Origin: a virus
Lineage: Duplodnaviria > Caudoviricetes
Length of the DNA: 29,576 nucleotides
Reading direction: 5' to 3' (one strand)
IMG/VR virus record: IMGVR_UViG_3300033475_000120
Span: 1-29,576 of that record
Shown here: positions 1 through 29,576 of the stretch, one piece after another
Layout: every line of letters starts with the position of its first letter
Numbering within the stretch: position 1 is the stretch's first letter
Translations under genes and position numbers: made by a program
Notes under the pieces: model-generated
Told to the model about the DNA's origin: nothing
What the model saw: only the letters and a program-made list of their open reading frames with translations
Database searches by the model: none

Positions 1-123
1 TATGAGGGAAGTGAGGGAGATGATTTATATGGAAATTGGTGCTATCAATGGCGAGATGGCTGTTACTTAGCAGATGGTAATGTTACTCACTGGATTCCAT
101 TACCTCAACCACCAAAGGATTAA
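1..123 (+). CDS. DUF551-like protein, 3' fragment (truncated by window edge)
   Basis: Frame 1 ends ...VTHWIPLPQPPKD*, the C-terminal signature of DUF551 phage proteins. Confidence 0.75.
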   Translation, partial: YEGSEGDDLYGNWCYQWRDGCYLADGNVTHWIPLPQPPKD

Positions 124-125
124 GT

Positions 126-317
126 ATGCCAAAATTGACCATTTATTATACAGATGGATCTCAAACTGAATCAAATCTCGATAGGCCATCATGCGATAAG
201 ATATTAAATATAATATCAGATAAAGGGTTTGACCGTCCATTAGATTGGAATAATGGAGAAGCAAGGCTCATAGTAAATGGCAAACATATTATGAGAATAA
301 GAATGGAGGACAAATGA
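126..317 (+). CDS. hypothetical protein (63 aa)
   Basis: AAGGA RBS upstream; tightly packed with neighbours. Confidence 0.65.
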   Translation: MPKLTIYYTDGSQTESNLDRPSCDKILNIISDKGFDRPLDWNNGEARLIVNGKHIMRIRMEDK

Positions 318-442
318 TTCTTTATCAACCTACCTTTACGATATATTATCCTGGCAAAAGCTATTCACGTAAGACTGAATACATGGATAAATGGACGGGT
401 GAACTGTTTTATATATACACCGTAACGATTCAATATATATAG
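314..442 (+). CDS. small hypothetical protein (42 aa, not in ORF track)
   Basis: ATGA overlap with upstream stop; GGAGG RBS; MILYQPTFTIYYPGKSYSRK... Confidence 0.5.
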   Translation: MILYQPTFTIYYPGKSYSRKTEYMDKWTGELFYIYTVTIQYI

Positions 443-451
443 GTATTAAAT

Positions 452-634
452 ATGGATGAGTTCACATCAAAGCAATGCGCTATTAATATGGCAATAAATG
501 CCCAATTATTAGTAAATGCGCATATAGAATTTATTACTAAAGCTGCTGGTAAAACCGATCCTATTGAATTGAAACAAATAGCCATAGAAGTATTTAAATC
601 TCATAATATACCCCATGACTTATTAAAGGATTAA
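452..634 (+). CDS. hypothetical protein (60 aa)
   Basis: AGGT RBS, operon packing. Confidence 0.6.
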   Translation: MDEFTSKQCAINMAINAQLLVNAHIEFITKAAGKTDPIELKQIAIEVFKSHNIPHDLLKD

Positions 635-635
635 T

Positions 636-743
636 ATGTTGCTAGAAATTACTGGAAATCAATGGGTACAAATAGTTGGCTATATAGCAATGGCAATAGT
701 AGTCGCACCTTCTCTAGCGATACTAATGTTAAGAATGCCATAA
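636..743 (+). CDS. small single-pass membrane peptide (35 aa, not in ORF track)
   Basis: AAGGA RBS; MLLEITGNQWVQIVGYIAMAIVVAPSLAILMLRMP is hydrophobic. Confidence 0.5.
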   Translation: MLLEITGNQWVQIVGYIAMAIVVAPSLAILMLRMP

Positions 744-752
744 AGGTAAGTA

Positions 753-992
753 ATGAAATGGATAAATTTTAAAGATAAACAACCTAAGTATAAGCATATT
801 ATTTTAGTAAGTATGCATATGCCTGCATATGAAAAAAATCGTCCTAAATTCAAAATATTGGAACCGATAAACATATTAGGAAATAGTTGCTGGAAAGAAC
901 AAGGCAATGATTCTTTGTTCGATATAAAGACCAATGAATATTTTTTGGGTATGTGCGGTGCCTATACTATTAAATGGTTAAAATTAGATTGA
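753..992 (+). CDS. DUF551-like protein (79 aa)
   Basis: MKWINFKDKQP N-terminus and terminal IKWLKL resemble the MNWISVKDRLP...THWM family. Confidence 0.6.
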   Translation: MKWINFKDKQPKYKHIILVSMHMPAYEKNRPKFKILEPINILGNSCWKEQGNDSLFDIKTNEYFLGMCGAYTIKWLKLD

Positions 993-1003
993 GAAGGATT
1001 GAT

Positions 1004-1174
1004 ATGGAATGGACTGAATGCGATATTCATAAAGTAATGTGTGATATACATGGGCCATATGGGCATTACATGCACTGCAATGAAGAGTTTATATATGATG
1101 TTCATGTAGTTTGTGAATGCAAAAATAAGGATAGTAATGATAAAAAAGATGCTGACAGCACCCTGCTCTCTTAA
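1004..1174 (+). CDS. small Cys/His-rich hypothetical protein (56 aa)
   Basis: AAGGA RBS before ATG 1004, in frame with track ORF 974..1174; several Cys/His. Confidence 0.45.
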   Translation: MEWTECDIHKVMCDIHGPYGHYMHCNEEFIYDVHVVCECKNKDSNDKKDADSTLLS

Positions 1175-1403
1175 TATAGAACCATATTTAACTGAGTGGC
1201 ATGCTGATCTTGAGAGTGGCATGGAGATATGGATACAGACAAGTGAAGATGAAAGCAATCCTAAGTGGGAGCGGTTGGGCAATATTCTAGAAAGAATATG
1301 GAGATCAACTGAAGAAATGGGTTTATTTGCATCAGAAAATTGGTTTGACTTAAAACAATTAGATATCGAATTAAAATCTGAAAAACAAAATAAGTCGAAT
1401 TAA
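1113..1403 (+). CDS. hypothetical protein (true start probably a downstream ATG)
   Basis: Open frame with protein-like composition; overlaps previous ORF. Confidence 0.55.
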   Translation: MNAKIRIVMIKKMLTAPCSLNIEPYLTEWHADLESGMEIWIQTSEDESNPKWERLGNILERIWRSTEEMGLFASENWFDLKQLDIELKSEKQNKSN

Positions 1404-1442
1404 TTACTCAACCAATTCTGCACCTTTTGCGGAGAATAATTT

Positions 1443-1667
1443 ATGAATTTCGATGATGTTAAACCCCAAATTGTACGGGCATTAAAAAAAAACGCTTGGA
1501 TTGAAGAACCATGGGAATTAATTGATGGATTTGTCATAAGAAAATTTGATCAAGAATGGACAATAGAACCCATGTTTGGAGGACCTAATATACCCACTAT
1601 AATGGTATTGGGAGAAAGTGGGAGAATATATTACTTTGCACTCAAGGCAATTATACCCTTAGATTAA
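1443..1667 (+). CDS. hypothetical protein (74 aa)
   Basis: GGAG RBS; ends ...GRIYYFALKAII. Confidence 0.65.
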   Translation: MNFDDVKPQIVRALKKNAWIEEPWELIDGFVIRKFDQEWTIEPMFGGPNIPTIMVLGESGRIYYFALKAIIPLD

Positions 1668-1861
1668 TTAAGCCAATTCTGTACCTTAAACAAATTTTTA
1701 TACGCCATATCTTGGCCCATAATAAACCGTCTTAAACAGAAATACGATACGCCTATCTCTTTTGCAAGTGCATTAATAGATAGGCCTTTTTGCTTGTAGC
1801 GTTCAATCACTTGCTCGCGTAATACTTTTTGTTCATCTCTCATTTTCTTTAAATCAATCAT
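1664..1861 (-). CDS. XRE/Cro-like helix-turn-helix regulator
   Basis: KGLSINALAKEIGVSYFCLRRFIMG matches an HTH pattern; AAGGA RBS. Confidence 0.75.
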   Translation of the reverse strand: MIDLKKMRDEQKVLREQVIERYKQKGLSINALAKEIGVSYFCLRRFIMGQDMAYKNLFKVQNWLN

Positions 1862-1896
1862 TCCATCATCCTTTTCATTATGTTGTTTTTGTGCAT

Positions 1897-1958
1897 ACTT
1901 TATATAAATTATTTTATTTGTCTACTTTTGTTGACATTATTTACTTAGTATATAAAGT
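1897..1958. promoter_or_regulatory. back-to-back divergent sigma70-type promoters
   Basis: Plus strand TTGACA(1931-36)-16-TAAAGT(1953-58); minus strand TAGACA(1924-19)-16-TAAAGT(1902-1897); both contain TATATAAAGT. Confidence 0.65.
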
Positions 1959-2004
1959 TTATTTATAAGCATTTACTAACCCACGCATACTGAAAGGAAT
2001 CGCT

Positions 2005-2478
2005 ATGCGCTCTTTACTGTTGTCGTTATCTCTCTTATCGTTACCCTTGTTGGGCGGACTTCGCGCGCCTGAACGTTTAGGTACATTAGCCGTTGCTAAT
2101 ATGCCACATGGATTTGCAGTCATCAAGGATGGTAAAGTAAATACCATTGAACCAGACTGTGTCGATTCGATGCTGCGAAAAATGGATTTTAAGCAACGAA
2201 ACGCCTACTTGTTGAATGGTGGATCGCTGGAAATAAATCAAGCCAATACGGGCGAATATACTATCAAAACAGTTGCTAACCTTAAAGGTGGTGGCCCAAT
2301 TGCTGGTTGGATTGCTTGGGCAGTTGTTATGGCTCCTGGAGTTGTTATAATTTCTATTGTTAAGAAATTAGATAAAACAGGAACTGCTCCAACGGACAAA
2401 ATGTTTGATTGCTTAAAAAGCATTGCAAATGTAGCTAAGTCTTTTGGTGATACTGCTCCAATACCGATAGCAAAATAA
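2005..2478 (+). CDS. secreted/membrane protein with signal peptide and LKGGGP motif
   Basis: Hydrophobic N-terminus, internal NLKGGGP followed by a hydrophobic helix; AAGGA RBS. Confidence 0.75.
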   Translation: MRSLLLSLSLLSLPLLGGLRAPERLGTLAVANMPHGFAVIKDGKVNTIEPDCVDSMLRKMDFKQRNAYLLNGGSLEINQANTGEYTIKTVANLKGGGPIAGWIAWAVVMAPGVVIISIVKKLDKTGTAPTDKMFDCLKSIANVAKSFGDTAPIPIAK

Positions 2479-2681
2479 TGAACTCATTGATACAAGCATT
2501 CTTAAATCAACTCATATTATTTATAATTACGGCAGTCATGCATGTATATTATTTTTATATGGGAAGAACAGAAAACATAAACCCATTAAACAATAAAGCT
2601 GATTTGCTGTTGTTTATTATAGTGTGGTTTATTCTGGGAACATATGTTACCTGGAAGTTCAACTTAGGCATATTTGCATAA
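2478..2681 (+). CDS. small 2-TM membrane protein (67 aa)
   Basis: Two hydrophobic segments; TAATG stop/start coupling to the upstream gene. Confidence 0.7.
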   Translation: MNSLIQAFLNQLILFIITAVMHVYYFYMGRTENINPLNNKADLLLFIIVWFILGTYVTWKFNLGIFA

Positions 2682-2721
2682 GCATACTATTCCTTCTTAG
2701 CTCCTTACTAGGGTGTGATAG

Positions 2722-2764
2722 GCCCAGGGTTCACTGCTTACTAAAAACCCTGGGCATTTTCTTT
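2722..2764 (+). terminator. intrinsic terminator at the convergence of plus- and minus-strand units
   Basis: GCCCAGGGTT/AACCCTGGGC 10-bp stem followed by ATTTTCTTTT. Confidence 0.7.
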
Positions 2765-4497
2765 TAGTGCATCAGCTTTTCTTCAAGCATCCTGATTCTA
2801 TTAAGCAGATCAGTATTGATAGCTTGGAGTTCACCAATAAGCTGGCAATGTTTTTGAAATTCATTGAGTAGCATTGGAACCAGGTCATGGTATTTAACCG
2901 TTTCTGGCTCACCGTCTTTATATACAACAAGGTGTGGTGCAACTTCAGCCACTTCTTCAGCGATAAGACCAACAGATTTGTCTTCAGATGCATGAGCCTT
3001 GTAGTTGAATACTACTGGCCTTAAAGATCGAATAACATCGCTATATGAACCCATATCAACTATGTTGTCTTTCTTGGTACGAGAAGATGAAACGGTTCCA
3101 AGCTGACCAGCAGAGTCAATAAGAACCGCTATAGCGTTATTGTTTACCGTAGTGATACCACGAATACCATGGATGAATGTTTTATTGGTCTCACCAACAC
3201 CCGAACCAGTAGTGTTACCTATGCGTGTCACATTTGACTCGCCAGTAACACCTGTGGTAGAAGGTCCTATCAATATGTTCGATGATTCATTAGATGTATA
3301 AGCTGAACCCGCGGCAAAACCAAGAGCTGTATTGTAGGATCCAGTTACTAATCCTGTTCCACTGCCTGCTGAAGTGAAATTATCCTTTCCTACTCCTGTA
3401 TTTTGGACCCCAGAAGTCAAAAAATTCATTCCCACATCTCCAATAGAGATATTCCCCCCAACACCGTTATTTATACTCGCAAGTACACCTCCACCAATTC
3501 CTATGTTTCCTACTGTTGAAGTAGAAGAAATAGTAAAATTACCTGCCCCTTCTCCTAGGAAAATATTCGAACCATTAATAGCAGCTGATCCAGGGTAGTT
3601 ATGCAATATAATCTTGTTGGTTGATGCATTAGAGCCAATCGCAAGCTGTATTAATCCTGATGATCCAGCAACGCCAGTTGTTCCTATAATCGTGTTGTTT
3701 GATTCTGAACCCGTTAATGAAGACCCAGCAAGGTGACCAATTAAGATTGACTCTGATCCGGATACCAAACTAGTAGCTGCACCTTGTCCAATAATAGTAT
3801 TGTTACCAGCACCACCCGCTAATAAAGTAGCGCATCCTTCACCTATGATCGTATTATTACTTGATGACGTTAATGCAGGAGCGCTAAATGCCCCTAGAAC
3901 CGTGCAATTGGTAGAAGTTAAGGTTAGGTTACCCGAATTATCACCGATAATAGTGTTTAGATCGGCATCAGTAACAAGCAAATTAACATTGTTAGTGCTT
4001 CCTTCAAATTCAACTGATGAACCACATCGCAAGCTTGCAGTCTGAGCTTTTATGTTTAATACACCAGCTATTGGGGTTGCGGTACCAGAATCAGTAGGAA
4101 ATGATTGTGCGGCGACACCACCACCCACCAAAGATGCAGTTAAGGTAGATGTTCCTGGATTTCCAGTTATTGTTATTCCAACACCATCACCTACAACATT
4201 GATATTGCCCGCTGTAGGAGGGACTGCTCCTCCAGAATTGCCTGTTAATTCTAATACAGCACCCGAAGCGCCCGTTAACATAACCCAGGTAGCAACATTA
4301 CCCACTAAGGATACCAGCATCCATACTGTTTCAGTTGCAATATTAAGCCATATCGTTCCTAGATAAACGTTTTTTGAGTCATTGGGTGTTGGATCACGGG
4401 GTTTGGTTAAGAAGTCAGGAGGTTGCACAGCGTTCACGCCGGCATAGCTTAATGGCTCAAGACCATTAAGGCGTTGATTAATGTTAGGATTTGCCAT
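2764..4497 (-). CDS. tail fibre/spike with C-terminal peptidase S74 intramolecular chaperone
   Basis: Gly/Asn-rich NTxxG repeats; C-terminal SSRTKKDNI...LRPVVFNYK...GLIAEEV...VKYHDLVPMLL plus coiled coil. Confidence 0.85.
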   Translation of the reverse strand: MANPNINQRLNGLEPLSYAGVNAVQPPDFLTKPRDPTPNDSKNVYLGTIWLNIATETVWMLVSLVGNVATWVMLTGASGAVLELTGNSGGAVPPTAGNINVVGDGVGITITGNPGTSTLTASLVGGGVAAQSFPTDSGTATPIAGVLNIKAQTASLRCGSSVEFEGSTNNVNLLVTDADLNTIIGDNSGNLTLTSTNCTVLGAFSAPALTSSSNNTIIGEGCATLLAGGAGNNTIIGQGAATSLVSGSESILIGHLAGSSLTGSESNNTIIGTTGVAGSSGLIQLAIGSNASTNKIILHNYPGSAAINGSNIFLGEGAGNFTISSTSTVGNIGIGGGVLASINNGVGGNISIGDVGMNFLTSGVQNTGVGKDNFTSAGSGTGLVTGSYNTALGFAAGSAYTSNESSNILIGPSTTGVTGESNVTRIGNTTGSGVGETNKTFIHGIRGITTVNNNAIAVLIDSAGQLGTVSSSRTKKDNIVDMGSYSDVIRSLRPVVFNYKAHASEDKSVGLIAEEVAEVAPHLVVYKDGEPETVKYHDLVPMLLNEFQKHCQLIGELQAINTDLLNRIRMLEEKLMH

Positions 4498-4498
4498 G

Positions 4499-6250
4499 TT
4501 ACACTCCTTGCTTGGATTCTAATACTTCTATGCGTTTGATAGCTTTTTTAAGCTCTGAAAGCAAGAACCAAACAACCTCGTGGCTTTTAATTGCCATGTT
4601 TGCTGCATCATCTGATACCACGAGATCAGGCAGTATTTCCTTGAGGTCTTCAGCAATAACACCGTACGTAGTAATTCCTGGTTGTTTGATGTAATTAAAC
4701 TTAACGGGCTCAGCTTTTAAGATTGCGGAACTATCAAATGATTGAATGTTTTCTTTTACCAAACGGGATGAAGAAACAACACCAAGTTGCCCAGAACCAT
4801 CAACCAAAACGGGAACTGCCGCACCACCTGTTGTTACACCAGTAATACCATCAATAAAGCATGCTGTTTGAGACGTTGCATTGAGGAAATATCCAATACG
4901 AGTCACATTATTTTCGGTGGCTGTACCATAAGCACCACCAATTACGATATTTTGTGATTCACTGGTTGTATAGTTAGTACCCGATCCTGCCCCAACTCCG
5001 ATATTTCTTACGCCCGTGGTTAATTGATAAAGAGCAGATTGTCCCAATGCACAGTTCTGATCGGCGCCAGATCCCGAAGTAGTATAACTTTGCAACGAAC
5101 CCCAACCTAATGCCGTATTGAAATTCGCACTGGTCGCGGAAGCTCCCGAATTATAACCAATAAATGTATTGGCTAAAGGTGAAGTCGTTAAAGATGCTCC
5201 TGCCAGTACACCAAGAATAGTACATTGCGTGACGGAATTAGCTGCAAAACTATTATTCCCGCCCCCAATAGCAATATTGCTATTGGCATCAAATGAAGTT
5301 AATGTTTGGGTTGATCCGCTTCCTGTAAATGCCCATGTTGGTCCAACTTTAGTAGTTCCTTGTGCAGTAAAAGTAATAATGACTCCAGCTGCCGAACCAG
5401 AATCTCCATTAATTTGCAGAACGGGAGAAGAAGATGATGCTCCTAACTTACCATTAGAATCAACTGCGACAAGAGATCCTGAAACCGAATGACCAAATAT
5501 GCCATCAATGTAGCATGCTGTTTGCGTAGAAGCACCGGCATTAGTAAATCCAATGGATATAGCATTACTGGTTCCTCCATCTAAATTTGATGAACCCCTA
5601 CCAATAAATATATTGGCGTCTTGCGCACCTGTTATTCCCTGCCCGGAATTATATCCCACAAAGATATTGTTACTGGAAGTCGAGTTTAAGTTTGGTCCTG
5701 AAGAGTAGCCAATAAATGTATTATTCCCCCCTGAAACAATACTTGGACCGCTTCCAAAACCAATAAGCGTATTTTGATTTCCCGTCAGACCTGCTCCTGC
5801 TCCACTTCCTATAGCAATGGTACGAGATGAATTTCCCAAATTAAGATTACCGGCACCAGAACCAATAAGAATTACTGGCGTTGTTCCACCAGTGACATCA
5901 GGAAACGCTATACCTCTTGCTGATCCGAATGTTATAACGCCCTGATTGCCGCTCGTATTTGATGACGGGAGATTTACATTACCTGCAGAAAGAGTCACAT
6001 CTCCGGTAGTACATATTAGGGCCGGAGAACCTATAATTGAAGATAAATCTCCAAGGGTTATTGCGTTGTTGATAGCGAATGTGACAGTATTAGTTCCTGG
6101 ATTTCCCGCAGAGTTTAATCCATGGGAACCAGGTACCATGATGATACCACCCGCATCGGGGCCTACTTGTCCGCCTGTATTACCTTGTAAAAATTTTACG
6201 TTGCCCACACCGCCTCCTCCGCCAGATCCAGATCCTGATATTGATGACAT
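4499..6250 (-). CDS. second tail fibre/spike with peptidase S74 chaperone
   Basis: NTFIGY/NTALG repeats; C-terminal SSRLVKENI...PVKFNY...YGVIAEDL plus coiled coil. Confidence 0.85.
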   Translation of the reverse strand: MSSISGSGSGGGGGVGNVKFLQGNTGGQVGPDAGGIIMVPGSHGLNSAGNPGTNTVTFAINNAITLGDLSSIIGSPALICTTGDVTLSAGNVNLPSSNTSGNQGVITFGSARGIAFPDVTGGTTPVILIGSGAGNLNLGNSSRTIAIGSGAGAGLTGNQNTLIGFGSGPSIVSGGNNTFIGYSSGPNLNSTSSNNIFVGYNSGQGITGAQDANIFIGRGSSNLDGGTSNAISIGFTNAGASTQTACYIDGIFGHSVSGSLVAVDSNGKLGASSSSPVLQINGDSGSAAGVIITFTAQGTTKVGPTWAFTGSGSTQTLTSFDANSNIAIGGGNNSFAANSVTQCTILGVLAGASLTTSPLANTFIGYNSGASATSANFNTALGWGSLQSYTTSGSGADQNCALGQSALYQLTTGVRNIGVGAGSGTNYTTSESQNIVIGGAYGTATENNVTRIGYFLNATSQTACFIDGITGVTTGGAAVPVLVDGSGQLGVVSSSRLVKENIQSFDSSAILKAEPVKFNYIKQPGITTYGVIAEDLKEILPDLVVSDDAANMAIKSHEVVWFLLSELKKAIKRIEVLESKQGV

Positions 6251-6259
6251 AGCCTCTCC

Positions 6260-6604
6260 TTAATTTTCAAATCCATAAAAGATAGTTAAATACACAGAAC
6301 CGCTTGTTGGCGCATCTATTGTTTTTACATAGGTTCGATCGCCTTCAGCTGCTGCAAACATACCGCCCGTCGCTGTTTTATTAGAGGTAATATCAATGAT
6401 CATTGATCCTCCAGCAGCTAATGGAAAGTGATCATTAATGCCATCCCAGCTAAATTGTAATGCAGCATCAGTAAAATTCTGAATCATATACAAGCGAACA
6501 GGATGAGCATATGCCGAACCAATTCCCGCATATGAACTTGATATCGATCCAAATGCAATCGTTCGTTGTGGTTCAATTTTAAGTCGTATTGCTAAGTTAG
6601 ACAT
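6260..6604 (-). CDS. small virion-associated beta-rich protein (114 aa)
   Basis: GGAG RBS; located in tail cluster; paralogous to the next gene. Confidence 0.7.
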   Translation of the reverse strand: MSNLAIRLKIEPQRTIAFGSISSSYAGIGSAYAHPVRLYMIQNFTDAALQFSWDGINDHFPLAAGGSMIIDITSNKTATGGMFAAAEGDRTYVKTIDAPTSGSVYLTIFYGFEN

Positions 6605-6612
6605 ACTACTCC

Positions 6613-6950
6613 TTACAGATTGGTGTTAGTCGGGCAATAAAATCCTGAAAGGTATACACTGCCCGTACCCGCTGAACCTTTAACGTATATTTTTGTTCCA
6701 GCAGCAAGTGATGCAGCAAAATTGTTAGGTAATGCATTCGTTTGAAAGTTCAATTGTCTTTCATTGCCGGCAATAATAAATTCATGATCATTGGTACCAT
6801 CATAGCTGACCGTAATTCCTACTGATGCATTATTGGCTATGTGCAACATAATGCATGGATTGGGTAATCCCGTAGCTGGTATGATCCAGTGAATGTTGAT
6901 GCTGCTATTGAGCTAAGAGGAATCGGAAGCACCTTATTTTGATATGCCAT
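6613..6950 (-). pseudogene. frameshifted paralog of 6260..6604
   Basis: AAGGAG RBS + ATG 6950 (MAYQNKVLPIPLSSIAASTFTGSYQL) stops at 6837; the homologous sequence continues in the -1 frame (PATGLPNPCIMLHIANN...SYDGTNDH...YVKG...GSVYLSGFY). Confidence 0.65.
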
Positions 6951-6966
6951 ACCACTCTCCTTGTTT

Positions 6967-7170
6967 TTAATTGACTGGTTCCGCTTGCACAACTTCTTCA
7001 GATGCCTTTGCAGCTTCAGCTTCTACAGCTTTTGCTTTTAAATCTAAAAAGCCTTGCTTGAATAAATCAAGTGCTTGGTCAACTTCTTCAAAGTTGGAGT
7101 TAGCAGGAATAAATTGGAATGTTTTTTCGTTTACAACAACAGAAAATATGCTCATGAGGTTTTGATTCAT
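6967..7170 (-). CDS. small acidic hypothetical protein (67 aa)
   Basis: AAGGA RBS; helical acidic C-terminus. Confidence 0.65.
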   Translation of the reverse strand: MNQNLMSIFSVVVNEKTFQFIPANSNFEEVDQALDLFKQGFLDLKAKAVEAEAAKASEEVVQAEPVN

Positions 7171-7197
7171 AGATCCAATCCTTATTGGTTATAGGTT

Positions 7198-7236
7198 AAA
7201 ATTGTCCCCGTAATGATATCAAATTTACGGGGACAA
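7198..7236 (-). terminator. 12-bp hairpin, putative terminator or processing stem
   Basis: TTGTCCCCGTAA/TTACGGGGACAA perfect stem just downstream of the 289-aa gene; short U tract on minus strand. Confidence 0.55.
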
Positions 7237-7249
7237 CTAAATTGGAGTC

Positions 7250-8119
7250 TTAATCCATTACCCACATGGTAATATTAACGTCACCATTTAAGGCAGCGGC
7301 GCCAAGATTTTGGCAGGTTATAGAAACAGTTCCCGCTCCTGGTTGAACGCGAGTCATTGCCATTTGAGCGTCATTAGAACCAAGGTTGTTTACGGTAACA
7401 AGTAGCGATGAACCAGTGGTTATTAATGAGTTGGTTATTGTAAATACTTGGCTTCCCGCAGCGGCTGTTGTAAACCCAGTGAAGTTTGCATAACATTGGC
7501 GAGCATTAATAACTACGGTTGCCGTTGGAGATGCAGATGTTGCTTGCAAGAAGTCTACTGCAAAGAATCCGCCAGAGATTACATTCGTTCCGCCTGTACC
7601 TGATTTTAAGTTTAATGTATTAGAACTTGCATGATTACCAATATTAAATACACCTGTGGTCAAGCCAGAACCCATGGTTATTGATCCAGTTGTCACTGAA
7701 TCGGCAAAGGTAACAACCCCCGCAAGTGAACTATCGATAGTTAATGCAGGTGAGGCAATATTAACGGCGCCACCAGCCGAAGAACCAATAGTGGTTACTG
7801 CTGTTCCTGTTGCGTTAATGTTTGCAGTTCCTAGTTGTGTTAATACACCAGTCAAATTAGTTGGGCCTGGATTTACCGTAAGTGATGTAAATACACCAGC
7901 GCCACCGCCTGGAGCTACCAATATCCATGTTGCAGCATTATTAGCAACTGAAACAAGAATGTACACCGCGCTTGTTACCGCATAGCACCATATCTGACCT
8001 ATTTGATATCCGGTATCTGAGGTCAAGGGTGCACGGTTAGCTTTAATGGGTTTTGCTGCCAAAACGGGCAAAGCATCGGATAATCCATATCCTACTTGAT
8101 TGATATATTGATGTGCCAT
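7250..8119 (-). CDS. tail fibre-like virion protein (289 aa)
   Basis: G/T/S/A-rich; N-terminal domain similar to that of 2764..4497; AGGAG RBS. Confidence 0.7.
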   Translation of the reverse strand: MAHQYINQVGYGLSDALPVLAAKPIKANRAPLTSDTGYQIGQIWCYAVTSAVYILVSVANNAATWILVAPGGGAGVFTSLTVNPGPTNLTGVLTQLGTANINATGTAVTTIGSSAGGAVNIASPALTIDSSLAGVVTFADSVTTGSITMGSGLTTGVFNIGNHASSNTLNLKSGTGGTNVISGGFFAVDFLQATSASPTATVVINARQCYANFTGFTTAAAGSQVFTITNSLITTGSSLLVTVNNLGSNDAQMAMTRVQPGAGTVSITCQNLGAAALNGDVNITMWVMD

Positions 8120-8193
8120 GGTCTCTCCTAAAATAGTAAAAATGAGTTTATTTACCCTAGAAAAGCATATTCATAAAAAGTTACAAGCAAAAG

Positions 8194-8222
8194 TTGACAA
8201 TCGTATGGCTATGTGGCAAACT
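8194..8222 (+). promoter_or_regulatory. putative sigma70 promoter for the RHH gene
   Basis: TTGACA-17-CAAACT with TG extended -10. Confidence 0.5.
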
Positions 8223-8244
8223 ATATTTATTAAGAAAGGTCTAT

Positions 8245-8406
8245 ATGATTAAAGAAAACGAAGTAAAGATGATAGTGGCTATCACCAAGCAAACACATAA
8301 AGAGATAAAGAAACGAGCAATTGATGAAGGGGTAAGTTTAAAGGAATGGGTACGAGAAGCGTTGGCTGAGCATATTAAGCGAAAAATAGAACTGGGATGG
8401 AAATGA
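8245..8406 (+). CDS. ribbon-helix-helix (Arc/CopG/HicB-C-like) DNA-binding protein (53 aa)
   Basis: KMIVAITKQTHKEIKKRAIDEGVSLKEWVREAL fits the RHH pattern; AAAGG RBS before ATG 8245. Confidence 0.75.
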   Translation: MIKENEVKMIVAITKQTHKEIKKRAIDEGVSLKEWVREALAEHIKRKIELGWK

Positions 8407-8437
8407 ATAAATGCAACAGATGTGGTAAGGAATAGTT

Positions 8438-8572
8438 ATGCAGAAAAATGCATTTTGTTTTACTTGTAAAGAAAGCGATCAATGTACCACACAACATGAT
8501 GTATTATTAATTATGACTTTATTAATTTGCCCATTGATCGCTCTAATAGTATTATGCATGAAACCTAAATAA
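8438..8572 (+). CDS. small CxxC plus single-TM protein (44 aa, not in ORF track)
   Basis: AAGGA RBS; MQKNAFCFTCKESDQCTTQHDVLLIMTLLICPLIALIVLCMKPK. Confidence 0.5.
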   Translation: MQKNAFCFTCKESDQCTTQHDVLLIMTLLICPLIALIVLCMKPK

Positions 8573-9854
8573 AATCTTTTATACCTAAGCCTGCAAGACC
8601 TGCCAGCCCGCCACCTATACCACCTAATACAGCTCCAGTAGGTCCTGCATATCTACCGCCAGCTACAGCACCTGCTCCAGCACCTAAAGCTGCTTTAGGA
8701 AACCTACCTACAAGCTTTCCAGCTCCAGAAAGAAGAGATGTTGCTAAAGCGCTTTCACCTTTAGGTACAGGCTTTTGTAAATCTTTTTTAAATTGTTTAT
8801 AAACAGATTCACGCTTTTTATCCACAAGATCATCCACTTTTTCTGCAAAATCAAAAGGGATCTCTCCTCCATTGGCTTTGATAATTTCTTTTGCAGAATC
8901 AGATTCAAGAACTTCCAATTGCGCTATTCTTTTTAAATTAGCGTTAATTCTTTTTCTACCTTCGGGACTATTTGATAATGATGGTACCGTCTTTAGGAAC
9001 TGTTCAACATCAGTATCCGTCAATCTTGCTCCAAATACTGCTTTGGCACCACGAATAAAGTTAGCAGCAATTTTGTTATATTCTTCAGCAGGAGCACCAA
9101 CCAGAGCCGGAATATCAAGACCAGAATTTTTCAAAAATTCAACATATCCAGCTCCAGGCAAACCTTCTTTTTCAAGTTCCTCAAAGCGATCCAAACTTTC
9201 TAATGTTTCTTTGGCTGCCTTAGTTCTTTCTCGCAGTTTTTCCCTAAATTCTTTTGATTCCGCACGAGCTTCTAATCTATCTTTTCGTGCTAACTTTTGT
9301 TGGTCTAAACCTAATTTAGCTAATTCAGTCGCCTGCTTAGCATTCAACCCTTTAAGTGAAGGAGCTTTAGCTTGTGCTGGCTGCTTAACTACAGGTTCAG
9401 GTCTATTCAAATATGATTGATACTTTTGCAATTCTTCAGGAGAATGAGCAGCTTTTGCTTTAGGAGATTCCAAATATTTTTTGAGTTGCAACTTTTGCTT
9501 AGCATTAAGGTTAATGCCTGGTTCTGGTTGCACTTGTTGTTCTTGTGCCATATTTGGCTGTTGATTTCCTAAAAGTGAACCTAAAGCTTGTGCATATGCT
9601 TGTTCACCCGGTTCGGCAAGCTTTTGCTTAACAACTTGTTGTAATGATTGTGGATCAAGATGGGCCAATTGAGCAGCTTGCTGTGCATTGTAACCCAACG
9701 CTTGTAAGCCAGTCATAGTTTGTTGGCGTTGTTTTTGTTCTTGGATTGCATTCAATTTATGAGATACAAGATTTTGCAACCCGGTGCTTAAAGCTGAACC
9801 TATTGATTCACTGACTGCGTTTTTTGATGGATCGGTTAATACTTGAAATGCCAT
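8565..9854 (-). CDS. putative DNA ejection/internal virion protein (429 aa)
   Basis: Helical Q/K/E-rich body with C-terminal Gly-zipper; position after tail genes as in podoviruses. Confidence 0.6.
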   Translation of the reverse strand: MAFQVLTDPSKNAVSESIGSALSTGLQNLVSHKLNAIQEQKQRQQTMTGLQALGYNAQQAAQLAHLDPQSLQQVVKQKLAEPGEQAYAQALGSLLGNQQPNMAQEQQVQPEPGINLNAKQKLQLKKYLESPKAKAAHSPEELQKYQSYLNRPEPVVKQPAQAKAPSLKGLNAKQATELAKLGLDQQKLARKDRLEARAESKEFREKLRERTKAAKETLESLDRFEELEKEGLPGAGYVEFLKNSGLDIPALVGAPAEEYNKIAANFIRGAKAVFGARLTDTDVEQFLKTVPSLSNSPEGRKRINANLKRIAQLEVLESDSAKEIIKANGGEIPFDFAEKVDDLVDKKRESVYKQFKKDLQKPVPKGESALATSLLSGAGKLVGRFPKAALGAGAGAVAGGRYAGPTGAVLGGIGGGLAGLAGLGIKDFI

Positions 9855-10525
9855 TATCTGCTCCTTAAAACGGCTAATATGCGCTGTAAATCATTGCCCG
9901 ATACATTGATGCCACCAGCTTTATTGCCCAATGCCTGTGACCCAAAATAATTGCTTGCAGCACCTACACCAGAGCTGAGTAATTGTGGACCGATACCTGG
10001 ATCGCCTGACTCATAATAATTTTCAAACTGAGGTTCTAACCCAAGCTGCAATAATTGTAACGCATTTTGTTGGTTCTGGGTTCCGTATTGTTGCCTTAAA
10101 GCAGCAAGCTCTGAAGCCAATCCTGCGCCGGCCGACCCTAAAGATCCTGCGAAATCGCTTGAACCGCGTGTATCCGATCCACCCATTGCAGTAAACCGTT
10201 CAGCTATACCAGGAACAATGTTACTTTGAAATTGTTGTTTTGCGTAATTCTCAACATCACCAAATCCGGCCAAGGGGTTCTGCAATCCTTGTTGTCCTTG
10301 TTGTAAGAGCAAGTTGAGAACACTCTGTTGTTGTGGGCTAAATTTATTGGGTGTTTGTTTAAAGCCACCCTTTCTACCCGTAAATCCGCCACCAAATAAT
10401 CCTGCAAGGCCACCGATGCCAGCACCAACTGCAGTACCTATACCAGGGACAATAGATCCTAACGTTGCACCACTTGCAGCGCCACCAAGAGCGCCCGTCG
10501 CTGCTCCACCAAAATTAAATGCCAT
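9854..10525 (-). CDS. putative DNA ejection (pilot) protein, Gly-rich (223 aa)
   Basis: N-terminal GxxxG repeats (GAATGALGGAASGATLGS...GAGIGGLAG), Q-rich middle. Confidence 0.65.
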   Translation of the reverse strand: MAFNFGGAATGALGGAASGATLGSIVPGIGTAVGAGIGGLAGLFGGGFTGRKGGFKQTPNKFSPQQQSVLNLLLQQGQQGLQNPLAGFGDVENYAKQQFQSNIVPGIAERFTAMGGSDTRGSSDFAGSLGSAGAGLASELAALRQQYGTQNQQNALQLLQLGLEPQFENYYESGDPGIGPQLLSSGVGAASNYFGSQALGNKAGGINVSGNDLQRILAVLRSR

Positions 10526-10535
10526 ACTATTCTCC

Positions 10536-11081
10536 TTACGTTTGAATGAATTCCACTACAACATAGGTAATGGTGAAATTGATTCTATTTGAACCTGTAG
10601 TTATATTGACATTTGTTGCATCAAGATTCAACTCGATATTGTTAGCCAAAGTTGGCGATGCGTAGGGGAGCGGAATATAATTTTTGCCGGTCACATCGCT
10701 GGCACATCCATAGATTCGCGTAAAGGTTGTTGTTGATGTGCAGGTAATGCCATGAGCCACTGATTTCGTTGCTGTATTGGGTAACGCGCCAAAATTGATA
10801 ACCTTGCGAATTACTTGTCTATCTTGAGGGTATTGAGCTGTCCCAGAACTTAATGCAGGGTTGCTGAAAAATACTTGGCCATTTACAAACTCTGAAAGCT
10901 GGTATTGTCCAGTATCCTTAATATTCAATACCAACACGATATTGTTAATCTGCTGGTACATACGCACCAACAATTCTTTAAATTCAGGACTTTTAACATC
11001 AAGTTCTTGTATTTGTGCTACATCCCATACTTGGGTTGTTTGAAGAAACGCACCATATTGATCTGCATCTTGTATTGCCAT
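10536..11081 (-). CDS. virion/tail-associated hypothetical protein (181 aa)
   Basis: Coupled to tail tube gene; helical N-terminus, beta-rich C-terminus. Confidence 0.7.
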   Translation of the reverse strand: MAIQDADQYGAFLQTTQVWDVAQIQELDVKSPEFKELLVRMYQQINNIVLVLNIKDTGQYQLSEFVNGQVFFSNPALSSGTAQYPQDRQVIRKVINFGALPNTATKSVAHGITCTSTTTFTRIYGCASDVTGKNYIPLPYASPTLANNIELNLDATNVNITTGSNRINFTITYVVVEFIQT

Positions 11082-13402
11082 TATTGCAACCTTACTGATG
11101 TTGGTTGGGTATAGAGAGTTATTCCGTGCATTTCGAAGTCGCTTAAACTAATTAAAGGATTGATCATTTGATCCAAACTGAATGACATAGCAATTTGTAT
11201 AAATTCACCTTGTGACTGGAAGTAAATTGGGTGATGTAAAATATCCTGGTATTGCTCAAACGGGTAATACGTTGGTGAATAAGGTGATGTTTCCAGTACA
11301 TTATTGCCCATTATAGCGCCAGTTGCGGTTCCACCAGCAATCATTCCTACACGGCTTGCATTAGGGTAATAGTCTACCGTAATAGCTCCCGTCGCAGTTC
11401 GCTCAACAGCAAAATCTATTTTAGAAAGATAGAATCCACGATCTTGGTTTACATACGGATTCCATTGCTTACTTTTAATTTGAACGTTAGATACACGAGC
11501 TGCCGTTCCATTGCCCTTATATGTCCCTGAAAGCAATGGCGGCAGCGTTCTATTATTAGTATCAATAATAATAGAATTAGCATTCACCACATCATATACG
11601 CTAAATATGCCGCCGTTGAGTGCAGCCATTGTTGTTGCATCAGCTACAACATTTTCAATCAATATAAAATCATTATCATAATCAAATTCAATAGGCTGAC
11701 TTGTAAGATTGTGGTTGATAATTGTCAGCGTAATAAATCCATTTCCGGTAAAAGCCATGTTAGTTATTGATAATGCTGGAGCGTTACGTGATCTTTCTGG
11801 ATTTAATATATTGATAAATCCTTCGGGCGTGCCAAACAAAATTTGTCTCTGCTGCGCTTGAATCACATTACTATTCCATGAATAACCAGCTTGAGACCAT
11901 GTGGTAGGCACTGAATTAGCCCAGGTTGTATCGCTCGCTTGTTCAAAGTACCCAAACGTGGTTATGCAATCGTCATTCAACGCCCATGATCCTGATTTGT
12001 AATTATATACTAATATTTGGTTGGGGAATTTTTGGAACGGTTGCTTTAAGTCATCAACGTATGTCCAATAGACCAATTCCGTATAATAATCACGAATACC
12101 CGCAGTACGTTGGTTTGCATTATTATCAGTTTCAAACTCAAACACATAGTCAGGTATCTTATCATCAATACGAACCACGTTGGCCCCGTTACACGCATGA
12201 ATACCGCTTTGGCCTATACCCAATACATCTTTATCAAACGGTACTATAGAGAACGTGCTCATTGCACCCAATTCGGTATTAATTTTTTGCCACACAAATG
12301 GAAGCACTTGGTTGTTGGTATATACTAATTCCCAGGTTGATCGTTCAAAATACACAATTAATCGGTCTTTAATAAACTCAGCAGATATAATTTGCTCGTC
12401 AGTAGCCGCATCAACAAATCCACCACCCGCTGCAACATTACCCGATCCATCTGTTTGATTTTTTTCATACCATGCGTTAGCAGCAAACGGTGATCCATAA
12501 AAGCAATAACGCGCTCTATTGGTAAAAGCTGTATTGACTCCAGCGCCTCCGGAATTATCGTTCTCCACTGTATTAAGTAAAACAAGCCTATTCTTAAAGG
12601 CAACTATAATACGTGCTGTTTTAACGTATGGACCTGTATGGATTGCCCCACCACCAGGCCTGAAATAAAATGCATTGTTGCCGGTAGCAGCCGTCCATGT
12701 TGTGCCATCAAATGACCATATTGGATCATCAGTTGCTCCCGGTGTCGGTACAGTGGCATTAAAATTTGTTACAAACATGACAACGGTTCCAGGAACACCT
12801 TCCCAGTTGGTTGACCAAAAATAATTTAAGTCAGAGCCATTCCATTGCGCAGTTCCTGATCTTCCCCATGAACCGCCTGAAAATAAATAAGCAAACTGCG
12901 TATCAAATGCATAGGTTGGATGATTGTTAACCGCTCCTGATTCGTATTGGGTTATGCCCATAACGGGCAATGCCGGATACCAATATACATTAGACCCAGA
13001 ACCACCGGTAAACGTAATGGTGTTAGGCGTTGCTACGCTATCAATAACCGCTGTTACTGTATTGCTTGTCGATAGTGTTGCCACTCCAGCGCCTAACTGG
13101 TACACCATAAACACATCATTATCTAAAGAAAACATCTGCCCTATAGCCAGTTGAGGCGTGTGGGCCGTCGTGTTTGCGGGTAAACTGATTGCGGCGTTGG
13201 TGTTAGCTCCGAGGCTATACCTTAAACGGGTTTGAAGCTGTGTTGTGCCCATCCATTCAGAACCAAATCGTTTTCTAATACGCCCTCTAAATACATAGGC
13301 ATTTTGTAAGTATTCAAAAGCATCCTCAGGAATCAACCAAGGACGCATGTTCGTTTGCAGGCCCGATTCGAATGGCGCTATAAGAAAACGATCTTGTGGC
13401 AT
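11081..13402 (-). CDS. tail tube/nozzle (DNA stabilisation) protein, P22 gp10/T7 gp12-like (773 aa)
   Basis: Size, position, N-terminal GL...P...N...RG.IRKRFG, beta-propeller-like FKNRL and IKDRLIVY repeats. Confidence 0.7.
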   Translation of the reverse strand: MPQDRFLIAPFESGLQTNMRPWLIPEDAFEYLQNAYVFRGRIRKRFGSEWMGTTQLQTRLRYSLGANTNAAISLPANTTAHTPQLAIGQMFSLDNDVFMVYQLGAGVATLSTSNTVTAVIDSVATPNTITFTGGSGSNVYWYPALPVMGITQYESGAVNNHPTYAFDTQFAYLFSGGSWGRSGTAQWNGSDLNYFWSTNWEGVPGTVVMFVTNFNATVPTPGATDDPIWSFDGTTWTAATGNNAFYFRPGGGAIHTGPYVKTARIIVAFKNRLVLLNTVENDNSGGAGVNTAFTNRARYCFYGSPFAANAWYEKNQTDGSGNVAAGGGFVDAATDEQIISAEFIKDRLIVYFERSTWELVYTNNQVLPFVWQKINTELGAMSTFSIVPFDKDVLGIGQSGIHACNGANVVRIDDKIPDYVFEFETDNNANQRTAGIRDYYTELVYWTYVDDLKQPFQKFPNQILVYNYKSGSWALNDDCITTFGYFEQASDTTWANSVPTTWSQAGYSWNSNVIQAQQRQILFGTPEGFINILNPERSRNAPALSITNMAFTGNGFITLTIINHNLTSQPIEFDYDNDFILIENVVADATTMAALNGGIFSVYDVVNANSIIIDTNNRTLPPLLSGTYKGNGTAARVSNVQIKSKQWNPYVNQDRGFYLSKIDFAVERTATGAITVDYYPNASRVGMIAGGTATGAIMGNNVLETSPYSPTYYPFEQYQDILHHPIYFQSQGEFIQIAMSFSLDQMINPLISLSDFEMHGITLYTQPTSVRLQ

Positions 13403-13411
13403 GGTAACTCC

Positions 13412-14029
13412 TTATAGTCCAATAACAAACCAACAAAAATCAGCTGTACCACCAATTGCGGCATTTGTTCGAGCGACAAACTGGGTATTTGAAAATGTCT
13501 GCACATAGATGAAACTTGTTGCCGTAGTACCACTGCTTATACGTGTCACGAGCGGTGATCCTGTTTGTGTTGCAAATCCGGGAAAATTAGTCAGCTCAGT
13601 GGCATAGACAACGGTGAATAATCCTGGTGCTGCACAAGTTGCCCTGCCCCATGCCATTTTCAATCCTGATGGAAGATATGTCCAGCCATTAGCTGCATTG
13701 GTTCCACCTTGTAGACACGCAGTAATAGGGATCTGTGATACCACAGGACCTGTTACTGTTTTATTTACATAGAGTTCGTTAAAACCGGTAGCTGCTAAAT
13801 TGGCAGAATATAAAGCCACATTTCCTGCGGCAAAATTAGAAGCAGCTGGGGGCATTGCTCCTTGTGGTGGCAAATATACCCAGTTAAATCCCGCTGTATT
13901 GTTAATTGAAGCACTGGAATTATTTGAGTTGCCCGCTATTGCACCAAGAATAGTGAAATTATTAAGTATATTGCCTTGGGATATCGATAATTGATCAGTT
14001 GATTGCGGAATCAAAGGTAAAAACGCCAT
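13412..14029 (-). CDS. tail-associated protein with gp53-like C-terminal domain (205 aa)
   Basis: NGWTYLPSGLKMAWG ... WFVIG motif typical of phage tail fibre C-terminal domains. Confidence 0.65.
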   Translation of the reverse strand: MAFLPLIPQSTDQLSISQGNILNNFTILGAIAGNSNNSSASINNTAGFNWVYLPPQGAMPPAASNFAAGNVALYSANLAATGFNELYVNKTVTGPVVSQIPITACLQGGTNAANGWTYLPSGLKMAWGRATCAAPGLFTVVYATELTNFPGFATQTGSPLVTRISSGTTATSFIYVQTFSNTQFVARTNAAIGGTADFCWFVIGL

Positions 14030-14038
14030 CAGCTCTCC

Positions 14039-15172
14039 TTAAGTGTTATTGCCCCAACCAGTCCAACCACCTGTAGTGATAGCCGTCTGCTCGGTATAGA
14101 TTGTTGCAGTTCGCTCGTTGGTGTACTGAACTATTGTTCTGCGATTACATAGATTCATTTGGTTTCTAAATTCAGGAAGTATCATCTGTACAGAATCCAT
14201 ATCCATACGATCTTGGAATATTTTCAAGCTTGCGCCATATGCTATGAATTGCCAGTATTCATTCAATGCAGGCAACGAATTACTCGCCAAAAGCTGGGTC
14301 GGTACTTGATATACTTCCATATTGATACGGTACGGCTGATCCGGTATTGGCCGTATCACAAACTTATTGGCGTAATACATAACTGCTTGAGGCAATGCCA
14401 AAACTTGAGGTACCGTTTGAGAATTGATAGGAATATTAGCCCCGGGCGCTGCGGCGAATGTAATGGTGTAAGCACCCGTGGCGTAATTTATTGTGTTAAC
14501 TCCTGCAAGTGGAATGTCGGGAGGATTAACTAAGGCTGCTTGATAAGCTGCTGAGTTAGGATCATACAGATTACCTATAACAGACTTATTACCAGTTCCT
14601 GGATCAATGACGGGCACGTCAGCCAGCGCTAACCCTTCTAAATTTGAATCGGCAGAACTAAAAAGTACTTGTCCTTGCAACAATGCAATTCGTTGCTGAA
14701 ATGAATTAGGAACAATTGCTTGCTGAGTGTTGATAACTCCAGAAAATGTAGATGTTACCCCATCACCGGTACTGGCAGTTGCTTGGATAAAGTTAATTTT
14801 AGGATATATATTGAAAAACTGCTCAGGTGACTGTGTATATAAAGCCTGATAACCCGCAATATACACGGGTGGATGTATGCTTATGTAATTGTTCTGAAAG
14901 TTGTACAACGGATTGTTTTGTGCCAATGGATTGGTACCAAATGATGCCATATCGGTAGGATATTCATCTTGATAGGGATTAGTAAAAAACGTAAACGTTG
15001 TACGCAGATTAAATGTTCGTAAATGTTCCGGAAAATCATATACCACAAATGTATTAATATACGTATCAAGATCTGAGGTCGTTAATTGTGCTTCTGATGG
15101 TGAACGGGTGAGTCTTCTAACCTTAGTTCTGATCGCCGATAATGATGAATCTGGCTGTGCAATAAATGCCAT
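14039..15172 (-). CDS. head-to-tail adaptor (tail tubular protein A-like, 377 aa)
   Basis: LSAIRTKVRRLT N-terminal helix, IRPIPDQPY...IAYGA C-terminal motifs; position after capsid genes. Confidence 0.65.
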   Translation of the reverse strand: MAFIAQPDSSLSAIRTKVRRLTRSPSEAQLTTSDLDTYINTFVVYDFPEHLRTFNLRTTFTFFTNPYQDEYPTDMASFGTNPLAQNNPLYNFQNNYISIHPPVYIAGYQALYTQSPEQFFNIYPKINFIQATASTGDGVTSTFSGVINTQQAIVPNSFQQRIALLQGQVLFSSADSNLEGLALADVPVIDPGTGNKSVIGNLYDPNSAAYQAALVNPPDIPLAGVNTINYATGAYTITFAAAPGANIPINSQTVPQVLALPQAVMYYANKFVIRPIPDQPYRINMEVYQVPTQLLASNSLPALNEYWQFIAYGASLKIFQDRMDMDSVQMILPEFRNQMNLCNRRTIVQYTNERTATIYTEQTAITTGGWTGWGNNT

Positions 15173-15208
15173 GAATTCTCCTTAATTTTTTTGTCTCAGC
15201 TTACCATA

Positions 15209-15571
15209 TCAAAGCTGATTCACAACAGCAGCTTTTAGGGTGTCATTTTGCTCACCAAGAGGTACACATTGTGCACAAATATTCACAAATGGCCCTAAAC
15301 CGCTGGGCACAGAAAATGACGCGTACATTGTGGTATCAATCGGCACCGTAAATGTTGTTGCACCAGTGACTAAAATAGGAGCTGTTTGCTGATCAATTTG
15401 CTGCATGCCGCATGCTGGTGGTATATCAAAACGTACAATGGTTCCATCAACATAATTGTGATCAAATGTTGTAGTCACCGTAGCGGCAGTGCTATTTGTA
15501 ATCGAGGAGATAAGTCGCATGGCAGGGCCATATACAGGCATGCGGTATGCGTAGCAATTATAATCAGCCAT
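15209..15571 (-). CDS. virion protein with E1-FCCH-like beta domain (120 aa)
   Basis: ISSITNSTAATVTTTFDHNYVDGTIVRF...GMQQID motif. Confidence 0.6.
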   Translation of the reverse strand: MADYNCYAYRMPVYGPAMRLISSITNSTAATVTTTFDHNYVDGTIVRFDIPPACGMQQIDQQTAPILVTGATTFTVPIDTTMYASFSVPSGLGPFVNICAQCVPLGEQNDTLKAAVVNQL

Positions 15572-15591
15572 AACAGCTCCTTAAACGAGGG

Positions 15592-16002
15592 TTATTTAAG
15601 TATAGTAACCGTTTCAATATTTGACGGTTTTAGCTCATTCAGTTCGTCAATATCCATAAAATCAAGTGGATCAAACGAGCAACGGCGCTTTTTCTTAGTG
15701 AGCATTGCGATGTTATTCATATTATCATCTTTTTTATAGGCATATTCTGGATACCAACAGTTGTTTGATAAATGATGCGCTACCCCTCTAGGAATAGTAT
15801 ATATTTCGCCATCATTCAAGGAGTATGTTTCAATTTCATCTTCGCGGTATTTGCGGAAAGAAAATGACATGTTTCCGCCTGGTACTTCATAAAATCTGAA
15901 TATACCGCGTACCATCTCTCTATCTCTGTCTCGTTGATATTTCAGGTCTTTCCCTTTTTTAGGGAGATTACTCTTAGTGTCTTTTTTGATTTCTTCGGCC
16001 AT
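15592..16002 (-). CDS. hypothetical protein (136 aa)
   Basis: AAGGA RBS; located in the head-tail operon. Confidence 0.75.
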   Translation of the reverse strand: MAEEIKKDTKSNLPKKGKDLKYQRDRDREMVRGIFRFYEVPGGNMSFSFRKYREDEIETYSLNDGEIYTIPRGVAHHLSNNCWYPEYAYKKDDNMNNIAMLTKKKRRCSFDPLDFMDIDELNELKPSNIETVTILK

Positions 16003-16018
16003 TGTTTTCCTTTTGAAG

Positions 16019-16048
16019 TGTCGACAAGTTGTCGACAGTTTGTAGACA
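16019..16048. repeat. three palindromic octamers at 11-bp period
   Basis: TGTCGACA(16019) AGT TGTCGACA(16030) GTT TGTAGACA(16041). Confidence 0.75.
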
Positions 16049-16052
16049 ACTG

Positions 16053-16079
16053 AAAAAGAGGGGGAAATGCTCCCCCTCT
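16053..16079 (-). terminator. intrinsic terminator after the capsid/decoration unit
   Basis: AGAGGGGGA/TCCCCCTCT stem plus U tract on minus strand. Confidence 0.8.
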
Positions 16080-16098
16080 AGCAAGTTAACGTAATTGA

Positions 16099-17205
16099 TT
16101 ATAGACCGCCGTAAGATGACTTACCGACTTTCCAGTACACCACGTCAGCAGCTACAGAACCAGCAGGCCCTGTAATCGCCGCACCAGATATTGCACCATT
16201 AGCACCAGTTCCTAAGATCATTCCTAAGAATCCTGTGTTGGTTGTTGCGTCAGCAAGCAATCCTGATTGGGTGCCATATATTTGTTGGCCACCAACGGTT
16301 GGAACTTGTGAAGCAGCAGTTACCAGCGATAACGCAGTATCTTCACCAACGGGAACAAATTGAGGGAATGAGCTTGGTTGTTGTGCAATGGTTGGCCAAG
16401 TAAATGCAGTAAATGCAGTAGTATTGATATCAATCGTGAAATTGTAATCGTCTACTACAGATACAACATTCGCCATCAGGTAGTTGTTATCAGGGGTTGG
16501 ATTCAATTGAATCATTCCTGAAACAGCGGGTATTGCAAATCGAATAGATTGTCCTGGGGTCAATCCATGCGCTACTGAAGTAGATACTTGAGCATTAGCT
16601 GCTTGAGTAATATTTACTACAAAGCGATGTCTTGGATAGAACAATGAATCAGCATTTACAATGCGGTAGAATCCAGCACCACCAATAGCACCAGGAGCTG
16701 TTGCCAATGGATTTGATGCGGTCAATAAGGTGAATGAAGTATTAGCTACTACAGCACCTACAACCATATCAACACCATTAACATCAGTTTGAGCTGTGTT
16801 GCTCATACGCACAACAGAACCTACTGCAAGACCAGCGGTTGAACCGGTGGATACAACAGGGCGTGTTGCGTTGGTAGAAGCAGTGGTTGCTACTGGATTA
16901 CCAAGCAATGGTAATGCACCAACTGATTGACCTGATGGATCGTACAAGGTGAATCCACCAGAAGTAATTAAGTCACCGGTTACTACAGCACCGCCGTTTG
17001 CATAGTATTTAACTAATGCAGAGCCAGCTGGCATGCCGCGTTGCCAGAAATACTCAAAACCAAAAGCGCTTGCGCCACCCACGGTTCCTTGTCTGGTGTA
17101 GTTACGTACTTCAATCCAATCAACATTAGAAGGAATAACAAGTGTTCGGTTCACAATAGTAGCAGGTACTATAAATGAACCTTGTGAAAGAATAGTTCCG
17201 TCCAT
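16099..17205 (-). CDS. capsid decoration/minor structural protein (368 aa)
   Basis: Directly after MCP with AAAGGAG RBS; A/T/G/V-rich beta repeats including FCCH-like VNITQAANAQVSTSVAHGLTPGQSIRF. Confidence 0.65.
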   Translation of the reverse strand: MDGTILSQGSFIVPATIVNRTLVIPSNVDWIEVRNYTRQGTVGGASAFGFEYFWQRGMPAGSALVKYYANGGAVVTGDLITSGGFTLYDPSGQSVGALPLLGNPVATTASTNATRPVVSTGSTAGLAVGSVVRMSNTAQTDVNGVDMVVGAVVANTSFTLLTASNPLATAPGAIGGAGFYRIVNADSLFYPRHRFVVNITQAANAQVSTSVAHGLTPGQSIRFAIPAVSGMIQLNPTPDNNYLMANVVSVVDDYNFTIDINTTAFTAFTWPTIAQQPSSFPQFVPVGEDTALSLVTAASQVPTVGGQQIYGTQSGLLADATTNTGFLGMILGTGANGAISGAAITGPAGSVAADVVYWKVGKSSYGGL

Positions 17206-17215
17206 AGCTTCTCCT

Positions 17216-17731
17216 TTATGCTAATGTTGCGCGTAAGTTGATTACCCACAAGTCATTAGTGATTCGTGGAACTTCAGCAAATTTATAGCCGACAGAAGCG
17301 TTAAGCGCTAATGGGCCATCATATATTGGTGGTCGATAGATAAAGCTTGCGGAATATCCATCTTGTTCAATACATGCATATGCTTCCATACCCACGCAGA
17401 AGATATTGTATACATTAGCTCCGTTGCTTGAAGCATTAGGAGTTACTGATCCAATAGAGCTGATAAGGAAACGAAGGTTACCAATAGCACCCCATTCTGA
17501 ACGCAATGCATTCATAGGAGCTGGATATTGGTTCTTTTGAATAAAACCAGCAACCGCATCCAAGTTACCCGTTAATTGGGTTGAGCATAATGCAAAGTAT
17601 GCATCACGAACTGGAGCTGTACCGAACTTATCTTCACCTTCGATGTTGTCCATGATTGTGTATGCATTGTTATTTAACAATGTACGCACAACAGCATCAA
17701 CATCTGAACGTGTGATTTCTGTTGGGTTATC
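17216..17731 (-). CDS. major capsid protein exon 3 (171 aa + stop)
   Basis: Begins GAT after terminal intron G: DNPTEITRSDVDAVVRTLL...EWGAIGNLRF...GPLALNASVGYK (N4 gp56-like MCP C-terminal motifs). Confidence 0.85.
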   Translation of the reverse strand, partial: DNPTEITRSDVDAVVRTLLNNNAYTIMDNIEGEDKFGTAPVRDAYFALCSTQLTGNLDAVAGFIQKNQYPAPMNALRSEWGAIGNLRFLISSIGSVTPNASSNGANVYNIFCVGMEAYACIEQDGYSASFIYRPPIYDGPLALNASVGYKFAEVPRITNDLWVINLRATLA

Positions 17732-18173
17732 CTTTTCTGTTACTTCAGCTTTCGCTTACTGACCTCTTCAGGCGGGGACTTTCTCTACTTATCCCTCATT
17801 GTGTTTCCACAATGTTCAGAGCACCGCATCCTTCGTGCATTTACATCCGTATCGTTGCAATTCCCACCAACCATCTTGATTTTGATGATAGGAGTGATAA
17901 CAGCGCGGAGGTTTTACAGGAAGGTCTTCTCGCTTGCTACGTTCAGGCTGTTTGAGTTTTCTGTTTTCTTCTTCAAGTTTTTTTATCTCTTCTCGATGTC
18001 TTTCTCGCGATCTTCTCTCAGAAGATTCTGCCAATTGCCTTGCGTTATTATCAAGAATCGATTTTACTATCCAAAAACCACTTACACTCATTCTTGCCCC
18101 TTGTTGCCGGTTAGCTATATGCCACTACGGTTTCCAAGTCTATCAGAGAAGATTTAAAAACGGCAATAATTCT
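17732..18173 (-). mobile_element. group I self-splicing intron 2 in MCP (442 nt)
   Basis: P1 AACGGU/GCCGUU with U.G at the splice site; P10 UUAUU/GAUAA; P3 UCUUCUC/GAGAAGA; P4 CUUG/CAAG; P9 CAUUGUG-GAAA-CACAAUG; ends in G; removal restores the frame. Confidence 0.88.
17816..18091 (-). CDS. intron-2 internal ORF (91 aa), charged/coiled-coil; not a recognisable homing endonuclease
   Basis: ATG right after AAGGGGCAAGA (SD-like); runs through the ribozyme core (QPERSKRED). Confidence 0.45.
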   Translation of the reverse strand: MSVSGFWIVKSILDNNARQLAESSERRSRERHREEIKKLEEENRKLKQPERSKREDLPVKPPRCYHSYHQNQDGWWELQRYGCKCTKDAVL

Positions 18174-18293
18174 ACCGTTCACACCGCCAACGCAGTTAAT
18201 GAAACCAGCAGTTGCTGCTAACATATCACGGGTTAGTTGGTCTTCTGTTTGACGAAGTGAAACACCCAAACGTGCCGCACATTCGTTTAATAC
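18174..18293 (-). CDS. major capsid protein exon 2 (40 aa)
   Basis: VLNECAARLGVSLRQTEDQLTRDMLAATAGFINCVGGVNG, fitting the long spine helix of an HK97-fold MCP. Confidence 0.85.
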
Positions 18294-18300
18294 CAATCTG

Positions 18301-18489
18301 TTACTTAAATGACCTAATTTCTTTTCTCATAAGCGCTTTGCAATTTTCTGGTTTACACATAAAGTGGGCTCCTGCGTTACAGTAACTTCCTCTAATATCC
18401 CAGCATTCGTACCAGGGCTTACCAAATTCTTGCTCCATCTGCTCATTAGTTATGAACTTAGGCGGGGACTTTCTCAACTTATCCCTCAT
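18301..18489 (-). CDS. intron-1 3'-domain ORF, Cys-rich (62 aa from ATG 18489)
   Basis: GGUGGA SD-like sequence in P9; MRDKLRKSPPKF...YECWDIRGSYCNAGAHFMCKPENCK. Confidence 0.35.
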   Translation of the reverse strand: MRDKLRKSPPKFITNEQMEQEFGKPWYECWDIRGSYCNAGAHFMCKPENCKALMRKEIRSFK

Positions 18490-18751
18490 GATGATTTCCA
18501 CCATGTTCAGAGCACCGCATCTCTGTACTACAATTTTTAAACGCATGTTCAAATTGTTTATCACTAATATCGATGAGTACAGAGTCTTCTCGCTTGCTAC
18601 GTTCAGGCTGATTGAAAGATTTTTTAACCGAATCTAGTTTAGAGTCAAGTTTGTAATAACAAGCTTCACAATATTCCCCAAATGCAGGATAATACATTGG
18701 ATTTTTTATTTTGCTTTGACATTTATCGCATTCGTAAAAAAATTCTTTCAT
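18479..18751 (-). CDS. intron-1 P6 ORF (90 aa), CxxC...CxxC zinc-ribbon-like
   Basis: CDKC...CEAC; ATG at the same position as the intron-2 ORF. Confidence 0.45.
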   Translation of the reverse strand: MKEFFYECDKCQSKIKNPMYYPAFGEYCEACYYKLDSKLDSVKKSFNQPERSKREDSVLIDISDKQFEHAFKNCSTEMRCSEHGGNHHEG

Positions 18752-18832
18752 TCTTGCCCCTTGTCACGATCGTCTTTACGCTACCGCTTCCAAGTCTATC
18801 AGAGAAGATTTAAAGACCCCATATTTTTGTTT

Positions 18833-19144
18833 AGGGTCTTGGTTTTGTAAGGTAACTTGCTCGTTCAATTGAACATAAGTCCCGTAAAACGAAATCTGGG
18901 CGTCAATGTCTACAGCGGTTAGATTTTGCGCTGGAGGTGTGATACCAGAGTTTCCTAGTGGAACCATTGCGGTATTGAGAGGATTATATCTACGCATACG
19001 AAGTGTATTACCACCGTTGCGAGGCATATTCTTCTTCATCGCAGGGATTTTGTGAATCATGTTAGGTACAGGCACTGAGAGCAGCTTGTAACTAAAGGAT
19101 TGCTGCACTGGCGATGGCAGAATACTTGTAGTAGTTATAGCCAT
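18833..19144 (-). CDS. major capsid protein exon 1 (104 aa), N4 gp56-like family
   Basis: AGGAG RBS; MPRNGGNTLRMRRYNPL...GITP...YG.YV motifs; downstream of scaffold. Confidence 0.88.
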
Positions 19145-19179
19145 TGTTGGCTCCTAAACTAAAAGAAATGTTGTGATTT

Positions 19180-19278
19180 AATGAAGCTGACGAAGCTACA
19201 TTGCGTCCTCGGAAGGCCAATCCCGATTTGGGCCCGATAGGATAAGGGTGCAGTGAACGGAGGTCTGCATTTGCGTTC
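19180..19278 (-). ncRNA. MCP 5' leader with three tandem H-type pseudoknots (predicted)
   Basis: Three modules sharing S1-CAA(A)-S2-loop[S1']-S2' with compensatory changes. Confidence 0.6.
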
Positions 19279-19284
19279 GGGGCT

Positions 19285-19313
19285 ATAGTATCTTATTTTC
19301 TTAAAATATCCAA
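19285..19313 (-). promoter_or_regulatory. putative sigma70 promoter of the capsid operon
   Basis: TTGGAT(19313-08)-17-TACTAT(19290-85); predicted +1 near 19278. Confidence 0.55.
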
Positions 19314-19529
19314 CATCATCGTATCAAAGGTTGCTGCATCATCACTACCCTGATCTCCTCGCAACCATATAATCGCAATGGTCACCAGCGCAGCTATCGT
19401 TGCTATCCTGATTTTCATTTCGTCATTTTCTTTCTGGATTTCTAGTTCAACGCGTGCTTTTTCCTGTTCTTTGGATATGCCATGCAAAGAAGGACATAAT
19501 AAAAGGGCTGAAAGAAGATATGCCTTCAT
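19293..19529 (-). CDS. small membrane protein with N-terminal signal-like segment (78 aa)
   Basis: GGAG RBS before ATG 19529; MKAYLLSALLLC... and TM IATIAALVTIAIIWL. Confidence 0.65.
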   Translation of the reverse strand: MKAYLLSALLLCPSLHGISKEQEKARVELEIQKENDEMKIRIATIAALVTIAIIWLRGDQGSDDAATFDTMMLDILRK

Positions 19530-19530
19530 G

Positions 19531-19695
19531 TTATTTCTCCAGTAAAAGCATGATAAATTTATCAAAACTGAGGCCAAGTTGGGAGCTACCCATATATATA
19601 GCATACAGGGTGACTAATGATGCGATGACGGCGAGCTTTACTTTGGTGGCGTTGGATTGTTTAAGTTGTTCAAGGGTGGGCTTTTTGTCATTCAT
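19531..19695 (-). CDS. small single-TM protein (54 aa, not in ORF track), holin-like candidate
   Basis: AAGGAGGT RBS; MNDKKPTLEQLKQSNATKVKLAVIASLVTLYAIYMGSSQLGLSFDKFIMLLLEK. Confidence 0.7.
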   Translation of the reverse strand: MNDKKPTLEQLKQSNATKVKLAVIASLVTLYAIYMGSSQLGLSFDKFIMLLLEK

Positions 19696-19757
19696 AGTAC
19701 CTCCTTGCATAAGTGATATATAAAAAGCATGCCATTCATTCCTGAAAAAACAAGCAT

Positions 19758-19795
19758 AAAAAACCCAAGAGAGAAAATTGTCAAACTCTCTTGGG
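19758..19795 (-). terminator. intrinsic terminator after endolysin
   Basis: CCCAAGAGAG/CTCTCTTGGG stem plus U6. Confidence 0.75.
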
Positions 19796-19846
19796 CGTAA
19801 CGTACATAATGCTTAAAGGAGTCAAAAGCAATTATGTAAAAGCAGT

Positions 19847-20185
19847 TTATAAATCTTGCATCTCAAAATGGTTAGCATCCCCACGTTTAAACTTTCTGCC
19901 ATTACGGTTTAAAGGATGCAAGGTCTCCCAATATATCCCAAATTGTTCGTATTCTTTGGGATCGGTAATGTACAATCCATCAGCAGTCAGCAAATTAAGA
20001 TCAACAGCCAATCGTTTACAATGTAAACTATCAGCAATGCCTATGCCTTTTTTTGCATCAAGTTGCGCCTGTTCGGCAGTTCTAAATGCTTCACCAAAAG
20101 TAACCAGATAATTTTTACTGTGAATGTACTGCAATAACGTAGCTACGTTTTGTGCAAAAAGCGCTTGTTTTTGAGCGAGTGTCAT
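19847..20185 (-). CDS. M15-family zinc peptidase endolysin (L-Ala-D-Glu peptidase-like)
   Basis: GEAFRT..Q, SLHCKRLAVD (SxHxxxxAxD) and DANHFE (DxxH) motifs. Confidence 0.85.
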   Translation of the reverse strand: MTLAQKQALFAQNVATLLQYIHSKNYLVTFGEAFRTAEQAQLDAKKGIGIADSLHCKRLAVDLNLLTADGLYITDPKEYEQFGIYWETLHPLNRNGRKFKRGDANHFEMQDL

Positions 20186-21039
20186 TATCTATTCCTATAC
20201 TGATTCATCTCACGTAACATTTGTGCTTTCAACTCATCGGTTAATGGTCCCTTAGCAAATGCATTAACTTTACTCATAGGAGATTCTGATTGTTGAGGAT
20301 TTAATACTGCTGAAGGCTTAGGCTTAGATACATTTTTGTGAATGATTGCTTTTTCCTCTTCAAATGATTCAGTATCCCCGTTAATGCCAAGCTTCTTAAT
20401 CATGGTATAAGCAGATACTGCCTTCGAATATAAATCAGAAGAAGAGTTAATCGTGCTCGCAATCTCAGGGTATGCAAGGCGTAATGACTCTAAATTGTCA
20501 CGAGACACTACCGAATCAAAATCTGGATACTGAGTCTTTAAGCGTAATTCTGTTGCTTGTAGCGAAGATTGCTGTTGGTATTGGTGCAGTTGTTGTTCAA
20601 GCTTTTTAATATGCTTGCTTACTTTGGATAAATGTTTTCCTTCAACCAGCGCATCTGCATCAACTGATATCTCTTCTTCCTCTTCTTCTTGCGGCTGTTG
20701 CTGAGCCTTAAGTTCCTGTGCGGCTTGTAATGCTGCTTCAAGTTCAGCGGCTCTTTTTTCAGCGGCTAATGCCTTTTCTCTGAGCTTTTTCCATGATTCT
20801 TGCGGAGCTGATGGTTTTTTTTCAGAGGCATTTTGTATTGGTTCTGGTTGTTTTTCAGGGGTTGATTCTTCAGGTTGCTGCGCATCAAGTGTTTCAAGCA
20901 CAGATTGATCTTGATCTGGTTGCGCTTCCTGTTGTGGTTCAGGTTGATCCAAAGCGTCTGCTGCAGCATTAAGTTGATTCTTAAGTTCTGGTTGTGCAAC
21001 AACATTGCCATCTTTGTCGTATTTAATTTCAAATGCCAT
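20185..21039 (-). CDS. capsid scaffolding protein (284 aa)
   Basis: Acidic, Q/E-rich coiled coil between portal and MCP. Confidence 0.7.
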   Translation of the reverse strand: MAFEIKYDKDGNVVAQPELKNQLNAAADALDQPEPQQEAQPDQDQSVLETLDAQQPEESTPEKQPEPIQNASEKKPSAPQESWKKLREKALAAEKRAAELEAALQAAQELKAQQQPQEEEEEEISVDADALVEGKHLSKVSKHIKKLEQQLHQYQQQSSLQATELRLKTQYPDFDSVVSRDNLESLRLAYPEIASTINSSSDLYSKAVSAYTMIKKLGINGDTESFEEEKAIIHKNVSKPKPSAVLNPQQSESPMSKVNAFAKGPLTDELKAQMLREMNQYRNR

Positions 21040-21518
21040 TAGTTCTCCAATTCAGGTGAAGTTAAATCTTTTTCGCCATTTAATTCTTTAGCCAATTTAA
21101 ATAACGTGCCATCTTGAAATGCCACTACATATTTAAGTAACCCGCGTTCTTCGTCCGCCACATATTGATGATTTTTAATAAGATAGATGCACGCATCACG
21201 CGATGGAATGACCCACATAAAAATAGGTGCATTGTCCTTACGCTTAAATTTGTATACAGTCTGATCATAATCGGGAGTGGGGCAAGATAAACGCCCATAA
21301 AAGAAATTACGAAAGACATTGGGCATAAGTTTCTCGTTCTTGGTAATCACCACTATATAGAAGTCACCAACAAAATCCTTCTTACACCGTTCTACACATT
21401 CCCATATATTGGCTTCGTAGTCAGTCAGATTCTCTCGCATCTGTTCGATAGGGGATTTCGTATCGGGTGTTTTTATTATAAGATCGGATGATACTTTACC
21501 AACTGTCTCTCGTGTCAT
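21039..21518 (-). CDS. hypothetical protein (159 aa)
   Basis: AAGGAG RBS; coupled to scaffold; RLSCPTPDYDQTVY motif. Confidence 0.8.
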   Translation of the reverse strand: MTRETVGKVSSDLIIKTPDTKSPIEQMRENLTDYEANIWECVERCKKDFVGDFYIVVITKNEKLMPNVFRNFFYGRLSCPTPDYDQTVYKFKRKDNAPIFMWVIPSRDACIYLIKNHQYVADEERGLLKYVVAFQDGTLFKLAKELNGEKDLTSPELEN

Positions 21519-21555
21519 GCTGCTCCTTTAGTTCCAATTACCGCCCCATAATACG

Positions 21556-21588
21556 AAAAAACCGAACCACAAGCAAGTCATGGTTCGG
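21556..21588 (-). terminator. intrinsic terminator
   Basis: CCGAACCA/TGGTTCGG stem plus U6 on minus strand. Confidence 0.7.
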
Positions 21589-21612
21589 CCCGAAAGATAA
21601 GTAATGCCCTTT

Positions 21613-21921
21613 TTATTTCTTTTTGCGCTTGCCGGCTTTTAATCCTTTGCGACGCGCTTCAGATATGCCAATAGCAATTGCTTGTTTGGGTGATTCTACC
21701 ACAGGACCCTTTTTAGATCCAGAATGTAATTCACCCTTATCAAATTCTTTCATCACTTTGTGAATTTTTTTCTCAGCTTTTTTGCTGTATTTATTCTTTT
21801 TGTGATGATCTTTTTTCTTAGGCTCGTGCTTCTTATGTTCTTCTTTATGTTCTTTTTTTTCGTGATCCTTTTTGCGCTTCATATTGGCAAGCGGAAGACC
21901 ACGTATTTTTTTATGCTTCAT
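21613..21921 (-). CDS. highly basic DUF6496-like protein (102 aa)
   Basis: KKIHKVMKEFDKGELHSGSKKGPVVESPKQAIAIGISEARRKG motif; K/H-rich. Confidence 0.75.
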   Translation of the reverse strand: MKHKKIRGLPLANMKRKKDHEKKEHKEEHKKHEPKKKDHHKKNKYSKKAEKKIHKVMKEFDKGELHSGSKKGPVVESPKQAIAIGISEARRKGLKAGKRKKK

Positions 21922-21929
21922 AGCGTTCC

Positions 21930-22079
21930 TTAGCGCACCCGCGCTGTTTCCTCAAATACTAAACGATTCTCGACCTGCTTATCCTTTTTCCAGTTCTGCC
22001 TTTGTAAATTCATCGGCATCCCTAAAACAGCATAAGCAATCTTTTTGGCTTTACCCTTTGGGCGTGGCATTGCTGGCAT
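21930..22079 (-). CDS. small basic protein (49 aa, not in ORF track)
   Basis: MPAMPRPKGKAKKIAYAVLG...; exactly fills the gap between neighbours. Confidence 0.6.
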   Translation of the reverse strand: MPAMPRPKGKAKKIAYAVLGMPMNLQRQNWKKDKQVENRLVFEETARVR

Positions 22080-22081
22080 GA

Positions 22082-22288
22082 TTAATCCCATTCCGGCATA
22101 AAATAGCCGCCATCTTTAGGAAATTCATGATGTTGTGCACGACGCGGAAGATTAGCCATTGCAGAATGATCTTCACGAATCATATTAAAATCACGACGTT
22201 CTTGATTCCGACGAGGATCTTGATTGTCTGATTTAATTTTACCCGCGCGCTCAAAATGCATCTTGATAACTTGTTCTTCCATGATCAC
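22082..22288 (-). CDS. small protein, paralog of 22291..22551
   Basis: RRNQERRDFNMIREDHSAMANLP motif. Confidence 0.7.
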   Translation of the reverse strand: MIMEEQVIKMHFERAGKIKSDNQDPRRNQERRDFNMIREDHSAMANLPRRAQHHEFPKDGGYFMPEWD

Positions 22289-22290
22289 CC

Positions 22291-22551
22291 TTAGTATTTG
22301 TGGGGTTTCAAGTGTTGCATTCTCTTAGAATCATCAGCTTCCATCTGACGGTTAACGCCACGAATGGTATCATCAAGATTTTCTGGCATATATGATCCGC
22401 CGTCTGGCCATGGTTTGATCATAACTTCTTGAGGCATGTTAGCAATGGCTGATGGATTTTCACGAATCATGCCAGCGTCTTGCATCTCTTGTGTTCTGCG
22501 GCCACTCATTCCTTCATAGTGGCCTTCTCTGTGGTGATGTCTTTTAGCCAT
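22291..22551 (-). CDS. small protein (86 aa)
   Basis: AAGGAG RBS; RRTQEMQDAGMIRENPSAIANMP motif. Confidence 0.8.
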   Translation of the reverse strand: MAKRHHHREGHYEGMSGRRTQEMQDAGMIRENPSAIANMPQEVMIKPWPDGGSYMPENLDDTIRGVNRQMEADDSKRMQHLKPHKY

Positions 22552-22629
22552 GTCTGGCTCCTTCTCTGTACTGCGAACCGCATGTGCGTCGCAAGGTTGG
22601 TAATAATCCCTCTACATCAAGGGTAATCT

Positions 22630-22824
22630 TTATAAATGCTTTAATATTTCGTTAATGCCCAACTTGGCGGTATCAGTTAATTCCGTTTGATCCAAATCAA
22701 ACGATAATACCATCTGCCACTTGTTGCCGCCTTGGTTAACAAAACTGACTTCATGCTCAACATCTTCAAGAGCATCGTAAAGTTTACTGTGCGCTAACTC
22801 GGATACTAAGTCTTTTATGTTCAT
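22630..22824 (-). CDS. hypothetical protein (64 aa)
   Basis: ATGA overlap with portal stop; AAGGA RBS. Confidence 0.65.
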   Translation of the reverse strand: MNIKDLVSELAHSKLYDALEDVEHEVSFVNQGGNKWQMVLSFDLDQTELTDTAKLGINEILKHL

Positions 22825-24911
22825 TTGATTCCTTGTGATTGTAGGCCAGGTTGCTGCGCGGCTTGAGACGCCAATGCAGTTTCCGCTCCTTTCGTTGCAT
22901 TCGTTTCTTTTTCAGTAACCGATTGACTGTCTTGCATTTTAAGCATTTGCGATAAGGCGATATATTTTTCAAGGTGAGTGATGTCAAGCTCTTCAATTTC
23001 CTTAATAGCTCTAACCTTATCAAGGAGTCCAGCATCCTCATCTCGTATAGCCTGAGCGCGACGCTCAACCGCCAATGCTTGATTTTCTTCAACACGAGAT
23101 ATCCTTTCAAGGCCAAGACCTTGATCAGCTGCTGCACGTGCGCGAGCCAACTCAGCTTGTGCGTTTTGCAGATCCATTTGCTGTTGCAATTGTTGTTGCT
23201 GTACTTGTTGCGCTTGTTGTTGTTGTGCTGCTATAGCTTCTACCAATTCTTTCTTATTCTGCATCGTAGACGCATTAAGCAATACATCATCAGGAACAGG
23301 GATACCAGCTTCTCTGAGCTGCAATAACTGTGCAAATTGCATGTTTTTCTGAGTTGCGGTGTTAAGACCTTCAACGACAACTGAGTGGTATTTACCAAAT
23401 GCTTTGTTATAGAACTGTTGGGTAGGCTCTTCACCTTCTAATATCTTCTTTACTTTACCAGGCGTATAGTTTGCTTGTATCAAGTCGATGATAATATCAC
23501 CCAATTGCTTTTGCGCATAGTCCAAGTTATCAAAAAGAATCTGAAGCGTAGTCAGACCAGCACCCTGGCGTAGCATTGATAATATGCCTGCTTTGTCATC
23601 AGTCGCACTACCAAGCAGCTCTTCATTTACGCCAGATATTTGGGATATTTCTTCACCAAGCATGCGTGATAATTCAATCATGCCTGCGGGTATTCCAGGA
23701 GCCATGATTTGCTCAACATCGGTCATTTGCGCATCATCTTTCAATGCCAATCCACGACCTTGACCAGACAAGAATACGTCTTTGGGATTGACCAAAGCGT
23801 TTTCCTTGTACTTCCATCCAGAGTTGATTTGAGACTCAAGTATATCCAACTCAATAATTTTCCTGCGATTGTATAAATACTGCGAGTCACGAAGTCCGCG
23901 CACAACCCCTTGTATGCGATAGGGGTAGTAGGGCATTTGGGGATTATAGTACCCAATAACGGGCACAAAGGGCATGCGATCAATGCCTGATGGCTGGGGA
24001 CCATCGTACATAACTTTTCCCTGCACAACGAGTGCAACTTTTGTAGTGGGTACTTCTGCCTCGATCATTGTCACTGAAGGGTATTTCTTTAAGAATAACT
24101 TCAAGCGATCTGGATCTTGCCCCTTCCATTCTTGTGTCTCACCTGTTTGCGCATCAACCAGCAGTTGTTGCATGCGATAATCTTTATAATAGAACTCATC
24201 ATAGGTAAGTAAGTTAGTGTAACTCACGTTGTAATTTTCTGGCATAAACTGGAACTTTGAATCCCGTCCGGCCTGTGACTCATTACCTTGAAGTCCCAAT
24301 ATTTCATCAGCATAATCAGGCAACAGCGATATTACTTCGCGCTTGGTTAAGAACGTGCGCTTCCATATCGAGTTACAATCTGAAAAATCCATCTTGCGGA
24401 AAAATGGGTCCACCAAAAACGAGTTGTACGAACAATTATCGACTTTAATATCACCTGAGACCGGATCTTTGCGGTAATCCATGTATACCTGCAAAAAGTT
24501 CATGCCGGTTACCAACGCACCATCAAAGGAATCAGAGAGTGTATGCAATATACCTTCAGTACGCTGCAGGTAATTAAATATTTTGGTTATTTGATCGGCC
24601 GTTTGATCATCTGCATTGGACACACCTTCGCATACAAGCGATTTGCGGTTATTGCGTTGATGACCGCCAATCATATTCTTAGTTCTGCGTATACGGTTAA
24701 AATTAAACTGTGTCCGACGATTAACCGGAAGGTTGCCCCATACATCGTTCCATAACGTTTGATCGCCTGCTTCAAATCGCGTATCTAAATCGGCTTCCGA
24801 CCAAAACGATTGATTAAGGGTAATTGCTTCAGCATAAAATGCCTCCATGCGCGATAATATGGCGCGATCTTTTTCGGTATAGTAGGCAGGTGATAGTTGC
24901 GGGAAAATCAT
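22821..24911 (-). CDS. portal protein, P22 gp1-like (696 aa from ATG 24911)
   Basis: AAGGAG RBS; GDQ, FNRIR, GVVRGLRDSQ..YN motifs; Q-rich C-terminal barrel; downstream of TerL. Confidence 0.88.
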   Translation of the reverse strand: MIFPQLSPAYYTEKDRAILSRMEAFYAEAITLNQSFWSEADLDTRFEAGDQTLWNDVWGNLPVNRRTQFNFNRIRRTKNMIGGHQRNNRKSLVCEGVSNADDQTADQITKIFNYLQRTEGILHTLSDSFDGALVTGMNFLQVYMDYRKDPVSGDIKVDNCSYNSFLVDPFFRKMDFSDCNSIWKRTFLTKREVISLLPDYADEILGLQGNESQAGRDSKFQFMPENYNVSYTNLLTYDEFYYKDYRMQQLLVDAQTGETQEWKGQDPDRLKLFLKKYPSVTMIEAEVPTTKVALVVQGKVMYDGPQPSGIDRMPFVPVIGYYNPQMPYYPYRIQGVVRGLRDSQYLYNRRKIIELDILESQINSGWKYKENALVNPKDVFLSGQGRGLALKDDAQMTDVEQIMAPGIPAGMIELSRMLGEEISQISGVNEELLGSATDDKAGILSMLRQGAGLTTLQILFDNLDYAQKQLGDIIIDLIQANYTPGKVKKILEGEEPTQQFYNKAFGKYHSVVVEGLNTATQKNMQFAQLLQLREAGIPVPDDVLLNASTMQNKKELVEAIAAQQQQAQQVQQQQLQQQMDLQNAQAELARARAAADQGLGLERISRVEENQALAVERRAQAIRDEDAGLLDKVRAIKEIEELDITHLEKYIALSQMLKMQDSQSVTEKETNATKGAETALASQAAQQPGLQSQGIK

Positions 24912-25035
24912 GCGTACAGTCTCCTTAATTAAGTTATGTGCTACAAGGAATAAGGGGGGGTAAGACATGATATTTTAAACCTTGCAGCACGTGGCACTTA
25001 TTCTATGATAACAACCTACAATATCAAGAAGAAAT

Positions 25036-25068
25036 AAAAAAGGGCCAGATCCGGAGAAATCTAGCCCT
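25036..25068 (-). terminator. intrinsic terminator between accessory insert and portal
   Basis: Minus strand AGGGCUAGAU/AUCUGGCCCU stem plus U tract. Confidence 0.7.
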
Positions 25069-25087
25069 CTTTTGTATGCATCTCAAC

Positions 25088-25459
25088 TTATTGTTCTAAT
25101 GGTTCTGGGTCAGGAAGCTTGTAACGATTTACAAAATTAGTTACCCAATCAAACACATGGCGCTCATCATGATTGATTTTACTCATTAAGGTAAGTAATT
25201 CCTGAAACTGGGTAGCGATTCCATCAAACAACATGATGCGATGTTCCACAGGAATCTCCGCGTCATCGTTAATTTCATCCACAGCACACCGTAGTAACTC
25301 AACTTGATTTAATGCCCATGATGCTACATGATCTTCAAGCTCAGCGTAATTTAATCGTTTTTTCTCACGCGTCATCGTATTACCCTCGCTTAAAAAAAAA
25401 ATGAACAACGACATAAACGCCAATCCCACAAACCAACCAATTTTACTTACGTGCTTCAT
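25088..25459 (-). CDS. hypothetical protein (123 aa; possible internal start at MTREKK)
   Basis: N-terminal TM then helical domain; GAGGG precedes the internal ATG. Confidence 0.6.
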   Translation of the reverse strand: MKHVSKIGWFVGLAFMSLFIFFLSEGNTMTREKKRLNYAELEDHVASWALNQVELLRCAVDEINDDAEIPVEHRIMLFDGIATQFQELLTLMSKINHDERHVFDWVTNFVNRYKLPDPEPLEQ

Positions 25460-25658
25460 AGTATCCTACACACTCCTTTTTTAGACAGTCAAAACAAATA
25501 GTACCTATTTCCTCATAGCTTAGATAGGTGTACAACTCACCATCAACAGCTATTCTATTTATACCATCTGCTGCGGGATTTGACGAGGAGTTTATGGTAG
25601 TTTTTTTAATTCTGTATTGAGGTACTACTTGGCCTGAGCATTTTTTAAATTTTGTCAT
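25443..25658 (-). CDS. small Cys-containing hypothetical protein (71 aa)
   Basis: ICFDC motif; overlaps neighbours. Confidence 0.55.
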   Translation of the reverse strand: MTKFKKCSGQVVPQYRIKKTTINSSSNPAADGINRIAVDGELYTYLSYEEIGTICFDCLKKECVGYYEARK

Positions 25659-25896
25659 AAAAATAGATATCCGGATACTTTTTCATATCGCACAATTTAC
25701 ACCAGCCATGAACGCACCAGCACTGCTTATCTGGTTTTTTAAGCAAAGCATCTTTGCATTCATAATCTAACTCGCATTGATCGGTATGTGAGCGGTCTTT
25801 ATTGCTTTGGGATTGAATTTCTTTGCATGTCTGCATTCTTACACCTTTCAAACCACGACTTTGCTCTATCGTGATGACTAGCAAGCACTTGGTCAA
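25645..25896 (-). CDS. small Cys-rich hypothetical protein (start probably MQTCK)
   Basis: AAGGTG RBS before MQTCKE; CWCVHGWCKLC. Confidence 0.5.
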   Translation of the reverse strand: MTKCLLVITIEQSRGLKGVRMQTCKEIQSQSNKDRSHTDQCELDYECKDALLKKPDKQCWCVHGWCKLCDMKKYPDIYFYDKI

Positions 25897-26620
25897 AGTT
25901 TTGATTGTTTATTGCCGTACCAAAACAATATCTATCTTTGCTTTCTTTGTAAATCAAACTCACATCATAAACTTCATATCCATCAGCTCTTTCGTGGTAT
26001 ATAAAACCTACATCTTCGCCAAAATATCCCGTTGACCAGTTGATCAATCGATCAACTATTTTTTTCTGGCTATATTGTTTGTCCCGGCAAGCTTTACATA
26101 TGGGTAAGTTTTCAGGAACACACATATCGTTGTGTAAATATAACTGATGATCTATTTCATCTTGTGGAGGCATATCCTTTGCCAGCTTAAAATCAGATGG
26201 AGGTGGAGTTATTCCACTTGCTCCCAAAGGAACTATTGCAGGGGCAATACCAAGGGATGGTCTTTCCTCAAACATGATTAGACGATTGTTTTTACAGCCT
26301 AGGCACCAACAGGATTCAAGATTCATAGAACCCTCGGGCTTTGACTGTTCAATCCAATCAAAGAGGTATTTAAAATCAGGAAAGTTTTCTCGAGCGATTG
26401 GTAATACCGGATATAATGTATAAAGCTCTTCGTGCACTAGATCTATTGACTCACAAGGAAAGTTTTCAAACAATCCAGGACTTTTCATTTCAGGACTTTC
26501 CAAATAATTATCAATAAATGTCGCCCATTTTGCTTGATGGTTAAAATATAATCTATTCAACTTCTTCAAGTTGTAATGAATCGTGTGCAATAATAAATTA
26601 TGACTTTTTTCGTAGCTCAT
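25799..26620 (-). CDS. mosaic hypothetical protein (273 aa) containing a capsid-like peptide
   Basis: Starts directly after the TerL stop with GAGG RBS; contains AIVPLGASGITPP. Confidence 0.7.
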   Translation of the reverse strand: MSYEKSHNLLLHTIHYNLKKLNRLYFNHQAKWATFIDNYLESPEMKSPGLFENFPCESIDLVHEELYTLYPVLPIARENFPDFKYLFDWIEQSKPEGSMNLESCWCLGCKNNRLIMFEERPSLGIAPAIVPLGASGITPPPSDFKLAKDMPPQDEIDHQLYLHNDMCVPENLPICKACRDKQYSQKKIVDRLINWSTGYFGEDVGFIYHERADGYEVYDVSLIYKESKDRYCFGTAINNQNFDQVLASHHDRAKSWFERCKNADMQRNSIPKQ

Positions 26621-27976
26621 TTATATATCCTCTCTAAAGAATCCACTGGTTTGTCTTGTTCCATACATTGCTTCTCTGTATCTGTTTTCAAGTTGTTCTG
26701 GTGTTGTGCCTTCAAATGAAGCTTTCTTAAGGGCAACACACATATATCTAAATGCATCTGCACCATGGCTTGATTCGTCGTGCAGTGGTATACCTTTATA
26801 CATCTTGCGAGTTGAGTCCCATTCCTGACGATAATTTGCTAGCGCCTTTATCAGATCTTTACATTTGGTTTGGTCGATACGTATGATGGGCAGCTTCTGT
26901 TTAACAAATTCAATTCCATCAAGAAGATCGTGTTTATATATCTCACTAAAGTTGAGCCCCAATTGCTTATACATCTCACGGCGTGTTATGCCAGAGCCTT
27001 GTTCGCGCACCATAATATCGTGAGGAGGGAAATGCTTACCATACGTATACGGCTTGGCCATTACGTAATTGACAAAGTGATCAATGGATCTGTTGGATGC
27101 CTGATAGTAATCAATCACATGTACTACCGCGCCAATACACTGAAACATGACGATGCAGGTTGGATCGTTGATCCCCAGATCCCATGCAGTATGAACTTTA
27201 AATCCAGGTTCCCACGGAACTTCGGCAATCTTACCCTCAATACGCATCTTATCCAAAATGTTTGCATAAAAGTAGCCATCTTGGCCTTCATCAAAGGAAC
27301 AGTAATACTCTTGACGAACCATGCCTTCTGATAATTCACCCAGCTCAACTTCTTTGCGAATATCCTCAATGGATATGTGTTGAGTATCTTCCACAGTTAA
27401 TCGGTAGCAAAACCAATCCTTTGAGTGTTGAGCAATCTGATACAGATCCCATAAATGATTTTTGCCACGAGGCGTGGATAGAAACAACGCTACTCCGTTA
27501 TTAGCGGTAAGAATTGGTCGAGCAAATTGATATGCGCGTGGATCTTGTAAAGAAAACTCTGAAAACACCATAAATTTAGCGTTGGTACCAACTAACGCCG
27601 TGTCGTAGTCATTCGATCCAAGGACTTGTATCACGCTGCCATTGGCAAATTTAAGGCGCATAAGCTGTTCATTGCGGTCAGCTATTTCCTTGGGGCAATA
27701 ATGATCTAATATGCGATATCCTTCATTAGTAATCGAATCCCACAAAATACGACGTCCTTGGGAGAATGTGGGGAATATATAGAAGATTGTTTGCACTTCT
27801 TTCAATGCTGCACGAACGCAGAGGTTGAATGCCACAATATCTTTACCCGCACGGCGTGGCAATATAGCCAGTACGCGCTTATAGCCCTTATTTTCTATCG
27901 CATCACAAATTGGAAGTTGATAGGGTCTGGGCTGAAATCGGTCAAGCTTTATACGTGTTTCTATGTTTAGATTCAT
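26621..27976 (-). CDS. terL: terminase large subunit
   Basis: PRPYQ Q-motif, Walker A PRRAGKD, Walker B MVFSE, STP coupling motif, RNase H-like WDLG and HGADAFRY. Confidence 0.93.
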   Translation of the reverse strand: MNLNIETRIKLDRFQPRPYQLPICDAIENKGYKRVLAILPRRAGKDIVAFNLCVRAALKEVQTIFYIFPTFSQGRRILWDSITNEGYRILDHYCPKEIADRNEQLMRLKFANGSVIQVLGSNDYDTALVGTNAKFMVFSEFSLQDPRAYQFARPILTANNGVALFLSTPRGKNHLWDLYQIAQHSKDWFCYRLTVEDTQHISIEDIRKEVELGELSEGMVRQEYYCSFDEGQDGYFYANILDKMRIEGKIAEVPWEPGFKVHTAWDLGINDPTCIVMFQCIGAVVHVIDYYQASNRSIDHFVNYVMAKPYTYGKHFPPHDIMVREQGSGITRREMYKQLGLNFSEIYKHDLLDGIEFVKQKLPIIRIDQTKCKDLIKALANYRQEWDSTRKMYKGIPLHDESSHGADAFRYMCVALKKASFEGTTPEQLENRYREAMYGTRQTSGFFREDI

Positions 27977-28134
27977 GTAACTATCTTGCGTATTACATCA
28001 TACATATATTGTAAGCGTTCAATATCTAAATCTATTATACTTTGTTCATATCTTAATTGTGGAGCAACCAAAAATATTTGATCAAACAGTATTTTTTTAC
28101 TCATTCCTTCAGTATATTCGTTTTCTTTATTCAT
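27973..28134 (-). CDS. hypothetical protein (53 aa, not in ORF track)
   Basis: ATGA overlaps at both ends; AAGGA RBS. Confidence 0.55.
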   Translation of the reverse strand: MNKENEYTEGMSKKILFDQIFLVAPQLRYEQSIIDLDIERLQYMYDVIRKIVT

Positions 28135-28391
28135 TTCTTTCCTTTGCACTTTTGATCACAGTCAACACCATGTTTAGTTTCAATATTATGTTTAACTCTT
28201 TCGTTCCAGGGTATATAGCCCTCACCATGAGGATTGTGATAACAATGTATGGCATCTCCACAGCATTTCTCTAAGGTAGGCATGGGACACATTCTATCTG
28301 AATTGCGGGCAACCAGCTCAGCTTCATTGAGTGAGCTTTTGCGCTCCATAACAGGAAAACGACAACATTGTTCTAACCGTGGGTCTATCAT
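28131..28391 (-). CDS. Cys-rich hypothetical protein (86 aa)
   Basis: ATGA coupling to upstream DUF551 gene. Confidence 0.6.
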   Translation of the reverse strand: MIDPRLEQCCRFPVMERKSSLNEAELVARNSDRMCPMPTLEKCCGDAIHCYHNPHGEGYIPWNERVKHNIETKHGVDCDQKCKGKK

Positions 28392-28576
28392 GGTTTTGGT
28401 ATATCCTTAAAATGCATCCAATGAGTTATTCTATAGCCCGGCTCTTGGTTATCAAACATATAGGCAGTCCAATGTTTATATTCGGGATAATATTTAGATG
28501 TCCAACATTGAACACCATCGGTTACCAGTACATATTCTTTGTCAGGCATCCTGTCTTTTACATTTATCCAGTTCAT
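28388..28576 (-). CDS. DUF551-like protein (62 aa)
   Basis: MNWINVKDRMP...VLV...ITHWM. Confidence 0.8.
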   Translation of the reverse strand: MNWINVKDRMPDKEYVLVTDGVQCWTSKYYPEYKHWTAYMFDNQEPGYRITHWMHFKDIPKP

Positions 28577-28869
28577 TTAGTCTCCGGATTCAACGGGAAT
28601 TCCATCCAATGGGTTATTTCATATTCTTCTTCTGAACATGGAAAATCCCATCTATCGACTGCGCACCAATCCCAAGAATGATCACCTTTTGCTTGATACC
28701 AATCAACCAGTATCTTATCGGCTGGAATTCTCAACATTACACTATATTTAGGGCCAGCATAATTCAGTTTATGGGGATGCGATCCTTTTAAGCAATCTTC
28801 ACAAAAACGAGCAGTCAAATATTCTTGTCCTGCTTTAGGCATCCTGTCTTTCACGCTTATCCAATTCAA
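28573..28869 (-). CDS. DUF551-like protein (98 aa)
   Basis: MNWISVKDRMP...ITHWMEFP; TTG start with AAAGGA RBS. Confidence 0.8.
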   Translation of the reverse strand: MNWISVKDRMPKAGQEYLTARFCEDCLKGSHPHKLNYAGPKYSVMLRIPADKILVDWYQAKGDHSWDWCAVDRWDFPCSEEEYEITHWMEFPLNPETK

Positions 28870-29142
28870 GTTGTTCCTTTCGTATTCGGTATTTCAGGTA
28901 AGGGCATCCAGTGAGTCACTATATGTTCTGAAATGGGAGTTGATTTATCCCAAGGAGTAAAATAATTGGAACATATACGCCATTTTCCATCTTGATATCT
29001 GCCAAAAGCTGTACCTTCAAGCAAATAAGGCTTAACATGAATATTAATAAGAACCCAAGGAGGGACGGCATACCTATCTATTGATACATATTCAGGAAGT
29101 CTCTCTTTCACGCTTATCCAATTCAAGTTGTTCCTTTCGTAT
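28847..29142. repeat. 39-bp perfect direct repeat (28847-28885 and 29104-29142)
   Basis: TCTTTCACGCTTATCCAATTCAAGTTGTTCCTTTCGTAT occurs twice, 257 bp apart. Confidence 0.9.
28866..29126 (-). CDS. DUF551-like protein (86 aa from TTG 29126)
   Basis: MNWISVKERLP...VTHWMPLPEIP; same RBS/TTG as the neighbouring gene. Confidence 0.8.
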   Translation of the reverse strand: MNWISVKERLPEYVSIDRYAVPPWVLINIHVKPYLLEGTAFGRYQDGKWRICSNYFTPWDKSTPISEHIVTHWMPLPEIPNTKGTT

Positions 29143-29274
29143 AATGCGATATTTGGCCATGCATTCATCAGAGCACCATTGTATCTGTGATTGGCGTGTT
29201 GTTGGGTACTTTTTATAGCATACATAGCAAAGCTTTTTCGTTGGCTTATCATTTCGGGGTGACAATACTTGCAT
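29092..29274 (-). CDS. small zinc-finger-like protein (60 aa)
   Basis: GGAG RBS; CYVC...WCSDEC. Confidence 0.6.
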   Translation of the reverse strand: MQVLSPRNDKPTKKLCYVCYKKYPTTRQSQIQWCSDECMAKYRIIRKEQLELDKRERETS

Positions 29275-29276
29275 CA

Positions 29277-29363
29277 CTACTCCTGTAAATGCTCCATAAA
29301 GTAACAACCTATCAATAGTATAAGCAGGATCCATCCTATCCATAATAACTTACTTATGATCAT
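29277..29363 (-). CDS. hydrophobic peptide (28 aa)
   Basis: AAGGT RBS; MIISKLLWIGWILLILLIGCYFMEHLQE. Confidence 0.4.
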   Translation of the reverse strand: MIISKLLWIGWILLILLIGCYFMEHLQE

Positions 29364-29371
29364 AGGTACCT

Positions 29372-29574
29372 TTAATATTTTTCAATGGCACTAAGATTAT
29401 CTGCTTGGGGTACTTTTCTCCCTTTAACCCCCACCAATGATAATGGGTAATATCCTTAAAGGAAAATGCTTGCGGCTCTCCATCTTCTTCTGTCATAGGC
29501 TTCATATAAAAGTCACCATGTTGCTGGTATGTCTCTGGCTTTGGGTGATCTTGAGGTATTTCCCAATGGCCAAG
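29372..29574 (-). CDS. 3' fragment of a hypothetical protein, possibly DUF551-like
   Basis: Open frame to the window edge, ...KDITHYHWWG... Confidence 0.5.
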
Positions 29575-29576
29575 AT

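Follow-up and report, generated by a model that had tools for sequence, protein, structure and literature searches.

In the best-studied class of ribozymes, the group I introns, nothing is more conserved than the guanosine pocket, and how far this pocket can change in an intron that still splices is the question raised by a 29.6-kb virus record (IMG/VR IMGVR_UViG_3300033475_000120, positions 1 to 29,576; this whole stretch of DNA is referred to as the window). Portal, terminase and major capsid genes are present in the window, and the major capsid gene, encoded on the minus strand, was found in three pieces interrupted by two group I introns. Exon 1 (18833..19144) matched the major head protein family PHROG 1357 (E-value 6.5e-11) and ends in GACCCU, the last U of which is the 5′ splice-site U; exon 2 (18174..18293) contributes 40 codons; and exon 3 with the stop codon (17216..17731) again matched PHROG 1357 (E-value 5.2e-12). 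Among the eight window proteins scanned, the capsid gene alone matched a major-head family. Intron 1 (18294..18832; 539 nt) and intron 2 (17732..18173; 442 nt), on the same strand, each end in a terminal G, form a P1 of seven pairs and a P10 of five out of five, and restore the frame upon removal; they scored 78.4 and 93 bits, respectively, with our own covariance model (R1). Excision of both introns restored the host gene, giving 948 nt that encode 315 aa with a single terminal stop, and in this join test, which also supports exons 1 and 2, the joined protein aligned with an uninterrupted homolog in one block without gaps (306/315 identical).

Each window intron is preceded by a U that pairs with the G of P1 (U·G). 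The internal guide of intron 1 (18814..18825, minus strand) was resolved into a P10 part (18825-18821) and a P1 part that begins with the wobble G at 18820; in that of intron 2 (18158..18169, minus strand) the corresponding parts are 18169-18165 and the stretch from G 18164. The P3 5′ strand, P4, P5, P4′ and the P6 5′ strand were located at 18756..18808 in intron 1 and at 18096..18152 in intron 2 (both minus strand). Elements such as P7.1/7.2 and P5abc serve as subgroup marks of the IA and IC1 types. By inspection, P2, P7.1/7.2 and P5abc are lacking and P9.1 and P9.2 are present, so the introns do not appear IA- or IC1-like. The P9.2 region of intron 1 (18305-18455) also holds an insertion of about 150 nt that is missing from intron 2; one of its frames is open and resembles protein, within an ORF at 18301-18564.

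The departure from the consensus lies in P7 and J8/7. On the minus strand both introns carry the P7 5′ element CAGCCUGAAC-G-U-AGCA-AGCGAG and the J8/7 and P7′ element AUGCG-G-UGCUC-UGAAC. In Tetrahymena numbering, the P7 5′ strand of intron 1 (18595..18602) runs from A262 (18602) through the bulged C263 (18601), G264 (18600) and an extra U (18599) to A265, G266 (18597), C267 and A268 (18595); its J8/7 (18520..18515) closes with G306 (18515), and its P7′ (18514..18509) includes C309 (18512), C311 (18510) and U312 (18509). In intron 2 the P7 5′ strand, A262 to A268, occupies 17942..17935 (G264 at 17940, extra U at 17939, G266 at 17937), followed by J8/7 at 17829..17824 and P7′ at 17823..17818 (G306 at 17824, C311 at 17819). 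The pairs are A262-U312, G264-C311, A265-U310, G266-C309, C267-G308 and A268-U307, with C263 bulged and the extra base between the second and third of these. When compared with canonical sister introns (P7 GAAC-G-ACUA / GCG-A-UAGUC, with A306 in J8/7), the variant has the 266-309 and 267-308 pairs swapped, a base added after G264 and G at 306, exactly as the first-pass annotation had described from the letters alone. The usual P7 pattern (an uninterrupted 264-268 strand, C266-G309 and A306) is absent from the variant and is a consensus rather than a defining trait of group I introns. The annotation had also called P7 nearly invariant, which is overstated functionally, as sections of PMC2860135 report that P7 can change outside G264:C311; this tolerance lowers the surprise of the swap and, in those sections, does not cover the insertion.

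Viral loci were searched with an exact 15-base pattern (the R motif), which gave at least 136 matches in at least 124 loci; among the matches listed, 107 of 136 had a matching S element downstream, so the variant is due neither to sequencing error, which the annotation had held unlikely, nor to chance. A second search, with U barred at the extra position, reached at least 120 loci and revealed C and A bulges together with a canonical sister family that has the same P3/P4/P6. After deduplication, 168 introns with complementary R and S elements were retained among the matches listed, comprising 118 bulged, 48 canonical and 2 swap-only introns, class sizes that, like the bulge frequencies, are biased by the exact search patterns. 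With at least 118 distinct bulged copies, the variant ribozyme subclass that had been proposed is real. Its extra base was U in 97, C in 18, A in 5 and G in none (n = 120, among the matches listed), the share of U being inflated because the first pattern demanded it; an extra base as such was therefore correctly predicted, and its identity as U was not general. Likewise, both swapped pairs are found in the window introns, but 267-308 is not constant and is also U-A in some variant introns, which leaves 266-309 alone as diagnostic. G264-C311 following a single bulged 263 was preserved in 42 of 42 aligned sequences.

A less biased sample was obtained from 80 loci chosen by their capsid protein and scanned with our own covariance model. 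These yielded 64 strong hits, among which 35 distinct introns were parsed (15 bulged and 20 canonical) and 25 unparsed rows appeared canonical by eye. The variant is a sizeable minority clade within a larger and more diverse canonical family. It is homogeneous, with P3 identical in 101 of 114 variant introns among the matches listed. The variant introns occupy at least 25 sites in a capsid gene of 945 nt (loci L001-L349). The introns of the family are mosaic, and the smallest are about 210 nt long, short enough to be transcribed easily. Those at capsid sites are mostly without nuclease genes. Some capsid exons are merely 20-30 nt (e.g., L045, L070, and L122), and up to five hits with our own model were counted in a single locus (L294).

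Whether these introns retain a fold compatible with splicing was judged from a join test, in which the 5′ site was fixed from the U·G pair of P1 and the intron length was taken independently from the protein alignment. Of 143 introns with a 5′ core among the matches listed, 121 could be joined to capsid proteins and 71 scored at least 80. Among the matches listed, the last base was G in 58 of 61 variant introns so joined and in all 10 canonical ones; the three departures comprised a misplaced call and two slips of the register by one base. P10 averaged 4.1 of 5 pairs compared with 2.3 ± 0.2 when exons were shuffled among 25 sites, with none of 2,000 shuffles as high. P9.0 is of the two-pair type, positions −2 and −3 being mostly U (51/61 and 43/61, among the matches listed). 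P3 (7/7) and P4 (4/4) were fully paired in all 114 variants among the matches listed, with several compensatory types, and in an alignment of 42 sequences every cell of P7 was paired, with two-sided changes at 266-309, 267-308 and 268-307. The P3-P7 pseudoknot, P4, P6, P8 and P9 were thus recovered with covariation (P6 by inspection). Overall, this pattern indicates that a fold competent for splicing is under selection in an essential gene, from which we infer splicing; the variant introns are probably functional as well as real and conserved, and they likely still excise themselves with guanosine.

The changes in and around P7 were found to be linked. All 120 introns with G266-C309 have G306 and all 48 canonical introns have A306 (among the matches listed), although the variants form one homogeneous clade, so that shared ancestry may have been counted repeatedly and ancestry alone could produce the linkage. 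Viral scans with exact flanks for mixed states gave no real intron among 4 matches for a bulge with canonical pairs, 7 for A306 with the variant P7′, and 11 for G306 with the canonical P7′. Of the matches for the swap without the bulge, 1 of 10 in the viral set and 3 of 76 in metagenomes were real, with 71 of the 76 being chance. These represent two introns, on which the bulge-less state rests: L362/L445, one contig present in two collections, and L447/L453, two assemblies, in a different gene. They differ in P3, host gene and the 267 pair, yet G306 is found in both, and L362 is a sister of the bulged intron L330, with the same P3′, P9, P9.1 and 3′ exon. An antisense LAGLIDADG-like ORF lies inside P6a of the first (L445:969-1514, by motif), as in the mycobacteriophage intron LittleE; the second (L447:~790-1011) sits early in an unrelated gene that looks structural and has a weak P1. 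The layers of the guanosine site described in part of PMC10020454 are A263-C262-G312, G-G264-C311, A261-A265-U310, and A306-C266-G309. In the variant every base of this fourth layer is different, which suggests a swapped triple, G306-G266-C309.

Two further elements correlated with the P7 type. P9.1 is a hairpin at 18465..18485 in intron 1 and at 17775..17795 in intron 2 (both minus strand), with a purine-rich 11-nt loop in the former and the same loop type in the latter, a type detected in variant introns only. Among the matches listed, the P9.1 loop YGAAG(A/C) was present in 47 of 48 canonical versus 0 of 118 variant introns, a linkage that may reflect the physical closeness of P9.1 to P7′ (about 25 nt). 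A third loop, CAGARAUG, also occurs with a canonical P7; it was found in the canonical sister L179, in LittleE and BAKA, in both swap-only introns and in five bulged introns, a distribution that suggests the lineage of origin and an order of swap, then bulge. In Tetrahymena, G358 of P9.1 docks in the P7 minor groove, as reported in part of bioRxiv 2021.08.11.455951. P8 exceeded 40 nt in 4 of 48 canonical versus 71 of 118 variant introns (among the matches listed).

Many of the introns carry a small passenger ORF that reads through the ribozyme core. That of intron 1 (18479..18751, minus strand; 90 aa) starts right after the P6 5′ strand, fills P6a and continues through the P7 5′ strand (as QPERSKRED), P8 and the P7 3′ strand; that of intron 2 (17816..18091, minus strand; 91 aa) has an unrelated P6a part and passes through P7 in the same frame. 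Neither matched a Pfam or PHROG family, homing endonuclease families included. Among the matches listed, P6a inserts measured 60-400 nt, and 102 of 106 variant introns and 12 of 13 canonical ones had one frame open through P7; each of the other frames was open in 1 of 106 variants, and in no more than one overall. Nearly all of these ORFs have an AUG right after P6, and P8 inserts kept the passenger frame in 49 of 68 cases against 12 and 5 for the other frames (among the matches listed). The 107 peptides fell into 76 unrelated clusters (among the matches listed); of 70 passengers scanned, 4 passed the cut-off of DUF551, and there was no match to any nuclease family. In both P7 classes all observed variation of the P7 5′ strand is synonymous in the passenger frame, and the sole bulged intron in which J7/3 would read as a stop (L049, a single case) has no ORF. 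Near-identical passengers were recovered at different sites and with both P7 types (91.5% identity between canonical site 516 and variant site 372), pointing to modules that are exchanged, probably by recombination, so that the 25 sites do not count as so many independent moves of the variant ribozyme.

We consider it likely that the variant is a widespread phage clade, marked by the extra base, G266-C309 and G306, that splices with guanosine at G264-C311, the fourth layer of its pocket having, as predicted, changed to G306-G266-C309. The first-pass annotation had weighed a bulged base against a shifted register in which G-C would be the first pair, the extra base would be the 263-type bulge, and A-U would lie at the cofactor site with altered specificity. 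Usually the 263 bulge is U, C or A and not G, a pattern that the extra base resembles, and the A264:U311 mutant of Tetrahymena switches its cofactor specificity to 2-aminopurine, which gives such a site a precedent. However, the bulge-less relatives with the swap admit the canonical register only, so G264-C311 is likely the G site; the terminal G of the joined introns would have to bind an A-U site, and J6/7 would need two more nucleotides, given that the UGA-ACG upstream does not differ from that of canonical sisters. The altered-cofactor register is disfavored and has a slender chance of being right; the bulged-base register, which the annotation had preferred, gains from the variable bulge, the bulge-less relatives and the terminal G. 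Of two other arrangements, a contiguous P7 (C-G, G·U, N-C) was rejected, as the extra base paired with C311 in 0 of 23 introns, and a long P9.0 through a CUG/CAG match was set aside, since C311 would be occupied by it. Neutral drift would leave guanosine binding as usual and treat the swap, G306, the bulge and the P9.1 change as independent events in one clade, with no compensating triple. The homogeneity of the clade and the tolerance of P7 noted above agree with it, as does a paper cited in sections of PMC2860135 whose title reports 266-268 pairing to be nonessential in vitro; yet the altered positions coincide with the three members of a single known triple, no intron with one side changed alone was found among introns matching the exact flanks, and G306 accompanies both bulge-less introns in spite of their differences. 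On balance drift is an unlikely, though not negligible, explanation.

It is also conceivable that the core is weakened and that splicing needs help, whether from a passenger peptide, from a protein of the host or from passing ribosomes. The single open frame through P7, its synonymous variation and the missing ORF of L049 are in line with such a dependence, but the same frame is kept in the canonical sisters, a short P6a with no ORF is found in 15 of the 120 bulged introns (among the matches listed), and the diversity of the peptides is unlike that of a dedicated helper; we regard this possibility as very improbable. That the introns are dead remnants or sequence errors is nearly negligible: splicing is judged here from sequence comparison, and contigs from four sequencing runs, in which the record has small shares and which are probably of DNA, gave no usable splice joint, a result that weighs neither way, but in-frame intron stops would block the capsid protein, P1, P10 and the terminal G are kept at 25 sites or more, and the same core recurs in more than 100 independent contigs. 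More speculatively, the active site may have been re-engineered, the J8/7 G mimicking the cofactor in a second G·G-C triple, the bulge opening or retuning the pocket and ribosomes that translate interchangeable passengers gating splicing of the capsid message; this is a distinctly doubtful reading, which if true would mean a cofactor affinity or identity unlike that of all characterized introns, and the chemistry of the variant is probably unchanged. For the preferred model, a clade with guanosine at G264-C311 and a swapped triple, the following order is suggested. The swap of the triple would have come first, in a lineage whose P9.1 bore the CAGARAUG loop. A one-base bulge of any base but G would then have been tolerated; we propose that G was barred because, by pairing with C311, it could shift the register. 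Subsequently the loop of P9.1, an element that in other introns supports P7 on its minor-groove side, would have drifted to new types. The 3′ core module probably spread over many capsid sites, at least in part by recombination between intron copies with near-identical P3/P4/P6 sequence, and ribosomes reading P6a passengers through the same bases would impose a second constraint on P7.

The annotation had warned that standard models may miss the subclass. Indeed, Rfam detected neither window intron at an E-value ≤ 1, and the 50-bit threshold of RF00028 (Intron_gpI) was not reached. That the altered P7 is the cause was not supported, as 20 loci, mostly with canonical sisters, yielded a single hit, below threshold (26.9 bits against a cut-off of 50), four further loci with canonical sisters gave no Rfam hit, and the experimentally spliced introns of BAKA and LittleE scored 28.6-30.7 bits, also below the cut-off; the blind spot is therefore family-wide. 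Weakness of group I intron models in general is discussed in parts of PMC6125680 and PMC11878797. The canonical sisters (L020, L045, L128, and L140), from the same uncultured phages, share with the variant a P1 directly before P3, the P3/P4/P6 sequence, the 3′ GUAACA end, the passenger-ORF frame and capsid sites 312, 516, 543, and 552; they differ in GACUA/UAGUC, A306, the absence of the bulge, the YGAAG(A/C) loop and a short P8. The LittleE capsid intron and the BAKA/Optimus tail introns, for which splicing in vivo in mycobacteriophages is described in part of Pope et al. 2013 (PMC3706429), are the nearest experimentally tested relatives. Like the variant they reside in phage structural genes and have a 5′ U, a 3′ G, the CAGAAAUG P9.1 loop and the GUAACA end, and the antisense LAGLIDADG gene of LittleE is shared with L445; unlike the variant they have a canonical P7 (GACUA/UAGUC), A at 306 and a P2. 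BAKA scored 20.8 bits with our own model.

Comparison with characterized ribozymes gave a similar picture of shared and altered features. In the Tetrahymena site, as set out in part of PMC10020454, G264-C311, A265-U310, the 263 bulge, A261 and a two-pair P9.0 are as in the variant, whereas P7 has six pairs, a single bulge and A306-C266-G309 in place of a second bulge after G264 and G306/G266-C309. The lariat-capping ribozyme GIR1, natural and group I-like, resembles the variant in the replacement of the final J8/7 position beneath the G stack; according to part of PMC2219692, its topology and reaction have changed with a P7 pocket identical to that of Azoarcus, whereas the variant has ordinary topology and splice signals and an altered P7 itself. 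Endonuclease ORFs that overlap the core of bacterial and phage introns, as described in part of PMC3984707, likewise start in a loop and enter the core; the ORFs of the variant are unlike those cases in being small, diverse, non-nuclease and swapped among sites. No description of the P7 variant was found in the literature searched in full text, with most subscription papers and the GISSD and Rfam alignments outside that scope, nor in the sections consulted of PMC5640933, PMC2219692, PMC3984707, PMC13692252, and PMC11835236 (the paper on a database of 42,459 introns). The insertion beside G264 would surprise a specialist. In this natural clade a base is inserted next to the G-binding pair and the neighboring triple is wholly changed. 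Canonical, swap-only and bulged introns in the same phages form an evolutionary series for pocket plasticity and triple covariation, within a large family of phage introns that interrupts capsid genes, is overlooked by Rfam and exchanges small passenger genes inside its ribozyme loops.

The distribution of the family outside the viral loci was also surveyed. Among 50,697 records of cultured phages there was no real match to intron 2, and the capsid protein found its relatives in 6, at 25-30% identity at most. Genome contigs gave 25 matches, of which 2 were dropped as identical to the window introns and 9 of the 23 considered were genuine variant introns, located in bins whose labels were mixed, with Chlamydiota or Babeliales accounting for four. 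The one long contig (G001:C2; L465-L467) passes from about 73% GC to a phage of 40% GC at its end and is probably a chimeric assembly, and when 150 genomes of the phylum of G002 were scanned with our own model, the family was found in 1, the starting genome G002. A few loci were unusual: variant introns in L007 and L051 have portal-like rather than capsid-like flanks by eye, and the intron cores in L003 (~979, reversed locus) and L025 are truncated, nested or in tandem, which fits either recombination among copies or errors of assembly. Elsewhere in the window, a preQ1-II riboswitch match at 29371-29472 (30.2 bits, cut-off 47; E-value 0.19) is probably due to chance. A free-standing DUF551 gene (28866-29252, E-value 2.1e-7), located among short repeated blocks (28391-29142), resembles some of the intron passengers and is a possible type of passenger donor.

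Follow-up and report, generated by a model that had tools for sequence, protein, structure and literature searches.

The window, i.e. the whole stretch of DNA analysed here, is a 29.6-kb phage contig with a P22-like portal gene. Its major capsid gene, which receives the database name N4-gp56 family through the intronless relative L444, was found in three pieces (Table 1). Joining the three exons gave a protein of 315 aa, which aligned to the L444 protein without any gap and with 97% identity. The segments between the exons are each preceded by an exon U and have a G as last base.

Table 1. Features of the interrupted capsid gene and of its two introns, in window coordinates
Feature	Position	Strand	Remarks
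Capsid exon 1 (N4-gp56 family)	18833..19144	-	frame continues into intron 1, stop at 18776
Group I intron 1, 539 nt	18294..18832	-	after exon U, final G; exon joining compared with L444
SD-like AAGGGG, intron 1	18757..18762	-	formed by the P4'/P6 strand
Intron 1 P6 cargo, 47 codons, CxxC..CxxC	18611..18751	-	7-bp closing stem over the start
Intron 1 conserved core strand P6'-J6/7-P7-P3'	18584..18610	-	read as QPERSKRED
Full intron 1 ORF, 90 aa	18479..18751	-	via P7, P3', P8 and P7' into P9
Intron 1 second relay ORF, 62 codons, ATG at 18489	18301..18489	-	spans the long P9 insert
Capsid exon 2	18174..18293	-	frame continues into intron 2, stop at 18111
Group I intron 2, 442 nt	17732..18173	-	exon joining
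SD-like AAGGGG, intron 2	18097..18102	-	P4'/P6 strand
Intron 2 P6 cargo, 47 codons	17951..18091	-	N-terminal half of an accessory protein, matches P0128
Intron 2 conserved core strand, nine codons	17924..17950	-	placed where P0128 has four linker residues
Intron 2 P8 insert, 31 codons	17831..17923	-	C-terminal Cys/His half of the same protein
Full intron 2 ORF, 91 aa	17816..18091	-	open frame, crosses P7, P3', P8
Capsid exon 3	17216..17731	-	exon joining compared with L444

The intron family

Judged from their sequence, the two inserts are group I introns of the self-splicing type. Neither matched any Rfam model, the group I model included, even at an E-value of 10; given the long inserts, this is a limit of the model. 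Relatives were gathered with exact core motifs (99 stretches in viral contigs, 9 in genomes, at least 125 in metagenomes, and further ones). Of 531 core hits, 236 were duplicates, 57 had no P3 motif upstream, in 8 the P4/P6 region could not be parsed and 1 had another core in between; the 229 that remained are distinct introns. L140 and L141, on a contig as long as the window, had been removed before counting. Since exact motifs were used to find the introns, and these are related to each other, the counts reported below do not represent independent events.

Helices were numbered, and one P7 pair assigned to the guanosine site, after what we take to be the general group I structure. P3 was fully paired in all 229 introns, with 17 variants and compensatory changes, a pairing that the parser did not demand. 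Two-sided changes were also found in the P4 and P6 helices, for which the parser demanded full pairing, so that only the variants are informative there. P7 was paired in 222 of 222 introns, including the G-C pair of the guanosine site. It contains one extra bulged base (T in 192, C in 27 and A in 10 of the 229 introns), placed directly after the G of the guanosine-binding pair (18599 and 17939 in the window), and the pairs below it are changed; sister introns with a canonical P7 exist. A P1 helix with a U.G pair at the 5' splice site was present in 87 of the 91 introns with mapped junctions, the mapper itself demanding U and G at the junctions.

These 91 introns occupy 33 sites of one capsid gene, mostly without an endonuclease. 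The core motif was present in 27 of 80 related capsid loci, and absent from 53. In five related capsid loci, the upstream sequence matched a portal protein, at a weak threshold. Part of the core is apparently duplicated within one intron region in L003, L024 and L223, a possible route for placing a core strand inside a gene. Among MAG contigs, the motif was found in 9 stretches whose labels (Parachlamydia, Chlamydiia, Babeliales, Bacteroidota, Actinomycetota and an archaeon) are mixed, probably due in part to misbinning; Rho is present in 4 of 5 motif-bearing MAG genomes, from which nothing firm follows for the host. Related cores and exons occurred in contigs of four runs, in which the central cargo bins had no depth; these contigs are not informative on expression.

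Open frames along the intron

In each intron of the window an ATG, at 18751 or 18091, follows AAGGGGCAAGA, and CAGCCTGAAC begins at 18610 or 17950, so that both P6 stretches measure 141 nt. A recheck of the sequence agreed with the initial annotation on the coordinates, the starts, the two stop-free stretches and the frame shared by both, QPERSKRED. The closing stems it had described were also present in the predicted fold, with 7 bp between 18750-18744 and 18619-18613, and 5 bp between 18090-18086 and 17957-17953. For 178 inserts, own 5' and 3' ends paired at -6.15 kcal/mol, compared to -3.23 +/- 0.11 with swapped partners. Own ends thus pair better with each other than with those of other inserts, which places the start within a tailored P6a stem.

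The equal length of the two stretches, for which chance had been considered from the start, turned out to be due to chance. The 178 related P6 ORFs span 60 to 264 nt with a median of 141, only 3 of them measuring exactly 141 nt; two random members of the family are equal in length 2.2% of the time, and at the other loci with two cargo introns equal lengths were found in 0 of 11 cases. A cassette of fixed length, measured by a 141-nt ruler as both inserts of the window could suggest, is hardly credible against these numbers.

The SD-like strand was found in 196 introns. A start lies nearby in 189 of them, at a spacing of 5 to 7 nt in 169. In 180 of the 189 the frame opened is the QPERSKRED one, and 3 more join them with a better-chosen start (183/189 in total); the other open frame is used by 3, and 3 stop before the core, to which L104, from an earlier parse, adds one more self-contained case. 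Related inserts were open in 184 of 188 cases, vs 4.8 expected from shuffles. A gene that ends on its own would be well served by the third frame, in which J6/7 offers a stop, yet this frame is used by one intron at most (L028, with its stop at the insert's end). In the relatives with a canonical P7 both other frames stop, and all 7 parsed small cargo ORFs read through. The read-through frame extends 30 to 288 nt (median 105) beyond the start of P6'. The picture of self-contained P6 cassettes is not sustained, as the ORFs have lost their own stop and cross P7, P3' and P8.

Short forms without any ORF also exist, namely 7 of the 196 SD-type introns and about 30 that combine a canonical P7 with AAGGGG. 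The introns can thus do without cargo, and the SD-like motif is primarily a strand of the structure, later co-opted. We discarded as a rule that this motif marks cargo, given the 30 or so empty canonical-P7 introns; it does hold within the bulged-P7 set, where introns with AGGCGC were empty in 18 of 18 cases. QPERSKRED is also unlikely to be a required peptide, since canonical-P7 members read QPERLSE and three introns use another frame. Sigma-70-like sites inside the introns numbered 8, for 7.3 expected, phage late promoters lying outside the model.

Coverage by open frames was also observed in the other loops. Among 112 long P8 inserts (at least 45 nt), 90 were open, 16 stopped within the last three codons and 6 stopped early; all 6 of the latter, read by eye, have an overlapping ATG or GTG and an open frame beyond. 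Short P8 loops were open in 55 of 61 introns. Long P5 inserts were covered to at least 65% by one ORF in 18 of 20 cases (mean 0.79, vs 0.42 when shuffled), and P5 ORFs end near the P6 start or run into it. The exon frame of phase-0 introns mostly ends 18 to 32 nt before the P6 start. The longest uncovered gap per intron had a median of 54 nt, compared to 155 with shuffled loops (n=82), one intron retaining a gap of 166 nt.

A P9 motif that usually contains a stop was found in 81 introns, with TAG in 74, TAA in 2 and TTG in 5. Intron 1 of the window has TTG at this place, which opens the second ORF over its long P9 insert; this ORF stops 7 nt short of the 3' splice site and had no Pfam match. 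The long P9 inserts of L015, L105, L163 and L290 are not covered by a frame. In that of L048 (about 475-590 nt), a sigma-70 promoter close to the consensus precedes a sense ORF that has Cys motifs and, by eye, may encode an HNH-type endonuclease.

The encoded proteins

The 178 cargo ORFs fell into 141 families. PHROGs matched 9 of 150 cargo ORFs, all of unknown function. No nuclease family was detected among these 150 ORFs with PHROGs, nor among 89 further ORFs with Pfam, and the cargo of the window gave no nuclease match. Of 12 chosen cargo ORFs submitted to Pfam, 7 were DUF551, 6 above the cut-off and some as whole domains. Three tandem, overlapping, free-standing DUF551 genes, of the same family as some intron cargo, lie at 28388-29252 of the window. 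The P6 cargo at L189:347-700 uses the alternative open frame and encodes an antidote (HTH) protein of an addiction module, of the HI1420 type. For the P6 cargo of intron 1, Pfam and PHROGs gave no match and a homologue search returned only the window's own protein; its Atlas look-alikes are unnamed viral proteins, and intron 2 gave no usable feature match.

Pooled dN/dS was 0.25 for P6 cargo (17 pairs, range 0.02 to 1.12, selected by protein similarity) and 0.19 for P8 cargo (14 pairs); part of this purifying-selection signal may predate capture. Different capsid sites carry one and the same cargo family. For one family, the homologues P0124 and P0125 end without the core peptide. The idea that cargo family A2 is confined to introns, based on 7 of 7 intronic matches in IMG/VR, was abandoned when tail-less homologues were found.

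In intron 2 a gene is divided by the core. Residues 6-47 encoded in its P6 match residues 3-44 of P0128 (38%, pairwise E 7e-6), and its P8 part matches residues 49-79 (55%, pairwise E 2e-13), so that the nine core codons replace a linker of four residues. Matches to the intron 2 protein were found in four small proteins lacking the core, and P0131 is free-standing, in an array of overlapping small genes upstream of a related capsid gene. Both halves thus match one protein that also has a free-standing counterpart, and we conclude that an ordinary accessory gene was threaded through the ribozyme. P0127 was rejected as a homologue, as it is a repeat protein whose match results from summed weak repeats. 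In L496, the C-terminal domain of the intron 2 protein family is found in P8 at another capsid site. One P8 family stands behind unrelated P6 cargo, which suggests recombination at the shared core.

The inserts therefore appear to be small accessory genes rather than decayed endonucleases, given their dN/dS of 0.25, the lack of nuclease matches in the searches above and the core-less homologues. Free-standing counterparts, for which a search had been advised, were found in P0131 and the DUF551 genes, and P0124 and P0125 are tail-less. The proposal of a platform for swappable small proteins is partly sustained by cargo diversity, purifying selection and core-less homologues; what it loses is the fixed length and the self-contained cassettes.

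Remnants of homing endonucleases, whose ends would have crept into the core, were also considered as a source of these ORFs. L606, a canonical-P7 relative, does carry a sense LAGLIDADG gene with the same SD and frame, an arrangement that is probably ancestral and hints at the origin of the start site. Endonuclease ORFs are reported to creep into intron cores, with regulation excluding ribosomes from the core (PMC3073962, in the text available). Such creep predicts extensions of variable length, not one frame (same source). With 141 unrelated cargo families and no nuclease among the 150 and 89 ORFs scanned, we consider this origin very improbable for the cargo as a whole. A variable, dispensable core extension was not seen, as one frame is used in 183 of 189 introns and the part of intron 2 beyond the core is a conserved domain.

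Proposed passage of ribosomes across the core

Some introns of the family contain an endonuclease gene on the opposite strand. By their motif we take these to be LAGLIDADG genes, a label confirmed only for the sense gene of L606. Over these antisense genes the sense frame is kept open; in P6 it measures 143 to 161 codons in all five cases, and in P9 about 300 codons in both cases. In the 7 full-length cases, the antisense genes use 0 or 1 TTA, CTA or TCA codons among 23 to 39 Leu/Ser codons, vs 8 and 11 in two sense-oriented controls. Random synonymous recoding of the antisense genes yielded a mean of 3.5 to 12.9 sense-strand stops. Two of the five P6 antisense cases are not significant alone, L303 (0.067) and L582 (0.63, with only 59 codons scored). 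L672:2321-2854 (+) has a sense frame of 177 codons that covers an antisense endonuclease-like ORF (2324-2806, minus strand), to which Pfam gave no name, and enters a canonical core. Coverage of the sense strand itself thus seems to be selected, as far as codon usage can tell. In L480, L482, L486 and L488 the capsid ORF seems to be extended at its N-terminus by about 110 codons with much Phe, Ser and Ile, resembling the frames that shadow antisense genes.

The reading that we favour, and consider somewhat probable, is that captured accessory genes were fused through the core because the nascent intron has to be covered by ribosomes ahead of its folding and splicing. Having read beyond the exon, ribosomes would terminate some 20-30 nt short of the P6 start and begin again at this start while it is exposed. 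Rho acts on untranslated RNA, and a relay of ribosomes would protect the nascent transcript from Rho termination or from decay. The same ribosomes would hold P7/P3' open until the 3' partner strands are made. Folding of the core would then bury the SD and the start in P4/P6/P6a, upon which translation would end and the intron splice. A captured gene would be kept only if fused in frame, captures ending before the core being lost; the proteins encoded would be a further target of selection, and P6 and P8 parts could be exchanged between introns by recombination at the 27-nt core that these share. The coupling of translation to folding or splicing is our inference. In its simple form the Rho argument is probably weakened, because the downstream exons would also be free of ribosomes before splicing. 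Further points against this reading are the long P9 inserts left uncovered, the empty introns and the impaired splicing of td in T4 when ribosomes occupy its core (PMC3073962; PMC2988022, both in partial text). More tentatively, the ribozyme may need translation from end to end, core included, for its own expression, and this rule may have made the intron a gene-shuffling scaffold, in which captured phage accessory genes are wound around the active site and their halves recombined to give new late proteins.

Alternatively, it may be that the introns are an expression platform only, the proteins being selected and ribosome transit doing nothing for the RNA. P8 parts have no start of their own in this explanation, modules recombine at the core, and one frame would have become standard. 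The low dN/dS in both P6 and P8, as well as the P8 families found behind unrelated P6 cargo, are expected from it, and a gene spanning P6 and P8 does need the QPERSKRED frame. It does not account for the sense frames of 143 to 300 codons over antisense endonucleases, for the restart of all 6 P8 inserts with an early stop or for the read-through when P8 is empty (55 of 61 short loops open), and we judge it rather unlikely as the whole explanation.

Cassette platforms of the integron type gather exchangeable, very diverse small genes at one fixed expression site. Unlike these, exchange would here occur by ordinary recombination and the genes fuse to the platform itself; we know of no integrase or cassette recombination site for this intron family. 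The accepted view, to our knowledge, is that bacterial group I introns exclude ribosomes from their core and carry mobility enzymes only. The present family, with about 190 sequences and 141 unrelated cargo families, appears to do the opposite. It opens to testing the old question of how self-splicing introns persist in bacterial mRNAs that are coupled and highly expressed, and one-codon changes could tell coverage apart from the function of the protein. It also suggests that small phage proteins expressed together with the capsid form a store so far unrecognised, and that nature offers a scaffold whose sequence serves at once as catalytic RNA and as protein linker.

No description of such cargo-through-core introns was found in the open-licence literature. 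The available text of PMC3984707, PMC2988022, PMC3706429, PMC4227781 and PMC11878797 mentions no non-nuclease gene read through the core. The closest precedent is the td intron of T4, where the I-TevI ORF likewise begins in the P6 loop and enters P6a/P7, and where the initiation region can be sequestered by RNA structure (PMC3073962; PMC2988022, both in partial text). According to the same sources, td differs in that its ORF encodes a mobility endonuclease and overlaps by 20 nt, variable extension is expected and ribosome entry is minimised, ribosomes on the core impairing splicing. Unlike td, the present introns contain unrelated non-nuclease ORFs, an SD that is part of a core helix, and a fixed frame.

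The block of td splicing by ribosomes on the core (PMC3073962, in the text available) would also fit a regulatory brake, in which translation via P7 delays splicing and ties capsid synthesis to the host translational state or to the late stage. A start and SD within helices, competing with initiation, would suit such a brake. Against it, the frames that shadow antisense genes frequently end ahead of the core (L244, L303), and the presence of the motif in 27 of 80 capsid loci, over 33 sites, is more in keeping with a parasite that is tolerated than with a switch that is needed; we find a brake improbable, and retain coverage of the nascent intron as our preferred reading.

A probable group I intron with an opposite-strand LAGLIDADG gene, gp14, is likewise present in the major capsid gene of mycobacteriophage LittleE, where capsid intron splicing was demonstrated by RT-PCR; small sense-strand cargo is not mentioned in the part of the article available (PMC3706429). 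Intron 2 DNA had no significant match among GenBank phages (best E 0.1), and so gave no sign of kinship with LittleE. IStrons also combine a group I ribozyme with foreign coding sequence and make an insertion harmless, their cargo being a transposase at the intron 3' end (PMC4227781; PMC3984707, in partial text). Unlike IStrons, the present introns have cargo in P5, P6, P8 and P9 and across the core. No transposase was found among the cargo scanned, and the introns of the window hold only ORFs of 62 to 91 aa without IS200/605 or IS607 match.

Some other genes of the window were noted by eye. The gene at 2005-2478 (+) has a start resembling a signal peptide, followed by a GG motif and then a hydrophobic tail; it is overlapped by the gene of a small membrane protein at 2478-2681 (+). 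Both are opposite to the structural operon, and the pair resembles a secreted peptide with its partner. At 2764-4497 and 4499-6250 lie two tail-fibre-like genes, rich in Gly, Asn and Thr, with similar C-terminal domains.

Follow-up and report, generated by a model that had tools for sequence, protein, structure and literature searches.

Why should an accessory gene of a tailed phage, set between the terminase and portal genes, carry a short peptide that reads like a piece of the phage's own major capsid protein (MCP)? The question arises from a 29.6-kb phage record, here called the window (the whole stretch of DNA analysed, 29,576 nucleotides), whose minus strand encodes a terminase, a P22-like portal, an MCP of the N4-gp56 family and tail genes (Table 1). 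An earlier note on this DNA had drawn attention to thirteen residues of a 273-aa ORF, AIVPLGASGITPP (26201-26239, minus strand), that recur in the MCP as AMVPLGNSGITPP (18932-18970, minus strand), and had taken them for a synonymously recoded capsid peptide that could act as a mimic or decoy. The likeness itself is just as described there: 11 of 13 residues are identical, the DNA agrees at 25 of 39 bases, and 8 of the 11 identical residues use different codons, with serine encoded by AGT in the ORF and by TCT in the MCP. Both peptides lie inside the reading frames named, the one at 18932-18970 within a protein matched to PHROG 1357 (major capsid protein); the N4-gp56 family was matched for a relative 98% alike.

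Table 1. Features of the window discussed in the text (all coordinates are those of the whole stretch)
Feature	Coordinates	Strand	Remarks
Terminase large subunit	26621..27976	-	Upstream neighbour of the 273-aa ORF; PHROG match
273-aa accessory ORF	25799..26620	-	Between terminase large subunit and portal
ORF residues 1-110, helical domain with CWCLGCK at its end	26291..26620	-	Weak likeness to stand-alone 102-124-aa proteins
ORF residues 104-124 (CWCLGCK.NR.I.FEERP.LG)	26249..26311	-	Most conserved stretch of the family, non-capsid-like; 86% mean pairwise identity
ORF residues 125-141, capsid-derived peptide	26198..26248	-	Includes 26201-26239; 13/17 match to capsid 56-72
ORF residues 162-178, second capsid-like block (H-x3-C...CxxC)	26087..26137	-	Capsid 93-109; weaker, moderate support
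ORF residues 185-273, alpha/beta C-terminal domain	25802..26068	-	Confidently modelled; in 3/6 members; no fold match
P22-like portal protein	22821..24968	-	Downstream landmark; Pfam/PHROG match
MCP exon 1, codons 1-104	18833..19144	-	Source peptide 56-72 at 18929-18979
Putative group I-like intron 1, 539 nt	18294..18832	-	P1 hairpin, U-G at 5' junction, terminal G
MCP exon 2, codons 105-144	18174..18293	-	Capsid profile match
Putative group I-like intron 2, 442 nt	17732..18173	-	Three blocks 80-97% identical to intron 1
MCP exon 3	17216..17731	-	Exons sum to 315 codons + stop, the length in intact relatives

The match proved to be longer than first noted, with 13 of 17 residues shared between ORF 125-141 and capsid 56-72 when every residue found in 10% or more of 41 MCPs is allowed. 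The profile of these 41 capsids was compared with 299 reading frames of the window, and the ORF was the best non-capsid match (E 0.0065; next 1.5), while in profile-profile comparison the block scored 42.2, a value that none of 500 column shuffles equalled (maximum 34.4). Eight of 2145 pairs of minus-strand frames had at least 9 of 13 residues in common, one of them being the ORF with the MCP and the remaining seven paralogues, repeats or tail-fibre-like pairs. Additionally, three members of the ORF's family, themselves related, each gave a match of their own to the capsid profile (E 6e-6, 2e-5 and 9e-4 per sequence). The local capsid homology of the ORF, the mark expected of a captured fragment, exceeds chance. 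At database scale (23,255 frames) the ORF peptide alone was insignificant (iE 0.44), and no frame other than the 273-aa ORF gave a peptide match at iE <1. The search for the motif in further non-MCP ORFs, which had been proposed as a check, came back empty: of about 370 viral-contig matches, 120 were examined, and these comprised 114 in a capsid context and six capsid exons preceded by an insertion.

The codon differences exist but are nothing unusual. Any two of 154 distinct MCP motif sequences use, on average, different codons for 62% of the residues that they share, 31% of the 11,781 pairs have at least 8 of 11 such codons different, and AGY serine occurs in 29 of the 154; deliberate recoding was rejected on these grounds, and the synonymous recoding that the earlier note had treated as a signal lost its weight. 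The ORF agrees with the 154 capsid motifs at 21-32 of 39 bases, and the 25 bases shared with the window's own MCP equal the median; recent self-duplication was rejected on these figures, and such a codon pattern would be expected from old divergence. The best DNA match to the ORF peptide came from the capsid gene of another locus (L062; 32/39 and 36/48 bases), which has both the AGT serine and the third proline of the ORF. Both are missing from the window's own MCP, which suggests that the donor was a related phage, presumably a relative with an AGY serine and TPPP. In-frame capture from a related phage's capsid gene, the third option of the earlier note, is supported. The same note had held that absence of the motif from homologues, together with a close DNA match to another phage's MCP, would speak for neutral capture, and here the result was mixed: the motif is present in homologues of the ORF (10/13 residues in two, 5-7/13 in three), and another phage's capsid gene does match better than the own one, but not closely.

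In the alignment, the ORF peptide falls on the (T)PL-TEGV-(T)P stretch of N4-gp56 family capsids, between two strands after the N-arm, and on residues 101-113 of the solved B2 capsid, before the strand leading to the spine helix. Solved structures of the family were those of N4 gp56 (9e99), B2 (9d82) and DEV gp77 (9bgn), with Pfam PF25209 according to Atlas. The available parts of the structural reports describe, for N4 and DEV, an N-arm spanning residues 1-46 and a shell of the HK97 type (PMC11768535; PMC11445570), and for N4 an E-loop that touches the adjacent P-domain (PMC11768535). We infer that capsid residues 56-72 are the distal tip of the E-loop. This location, suspected from the beginning, is supported by homology and rests on the alignment because the AlphaFold model of the capsid (pLDDT 36) was unusable. 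A complex predicted for the capsid protein with ORF residues 100-200 scored 0.00 and was counted neither for nor against binding.

The remainder of the ORF suggests that it is likely a chimeric gene. Its N-terminal part weakly resembles a stand-alone family of 24 clusters (P0008-P0031), helical proteins of 102-124 aa that end 1-29 residues past a CxCxGC motif (exactly 8 in 15 of 24) and for which Pfam and PHROG gave no convincing match. In a non-circular comparison, residues 1-110 aligned with this family at hhalign E 3.9e-4 (probability 35%), and pairwise HMMER searches of the N-terminal part gave E 2.4e-5 to 0.015 per sequence and 0.14 among the window's frames. To these clusters belong the small ORFs like residues 1-110 that lie just upstream of the portal in L073 (113 aa; L073:1392-1730, between terminase and portal), L021 (103 aa; L021:244-552) and L055 (partial). 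A fusion point near residue 110 would fit this arrangement, and the CxCxxC and H-x3-C...CxxC groups on its two sides are predicted to bind metal.

Beyond this point, residues 111-178 lie on a single ungapped diagonal with MCP 42-109, whose successive segments match at 2/14 (residues 111-124), 13/17, 0/20 and 3/17 positions. In the last segment, relatives read LHDEVCSMNGNPCCNPC where the capsid reads LNEQVTLQNQDPVLNEC, with only 3 of 17 residues identical in the window protein. The score of this second block (20.3) exceeded that of each of the 269 other diagonals (shuffle p 2e-4, for a segment picked after the hhalign result had been viewed); unanchored, it was insignificant (20.3 vs a null of 16.3 +/- 2.7). 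One member of the family, P0004, aligned to MCP 56-127 over 77 columns, and there the anchored extension gave p 0.003 against shuffles and 0.010 against real decoys; it failed in P0001, P0002 and P0005 and was marginal in P0003, that is, in 4 of the 5 members with the downstream part. In 3/3 genes, codon positions 1 and 2 of the second block fell in the top 1-3% of in-frame stretches. Taken together, these data suggest that the captured piece was probably long, reaching at least capsid residue 109. A shorter capture, in which ~17-20 capsid codons were inserted in a loop of an existing gene and the second block is a coincidence, seems rather unlikely. It would account well for the poor flanks (2/14 and 0/20), for a nucleotide profile that matches only the peptide region and for the micro-exon NPLNTAMVPLG...LTAVD, bounded by insertions, in two related capsid genes (L115, L116), but it leaves unexplained the second block on the same diagonal, the P0004 alignment and the codon-position signal. 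Such a short capture is a variant of the reading that we prefer below and counts within it only where the peptide serves no function tied to the capsid.

Larger capsid relationships were tried and rejected. A full-length MCP paralogue, of the Ccm or T4 gp24 type, failed the similarity test, with hhalign covering 56 columns (probability 56%) and HMMER 17-22 residues. A degenerate paralogue spanning the whole length, with further blocks at ORF 60-81 and 234-246, was rejected because the upstream extension score was 0 in 6/6 members and, among 288 diagonals, the third block was outscored. In relation to N4-gp56 MCPs, the ORF carries 17 clear residues and no more than 55-70 in all. An HK97 fold was not seen, in that no capsid stood among the top rows of a fold comparison made with a low-confidence ORF model (pLDDT 55; residues 95-185 below 50). 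With the same model, Foldseek gave no match below E 0.001, and the best VIA fold comparison (Z 5.9) was among hits that were mostly generic helices.

The ORF belongs to a rare family of six protein clusters (159-312 aa), three of them with DNA. The viral and metagenome scans gave no new lineage, and pattern scans returned only the three known contigs (3/49 in later scans); more distant relatives, including longer or shorter fused forms, may exist. The 273-aa ORF had no Pfam or PHROG match, weak matches being obtained for two relatives only, and its best Atlas match (0.81) serves as a lead only. In a tree, P0006 branched outside the other members at weak support (86/78), and the order among those was not resolved. 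In 3/3 lineages with DNA, the gene sits between terminase and portal, in a slot that almost every relative fills with different genes, and it was present in 0 of 23 other MCP-selected loci showing both the terminase end and the portal. The ATG of the ORF adjoins the terminase stop (TAAATG) behind a ribosome-site-like GAGG motif, so it is likely to be co-expressed with the head (terminase-portal) genes. Furthermore, dN/dS values of 0.13, 0.37 and 0.15 over residues 1-181 (three pairs) support purifying selection on the gene.

Other parts of the window and of its relatives deserve mention. A 123-aa ORF before the portal (25088-25459, minus strand), kept in the closest relatives, gave a weak match to the profile of the stand-alone CxCxGC family (L217, E 0.012) and is perhaps a distant paralogue of it. 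In relatives L001 (11855-12328), L003 (11533-12330) and L013 (1887-2405), genes absent from the window lie directly before the portal, and from their sequence motifs we take them to be HNH-like endonucleases. On the minus strand of the window there are also two small adjacent paralogues with a common MIRE...A.AN.P motif (22082-22551), kept after the portal in relatives; three tandem DUF551 genes (28388-29252), two of which have a 12/13-residue stretch in common at the junction; and two Gly/Ser-rich tail-fibre-like proteins (2764-6250), both of which end in a Peptidase_S74 chaperone domain. The MCP is highly conserved, with 373 viral-contig stretches encoding exon 1 relatives (86-98% identity for the best 80); L004 and L230, being copies of the genome in the window, were left out as independent loci. 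Relatives are binned in genomes of many phyla, 5 of 20 bins being Chlamydiae-related or Babeliales. The placement of L211-L230 is probably for the most part mis-binning, with Chlamydiae-related bins recurring, and searches of Chlamydiae-related and Babeliales bins gave no match (0/5 each). A search for reads listed no RNA data set, and one DNA run covered 151 bases of the 3' end only.

The capsid gene is itself interrupted. Removing both insertions joins exons of 312, 120 and 516 nt in frame into a 315-aa protein, and each insertion has a P1 hairpin, an exon-end U paired with G and a terminal G, as group I introns do, so that the two related insertions are putative group I-like introns; Rfam found neither at E 0.1. 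Among 102 related loci (best matches, not a random sample, the window's copy included) the capsid gene was split in 38, at more than 10 positions. Insertions were seen at codons of about 30, 48-54, 79, 88, 104, 117, 124, 144, 181, 260 and 275, with up to four per gene (L002-L230) and lengths of 200-1230 nt, many having a KSSLIDLE-like reading in common. In L115 and L116 (about 400-440), a ~26-codon micro-exon with insertions on both sides covers exactly the peptide region. Our literature search, limited to the accessible parts of papers, found none on a capsid-gene insertion hot spot, and this hot spot merits an RNA-family study of its own.

The peptide has not fared equally in all members of the ORF family. 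Identities to the MCP 13-mer across the six are 11, 10, 10, 7, 6 and 5 of 13 (gapped alignment), and family identity is 52% over residues 128-141 and 43% over 135-141, where indels occur, vs 55% for the N-domain and 86% for residues 104-124. Members keep different capsid residues (AIVPLGASGITPPP in the window, AMVPIGNTGMTPPPV in P0006, AMVPLGN in P0004), and A[IM]VP[LI] persists in 5/6. Both the window protein and P0006 agree with capsid 56-72 at 13/17 positions, but with one another at 9/14 over 128-141, as would be expected if the capsid sequence were the ancestor. In these two most distant members, whose N-domains share 42/97 residues, retention of the peptide was slightly above the N-domain rate (p 0.09, 0.24). 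If the captured piece was long, the difference between the tip (13/17) and its flanks (2/14 and 0/20) would point to selection on the tip. On the other side, the capsid peptide of the P0002 phages is identical to that of the window, while the copy in their ORF keeps 7/13, so that the peptide does not track the phage's own capsid in the one decayed lineage with a readable capsid (in a family of n=6). A single decay in a four-member subclade is possible.

That the ORF peptide originated by capture is, taken by itself, highly probable. As to its present state, on balance we favour an old in-frame capture that left the peptide as a linker loop of an accessory protein that likely binds metal. Part of the capsid gene of a related phage would have been fused, in frame, to the end of a small helical CxCxxC gene, with the frequent insertions in the capsid gene as a plausible source of the breaks. 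The capture would have extended the cysteine-bearing gene, and its product, having gained further cysteines, would have been kept as an accessory protein. The capsid peptide would now be a variable linker loop whose likeness stems from ancestry and not from ongoing mimicry. The erosion of the peptide in half of the relatives makes a gene-fusion relic more likely than a working capsid decoy. Mosaic phage genes arise by illegitimate recombination ('morons'), and the ORF resembles them in being a patchy accessory gene in a hypervariable slot, assembled from parts; it differs from them in that its donor is an essential capsid gene and in that one loop has kept far more of its sequence than the flanks have.

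Less probable is that the protein works as a capsid mimic, with the E-loop tip grafted on a small cysteine-rich carrier that is made with the head genes and binds capsid subunits or a host capsid sensor, each lineage retuning the loop as its targets change. Binding to the capsid, which we regard as unlikely, would have the tip dock at the E-loop site of a neighbouring subunit, either to tune the phage's own head assembly or to hinder a co-infecting relative, whose capsid is almost the same at this place. The tip is kept where the flanks have diverged, the gene lies directly against the terminase gene within the head operon, the 114 capsid-context matches show almost no variation in the capsid peptide, and the N4 E-loop touches the adjacent P-domain (PMC11768535, available part). 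In this regard, satellites use capsid homologues in a like manner: Ccm of SaPIbov5, in the available part of its description, is a capsid homologue that redirects helper assembly (PMC5052747), and it likewise represents capsid-derived sequence outside the capsid gene. However, Ccm is encoded by a satellite and retains the whole HK97 fold, whereas the capsid-derived part here is a fragment within an accessory gene of the phage itself, and the ORF showed no such fold in its low-confidence model. Moreover, 3/6 members keep only 5-7/13 residues of the peptide, with the capsid unchanged in the one such lineage that is readable.

More doubtful still is an immune decoy, a peptide that occupies a host capsid sensor without activating it. 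Sensing of capsids by hosts has several precedents in the portions of the literature available: the Gol peptide of T4 gp23, sensed by Lit, and the capsid protein sensed by CapRel SJ46 (PMC9712102), Avs7 and Dsr1 (bioRxiv 10.64898/2026.01.04.697583) and Thoeris (PMC12578639). A patchy accessory gene with a fast-changing loop would also suit this role, and DSAD1 of SPbeta phages, an anti-DSR2 protein that competes with the tail tube protein for DSR2 (PMC11087589), offers a model for an accessory protein replacing a structural trigger. Nevertheless, the competition by DSAD1 was shown by structure, the accessible part of that report mentioning no sequence copy of the tube protein; for the ORF, such competition is hypothetical. 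Similarly, the Gol and CapRel triggers lie inside the capsid protein itself and belong to other phage groups, and the available texts know no sensor for the N4-gp56 family. Avs7 binds 3,700 square angstroms of folded capsid, mainly the A-domain, with E-loop surface contacts (bioRxiv 10.64898/2026.01.04.697583, available part); sensors of the Avs type read whole folds over large surfaces, for which a 17-residue loop would be a poor stand-in. Furthermore, a peptide that copies its trigger faithfully might activate the sensor and not block it. Lastly, a likeness due to chance or convergence, without shared descent, is very improbable, for the peptide may be short, Pro/Gly-rich and insignificant at database scale, but none of the 500 shuffles reached its score and three related members match the capsid profile on their own.

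In the literature searched, including one review (PMC12409349), the accessible text reported no accessory phage proteins with copied capsid peptides, most subscription papers lying outside the scope of the search. If the 273-aa ORF is a relic only, as we favour, it would represent a clean and traceable case of a new phage gene made from a piece of an essential capsid gene and a small accessory gene, useful for studies of gene birth, but modest. If, instead, the mimic were true, it would be one instance of a class of peptide-level self-mimics for which the literature searched gave no description; the peptide would mark a surface recognised by a host sensor or by the assembling shell and would be a directly testable inhibitor, and a family with both intact and decayed peptides would provide the natural controls.
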